Shown piece after piece: positions 1 through 24,966 of a stretch of 24,966 nt of DNA (positions are counted from its first letter, which is position 1; the number at the start of each line of letters is the position of its first letter). This stretch comes from a virus. Taxonomy: Duplodnaviria; Caudoviricetes. The notes under the pieces are model-generated. The model was not told the DNA's origin. It ran no database searches and saw nothing but the letters and a program-made list of their open reading frames with translations. The stretch is taken from IMG/VR virus record IMGVR_UViG_3300008011_000123, positions 1 to 24,966 of that record; one strand, written 5' to 3'. A program made the translations under genes and the position numbers.

Positions 1-543
1 GACGATGACGATGACGACGACGGCTTCAACGTGTTCGATGACGACGACAAAATGCCAGCGCCAAGTGCGGCAGCCCGGCACACAGCGGAACCGTCGATCT
101 ACACGCCGAACCAGCTTTTGCCGCCGGAATTGTCGGACTTGGACCTTGGCGCGTATGACATTATCCAAGTCGAGGCGCGCGGCGGTGTCGAGCGGTTTTT
201 GGGGCTGTATTTGCCGAATACGCGCGATGCGTTTACTGCGACCGGCGTCGGCGTTTACGAGTGCATTTTGCGGTTCCCGTTCAAACGCGCGGTGAACGAC
301 GAGGACGTGAAGCAATACATGTCCCGCTGTCGGTCGATGCTGTCACGCCTGCGGCAAGCGTCACCGGATGCGGCGTTTTTCTTCATGGTTCTGGTGCAGT
401 ATGAGATATTGCCAGACAGGAAACACGTCGCAATGAGCGTCGCGCGGATGGCGCAGAAGAATTACTCGGTGTGGGCGAGTGAGCAAAAGCAAGTGCGCGA
501 CAAAATGCGCAATACAATCGAGGGGTTGAAAGGACTGCTATGA
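1..543 (+). CDS. Hypothetical phage protein, 5'-truncated, acidic N-terminal region
   Basis: Frame is open from base 1 (DDDDDDDGFNVFDDDDKMP...), so the GTG at 31 is probably internal; stop overlaps next start (ATGA 540-543). Confidence 0.8.
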   Translation, partial: DDDDDDDGFNVFDDDDKMPAPSAAARHTAEPSIYTPNQLLPPELSDLDLGAYDIIQVEARGGVERFLGLYLPNTRDAFTATGVGVYECILRFPFKRAVNDEDVKQYMSRCRSMLSRLRQASPDAAFFFMVLVQYEILPDRKHVAMSVARMAQKNYSVWASEQKQVRDKMRNTIEGLKGLL

Positions 544-1625
544 CCAGCATTTTCGATAAGATCAAGGCCGCGAAGGCTGGAACCGCGGGTGCGCCTGTGC
601 CGCCGGCCCGGCAAGTCACGCCCATTTTGTCACGCGTAACAGCGCAAGCAAAACTGCCGCCGAATGTCCGCGTTGAACCCGCGCCCGAGCCGGAGATTGA
701 TTTTGACTCGATGCAGGGCATGGAAAGCGGGGAATATGACGAGGATGATGATGATGATGATGATGGCGCGGATGATGCGTATCTGATTGGCGATGGCGAG
801 CCGGAAGAAACCACCGTGCCAGCGGCCGTGCCAGTAGCGCCCCCGCCCGCGCGTCTGCGGTTGAGTGCTGGCCAGCGCACTAAGGAGCCAGCGCACTTGT
901 CTGCCCCATCTGCCCCGTCAGACGCGCCAGCGCCCACACGTGCCGAGCCAGCGCCCCGTGCGCCCCGTGCGCCAGTCATTGACCCGTCGTCCCCGCTTGG
1001 CCGATTGCGCGCGGCTTCAATTCCGGGCCATGCGCAGACCGCAAAAGACGCTGCGGAAGTTACAAAATCGACCAGTCTCGGCATGACGTTGCCGAAATCC
1101 GGCCAGAGTGCGGCCATGTCGGGGCTTTCGGCCAATGCGCGCGAGTTCATCGAGGACGCAAAAGTTGAGAAGATTTACAGCGTCGAGCAGTATCTGGCCG
1201 ACTGGCGCGAGTTGGATGATTTGCCGGATGATGCGGACCACGTGGACTTGGAGAAATTCAACAACGAGCGCGCCGAAATCATCCGCAAAGCCTGCGCCCG
1301 CATCCAGCAGATTTTCGATGCGGAATTGAAGGGGCTGTCGGTGGCTGCGGCTGGCGATTTTTCGTTGACAGAGATCAGCAATATCGTGAAGCTGACTTTC
1401 CTGCGCGTGAAAGAAACGCCGGGCGCGTATGCCGTTCTGGACCTCGCCGACCGTGCGCAGTTGATCAAAGGTATGCGTGCGATGGCTGCCAAGCGTAACA
1501 GCAGCGTGAAAAACGTGCGGCCGAAAGAGGCGGAGAAGCTGTCGCAAGCACTCGACGCAATGGGGATTGGCGCGGAAGATGATGCCGATTTTGGCGGGTT
1601 CGATTTGACGGGGTTTGGGCTATGA
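540..1625 (+). CDS. Hypothetical protein (361 aa): acidic and Pro/Ala-rich disordered N-half, helical C-half, acidic-aromatic tail
   Basis: SD-like AAGGA upstream; ATGA overlaps at both ends; poly-Asp run and APS/APR repeats; ends EDDADFGGFDLTGFGL. Confidence 0.85.
   Translation: MTSIFDKIKAAKAGTAGAPVPPARQVTPILSRVTAQAKLPPNVRVEPAPEPEIDFDSMQGMESGEYDEDDDDDDDGADDAYLIGDGEPEETTVPAAVPVAPPPARLRLSAGQRTKEPAHLSAPSAPSDAPAPTRAEPAPRAPRAPVIDPSSPLGRLRAASIPGHAQTAKDAAEVTKSTSLGMTLPKSGQSAAMSGLSANAREFIEDAKVEKIYSVEQYLADWRELDDLPDDADHVDLEKFNNERAEIIRKACARIQQIFDAELKGLSVAAAGDFSLTEISNIVKLTFLRVKETPGAYAVLDLADRAQLIKGMRAMAAKRNSSVKNVRPKEAEKLSQALDAMGIGAEDDADFGGFDLTGFGL
744..764 (+). repeat. (GAT)7 in-frame microsatellite encoding poly-Asp
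   Basis: Seven perfect GAT copies read directly from the sequence. Confidence 0.9.
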
Positions 1626-1951
1626 GCGGCGGGAGAAAACCGAGGAAGTGCACAATCAACGGCGTGGAATATCCGTCCATGAATGCTGCCGCGCGCGAGT
1701 TGGGCGTGTATGCGAACAGCATCAGGCAGTCTGTGGAAAAGGGCTATACCATCGGCGGCAACGTGGCCAAGCGTCAACCGTGCCGTCTCGAAGGCGAATG
1801 GTTTCCCACGATAGCCGCTGCGGAAATTTGGAGTGGCGCAAAGAGAACTGCTTTGTATCACGTGGCCTACCAGTTGCGGAAAAATGGCCAGCGCGCGCGG
1901 CAAACACGTTACGGCTTCCTCGAATTGCTGGAGCGCAAGGATGAAAAGTAA
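1622..1951 (+). CDS. Small DNA-binding protein with two NUMOD1-like HTH repeats (109 aa)
   Basis: CTINGVEYPSMNAAARELGV and CRLEGEWFPTIAAAEIWSG resemble the NUMOD1 pattern (I.G..(Y/F).S...AA..LG); ATGA overlap with upstream gene. Confidence 0.7.
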   Translation: MSGGRKPRKCTINGVEYPSMNAAARELGVYANSIRQSVEKGYTIGGNVAKRQPCRLEGEWFPTIAAAEIWSGAKRTALYHVAYQLRKNGQRARQTRYGFLELLERKDEK

Positions 1952-2141
1952 TCTAATTGATATCGAGTGCAGATTGCTGGTCATCACGGACAAGGCTATC
2001 TGTGTGACGATGGATGATGACGTGGAAAGCCCGGAAAAAATCTGGCTGCCGAAAAGCCAAATCGAGTTTGAAAACAGCGGCATCATGCTGGTCGAAGTTA
2101 CGTTGCCAGAGTGGCTGGCTATCGAGAAAGGAATGGTGTGA
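1941..2141 (+). CDS. Small conserved-type phage hypothetical protein (66 aa, MKSNLIDIEC...)
   Basis: ATG 1941 preceded by GGAG; motifs TDKAI, WLPKSQ and TLPEWLAIEKG are typical of a widespread small phage protein. Start re-called from the ORF track's 1833. Confidence 0.8.
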   Translation: MKSNLIDIECRLLVITDKAICVTMDDDVESPEKIWLPKSQIEFENSGIMLVEVTLPEWLAIEKGMV

Positions 2142-2142
2142 C

Positions 2143-3078
2143 ATGGAAATCTGTCAACGCACCGGCAAGCCAATCGTCGAGTTGTCACACTCGGGTTTGG
2201 CCAGCTTCAACAGTTGCCCCAAGCGTTTCGCGTTTCGCAAGATGGTGGTGAATTTCCAGAACGACCGAGGGTCCAGCGACGCGGCCAGTGTTGGCACCGC
2301 CATGCACGAGGGCATTCAGGAATACATGCGCACCCGCAACTTGGCGGCGGCGTTGGAAGCTGTCGCGCTGCACCACCCGATTGACCTTGCGAGCAACACG
2401 AACGCGTCGCAATACGGGCTGGAAGCCTGCGTGTGGACGCTGGAGCACGTGATCCACAATTCGGAATTACCGGCTTACGGGCTGGTGAATTTCATCCGCG
2501 ACGGCAAGGAAGTCCCGGCAACCGAAATCGCGTTCATGGTCGAGATTGAATTTCCGACGCTGATGTTTCACCTGCGCGGGTTTGTTGACCTTATCGTGCA
2601 GAACCCGCAGACGGGGCTTTTCCTGCCGCTCGACATCAAGACAACGACCGAGCGCGGCGCCATGAACATGGAGCACAAATACAAGTGGGACTGGCAAGTT
2701 ACGTCATACGGCATCCCGCTGAACATCTTGCTGCAAAACAGCGGCGACTTCGAGACGGGCATTTTCGGCGTCATTATGTCAGACCGTGAACCGCGCGTTA
2801 TCTTCTCGCGGCACATGCGCTCGCAGCACGACATCGACGCCTACAATTATTATCTGCTTGACAACTGCCGCCGGATCGAACAGTATTATCGAGACAATGT
2901 GTTTCCCCGCGGGCCAAATGCTTGCGTCAGTTACGGCCGCGTTTGTGACTATCACGCGCAATGTGCCGTCGAAGGTCTCGAAGCGATGCAGATGTTGGTG
3001 AACCCGAGCCGCAAGCCGGGATACGTCGGCCGCGAAGTTGACCCGATGTTTACGATCAGAATGGAAGGGACAAGCTGA
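2143..3078 (+). CDS. PD-(D/E)XK exonuclease, Cas4/AddB-like with probable Fe-S cluster (311 aa)
   Basis: LSHSGL..F.SCPKRF, GTAMHEG, GFVDL, DIKTT, QVTSY and C-terminal CVSYGRVCDYHAQC (1+3 Cys arrangement). Start re-called to ATG 2143, after AAGGAATGGTG and just past the upstream stop. Confidence 0.9.
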   Translation: MEICQRTGKPIVELSHSGLASFNSCPKRFAFRKMVVNFQNDRGSSDAASVGTAMHEGIQEYMRTRNLAAALEAVALHHPIDLASNTNASQYGLEACVWTLEHVIHNSELPAYGLVNFIRDGKEVPATEIAFMVEIEFPTLMFHLRGFVDLIVQNPQTGLFLPLDIKTTTERGAMNMEHKYKWDWQVTSYGIPLNILLQNSGDFETGIFGVIMSDREPRVIFSRHMRSQHDIDAYNYYLLDNCRRIEQYYRDNVFPRGPNACVSYGRVCDYHAQCAVEGLEAMQMLVNPSRKPGYVGREVDPMFTIRMEGTS

Positions 3079-3548
3079 TGATGCCGTCAAGCGAATACGC
3101 CACCATCGAGTTGCCGTTCGGGCCGAACAGAAGCATCTACTTTCGCGGCAGGATGGTCGAACGGCGCGACCCGCAAATGGGCATCACGTTTTTCTGCTAC
3201 CGTTTCGACCGGCGGCTGACCGAGGTGCCGTTGCTGGTGCCAAACAAGATGCGCCATTTCGGCCCGGCGTTCAACGGCTGCGTGGTGGCCAGCTGCGTAA
3301 TTCTTGACCAGTCGTTCAAGCAGCACCTGCGATACGACGACGCGCAGGACATTGTTGTCGCGCCAAAGCAAATCGCGCAACGGCTCGCGATGAATTACGG
3401 CGTCGATGTCAACGACATGATGCAGCAATACCCGCACGTCCGCCCGTTTCTCGCAGTCGAAGGCGTCGATGTGCCGCTCGACATTCAGACCGCAATCAGA
3501 AATCTGTCGATCAAAGGTGAGGCGGCAGTTCATAAGGAAGGACTATAG
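3078..3548 (+). CDS. Hypothetical phage protein (156 aa)
   Basis: TGATG overlap with nuclease gene; AAGGGA upstream; fills the gap to the next gene. Confidence 0.8.
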   Translation: MMPSSEYATIELPFGPNRSIYFRGRMVERRDPQMGITFFCYRFDRRLTEVPLLVPNKMRHFGPAFNGCVVASCVILDQSFKQHLRYDDAQDIVVAPKQIAQRLAMNYGVDVNDMMQQYPHVRPFLAVEGVDVPLDIQTAIRNLSIKGEAAVHKEGL

Positions 3549-3549
3549 C

Positions 3550-4551
3550 ATGGCAAGAATGGACGAAAGCAAGGACGCGGGCAACCTCATTCGCGCGCTG
3601 ATTTATGGCCCGCCGAAAAGCCGCAAGACGTGGTGGGCGTTGCGCATGGCCGAATTGGGGTTCAACGTGATCCTCGCGGACCTCGACGACGGCGCGGGCA
3701 TTGCGCAAGTCCTCGACCCGTCGGCGCTCAAGCGCATTTTCCGCATCGACATGCGGCCGAACGTGGACAGTTACGGAACGTCAGGTGCCGCGGCGCTCAG
3801 CTACGCGATGGGCGGGCAGGTGGTTTATTTCGACGAAGCCGAGCGGAAATATGTGCCCGTCCAGCGGATCGAACCTGAACGCGATTACGTCCGCATTGAC
3901 TTGGCGAAATCAACTTCGCGCGATGTGCTGGTGATCGACACGTGGACCGCATTTGTCCAGCAACTGACCGCCAACACGGTCATGACGAAATCGCCGATCG
4001 CCATCGAGAAGCTGGAATGGGACGAGTATCAGAAGGTCCGGTTGATTTTGGACCACTTTCTGGTCAACGCGATGAAGCTGAATTGCCACTCCATTTTCGT
4101 TGCGCACAGTGAGACGTATGCGAAAAAACGGCCAGACGCTGACCCGAAAGAGAAACTGCACCTGCAGATCGAAAGCGTCAGGCTCCAGCCGTCCAGCATC
4201 ACCCGCGCACACGCCGAGACCATGGCCGCGAAGTTCAACGAGGTGCTGTATTTCGAGAACCACGGCAGCACTCTCGGCGTCCGCATCAGCACGAAAGGCA
4301 CTGGCGACTTCGATGCCGGCAGCCGGTATTTTGCGCCGGGCGAATACAAGTTTGACGACTTCACCGCGGACAAGATGTTGACGAAAGAAATCGTCGCCGA
4401 GGTCCGGCAGAACGAAGAGTTTTCCAGCGCCGCAATCACCGTTGTCAACGGCGCCGAAATCATCGCGGAGAGGAGCAGCAAAGTTTCTCCCGCGCCCGCA
4501 ATTGACGTCACTGGCAAGCAGCCGATCACTTCCGCGTTCAGGAAGAAGTGA
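3550..4551 (+). CDS. RecA-fold P-loop ATPase, Sak4/AAA_24-like recombination protein (333 aa)
   Basis: LIYGPPKSRKT (variant Walker A), ILADLDDG, VLVIDTWT (Walker B), IFVAHSE, FNEVLY; lies between exonuclease and SSB-like gene. Start re-called to ATG 3550 after AAGGAAGG. Confidence 0.8.
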   Translation: MARMDESKDAGNLIRALIYGPPKSRKTWWALRMAELGFNVILADLDDGAGIAQVLDPSALKRIFRIDMRPNVDSYGTSGAAALSYAMGGQVVYFDEAERKYVPVQRIEPERDYVRIDLAKSTSRDVLVIDTWTAFVQQLTANTVMTKSPIAIEKLEWDEYQKVRLILDHFLVNAMKLNCHSIFVAHSETYAKKRPDADPKEKLHLQIESVRLQPSSITRAHAETMAAKFNEVLYFENHGSTLGVRISTKGTGDFDAGSRYFAPGEYKFDDFTADKMLTKEIVAEVRQNEEFSSAAITVVNGAEIIAERSSKVSPAPAIDVTGKQPITSAFRKK

Positions 4552-4556
4552 CGCAA

Positions 4557-4629
4557 TCCCGAAGCGCACGGCGGGGAATACTGTGCGCAACTCTAACCCA
4601 ACCAACCACAAACACAGCAAGGTTACGAA
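4557..4629 (+). promoter_or_regulatory. Predicted H-type RNA pseudoknot plus unstructured A/C-rich leader; candidate translational operator
   Basis: S1 UCCCG 4557-4561/CGGGG 4572-4576; S2 GCGCACGG 4564-4571/CUGUGCGC 4581-4588; then 28 nt without G (4589-4616), SD AAGG 4619-4622, ATG 4630. Confidence 0.6.
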
Positions 4630-5205
4630 ATGACTGAACATACCGACATCAACGCGCTCGACCTCGAAACGCTGTCCATGGACCAGCTGGACAATCTGTC
4701 CATCGACGACCTGCTCGGCAACAACATCGCCGACTACAAGCTGGGCAGCAATCTGCCCGATGGCACCTACATCGGCTTCATCGAGAAAATCGACGTGACG
4801 AAGAAAGCCGCCGACGCCAGCGGTGAGCGGATCAAGAAAGCCCGCATCGACGTTGCGGTGCAGGTGAAAGTGCTGCGCGTTCTGCAACTGGCCGATCCGA
4901 CCGAAAACGCCGAGGCGCTGGTCAACCGCGTCCACTACCAGCGTTACAACGTGCTGCAAGAATACGGCGTCGCCGGGCTGGTCAAGCTGGTGCTCGGCAT
5001 CCTCGGCATTTCGTTTCGCGACAAGAAAGCGATCGAGGGCCTGAACAGCAGCCTCAAGCAGTTCATCGACCAGCTGGTCAGCGAGAAGGTCGCGTTCGGC
5101 TTCAAGATCGTGAACAAGGAATCCGGCGGCTACGAAAACTGCGACATCAGCCAGCGGGAAAAGGACTTCATCGACGCCGAAAACGCGATGCAATACCTTG
5201 ACTGA
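4630..5205 (+). CDS. Probable single-stranded DNA-binding protein (DUF669-like phage SSB, 191 aa)
   Basis: Acidic N-terminus followed by LPDGTY and beta-strand pattern; position directly after Sak4-like ATPase; strongly C/G-ending codons; TGA TAG double stop. Function is inferred. Confidence 0.6.
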   Translation: MTEHTDINALDLETLSMDQLDNLSIDDLLGNNIADYKLGSNLPDGTYIGFIEKIDVTKKAADASGERIKKARIDVAVQVKVLRVLQLADPTENAEALVNRVHYQRYNVLQEYGVAGLVKLVLGILGISFRDKKAIEGLNSSLKQFIDQLVSEKVAFGFKIVNKESGGYENCDISQREKDFIDAENAMQYLD

Positions 5206-5215
5206 TAGCTGAACC

Positions 5216-5256
5216 GGGCGAGCGGAATGGCATGGCGCTGTTCCGCTCGCTTATTG
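5216..5256 (+). terminator. Stem-loop after SSB gene; weak intrinsic terminator or mRNA processing/stability hairpin
   Basis: GCGAGCGGAA (5218-5227)/TTCCGCTCGC (5241-5250) perfect arms, extended by UGGC/GCUG; followed by TTATT, a poor U-tract. Confidence 0.6.
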
Positions 5257-5278
5257 AGTTATCACACAGGAGCCTCAA

Positions 5279-5593
5279 ATGCCCGGACCAGAAGATGATA
5301 GAAGCCGCCCCGTGCTGCACAACGGCAACCAGCCCGGCACAGTCGTTATCGAGGACGACGAAATTCTCGCGCGGTTTTTGTGCAGGATTTGCGTGGACAC
5401 CGGATCGGAAATTGTAGCCGCGATGTGGGAAGGTGTCATGGCGGAATTCGCCGAAGAGCCCGAAGTTGGCCAGCCGATTATGGTCGGCGACACGATTTTT
5501 CTCGTGGTTGATGTGGACACGGAAAGCCTGCGCATTGGCGCCGACGACATTCCCGTCATTTCCATGAGGCTGCGCGTGAGGCTGGCCGTATGA
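5279..5593 (+). CDS. Hypothetical acidic protein (104 aa)
   Basis: Strong SD AGGAG 6 nt before ATG; ATGA overlap with next gene. Confidence 0.8.
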   Translation: MPGPEDDRSRPVLHNGNQPGTVVIEDDEILARFLCRICVDTGSEIVAAMWEGVMAEFAEEPEVGQPIMVGDTIFLVVDVDTESLRIGADDIPVISMRLRVRLAV

Positions 5594-5805
5594 GCGATGA
5601 CAGCTGGAAGGGCGAGCATTTGATCCGCGGCTTGCGGCTTTCGAAAGAGGACAGCAAAAGCGTGGCGGTCAAGGTTGGCACGGCGCAGTTCAACCGCAAG
5701 CGCGCCAGACAGCGCGAACCGCACCCGGCGCAGGCTGAGAAAGACAAATTCTGCGCGCTGGTTTTCAAGAGCACGAGAGGAAAGAAAAAGCCCGATGGCA
5801 ACTAG
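5590..5805 (+). CDS. Hypothetical basic protein (71 aa)
   Basis: ATGA-coupled start; Lys/Arg-rich; ends overlapping the polymerase start by 11 nt. Confidence 0.6.
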   Translation: MSDDSWKGEHLIRGLRLSKEDSKSVAVKVGTAQFNRKRARQREPHPAQAEKDKFCALVFKSTRGKKKPDGN

Positions 5806-8437
5806 CATCGCAATCATTGTGCAGAACAGTCACGATCAGCGCGGGCGCGCGGCGACGAAACTTGTCAACGCCGTGTTCCCTTACGCCCGCTGCACGTTGG
5901 TCAACATGCGCAGTTACGTCAAAGGCTTCTGGGAATTGAAGCCCGGCACGAAAGAAACAATGCACGTTGGCGAAGGCGGGCACGAGCGGTTCGCGGAAAC
6001 GTGGGCGAAATTGGCGGACGGCCGCTACGATGCTGTCGTTTGTTTCGACGCCGGGCTAGCGCACCACGTGCTGCCACCGCGTGACGCAGCCACGATTAAG
6101 TCCACCGATCCGCTGGCCGGTATGGTCGTGCGGCATATGGGTCTGCCGGTGCTGTTCATCATGGACCCGCTGTGGACATACGGACGCAGTCACGACGCAG
6201 AAACGCAGGCCGTGCGGACTTTGATGATGATGTTTCATTTGAAGAAGCTGTGGGCGGCGCTCCAAGGTTTGCCGGTGCTGGAAAAGCCTGTGCAAGTTGC
6301 GGTGACGACGAGTGTGGCCGACCTGCGCGCGCTTGAGGAACTGGCAGCCGGCTCCGAAGCAATCGCGGTGGATATCGAGACTTCCGGCGGGTTCATTAGC
6401 TGCGTCGGTTTCGCAATGGAGTGCCCCGGCCGCGCCGCAAACCCTGTTTTTGTTGTCCCGTTGATGGTCAACATTGGCGACGGCAGTTATTGGGCGAATG
6501 AAATCACGTTGAATTTTGCGCTCGATACGATCGGCCGGGTGCTTGGCAATGACGTGCCGAAAATCATGCACAACGGCGGCACGTTTGACGCGGCTTGGCT
6601 GTTTCGCTACGGCTGGTGCCCGAGCAATTTCGTCTGGGACACGCAGCATATGATCCACGCGACGTGGCCGACGATGCCGAAAGCGCTTTACAACGGCGCC
6701 GGGCTGCTGCTTGGGAATTACAGATACTGGAAAGACGACGGGAAAGACGTTGACGAGCAGGGCAAAGCGAAATGGCAAGTGCCGACGCGGCCCGATGCGG
6801 CGCTGAGATACTGGCACTACAACGGGCTGGACTGCGCGAATACGTTGGAATTGTTCGTGGCCATCGTGCGCATGTGGGAGAAGGACGCCGCGATTGCGCC
6901 CCGCATTCCGGAATGGCAAGCCGGGTTCAAATACGCGTGGCGGAATTACGTGCGCGAAATCGCGCTCCAACTCGGCCCGTGCCTGTATATGTCGATGCAC
7001 GGCATGAAAGCTGACACCGCCCGGCAGGCTGGTTTGAAGAATAAACTGGTGGCCGAGGCGCGGGAAGCTGCGGAAAAACTAGAGGTGCTGGTGGACGACC
7101 CCAATTTCAACCCGAACAGCCCGCCGCAAGTCGCCGATTTGATTTACAACGTGCTGGACATCAAGCCGCTGGCCCGCAAAGGCAAGACCACCGACAAGCG
7201 CGTGACCGCCACGTTCGCCGACATGCACCCGATTTACGCCGACGTTATCCACGCCATCGAAGCCGTGAAAGAGCCGCGGAATAACGCCAGCAAATACGGC
7301 GACATGCCAAATTGGGGCGGCCGGATACTTTATTCCCTGAAAGCCGGGAACACTGTCACGACGCGGCTGGCCAGCAGTCAACACGCGTTTCGGGTCGGCA
7401 CGAATTTCCAGAATTACCCGTCCTCTATGCGCGAGTGGCTTGTGGCCGACGACGGCACCGTGTTTGTCTCGACAGACTACAGCCAGTCCGACAGTTATTT
7501 CGTCGCGTTTGAAAGCCAAGACAAGACGATGATGGATACGGTGACGGACGACCGTGATACCCACGCTGTCCACGTCGAGTTTTTCTTCGGGGATAAGTAT
7601 GAAGATGTTGTCCGGGGCGTGGCGGAGAAGGCTGCGTGGGTTGTGCACCCGGTCACCGGCAGGCGGCAGATCATCAAGAAAGTCAGCCACGGGACAAACT
7701 ACGACATGGGCGGCGCGACGATGCTGCTGAACGTGCGGAAAGACGCGGCCATCGCGATGTGCAATGCGCTGCTCGCCAGCCGGAACGCCAAGTTGTTCAT
7801 GAAATACATGGGGCTGGACATGGAAAAACCGGCGCAGCACTACATCGGTCACGCCAGCCTGTGGTCCACGCCGCAGTTGGAGAAGGCTTGCGAATTTGCG
7901 CAGCGGCTGTATTACTTGCGGTATAAAACGCTGGCGGACTGGAAGAAACTTTCCATCGGGGACGCAGCGCGGATGCACGGTTTGATCCCGATGTTCGGCG
8001 GCAGCACGGCAGTTATGGTTTGCAACCCGGCTAGAAACCCGCGGTTCGTTCCGGCGGCAAAAGGGCAGGGCGGAACGGCGGGAAATATCAACAACGCAAT
8101 GCTGCGGCTTTACTTCCTCGCGGAATACATGTGGCGGCGCGGGTTCAAAATGGTGCTGCAAGTCCACGACGAATTGGTCGTCACCGTCCCCGAAAATGAC
8201 CTCGACCTTATCCGCGCGAAGATCGCCATCATGGAAACGCCGTGCGAAATCCACGGCCGCAAATTCACCATTCCGGTCGAAGCAGAAATCTCCCGCTCTT
8301 GGAGCAAGAAAGCCACCGTCCATTTCACCGGCCTTGACAACGAAGCGCAGTCAAGCTACCTTACACGTATCAATGAAGTAGAGGCCAAACTGGCTTCCAG
8401 CTTTGAAAAATACATCCCCTTCACACACTTGGCATGA
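5795..8437 (+). CDS. polA: Phage DNA polymerase family A with 3'-5' exonuclease and degenerate N-terminal UDG-like domain (880 aa)
   Basis: ExoI VDIET, ExoII HNGGTFD, ExoIII YNGLD; TTRLASS, NFQN; motif A DYSQSD, motif B RQIIKKVSHGTNY, motif C LQVHDEL. Start re-called to ATG 5795 (MATSIAII). Confidence 0.95.
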   Translation: MATSIAIIVQNSHDQRGRAATKLVNAVFPYARCTLVNMRSYVKGFWELKPGTKETMHVGEGGHERFAETWAKLADGRYDAVVCFDAGLAHHVLPPRDAATIKSTDPLAGMVVRHMGLPVLFIMDPLWTYGRSHDAETQAVRTLMMMFHLKKLWAALQGLPVLEKPVQVAVTTSVADLRALEELAAGSEAIAVDIETSGGFISCVGFAMECPGRAANPVFVVPLMVNIGDGSYWANEITLNFALDTIGRVLGNDVPKIMHNGGTFDAAWLFRYGWCPSNFVWDTQHMIHATWPTMPKALYNGAGLLLGNYRYWKDDGKDVDEQGKAKWQVPTRPDAALRYWHYNGLDCANTLELFVAIVRMWEKDAAIAPRIPEWQAGFKYAWRNYVREIALQLGPCLYMSMHGMKADTARQAGLKNKLVAEAREAAEKLEVLVDDPNFNPNSPPQVADLIYNVLDIKPLARKGKTTDKRVTATFADMHPIYADVIHAIEAVKEPRNNASKYGDMPNWGGRILYSLKAGNTVTTRLASSQHAFRVGTNFQNYPSSMREWLVADDGTVFVSTDYSQSDSYFVAFESQDKTMMDTVTDDRDTHAVHVEFFFGDKYEDVVRGVAEKAAWVVHPVTGRRQIIKKVSHGTNYDMGGATMLLNVRKDAAIAMCNALLASRNAKLFMKYMGLDMEKPAQHYIGHASLWSTPQLEKACEFAQRLYYLRYKTLADWKKLSIGDAARMHGLIPMFGGSTAVMVCNPARNPRFVPAAKGQGGTAGNINNAMLRLYFLAEYMWRRGFKMVLQVHDELVVTVPENDLDLIRAKIAIMETPCEIHGRKFTIPVEAEISRSWSKKATVHFTGLDNEAQSSYLTRINEVEAKLASSFEKYIPFTHLA

Positions 8438-8452
8438 GAAAGGATAACTCCT

Positions 8453-8863
8453 ATGCCCGATCGTAATCGCACCATCGACGACAGCGGTATCCGCCTCGGC
8501 GGAAATTTGCTTGAATTGGCCCCCATCACCGGCACCGGCGTTGCACCCGAAGACGCGCTGGCAATCGCAGGCCCGCTGGCCGCTTTCCTCAACAGCTTGC
8601 CCTACTATCTGGACGAACAGGGGCACCTCGCCTACAAGTCGAACACCACCACGCTGACGCACACGCCCATCCTGCGCTACGGGCCGACGCATCCGCTGGC
8701 CGGTGAACTGATCACGGCGCTGTTCAACGACGGGGCTTATGCTGTCCAATACGGCGGCGCCCCCATGCCCTTCATCGACTTGGACATGATCGGGCCGGTC
8801 GCGCTCCGGATGCTGCTGAAAATCCTGACGGAAATCGCGGAAGTGCAAGCCAGCGCGACGTAA
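8453..8863 (+). CDS. Hypothetical protein (136 aa)
   Basis: SD AAGGA upstream; C/G-ending codon bias; followed by a terminator-like hairpin. Confidence 0.8.
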   Translation: MPDRNRTIDDSGIRLGGNLLELAPITGTGVAPEDALAIAGPLAAFLNSLPYYLDEQGHLAYKSNTTTLTHTPILRYGPTHPLAGELITALFNDGAYAVQYGGAPMPFIDLDMIGPVALRMLLKILTEIAEVQASAT

Positions 8864-8890
8864 ATCCGGCAGCCGGAAAGCTACGAACTG

Positions 8891-8926
8891 AGAGGAAGGG
8901 TCAACGCGGCTCTTCCTCTTTTACTT
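8891..8926 (+). terminator. Rho-independent terminator
   Basis: AGAGGAAGGGUC-AACGC-GGCUCUUCCUCU 12-bp stem (two G-U pairs) followed by TTTACTT. Confidence 0.7.
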
Positions 8927-8954
8927 ACGCCGCACAAGAACAGGTCCAAGACTA

Positions 8955-10532
8955 ATGGATAAAATAAGCGACGCTTTGGGGAAATTGGAAAACGAGACAG
9001 TGCGCGTATATCTGCATCTGATGCGGAACACCGAATCGCCGCCGCTGTTTCACGTCTGGTCTTTGCTGAGTGCAGCAAGCGCCTGCATGACCCGCCGGTG
9101 CTGGTTTCCGCTTGGCCAGCTGAAAGTTATGCCGAACCAGTATATCATGCTTGTTGGCGCGCCGGGCGTCCGGAAATCTACCGCCGTGAATTTCGCGAGG
9201 AAACTTGTCGAAGAAATTGAGGGCATCCGGTTTGCGCCAAATTCAACCGGCGGCCATTTGCAGGGCTTCATCGCGGCCATGAATGAAATGCAGGAGCGGC
9301 AAGAAGCAGAGGACCACGGGCTGAATGAAGCGATCGACCAGATGGATAATTTCAATCTTGGCGCGCTCGCACCCGACCTCGAAGATGAATTGGCGCCGAC
9401 CCATGTCATGAACCGCAGCGCGCTGTATGTGGCCGAGGGCGAATTGACTGGTTTTCTCGGCAAGAAACAGGACACTTTCATCAACTTCCTCGGCGACATG
9501 TGGGACAAGTCTGGCGAGTTGCAGCACGTCTACCAGATCAAGCGCGAGAAATTAACGGTGCGTTTGCCGTGCGTGAATATGATCGGCGGCATCACGCCGG
9601 TGCACATCACGAGTTACTTGCCGATCGAAGCTGTCGGGCAGGGGTTTACCAGCCGGATCATGCTGGTCTATTCGGACTACAGGAAGAACGTGCCGTGGCC
9701 CGAGCCGCTTGACGAGGATACTGTCCGGCAGGTGAAGAAGATAATGCGCTGGATTTTCGAGGTCAAGGAAGGGCCGTTTGAAATTGGAGAGAACGTGAAG
9801 GACCGCATTATCGAATTGTATTCCTTCAAGCCGAAGATCGAAGACGCGCGGTTCATCCACTACGCTGAGCGCCGGCAGTCACATTTGCTGAAAGCGGCCA
9901 TGGCACTTTGCGCAATCCGGATGGACAACGTGGTGTCGGTCGCGGACGTAAACGACGCCCACAATCTGCTGCTTTTGACTGAGTTGAAGATGATCGAAAG
10001 CCTCGGCGAATACGGGCTGACCCCGATGGCGCTGGCACGGACCCGGATCGGCGACTTGTTGCGCCGCCACGAAGAGCCAATGACATTGCAGCGGGTGCTG
10101 ATGGCCTGCGGGAGCGACTTGAACAGGGCGGACATCACGCGCGCGCTGACGGAAATGACGTTGACAGGGCAAGTAATCGAAGTCAAACTGCGCGACGCAA
10201 ACAATGCGCAGACGACTGGATTTGCCCGGCCGATGGACAAGAACCCGTTCAGCAAAGGGCAGATGGTGGACGTTGAGTATCTGGTCAAAGATCAAGACGG
10301 CAGCAAATCGGCGGGCGGAAATTCTGCGCGCAAGTCAGGCGTCTCGACGCTGCAAATCGACGACGCGCAACCACCCGAGCGGCCGATACTGCGCGCTGAA
10401 ATGAGGAATAAACTGGCGAAACTGCCGGAAGCCGGAGAAGCGGATACGGGCGGGAAGAGCCTAGCCGAGCAGGGCTTTGCATCTGTGCAAGACAAGTTGA
10501 ATAAGATCATCAACCTGACCAGAAGGAGTTAA
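8955..10532 (+). CDS. DUF3987/YfjI-like P-loop ATPase, probable replicative helicase (525 aa)
   Basis: TESPPLFHVW, NQYIMLVGAPGVRKST, LYVAEGEL, FLGDMWD, PCVNMIGGITP, GQGFTSRIMLV; probable winged helix near the C-terminus. No primase domain seen. Confidence 0.75.
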   Translation: MDKISDALGKLENETVRVYLHLMRNTESPPLFHVWSLLSAASACMTRRCWFPLGQLKVMPNQYIMLVGAPGVRKSTAVNFARKLVEEIEGIRFAPNSTGGHLQGFIAAMNEMQERQEAEDHGLNEAIDQMDNFNLGALAPDLEDELAPTHVMNRSALYVAEGELTGFLGKKQDTFINFLGDMWDKSGELQHVYQIKREKLTVRLPCVNMIGGITPVHITSYLPIEAVGQGFTSRIMLVYSDYRKNVPWPEPLDEDTVRQVKKIMRWIFEVKEGPFEIGENVKDRIIELYSFKPKIEDARFIHYAERRQSHLLKAAMALCAIRMDNVVSVADVNDAHNLLLLTELKMIESLGEYGLTPMALARTRIGDLLRRHEEPMTLQRVLMACGSDLNRADITRALTEMTLTGQVIEVKLRDANNAQTTGFARPMDKNPFSKGQMVDVEYLVKDQDGSKSAGGNSARKSGVSTLQIDDAQPPERPILRAEMRNKLAKLPEAGEADTGGKSLAEQGFASVQDKLNKIINLTRRS

Positions 10533-10537
10533 CGCAT

Positions 10538-11143
10538 ATGCGTAATTACATGATCGACATCGAAACGTGCGGACTGGCACATAACAGCGTCGTGTGGGCG
10601 GTGGCAATCCAGCCGTTCATTTTGGTCGGCAGCACCACCTCGCTCGACGGACCGGGAAAGATGGTGCTGATGGACCCGGCAGAACAACTGCAACACGCGG
10701 CGGCTGGTCGGCTTGTCGTGAACGAAGAAACAATCAGGTGGACGCAAAGTCACGGCGACGCGGAAAACTTCATGCCGTGGTGGCAGGCGTTCAACAGCGG
10801 CGGCGAGGTCGATATGGATTTTTCGGTCTACAGCATCGCGGATTTGGCGCTGGAAATTCGCCTGCACAACGGCTCGGACAACAATGCGCTTTTCTGGTGC
10901 AAGGGCAAGGAGTTTGATTTCAGCATCCTGAAATACCAATTCGCACTGGCGGGCCGCAACGAGCCGTGGCACTACAAGAACCTGATGTGTATGCGCACGA
11001 TGGACGGCCTGCTGCGGCACGGCATCGGCGCAGACAGCAAACGACCGGCGCCCAGCCACAACGCGCTCGAGGACGCGCAAGCCCAAGTGCACCTGCTCGG
11101 CGACAATCTGCGGGCGTATGACAACATGCGGGGGATTGCGTGA
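10538..11143 (+). CDS. DEDDh 3'-5' exonuclease (exonuclease VIII / RNase AS-like, 201 aa)
   Basis: YMIDIET, WCKGKEFDFSIL, PWHY...CMRT, HNALEDA; SD AAGGAG. Confidence 0.9.
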   Translation: MRNYMIDIETCGLAHNSVVWAVAIQPFILVGSTTSLDGPGKMVLMDPAEQLQHAAAGRLVVNEETIRWTQSHGDAENFMPWWQAFNSGGEVDMDFSVYSIADLALEIRLHNGSDNNALFWCKGKEFDFSILKYQFALAGRNEPWHYKNLMCMRTMDGLLRHGIGADSKRPAPSHNALEDAQAQVHLLGDNLRAYDNMRGIA

Positions 11144-11604
11144 TGATGGATGATCTTGAATCTGGTGCCATGCTGCTCGAGCAGATCGAGACCGGCATCG
11201 AGGCGCTGCAACTCGTCGCGCACAGGGCCAGCAAAAATCGCGGCTGGTGGAGAGACCCGGTCAGCGGCGAGAACCTGCTGCCACTCGGACTTGGCGCGGA
11301 AGGGCCGACAAGCGAAAAGCTGGCCGCGTGGTTTCCGTATGTCGTGGCCGCGAAAATTGCGCTGATCCACAGCGAGGTTTCTGAAATGCTGGAAGCCTAC
11401 CGGAAAGACGCGCAAGACGACAAGCTGCCCGAATTTTCCGGCGTCACCGTGGAAATGGCGGACGTGCTGATCAGGGTCGCCGACCTCGCTGGCGCGTTGA
11501 ATTTGCCGGTGGCACTCGCCTTGCGGGAAAAGCTGATCTACAACGCCATCCGCGCCGACCACAATCCGGAAGCGCGCGCGGCACCCGGCGGGAAGAAATT
11601 CTGA
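11140..11604 (+). CDS. MazG-like NTP pyrophosphohydrolase (about 154 aa)
   Basis: KIALIHSEVSEMLEAYRK and EMADVLIR acidic motifs, K..YN..R.DH; start could be 11140, 11143 or 11146. Confidence 0.85.
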   Translation: MMMDDLESGAMLLEQIETGIEALQLVAHRASKNRGWWRDPVSGENLLPLGLGAEGPTSEKLAAWFPYVVAAKIALIHSEVSEMLEAYRKDAQDDKLPEFSGVTVEMADVLIRVADLAGALNLPVALALREKLIYNAIRADHNPEARAAPGGKKF

Positions 11605-11684
11605 TGGACGACTTCATCCTCGCCGTGATCATGTTCGTCACGTTCTGGGCGACCATGTCCAGCCTGCTCGGCTACACGCCGTAG
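11604..11684 (+). CDS. Putative 26-aa single-pass membrane microprotein (MDDFILAVIMFVTFWATMSSLLGYTP)
   Basis: TGATG overlap with MazG stop; every codon after the ATG ends in C or G; hydrophobic core; ends just before the terminator. Below the ORF-track size cut-off. Confidence 0.6.
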   Translation: MDDFILAVIMFVTFWATMSSLLGYTP

Positions 11685-11710
11685 ACCCCGCAGCCGCCTC
11701 GCGCGCACAC

Positions 11711-11756
11711 AAAAAGGCCCCGGTTGGCATAACGCTGACCGGGGCCTTTTTCGTTT
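11711..11756. terminator. Bidirectional rho-independent terminator between convergent modules
   Basis: AAAAAGGCCCCGGT...ACCGGGGCCTTTTT perfect 14-bp inverted repeat with A and T tails. Confidence 0.95.
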
Positions 11757-11770
11757 CAGTAGCTGCGAAG

Positions 11771-14700
11771 TTATTCCGGCGGGGTGCCGGCTTCCGGGTT
11801 CAGCAGCGCGTTAAACTCCACTCCGGCCGCCCGCAACCGCATGACAGACGCGTAATCGTGCCCGTAGACTTCGCCGAGTTGCCCGACCACTCGATCCAGC
11901 GCACGTTCCGCCCGCGTTTTTGTCCCCATTTCAGCCGTGTAATTCAGCCACCGGGGCCACTGGTCCTCGCGGCCGCCCGCCGAAATGTAGCTGTCCAGAA
12001 ACCGCAGCGCCGTTTCCTCGTCGAGCGACCCGTCCCGGAAACCGCGCAGCATTTGACTGCGGACCCGCGCCATGTCGGCCACGCGCTGCGATTGGGCTTG
12101 CGAGTTTTCCCAGAGCGCCGCCGAGACCTGCATTTCGTTCATGGTCCGGACGCCGATCAGTCGGGACAGTAAGCCCATGCCGCTGCGCGTGTCGTCGAGG
12201 ATCAGATTGCCCCGCCGGTCGATGCGCTCGCCGATTGCCAAGTCAGCCATGCTGCGGAAACCGCGCGACGGACCGTAGTTGGCAATGACCTCGCCGATGC
12301 GCGCCGTGTCAAATCCGCGGCCATTTACGGCGTTGGAGAGTTCTTCGCTGGTGCGCTTGACGCCCTCGCGCAGCCCTTCCCCCGTTTGCATGGCGAGAGA
12401 AATTGCGGGCGGAATAACCGGCGCTTGGAAGTTGAGGTCGCCGGAAGAATAGAGGTTCAAGCCGGTGTCTGCGCCGAGCAGTTTTGGCAAGCTGGACACG
12501 CTGCCAGACATAAGCAAATCGCCCATGCCCTTGCCCAGATTTTGGTGGATGCGCTCGTTCAGGCTGGTCGCGCCGCGCTCGTCCGCCTGCATGTTGCTGC
12601 CGTTGAAGTAAAGCGCGTTCAGCTGGTCCCATCCCGGCAGCCCGGCCATCCCGAAAATCCCCGCCTGCGTCATGGCTTGGATGGCCAGCGACCGCTTGTT
12701 GCCGTCTTGGATATAACGGAACAGCCGCTGGTAGATGTTGATCGAGTAGGACTGGAACAGCCCGAACGGAATACCGGCGCTGCCGCGGAATGCCTCGCCG
12801 CGGATATTGGGCGCAAAGTCGGCGATGTTGAGGTTGGAAAACTTATGGGCAAACGCGTGTTGCGCAGCTTCGGAAAGCCCCTCGCGGCCTGACTGCCGGA
12901 TAAGCGCCAAGCCAGCCATGTGCGCAACGGCCCGCGAGAACGTTTCAGACCGCTCGGACAGGCTTGGCGCAGAAGGCGTGGCGCCCCGGTTTTTCATCCC
13001 AAAGTTGATCACGCGGTTGTAGATGTCCGTCATGCCGATGAAGTCTTCGAGGATATCAGCCGTGTTCCGCTGCCCGTAGTTGTTCAGCTTGTTCAATTCT
13101 TCCAGCATATTTGCCGAAAGATACCCCCGCTGCGCGGCAAACTTATACGCCGCCGGGTCATTGAACACCATGTGCCAGCCTTCGAGAAACGCTTTGATCG
13201 GGCTGACCGTGGCAAACCCGCGCTCCGGGTCAATGTAGTCCGCCAAGTAGCCGAGCCGTTCCGCAAAGCGTTCCGCCGTTTCGCCCGTCCGCCGGATCAT
13301 CTGGTCGCGCACCGCCGGCAAAGTCACCGCCAGCCCCATCATGTTGAGGATCGGGTGCGCGATGTTCATATGCTTGAGCATAAAGCTGGCCGCGATCCGA
13401 TTTGCCGATTGCAGTTGGCGGCGCAGTTTGTAAGGGTCCGCGCTGATCCGGCCCTTGAACACGTCCTTCAAATCCGGCCGGTTGACCAGATGCGTAAACG
13501 GCGCGTAATTCGCGATTGCGTCCTCGACGTGTTTCCGCTGCGGCGCCGTCAGCCGGGCCAGCAGTTTGTTGTCGGTGCCGTTGATGATGGCGTCCGCCGC
13601 GCGCATGTTCCACGGCATGATGTCTGTCATGCGCCCGACGGTGGTGTTGTAGAGGCTGTCCACCCAATCGTGGGCACGGCGCGCGTGGCTGTCAACCGGA
13701 AGGCGGTCGCGGGCCAGCAGCAGATTTTCCCATTGTTCGGCCGCCGAGAAGTGCGTTTTCTGCCCGCGGACGCCGCCGCTGTCACCGTTGATGTGCGCCG
13801 TCCGCCGCGTGTTGGCAAAAGACTGCGAATACAAGCCAGTCAGCGTCCGGTCCTTGATGTCGTCAAAGCTGTTCCGCATCGCGATCATGTGTTCGGCCAT
13901 CAGTTCTTCCGGATTTGACATGCGGAAATCGAAATTGCGCCCGCCGCCCGCGCCAGTCTGCCGGTAGCCGCTCCAGTCCTGCAAGTTGGACAAGAAATTC
14001 TGGTCAGTCTGCTCGAAGTATTCGCGGATTTGCTCGGCCTTCATGGGGACCAGATGCTGCTCCGGCGGCAGTTTGGCATTGTGCGCATCGAGGGCGCGCC
14101 GCACTTCCGTTTCAACTTCCTGCACGGTGCGGCCCTTGATGTAGCCGACGACGCGGTTGGTTTTCGGGTCAGAGATATACCGCATTTCGTATCGCGAAAA
14201 ATCCGGAGCCGGCAAGTGGCCGTTCAGTTTGCTCTTCACGTGCAGACCCGATTGCCGGCGCAGAAAATTCTCAGCTTCGAGCAGCTTATACTGAATGGCG
14301 GTCGACATATTAAGCCGCTTCGCACCTTGTTCCGAAAGCTGGATCGGCACATACCGGCCCTCAGTCGCGGCGATAGTCACGTCAAAAAGATGCCACGGTT
14401 GGCCAGCGTCAGGCGCGCCGCGCAATGGCCCGAGGATTTCCAGCAGATGCGCCGCGCCGGGCCGGGTCATGTCAATCGCGTTCAGCCCCGGGACATACGC
14501 TTCCTCGACAAGCGCAACGCCGCGCGAGACCAGCGCGTAAGTCTGCCCGTATTCCGCCAGCACCCGCGCGCCCATGCCGGTCGTGTCGGCAAACAACTCG
14601 CGGTCCAATTGCGCAATCGGCAGAAGCTGCTCCTGCTTGATCGCGTCGATGGCCGTCTGCGCGATTTGGCCCTGCGTGTGCGCGTGTTGCAGCGTGTCTT

Positions 14701-17179
14701 GCAGCGCGTGGGCGTGTGTCGTTTGCGCCAGCGTGTTGTTGCGCGTCGTAAAGTCCAGGAAAATCTCGCTGCCTTTTTGCGCGCCGGCAAATGAGATTTC
14801 ATCTTCCTGCGCAGCGCGCGCCACGTTCTGCACCAATTCCGGCGCCTCGTTGGTGAACGCGTGATTGCGCAGCGCATTGCGGTTCCGGATCAATTTTGCC
14901 AGCTGAATGTCGGTGTCCGTCGGTTCGCGCAGCCGGTGGTAAAGCGCGCCAATGCCTTGCGCCGGATCGTCTTTCAGCGTCACGGCGAGGCTGCGCAGGC
15001 TCTCTTGGAACAGGCTTTCATCGCCCGGCAGATCAATCGGCGAGTCGCGGAAGCCCTTGCCAAGCTGAAACGCGGAGTCAAAAATCGCATTCGGCAGATC
15101 GCCGTCGGCCTTCAAAACCGTGCTGGCGGGCAGACTTTGACTGTCCATTGCCACGAACGCATCCCAAAGCAAATTCTTCATGCCGCGCTCGTCCGTCAGC
15201 CGCATGTTGAACAGCTTCTCGAAGTCAAACGGGTCGAGGTCAGCTTCGAGCGTGAAGCCCTTGTCCGCCCGCATGGCCCTGAAAGCCTCGAATTTCTTGA
15301 CCAGACTTTCCGACGCGGCGTATCCGATGTCAACCGCCGCCCGCACTTGCGCAGCCTTCGGCATGTTCGCCAAATCCGCCGGGATAGTCAGCCGCTTGTC
15401 AGCGATGGCGTCCAGCAGTTGATACGGCAGCTGGTCAAAACGCGCGTCGGGATCGGCCAGAAATTCCTTCCAGAAATTGTATGTCCACGTCTTGTTTTCC
15501 GCTGCGCGCGCCACCAGTCCGCTAAGCGCCGAAGCCTCGCTGAACGAAAGCGCGCCCGCGTCCAGCGCAGTTTGCTTCGTAAATCGGTCAGTGCGCGTCT
15601 CGAGGACGAGGTGCCCGCGGTTCGTCAGCGCGATTTGGCCGGTGCGGTCAGGGCCCTCAGTGAACCTGATGCCGTTGTTGTTCTGGCTGATTTGCGCGCG
15701 TTGGGCGAACGCGGTTTCTTCCCACGGCACCTGCCGGTCCGGGCTGTAATTCGCAACGCCGGTGCGCTCGATCACCGCCGCGCGGAACTGCTTGAGCGGA
15801 ACGAACTCTGCCCGCAGCGCGTCAAGTTCATCTTGCAGCTTCCGAATATCATCGACCGGGCTGTTTTTCTCGAGCGCAAGGTCGATTTCGCTGACAAGTT
15901 TATTCTCCATGTCCTGCATTCTGCGCCGGATTTGCTCGAACCTGCCGACGACACCGGGCTGCCCTTTCGCATTGCCCTGCGCATTTTCCAGCGACGCAAG
16001 GCCGTGCGTGGTCGCTTCGTTGTTCGTCACGCGCAGCCGCATAGCCGCCAGTGCTGCCGGGGCCAGCGCATACTCGCCGGAAATCGCAGGCATGTTGCCG
16101 AAGCCAGCCCGAAGCGTGTTGTTGTTATTCAGCTGGTATTTCGCCATCCGGGACAAGTGGCCGTTCATCAGGTTGCTGATCATCGCATCTTCCGCGCGCA
16201 CGGTCGCCATCAGCGCCTGATAAGACAGCGGCGAATTCGGCCTGCCAGCCAGCGCCGGGGTAGCACTTTCCAATTCGCGCACCAAACGCTGGCCGTGCAG
16301 CGCCGCCACAAGCCCCTGCCATTCCTCGCCGACGACGTTGAACAGCGTGTCGGAAACGTCCAAGCTGCCGCCCGCATGTGCCCGCGCCGCAGCCGCCGCC
16401 CGTTCGCCAGACTTACTTGCCGCCCGCAGCCCTCTGCGCATAGCCGCGCGGCCGAGAATGTGCTCGATACCCACGTTCAGCCCGACGCCAAGCCCGCCGA
16501 ACGCAAGATACGCCATGCTGCCCATTTCGTCGGGGAACAGAAAGTCGGAATTATTGAACGTCGCGGCCAGCGCAATTTCAACCGCGACCCCCTCTTTGAT
16601 CGCCTGCGTGGTCCGCGCCGTCCGCATCCAGTCTTGCACGTCGCCAAAAGTCCGCCCGTAGGCAGCCAGCGCGGTGCCGGAAGTTGACGACGCAAGGTCA
16701 AGCCCGGGGCTGTTGCGGCGCAAACGGGAGCCGACTTCGACGGCATGCAGCCTGCGCGTTGCGGCCATAATCGTGTCAACGTCGCGCACTTCCTGCATGG
16801 TGCTGAAAACTGCGCGCGCCGCATCCTCGCCAAAACGCGCTTGGAAAAGCTGGCCTGCGCGGCTTGAAACTTGCACCCCGCGCATGACCACGCCGACGCC
16901 CGCAAACATCGCGGCCGTGTTGCCGACCATGTCGTAAAGCCCTTTGCTGCGGTGATACTGCGTCGCGCCCGCGGGCACAAAGCTGTCGACCACATTGTCG
17001 TAGCCAAGCACATTCGGGACAGCGTTGAGCAGCGACGTGGCCGTGGTGTCCACAACGGCCAGCGGGTAATTCCAGACGGCCAGCCCGTCGCCGAGGCGCG
17101 CGTTTTGCTCGTCTTGAATTGTTTGCAGCATCCGCGTCGGAATGCCGATGCCTTCGCTGACTTGATCAGAAATTGCCAT
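11771..17179 (-). CDS. Large internal virion / DNA ejection protein (1802 aa)
   Basis: Last and largest gene of the late block; helical, no Cys seen, Gly-rich hydrophobic segments (MAYLAFGGLGVGLNVGI; AGIFGMAGLPGW); position analogous to T7 gp16. No catalytic motif recognised. Confidence 0.75.
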   Translation of the reverse strand: MAISDQVSEGIGIPTRMLQTIQDEQNARLGDGLAVWNYPLAVVDTTATSLLNAVPNVLGYDNVVDSFVPAGATQYHRSKGLYDMVGNTAAMFAGVGVVMRGVQVSSRAGQLFQARFGEDAARAVFSTMQEVRDVDTIMAATRRLHAVEVGSRLRRNSPGLDLASSTSGTALAAYGRTFGDVQDWMRTARTTQAIKEGVAVEIALAATFNNSDFLFPDEMGSMAYLAFGGLGVGLNVGIEHILGRAAMRRGLRAASKSGERAAAAARAHAGGSLDVSDTLFNVVGEEWQGLVAALHGQRLVRELESATPALAGRPNSPLSYQALMATVRAEDAMISNLMNGHLSRMAKYQLNNNNTLRAGFGNMPAISGEYALAPAALAAMRLRVTNNEATTHGLASLENAQGNAKGQPGVVGRFEQIRRRMQDMENKLVSEIDLALEKNSPVDDIRKLQDELDALRAEFVPLKQFRAAVIERTGVANYSPDRQVPWEETAFAQRAQISQNNNGIRFTEGPDRTGQIALTNRGHLVLETRTDRFTKQTALDAGALSFSEASALSGLVARAAENKTWTYNFWKEFLADPDARFDQLPYQLLDAIADKRLTIPADLANMPKAAQVRAAVDIGYAASESLVKKFEAFRAMRADKGFTLEADLDPFDFEKLFNMRLTDERGMKNLLWDAFVAMDSQSLPASTVLKADGDLPNAIFDSAFQLGKGFRDSPIDLPGDESLFQESLRSLAVTLKDDPAQGIGALYHRLREPTDTDIQLAKLIRNRNALRNHAFTNEAPELVQNVARAAQEDEISFAGAQKGSEIFLDFTTRNNTLAQTTHAHALQDTLQHAHTQGQIAQTAIDAIKQEQLLPIAQLDRELFADTTGMGARVLAEYGQTYALVSRGVALVEEAYVPGLNAIDMTRPGAAHLLEILGPLRGAPDAGQPWHLFDVTIAATEGRYVPIQLSEQGAKRLNMSTAIQYKLLEAENFLRRQSGLHVKSKLNGHLPAPDFSRYEMRYISDPKTNRVVGYIKGRTVQEVETEVRRALDAHNAKLPPEQHLVPMKAEQIREYFEQTDQNFLSNLQDWSGYRQTGAGGGRNFDFRMSNPEELMAEHMIAMRNSFDDIKDRTLTGLYSQSFANTRRTAHINGDSGGVRGQKTHFSAAEQWENLLLARDRLPVDSHARRAHDWVDSLYNTTVGRMTDIMPWNMRAADAIINGTDNKLLARLTAPQRKHVEDAIANYAPFTHLVNRPDLKDVFKGRISADPYKLRRQLQSANRIAASFMLKHMNIAHPILNMMGLAVTLPAVRDQMIRRTGETAERFAERLGYLADYIDPERGFATVSPIKAFLEGWHMVFNDPAAYKFAAQRGYLSANMLEELNKLNNYGQRNTADILEDFIGMTDIYNRVINFGMKNRGATPSAPSLSERSETFSRAVAHMAGLALIRQSGREGLSEAAQHAFAHKFSNLNIADFAPNIRGEAFRGSAGIPFGLFQSYSINIYQRLFRYIQDGNKRSLAIQAMTQAGIFGMAGLPGWDQLNALYFNGSNMQADERGATSLNERIHQNLGKGMGDLLMSGSVSSLPKLLGADTGLNLYSSGDLNFQAPVIPPAISLAMQTGEGLREGVKRTSEELSNAVNGRGFDTARIGEVIANYGPSRGFRSMADLAIGERIDRRGNLILDDTRSGMGLLSRLIGVRTMNEMQVSAALWENSQAQSQRVADMARVRSQMLRGFRDGSLDEETALRFLDSYISAGGREDQWPRWLNYTAEMGTKTRAERALDRVVGQLGEVYGHDYASVMRLRAAGVEFNALLNPEAGTPPE

Positions 17180-17186
17180 TGCTCAG

Positions 17187-19736
17187 TTACTCCCGCGATT
17201 TCATTGCTGTGCGAACTGCGTCGGGGTCCAAGCCCATCGAGCGCAGTTCATTTTCGATGTCGGCCCGCGTCAGTCCCTTCGCGCCAAGATCGTAGACCAA
17301 GCCAGACAGAAAATTCTCCGGCCGCCGCCTGTCCGGGTTTGACAAATCGCGCATCATCAACCGCATGATCGCCATTTCCACGCTGGCCTGTGCCTGCCGC
17401 TGACCAGCCGTTTGACGCGCCGGGCCGCCCTGCCGCAAGATAGCCGCCGCTGTCTGAGACACCGCCCCGGGCTCGCCAAACGCATACGCCCGGCTGCTGA
17501 TTTGCAATTGCGTCGTGCCCTGCTGCTGCAAGTTGACGCCCGCGAGGTTCTGCGCGAATGTCGTTTGCAGGGCGCGGACGGTTGTCGGCACGATGTCTTC
17601 GAACGCAACCGCGCCTTCGCCATGCGTCGGAACGCCAAGGACAGAGCGGTTAAACTCTGTCAGGAACCCGGCCATTTCGCGGCTTGGAACGCCGTTGGGA
17701 CTGCCCGCGATGAATTTCGCCAACTCGTCGCTGTTGTTCAGCGCGTCTTGCATGACCCGGAAGATCGCGCCGCGCTGGTATGCGGGCCCCGGATTTTCAT
17801 CGCCGTTTCGCGCCGCCTGTTCCTGTTCGCGCAGGATCATCCGCTCCAGCATAACGCCCGCCGAGACGATCCGCCGCTGGTAATCCGTCGCCGAAACGCC
17901 CTGCATACTGCCGTCCACCAGCGGCGAGAGCAATTCCTGCGCGTCGTCCGGGAGAAACTGCGCAAGGCTGGAATTCAACAGCGCGTCCAGCATTACATTT
18001 CCGGCAACATAACCGGCGCTGTCCTGCACGATGCTGATGATGTGCCCGTCCGTGACCTGCCCGCTGGTGCCGATCAGCCGGTCGCGGTTAAGATCAGTCA
18101 GACTGGCATTCGGGTCTTGCGCCCAGCGGTCGAAATCTGCCGGACGGATGCCGCGTTCTTTCAGCAGCGCGCTCAGGGCAGCGCCAAACGGGTGCCCGCG
18201 GAAACTCGCGTCGCTGAAACCAACGGCTGAAACGAGCGCAGCTTTGACGCTTTCCCCGCTGCTGAACCGGCCCTGCGTGATATCTTCCACCACGTATTCC
18301 GGCGCGCCAGTAGCCCGCAATGCATCGGCCGCCAAATTGCGCGCCTGCTGTGCCGCTTGCTGTGCCGTTTCGATCAGCGCCGCTTGCCGGGCCGGGTCTT
18401 GCTCGCGCGCCGCCGCAGCGAAAAGGTCAACCGACTGGCCCATCATTGCCTGCATTCCGATCCGCGTTTCGCTGGGCAGGCCGACGGCCATCGACATTGT
18501 CGTTTCGATGATCCGCTGCGTGTCGCGCTGCTCGTGCATGAACCGGCGCATGTTGACGTTAGTGGACAAGGCGACGGTGGCGGCCGCCTGCTGGTTTTGC
18601 ATGTCGGTGATGAACGATTGCAACAGCGCCATCGGTGCCATGGACACGGTAGTCCCGTTGGCCGTTGTCACCGTAATGTTCGGCAGTTTGGCCAGCGCAT
18701 CGGAGATTTCAGAAATTGCGCCGGGGTCGTTGTAGACTTGCTCCTGCATCGTCGCCATGTCCGCGCCCAAAGCCGTCGCGATTTCTTGCAGCTTTTGAAG
18801 CGGTGACATGGTGGCCGTCGCCATTTGCGCGAGTTGCGCGGCGTTGGTTTCGGCGGCCAAATCAATCGCGCCAAACTGAACGCGGGCAGCCTCGATTTCC
18901 TGCCGCCGCTGCATTGCCTCGCCGATAGCCAGCATCGAAACGCCCTGCGGCAACTCCAATTCGCCGTTGGCATATTTCATCAAATCGGCCGTCGAGATAT
19001 CACCGTTGCTGGCCAGCTGGTGCGCCTGCATTGTGACCGTGTTCCCCATCCGCGTGATCATCTGCGCGTCTTGCTGGTTCAGCGCGGTGGTCATGGTGGC
19101 CAGCGCGTCGTGCGCAGCTGCGCGGTTTGCGGTCCCGAACGTCTGGCGCAAAAGGCTGGGGTCGTTGCCGTTCCAGATTTCATACAGCTGGTCGATGGAA
19201 AGCCCGCTGTTCATCGTCGCTTCGATGATCTTGTCCGTCTCGGCCGCGCGCTCGATGCTGGTCGCAGCCTGCCGGTTTTGCGCAATCGCGGCAGAGTTGG
19301 CCGACAGCGTAGCGTCCAGCCGGGACTGGAACGTCGCCTCGTTCATATTGTTCGTCATTTCGAGGTCGCGGACGCGCTGCGCGTTGTAGTCGTTCTCCAG
19401 CCGCTGCGACAAATTCCGCACGTCGGCAGAACTGTTCATCAGAAACTGCTCCAATTCGGCCACGCGGGCGCGCCTGCCGGTAGCGTCGTAGCCAGCGCCG
19501 CGCAAATTCATCCGGGCAGTCGGGCTCGCGTTGGCCAGCAGGCTTTCCGATTGCGTGATATCATTCAACTCGCGCAGCGCACCTTGCAAGTTGGCGGGCA
19601 CGACTTGACCAGCTTGCGCGTAGGAGTTGGCGATTTCCGAAGAAAACACGTGATTGCCCGCAGCATCAGCGCGCGCCGCAATGCCGGTCCCGTAGCGCTC
19701 GGCCAGCCCGCGCATGAAAGTGTTGTCGTTTGCCAT
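17187..19736 (-). CDS. Probable internal virion / ejection protein (849 aa)
   Basis: Ala/Gln/Met-rich helical protein, no Cys seen; SD AAGGGA; position analogous to T7 gp15. Confidence 0.7.
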   Translation of the reverse strand: MANDNTFMRGLAERYGTGIAARADAAGNHVFSSEIANSYAQAGQVVPANLQGALRELNDITQSESLLANASPTARMNLRGAGYDATGRRARVAELEQFLMNSSADVRNLSQRLENDYNAQRVRDLEMTNNMNEATFQSRLDATLSANSAAIAQNRQAATSIERAAETDKIIEATMNSGLSIDQLYEIWNGNDPSLLRQTFGTANRAAAHDALATMTTALNQQDAQMITRMGNTVTMQAHQLASNGDISTADLMKYANGELELPQGVSMLAIGEAMQRRQEIEAARVQFGAIDLAAETNAAQLAQMATATMSPLQKLQEIATALGADMATMQEQVYNDPGAISEISDALAKLPNITVTTANGTTVSMAPMALLQSFITDMQNQQAAATVALSTNVNMRRFMHEQRDTQRIIETTMSMAVGLPSETRIGMQAMMGQSVDLFAAAAREQDPARQAALIETAQQAAQQARNLAADALRATGAPEYVVEDITQGRFSSGESVKAALVSAVGFSDASFRGHPFGAALSALLKERGIRPADFDRWAQDPNASLTDLNRDRLIGTSGQVTDGHIISIVQDSAGYVAGNVMLDALLNSSLAQFLPDDAQELLSPLVDGSMQGVSATDYQRRIVSAGVMLERMILREQEQAARNGDENPGPAYQRGAIFRVMQDALNNSDELAKFIAGSPNGVPSREMAGFLTEFNRSVLGVPTHGEGAVAFEDIVPTTVRALQTTFAQNLAGVNLQQQGTTQLQISSRAYAFGEPGAVSQTAAAILRQGGPARQTAGQRQAQASVEMAIMRLMMRDLSNPDRRRPENFLSGLVYDLGAKGLTRADIENELRSMGLDPDAVRTAMKSRE

Positions 19737-19753
19737 CGGTTATTCCCTTTCCA

Positions 19754-20446
19754 TCATTCAAACAGGCGAGCCAGCTGGACGCCGGAAATCACCTGCGCCG
19801 TAGCCGCGCGACTTTGCCCGCTGTCGCCAATCCGCAGGCCGGGCTGGCTGAACGGCGTATTGGCCGCATTGTGCCGGGCGTTCGCCAGCGACTGCATATT
19901 GGCCTCAAAAGCGGCCCGCCGGGGGTTCATGTCTTGCGGCCCGCGCAATTGCGCAACTTGGCCATTCGAAGACGACGGCCCTTCCGCAACGTCCAAACGC
20001 GGGGTCGCCGGTTGACTGCCTTGGCCCGCTACCCGTCCGCCGCCCGGTCCGCGCGCGCCAGACAGAATGTTCCGCAGGTAGCCTTGAGTTTCGGCGGGCA
20101 GATTTGCGCGATTTCCGTTCCACCGATCGGCGTTTCCGGCGCCCCAATTATACGCGGCCAGCGCGCGCTCGACGTTCCCGTCATAGCGGTTCAGCATCGC
20201 GCCTAGGTATTCCTCGCCAAACCGCCGGTTCTCCTGCGCGTCAAATCGCCGGTTCCAGTCCAGCGGCCGAACACCGAAACCGGGGGCGCGCGCCGTGTCG
20301 GGCATGACCTGCATCAAGCCAGCCGCGCCGGCGCCCGAAACGGCTCTCGGATTTCCGCGACTTTCCTGCCAGATCACGGCTTCGACAAGCTGGTCAAAGG
20401 CAGGCGTCCCGGGGCGCACGTTGCTGCCCACCATCCAATCAGTCAT
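19754..20446 (-). CDS. Virion-associated lytic transglycosylase (SLT domain) with low-complexity C-terminus (230 aa)
   Basis: QESRGNPRAVS (catalytic Glu), GAAGLMQVMPDTA, ALAAYNWG, ETQGY. Confidence 0.93.
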   Translation of the reverse strand: MTDWMVGSNVRPGTPAFDQLVEAVIWQESRGNPRAVSGAGAAGLMQVMPDTARAPGFGVRPLDWNRRFDAQENRRFGEEYLGAMLNRYDGNVERALAAYNWGAGNADRWNGNRANLPAETQGYLRNILSGARGPGGGRVAGQGSQPATPRLDVAEGPSSSNGQVAQLRGPQDMNPRRAAFEANMQSLANARHNAANTPFSQPGLRIGDSGQSRAATAQVISGVQLARLFE

Positions 20447-20447
20447 G

Positions 20448-21335
20448 TCAGAACATCCTCATGATGGGGCCGGAGCCAACAGCCAGCGGATGCGGCGCAA
20501 TACGGTCAGGACGACCTTGGACCGCGCGATCGCGTTGAATAATCTGCCCGCCGGTGCCGTCTTCGTCAACAAGCCGCGTCTGATTTCGCGGTCTGCGGTC
20601 CGGCGTTTGTTGCGGCTGAGCAGGTTGCGCAGGCTGATCGGGCGTGTTTTTCTGGCCAGTTTTCCGGTCAGCAATCTGCTGGTCAAGCCCTTCCAGCATA
20701 CGCTGCTCGATGCCGGTCAGCATCATTTCCAGCAGCCGGTCGGCGCCGGGCGCATTGCGTTGACGTTCCGGGCCGGGAACCGCCGTCAGTTGCGCAAGCA
20801 ATTTCGCCTCGTCCGGAGAGACCACGGATTTATTTTCCAGCGCAAGCGCAGCAGCCTTGTCCGCCGTCGTCGAATTGCTGCCCTTCTGCTCCGCCTTGAT
20901 CTGCTCGGGCGTCAAGTCTTGCGGCCCCGTGACCGCGCCAGACCCGCGGACGGCAGCGTCGCCAGCCAGCACGGCTTGATCAATCATCATGGAGCCAGAC
21001 GTGTTGACAGCTTGCGGGCCGATAATGCCGGTCTCGCGGAACGATTGCAACGCCGCGACTTGCGCTTCCATGCCGAGATTGAACCCGGTGCTGCCGGTCA
21101 CAGGCGTCCAGTTGCCCTGCGGCCCGCGCACCTCGATCACGCCGTCCATGGCCATATGCGGCGGCAAATTGTCCCGGCCGTAAAGCATGGCGAAATTCTC
21201 GCGGGCCGCAATGGCAACGGGGTTGACAGTCTCGCGGTAAACGAGGCGGGCGTCGGGGCCTTCCATCTGCACGATATCCGGCCGCGGTTGCCGACGAGCA
21301 GGGCCGGCGCCGAAAATCCTTCTCAACATCTCCAT
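20448..21335 (-). CDS. Hypothetical virion-module protein (295 aa), probable ejection protein
   Basis: SD GGAG; Gln/Pro-rich linker (DQPAQPAQPQQ); stop 1 nt before the SLT start. Confidence 0.7.
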   Translation of the reverse strand: MEMLRRIFGAGPARRQPRPDIVQMEGPDARLVYRETVNPVAIAARENFAMLYGRDNLPPHMAMDGVIEVRGPQGNWTPVTGSTGFNLGMEAQVAALQSFRETGIIGPQAVNTSGSMMIDQAVLAGDAAVRGSGAVTGPQDLTPEQIKAEQKGSNSTTADKAAALALENKSVVSPDEAKLLAQLTAVPGPERQRNAPGADRLLEMMLTGIEQRMLEGLDQQIADRKTGQKNTPDQPAQPAQPQQTPDRRPRNQTRLVDEDGTGGQIIQRDRAVQGRPDRIAPHPLAVGSGPIMRMF

Positions 21336-21349
21336 CGTTTTTCTCCGTG

Positions 21350-22150
21350 TTATGGCGCGCTGGGGATCAAAGCCGCGATGCCCAAGCTGTCACCGATTGC
21401 CGCCGTCGCCGTCCCGTAAGCCCCGTCGTTGTCCGCCACGTCCACGCCCTCGTGGTAAAACCGGCCGAGCAGATCGAACGTCCTGTTGCCCTCGTCGCGG
21501 TTCTCTGTGTAGTCGCGGTCGGTCAGTTCGATTGTCTCCGCGCCGCGCAAAACGCCCCACATGATGTTCAAGCCGCTCAAGCCGACCTCCTGCATTCTCG
21601 CCCGCGCGTTCATCTGCATCTCAAACGCCTGCGCAATGGCGGTGCTTTCGTGCTCCTTGAACCGGCGCAGACTTTCCGCAATGTGACCGGCGATCCGGCG
21701 GGTGACTTCGATTTCCGCCTTTGTCGTCATTTCCTGCACGAGGCAGTTGAGGCTGCTACCGGCCGTCCGCGCCCACTGGTTCGAGTTGAGGTAAATGTGG
21801 TTCAGCATTTCCGTCTTGAGGTCGTCGATTTCGTCGCCAAGCAGCGTCCGGAAATCCGGGTAAAGTGAAATCGCGCGATCCCAAGCGGCCCCGGCGCGCG
21901 TCGTCAAGTCGGCTTTGTCCGTGCAAAACGTGTCAACGGTGCAGGTCTCCAAACTCACGATCGCCTCGCGCAGCTGCGCCCGGTCGTCGTCCGTCAGCAG
22001 CGTCCCGGTGCGCGTGATGTCCTCGGTCCCGTCGACTGCGAGGTCCACGTTGACGATTTTCGTCCCGACATTTCCTTCAAACCCGCCTTTGCGCGTCGAG
22101 GAATTGCGGAACATGTATTCGGAAGTATCGTTGAAATTGATCGTTGTCAT
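21350..22150 (-). CDS. Probable small ejection protein (266 aa)
   Basis: ATGA overlap with acyltransferase; SD GAGGG; Thr-rich ends, helical core, Gly/Ala hydrophobic C-terminus (GAYGTATAAIGDSLGIAALIP). Confidence 0.65.
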   Translation of the reverse strand: MTTINFNDTSEYMFRNSSTRKGGFEGNVGTKIVNVDLAVDGTEDITRTGTLLTDDDRAQLREAIVSLETCTVDTFCTDKADLTTRAGAAWDRAISLYPDFRTLLGDEIDDLKTEMLNHIYLNSNQWARTAGSSLNCLVQEMTTKAEIEVTRRIAGHIAESLRRFKEHESTAIAQAFEMQMNARARMQEVGLSGLNIMWGVLRGAETIELTDRDYTENRDEGNRTFDLLGRFYHEGVDVADNDGAYGTATAAIGDSLGIAALIPSAP

Positions 22151-22635
22151 TTGCCGCCCTCTCGCTTGGCCAAGTTAGGCAATTTGCCGCGCCGCATCTT
22201 GCCGTTGCTGCTGACCATCCTGTGAAACTCGTCGTAGTCTTTGCCGACGCTGGCACCGAACGCCAACTGCAAATCCTTCCCGTGGCCGAGCGGCGCGCAG
22301 AAATCCATATACCACATCGCGCTGCCGGATTTCCACTCGTCAGGCATCAGCGGCCGCAGGAATTTGGAGAAGATCACTTCCGCCGGGCGCGACAGCCATG
22401 CCCACGTGACAAACGCGACCGGCATTTTCGCCACCGCGTCTTTGTCCACGCGTTCGTAAAGCAGCCCATACTGCCCGCGCGAAATCGGAATGCGCGTATT
22501 CTCGGTGAAAGTGAACAGCGCCGTGCTGCCGTATTCAGCACTCAGGCAGCCGATCATAGCCACCATTGCCAGCGCGCGCATCTGGTCAGCTTCCTGACCG
22601 AAGACCAGCGTGTCAGTTTCGTGCAGTATTTTCAT
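22147..22635 (-). CDS. HlyC/TAAT-family (RTX toxin-activating) lysine acyltransferase homolog (162 aa)
   Basis: PISRGQY..., PVAFVTWAWLS, L.PDEWKSG..MWYMDFCAPLG align by eye with HlyC [42 protein letters not shown] GAGGA. Confidence 0.9.
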   Translation of the reverse strand: MKILHETDTLVFGQEADQMRALAMVAMIGCLSAEYGSTALFTFTENTRIPISRGQYGLLYERVDKDAVAKMPVAFVTWAWLSRPAEVIFSKFLRPLMPDEWKSGSAMWYMDFCAPLGHGKDLQLAFGASVGKDYDEFHRMVSSNGKMRRGKLPNLAKREGGK

Positions 22636-22669
22636 TTCGCCAATCCTCGGTCAGGTTGTTTTCGACAGC

Positions 22670-23095
22670 TTAGCGCATCACAGCGACGTAATCGCCAGCG
22701 GCCGGCACCACGACCGCGACGACATACTCGCCGTCAACAAGCGTGATGGTGATCGTGCAGTCGTGCGTCACGACAACACCGGCGGCCGTGGAAACTTGCA
22801 CCAGCGGGTAAGCCGTGCCAGCCGGGATTTCAAACGGGGTCACGCTGTCGGCCGCTGTCCATTGCGCATTGGCCGGGGGCGCGTAGAACACGGACGCCAC
22901 GCCATCACTCGGGGCGAGCGGGACGACAAAACCGCCAGGCGTTGCGCCATCATGCACGGCCAATCCGACCATGAACTGGCCGCTGCGCGTTGCCGTGATC
23001 TGCCCGAGCAGACCAGTGTAGTTGTTCGCCTGCGCGCCAGCTTGCAGGACTTCATTTTGCTCCGGGTCGCGCCCGCGCCGCATTTTCGTTGTCAT
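22670..23095 (-). CDS. Short fibre/decoration protein with Mtd N-terminal-like domain (141 aa)
   Basis: MRRG...YTGLLGQIT...LAVHDGATPGGF matches the Mtd_N-type pattern RRG...FTG..GE.T...VHDG.T.GG; SD AGGAG. Confidence 0.7.
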   Translation of the reverse strand: MTTKMRRGRDPEQNEVLQAGAQANNYTGLLGQITATRSGQFMVGLAVHDGATPGGFVVPLAPSDGVASVFYAPPANAQWTAADSVTPFEIPAGTAYPLVQVSTAAGVVVTHDCTITITLVDGEYVVAVVVPAAGDYVAVMR

Positions 23096-23119
23096 TTGTC
23101 AATCTCCTTTTGTTGCGTT

Positions 23120-23344
23120 TTACTCGACGATCACGAGCCGTTTGGTGCCGGTCAGCCGCTCGACGTAGGCCCAGAGGTAGCCCAAGACGGAGATGGCTTC
23201 AAGGACCGCGTCCGGACTGGGCAGGAAGTCAGGGCTGTAGCCGACGAGTTGAAGGCCGACGGCCAGCGTGGCCAACACCGCGGCGATCGTGCTGCGCGCT
23301 TTCCAGAACGCAAGCGTCTCGCGGAAGTCCATGTCGTTTTTCAT
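23120..23344 (-). CDS. Putative holin (74 aa, two hydrophobic segments)
   Basis: Directly downstream of endolysin; FWKARSTIAAVLATLAVGLQLVG and AVLEAISVLGYLWAYV; basic C-terminal patch; SD AAGGA. Confidence 0.7.
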   Translation of the reverse strand: MKNDMDFRETLAFWKARSTIAAVLATLAVGLQLVGYSPDFLPSPDAVLEAISVLGYLWAYVERLTGTKRLVIVE

Positions 23345-23356
23345 CTTTGTTCCTTT

Positions 23357-24034
23357 CTAGTGGAAAAGTGCATACCAAGTCGCAGGGCCGACTTTGCCAT
23401 CCGCCGTCAGCTTGCGCAACTTCTGGAAATCCTTCACGGCTTGCTCGGTTTTGGGCCCGAAAAGACCGTCCATTTTGCCCGGCGCCACCCCCTGCGTGTG
23501 CAGCAGAGTTTGCAGCCGGCGGACAACATCGCCGCGATGCCCCTTGACGACGAGCGCATTTGTCACCGCGCGCGCCGACGGATCAGACATCAGCGGCAGC
23601 TTGGGCTCGCCGGTCAACACGCCGCCCCACCACGACTTCACGTCAAAGCCGGGGCATTGCGTTTTCACGCAGTCTCTGTGCCCGACGACCTCTCTGATGG
23701 TCTTGGTGCGGTCGCGCCATTCGTTGATCACTTCAATCAACCGCGCCGTCTGCTCGGCCGTCCGCGTGTCGTGCCCGACGTTCGGCCCGGTTGCGCGCTT
23801 GAGCCCGCCAGCGTAGCAAATGCCAAGCGCGAAGTTGTTGAAACCGTCGCGGCAATGTGCACCGCGCACGTCCAGCGGGCGGCCAGCTTCGAACGTCCCG
23901 TCCAGCCGGATCAGCCCGTGGTAGCCGAAGCCGTTGTAGCCTTGGGCACGGTGCCACTTGTCCACGTCGGCTTTCGACACGTCTTGATCCTCATACGTGG
24001 CCGTGTAGTGGACGATGATCATTGTAGGTATCAT
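23357..24034 (-). CDS. Endolysin: T7-lysozyme-like N-acetylmuramoyl-L-alanine amidase plus C-terminal peptidoglycan-binding domain (225 aa)
   Basis: IIVHYTA, WHRAQG..GFGYH, GAHC, GICYAGG, GHRD...TQCP (His/His/Cys Zn ligands); G.RGDVVRRLQ..L, DGLFGPKTEQAVKDFQ, DGKVGPATW. Start re-called to 24034 (TGATG overlap). Confidence 0.95.
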   Translation of the reverse strand: MIPTMIIVHYTATYEDQDVSKADVDKWHRAQGYNGFGYHGLIRLDGTFEAGRPLDVRGAHCRDGFNNFALGICYAGGLKRATGPNVGHDTRTAEQTARLIEVINEWRDRTKTIREVVGHRDCVKTQCPGFDVKSWWGGVLTGEPKLPLMSDPSARAVTNALVVKGHRGDVVRRLQTLLHTQGVAPGKMDGLFGPKTEQAVKDFQKLRKLTADGKVGPATWYALFH

Positions 24035-24303
24035 CAGTTTATCCCCAGATTGATATTGAAGAATTGATTGACGACAGACAAAATCAAGCCACCAAGCAGC
24101 ATCCACATAAGCGCAATGCCGGCCCTCATGCCTTGGCCAAAATCTCGCCGAGTAGCCAATTCGCTTTGGATATTTTTCGTAGCTTCGGCTTGAGTGAGCA
24201 TCAAGGCCCGCAACTCGCCGAGGGTTTTGTTGACATGAGATATTTCATTCTCAAGTTTCGCGATGCGCTCGGCATTTGCCAAGTTCGTAGGGCTCACAGC
24301 CAT
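24034..24303 (-). CDS. Coiled-coil plus C-terminal transmembrane protein (89 aa), holin/XhlA-like lysis accessory
   Basis: ERIAKLENEISHVNKTLGELR heptads then GIALMWMLLGGLILSVV; SD GAGG; coupled to endolysin. Start re-called to 24303. Confidence 0.7.
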   Translation of the reverse strand: MAVSPTNLANAERIAKLENEISHVNKTLGELRALMLTQAEATKNIQSELATRRDFGQGMRAGIALMWMLLGGLILSVVNQFFNINLGIN

Positions 24304-24317
24304 CACATGTGCCTCTG

Positions 24318-24966
24318 TTAAACCGGACTTGTCCGGATGCCGCCGCGAACAGAGGCCAAATCGGCGACCGCCCAGAACGTGGCACTGAACGGGTTTTCGT
24401 CCCACACCGTGAACACGCGGCTGACGTCGGCCGCTTGGAAAGTGTAGACATCGTTGTTCGTGGAACCGGACCGCAGGAAGCTGGAAATCTCCAAGCCGCT
24501 GTTGTTGTCCACGTAGTAGTTCGCCTGCACGACCGCGCGAATGCCGACGGGGCTGGGCGTCCCATTGTAGACTTCAAACGCGCCCGCAATCCGCGCGCCG
24601 TCGATGTCCGTGCTGATGCCCGAGCCGGTGTCGTTGTCGCCGAGGCTTTCCCACAGGCCGGACCAAGTGTTCAGCACCGCAGGATCGACTGGCCGCGAAG
24701 AAGAAAGCCGCGCGCCGATGGTGCTCTCGTTGTCCGTCATGATCATTTCCGAGATGAAAAGATCGAAATTCTGCGCCGTCGTGGGAATGGCCGTAAACCG
24801 CACAACGTCAAGCTGGTTTTGCGCCGCATTTGCCCGGCTCGCCGTGCCTTGCAGAATGCCGTTGACGTAGAATTCCAGCAGGTGGTTGACGCCGTCCTGC
24901 GTGATTTTGAAATCGTAAGTCACCAAATCCCCGATCGGGAAGAAGCCGTCGACGTTCGGCAGCAAC
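24318..24966 (-). CDS. C-terminal part of a beta-rich tail/structural protein (start lies beyond the window)
   Basis: Open to the window edge; LEFYVNG (LamG/ConA-like strand) and terminal W..NP.....W...DL....G pattern seen in phage virion proteins. Confidence 0.65.
   Translation of the reverse strand, partial: LLPNVDGFFPIGDLVTYDFKITQDGVNHLLEFYVNGILQGTASRANAAQNQLDVVRFTAIPTTAQNFDLFISEMIMTDNESTIGARLSSSRPVDPAVLNTWSGLWESLGDNDTGSGISTDIDGARIAGAFEVYNGTPSPVGIRAVVQANYYVDNNSGLEISSFLRSGSTNNDVYTFQAADVSRVFTVWDENPFSATFWAVADLASVRGGIRTSPV

Follow-up and report, generated by a model that had tools for sequence, protein, structure and literature searches.

The toxin-activating acyltransferases (TAATs; HlyC family), with which bacteria fatty-acylate pore-forming RTX toxins, include HlyC, ApxC, CyaC, and RtxC (PF02794), ApxC being the only one with a solved structure (4whn). 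They employ a His/Asp dyad in which Asp is the base and His protonates the thiolate of the acyl carrier protein (ACP) (PMC8510554). According to the same source, His-to-Ala mutants of CdiC and ApxC are partly active and the Asp mutant is inactive, and cdiC(H37A) acted like the null in competition (PMC8510554). CdiC, which belongs to class IV contact-dependent inhibition systems, is a TAAT that has been co-opted to lipidate an adjacent non-RTX protein for binding to the target outer membrane (PMC8510554).

During infection, short-tailed phages push a channel built of mostly polar protein into the outer membrane. In these phages, a small gene of acyltransferase fold, with no known substrate, often precedes the ejection genes. 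Thus placed ahead of a gp14/gp7-type protein are T7 gp13, Cobavirus pc40, and P22 gp14, which are GNAT-type (PF11090, PF11039). The GNAT-like nature of pc40 and T7 gp13, and the location of the GNAT gene next to internal virion genes, are described in PMC6775973. Once ejected, T7 gp14 forms a two-helix hairpin in the nozzle, and the distal end of the channel lies at the LPS (PMC11784390).

HlyC-like genes have been annotated in phages as well (figure legend in 10.1101/2019.12.14.876532), as a first, sequence-only reading of the present locus had stated; two examples are gp30 of Roseobacter phage CRP-235 and gp46 of pelagiphage HTVC112P, both covered in the literature found by annotation only, without functional study. 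In the literature searched (mostly open-access, main texts), searches for substrates of phage TAATs and GNATs and for lipidated ejection proteins yielded annotation-level mentions only, and no report was found of the Tyr-type subfamily or the partner motif described below; no phage TAAT substrate was found in PMC11288001, PMC8954989, PMC8953716, and PMC10386132.

Here we describe a TAAT-type protein of 162 aa encoded directly ahead of a predicted ejection protein of 266 aa. We propose, at about even confidence, that this enzyme attaches a fatty acyl chain from host acyl-ACP to the neighboring 266-aa protein, at its N-terminal tip, and that the lipid would aid engagement of the outer membrane on ejection. 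From the "lipidated ejectosome" of the sequence-only reading, this proposal keeps the TAAT fold, the linkage to virion genes, and the coupled 266-aa protein as the likeliest substrate, and abandons the Gly-Lys targets.

A TAAT gene at the head of a phage late gene cluster

The window, that is, the entire stretch of 24,966 nucleotides analyzed here, represents about half of a ~48-kb genome (longest contig, 48015 nt); on a longer contig of the same phage (L007), the additional 7.7 kb that was read consists of tail genes located upstream. Pfam and PHROG scans identified genes for DNA polymerase A, primase, a MazG-like protein, and an exonuclease on the plus strand of the window, and an amidase gene along with virion genes on the minus strand. 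Six minus-strand genes in the list of open reading frames (ORFs) of the window, encoding proteins of 162, 266, 295, 230, 849, and 1802 aa, are ATGA-coupled or tightly packed, with intergenic gaps, in transcription order, of −4 (ATGA), 14, 1, 17, and 7 nt; the ORF coordinates agree with the overlap with the first of five co-oriented genes that had been described from the sequence. A scan for promoters and terminators produced matches at chance level only.

The first of the six genes (22147..22635, minus strand) had been read as an HlyC/TAAT homolog, and this identification was borne out by all comparisons. The protein matches Pfam HlyC with E = 4.4e-11 (43.2 bits; gathering cut-off, 25) and ApxC (4whn) with E = 5.2e-6 by sequence and 2.5e-13 by profile. 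Structure comparison recovered the TAAT fold: the model (pLDDT 96.9) produced 4whn as its top three Foldseek matches (E = 3e-8, TM 0.67–0.71), followed by GNATs with E > 4e-3, T7-like host-range/gp13-type proteins being among the weaker fold matches.

The 162-aa protein shares with HlyC, ApxC, CyaC, and RtxC the fold, the size, the catalytic Asp motif, and the location directly ahead of the presumed substrate, and has Ser and Asn at the positions of ApxC Ser21 and Asn35 (the ApxC numbering of these residues and of Asp93 agrees with the profile alignment to the 162-aa protein). Unlike these enzymes, it carries Tyr where they have the catalytic His, it possesses an additional N-terminal beta-hairpin (residues 2–14 of the model), and its gene lies in a phage late operon, without RTX protoxin or type I secretion genes. 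The GGxGxD repeat is absent from all six frames of the window, and Pfam detected no type I secretion or other secretion-system family among the 23 main window ORFs scanned, in agreement with the first reading. Within the window, the locus does not have the makeup of an RTX toxin operon (rtxCABD): the neighbors of the TAAT gene are phage genes.

The predicted ejection genes and the 266-aa partner

All five downstream genes had initially been taken for virion genes; for the 230-aa and 1802-aa proteins this assignment follows from database matches, for the 266-aa protein from model and position, and for the 295-aa and 849-aa proteins from position only. The 230-aa protein (19754..20446, minus strand, as are all genes of the cluster) is a lytic transglycosylase (Pfam SLT, E = 1.9e-26; PHROG families of lytic tail and internal virion proteins) and is likely to be the virion-associated, wall-piercing enzyme. 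The 1802-aa giant (11771..17179), likely the large ejection protein, is assigned to phrog_16165 and matches PaMx41 and 18 other records in a tblastn search (E = 5e-16), one of these being annotated as an ejection protein; the identity to the gp24 structural protein of PaMx41 and relatives is 23–31% and is confined to the C-terminal part. With only part of the giant protein matching at this level, there is no genus-level similarity to Jamesmcgillvirus (PaMx41-like, Fredfastierviridae); judging by sequence, the window phage is only a distant relative of the PaMx41-like podoviruses, with a similar gene layout. The 849-aa protein (17187..19736) has no Pfam or PHROG family at cut-off and, by position, is likely the middle (tunnel) ejection protein; the 295-aa protein (20448..21335) produced no match in Pfam and PHROG searches. 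The nearest relative of the window phage, represented by two near-identical contigs (L008 and L009), encodes a 58% identical ortholog of the former (L009) and, in the same place on both contigs, a 48% identical ortholog of the latter.

The 266-aa protein (21350..22150) overlaps the TAAT gene by ATGA and opens the ejection cluster, an arrangement that matches that of T7 gene 13 before gp14; its size is within the 180–300 aa range of the gp14/gp7 class. The model (mean pLDDT 76.8, pTM 0.36) is an alpha-hairpin (residues 54–204) prolonged by a long beta-hairpin (18–50 with 205–237) contributed by both chain ends. In a VIA comparison against 48,161 solved chains, ejected T7 gp14 (7ey7_A) ranked first (Z 10.7, rmsd 3.4, 102 aligned residues), and another gp14 match ranked ninth (Z 9.1, rmsd 3.9, 127 aligned), both below the bar of about 13 for helical bundles. 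Foldseek against viral models produced a single weak match, to an unnamed protein; no Pfam match was found for the 266-aa protein, and PHROG and Atlas searches with the family, which comprises 42 homologs, yielded nothing usable. Comparison of the family by hhalign gave 0.3% probability both to gp14 and to the PaMx41 gp22-like proteins, and the resemblance to the latter, which look alike in layout by eye, is not significant. None of the 42 family members reaches 1.6 on a 19-residue hydrophobicity scale, the value for a strong transmembrane helix; T7 gp14 and P22 gp7 likewise stay below it, and the 266-aa protein has a mildly hydrophobic Gly/Ala tail like theirs. The structural resemblance to T7 gp14 is suggestive only; the model, taken with the size and position of the gene, indicates that the 266-aa protein is likely a gp14-type first ejection protein.

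Both chain ends of the model are found at the distal end of the hairpin, which in ejected T7 gp14 is the one that meets the LPS, and this location is what suggests a membrane-related purpose of the modification. By analogy, the N-terminal tip would face the membrane, and the protein, likely packaged in the virion, would be ejected with its lipid aiding outer-membrane engagement, as proposed for CdiA. The CdiC system resembles the window locus in that a non-RTX protein encoded next door is the target (here, a putative one) and in that some related loci lack the enzyme; it differs in that CdiC has retained the His/Asp dyad and acts on a surface filament, at an internal Lys (PMC8510554), the target here being a predicted packaged ejection protein.

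Recurrence of the pairing

The gene order TAAT-266-295-SLT-849-1802 is kept in the relative represented by L008/L009, with 49% identity to the window phage for the TAAT and 72% for the 266-aa protein. Furthermore, for 13 of the 38 clusters of Tyr-type TAATs that were looked up (including that of the window), the longest contig is exactly as long as that of a 266-family protein, which is indirect evidence of adjacency; three of these 13 pairs come from contigs under 2 kb. The pairing of the TAAT with the 266 family recurs. Searches of viral_contigs and genome_contigs produced no loci with a Tyr-type TAAT or a 266-family protein, so that direct synteny is limited to the window, L007 (the same phage), and L008/L009 (one relative); a further contig search for Tyr-type TAATs retrieved only loci outside the close subfamily. 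A mirror-identity test of the 13 pairs produced a weak signal (rho 0.29, 230/5000 permutations), which is explained by kinship.

The translational coupling points to the 266-aa protein as the likely substrate, as do hlyCA and cdiCA, in which enzyme and substrate genes likewise adjoin. The stretches examined of PaMx41, Ph_15, Tiera, P5, and EBPR podovirus 3, which cover the structural modules and share the giant protein, contain no TAAT gene, suggesting that virions of this type can do without it or that it has been replaced.

Tyr in place of the catalytic His

In the profile alignment, Tyr35 of the 162-aa protein (22531..22533, minus strand) aligns without gaps with ApxC His24, and Asp111 (22303..22305, minus strand), in a WxxDxxAPxG motif, with the catalytic Asp of ApxC. 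Among the 38 close homologs retrieved by a profile search (the alignment excludes three matches longer than 260 aa), the catalytic-His column contains Tyr in 29 and His in 2, compared with His in 66 of the other 115 rows; the catalytic-Asp column contains Asp in 28 and Glu in 3. The conserved residues of the Tyr subfamily include R94 (37/38), W108, D111, and H118. The 29 chosen Tyr-type sequences form one side of a branch with 96% support in a quick tree of 79 rows; CRP-235 gp30 and HTVC112P gp46 fall outside it. An approximately unbiased (AU) test did not reject a single origin of the Tyr-type and viral His-type TAATs (p 0.47), which does not demonstrate such an origin. The replacement of His across the subfamily had been missed in the sequence-only reading. 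The 162-aa protein is a TAAT-fold protein without the catalytic His, that is, a variant rather than a plain member of the family.

A conserved Tyr can serve as the general acid in some GNAT enzymes, protonating the leaving thiolate, which makes activity of the Tyr-type enzyme plausible. Late in infection, the enzyme would take a fatty acyl chain from host ACP and place it on the tip of its 266-aa neighbor, with Asp111 presumably acting as the base and Tyr35 replacing His as the acid. The donor, acyl-ACP, is the one expected for the family; that the protein in this slot is TAAT-type rather than GNAT-type points to acyl-ACP and to a longer chain.

Under the main rival explanation, the Tyr-type protein would derive from a TAAT but have little or no catalytic activity and serve as a chaperone or binding partner, keeping its 266-aa neighbor in solution or loading that protein into the head. 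This possibility, which we consider rather unlikely, would account for the partner coupling equally well and is compatible with the lack of the TAAT gene in the PaMx41-like relatives. His is lost in 36 of the 38 close homologs; in three of the 13 paired enzymes Asp is replaced as well (by Gln, Arg, and Met), one of these also lacking Tyr, with the pairing kept; and the HTVC112P protein has neither catalytic residue (Phe in the His column and Glu in the Asp column). Nevertheless, Asp or Glu is retained in 31/38 close homologs, Tyr and Asp are both present in 10 of the 13 paired enzymes, and the conservation of Tyr in 29/38 is not random, as expected of an active-site residue; furthermore, all 17 representatives of the viral His-type clusters described below keep the catalytic His, so that phage TAATs generally look active.

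Candidate acylation sites

Acting as an enzyme on its neighbor, the TAAT would modify the N-terminal tip of the 266-aa protein, a candidate region comprising residues 1–21, up to K21 of STRKGGF (22088..22150, minus strand). The alpha-amine exposed by Met removal is slightly preferred here over K21 as the prospective site since no Lys near the tip is invariant, whereas proteins encoded behind phage TAATs repeatedly begin with a Gly-rich stretch or with a leader followed by GGDG (see below). In the 266 family, K21 is Lys in 18/42 and Arg in 20/42, K31 is Lys in 5/42, and some Lys is found within residues 17–24 in 38/42; one partner of an intact Tyr/Asp enzyme lacks any Lys in the K21 motif. A Met-Gly start is found in 26 of the 42 family members versus 14 of 421 control ORFs; the window protein itself starts with MTT and that of its nearest relative with MAL, neither being Gly-rich.

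P22 gp7 carries a 20-residue leader that is cut by OpdA, and its mature N-terminus, Lys-Gly-Gly-Lys-Gly, is readable from particles (PMC8402733). Being readable, it is unblocked in that phage, which counts against N-terminal acylation given that gp7 is encoded behind the equivalent slot. The K21-G-G of the 266-aa protein resembles this processed N-terminus (also K21-G-G), which is no more than a lead, K21 being Arg in nearly half of the family and the motif of the one partner mentioned above having no Lys.

The sequence-only reading had nominated as targets TRKGG and GTKIV in the 266-aa protein and two LGKG sites, K708 and K1550, in the 1802-aa protein. All these motifs are present as described; as Gly-Lys acylation sites, they are not supported by conservation. 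Neither TRKGG nor GTKIV contains Gly-Lys; the nearest relative (L009) has Met at the position of K708; of the four distant relatives to which the comparison of K1550 is limited, one has Lys there; and GK dipeptides in the giant protein number 2, compared with 4.1 expected from composition.

These observations bear also on the possibility that the enzyme is active but targets an internal Lys, either in other or several virion proteins, LGKG of the giant included, or at K165 or K79 of the 266-aa protein. Every characterized TAAT acylates internal Lys, as described in PMC8510554 and PMC8953716; in the 266 family, which has no invariant Lys, K165 is Lys in 35/42 homologs and in all 13 paired partners, and K79 is Lys in 37/42. 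The case is, however, an improbable one, considering that K165 and K79 both sit within predicted long helices, that the LGKG sites fail as described above, that the 230-aa protein contains no Lys at all, and that L009 has retained none of the seven Lys found in the 295-aa protein.

TAAT genes in other phages

Acylation of the N-terminal tip, the reading that we favor, can be compared with the surroundings of other phage TAATs. A His-type pattern, describing a group different from the Tyr subfamily of the window, was used to scan viral contigs and matched 115 times; the 80 best matches, which were retained, formed 17 clusters at 70% identity. Among these best 80 of 115 matches, nine clusters adjoin PHROG-named terminase, portal, head, tail, or internal-virion genes and three more have the gene map of scanned loci, such that 12 of the 17 have packaging, head, or tail neighbors; three clusters lie beside unnamed large genes, and only two are RTX pairs. 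Placement in a T7-like ejection cluster was detected in only two clusters of the best 80 and, additionally, in L095. In line with the first reading, phage TAATs are thus associated with virion genes in the absence of an RTX toxin; that most of those in other phages reside beside portal, terminase, or tail genes rather than in the three-gene ejection cluster had been missed in that reading. Many of them adjoin the portal gene, where T7 keeps the genes for the small ejected proteins gp6.7 and gp7.3.

The gene after the TAAT usually overlaps it. Its product either has a Gly/Asp-rich start, MGSD or MNGD, or carries a motif of the kind CFGGDG, CYKGDG, or FDSDSG behind a leader of 12–45 residues. 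By a pattern written after viewing the sequences, a leader with a C[FY]GGDG-like motif or an MG[GS]/MNGD start is present in 11 of the 15 clusters with a downstream ORF and in 68 of 78 loci, compared with 5 of 367 other ORFs. Lys is absent from the majority of the motifs, and for this reason the N-terminal amine is favored as the site. Virion-module TAATs followed by a protein that begins with MGG are found also in CRP-235 (MGGGGG) and in HTVC112P, a phage with a tape-measure tail, in which the TAAT gene lies between gpL-like and gpJ-like tail-tip genes.

A tentative and rather doubtful generalization is that protein lipidation is a widespread, so far overlooked step in tailed phages, with His-type and Tyr-type TAATs alike acylating the N-terminal amine of a neighboring small virion protein, following Met removal or cleavage of the leader before the GGDG-like motif. 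If valid, it would give bacterial viruses a counterpart of the entry proteins that animal viruses N-myristoylate, extend the chemistry of TAATs to a new acceptor, and hint at the role of the T7 gp13-type GNATs. For the window phage itself, a TAAT in the pre-ejection slot would single out acyl-ACP as the donor, the protein encoded directly behind it as the substrate, and the Tyr35 and Asp111 pair as the residues for mutation; if the proposal holds, fatty acylation would join phage virion maturation and the TAAT family would gain a His-free catalytic variant.

Phage GNATs with host targets exist, and the enzyme could, in principle, act on a host protein or lipid, in take-over or counter-defense, its place in the late operon reflecting timing only. 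The slot occupied by the TAAT gene indeed varies among phages (portal, terminase, tail tip), and the TAATs of L093 and L094 have no motif-bearing neighbor. Arguably, a host-directed gene would have no need of the overlap with one type of downstream gene that recurs across these very different slots, and we regard such a function as quite improbable.

That the gene is a decaying, now functionless relic of a bacterial RTX operon is the least probable explanation, a very remote one: the TAAT does diverge faster than its partner and is absent from related phages, but dozens of homologs, down to ~25% identity, keep intact frames and subfamily-specific conserved residues, and the comparison with L009 gives a pN (0.37) well under pS (0.70).

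Acyltransferase genes and their downstream partners

In three of the loci compared (L089:4857-7788, L080:869-3863 and L095:4244-7523), an acyltransferase gene followed by a partner occurs twice in tandem within the ejection cluster. The first pair consists of a gene resembling T7 gene 13 (phrog_308) and a protein with an MC(M)GGGGG start; the second consists of a toxin-activating acyltransferase (TAAT) and a protein that starts with MGSD, MNGD or MSSD. Both pairs are followed by a gp14-like protein with an MCDP or MCNP start. This arrangement suggests that each enzyme acts for the gene directly downstream of it.

The gene 3' of the TAAT encodes a recurrent N-terminal leader that ends in [WYFL]C[FY]GGDG-like motifs (loci L013-L051, L053-L060, L062-L063, L065-L069, L071-L078 and L081-L087); the region behind this leader is acidic, rich in Gly and poor in Lys. 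P22 gp7 has a similar leader, which is cleaved off, and proteins with the recurrent leader may form a class of processed virion proteins not yet described.

Phage TAATs also occupy other slots. In the long-tailed phage HTVC112P, the TAAT homolog gp46 (L010:12007-12393) is flanked by gpL-like and gpJ-like tail-tip genes, and in the alignment has Phe at the catalytic His position and Glu at the Asp position. At L091:5986-7298, a TAAT lies between the terminase and the portal, close to the slot of T7 gene 7; the small genes downstream include one with a T7 gp7.3-like start, MGSVKKAVKK. Two His-type TAATs (L093:7974-8456 and L094:5807-6289) directly follow the portal gene; at neither locus does a neighbouring gene carry the motif, and the next gene encodes a conserved, basic 90-aa protein.

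A further group of TAATs with Tyr at the catalytic His position (P0056, P0063, P0071, P0082, P0084, P0101, P0124 and P0129) shares a DxRY motif and mostly has Gln or His at the catalytic Asp position.

Other proteins of the window

In the 266-aa family (window 21350-22150), C70 and C76 are conserved in 39 of the 42 homologs and C136 in 35; these are possible disulfide or thioester sites. Residue 38 is a strain variant, Ala in the window versus Lys in L007, from the same phage.

The family A DNA polymerase (5675-8437, up to 920 aa) has an extra N-terminal domain of about 200 residues that produced no Pfam match. The SLT protein comprises 230 aa in the window (19754-20446) versus 435 aa in a relative (L009:5171-6478), where an insert of about 200 residues separates the SLT domain from the C-terminal tail common to both.
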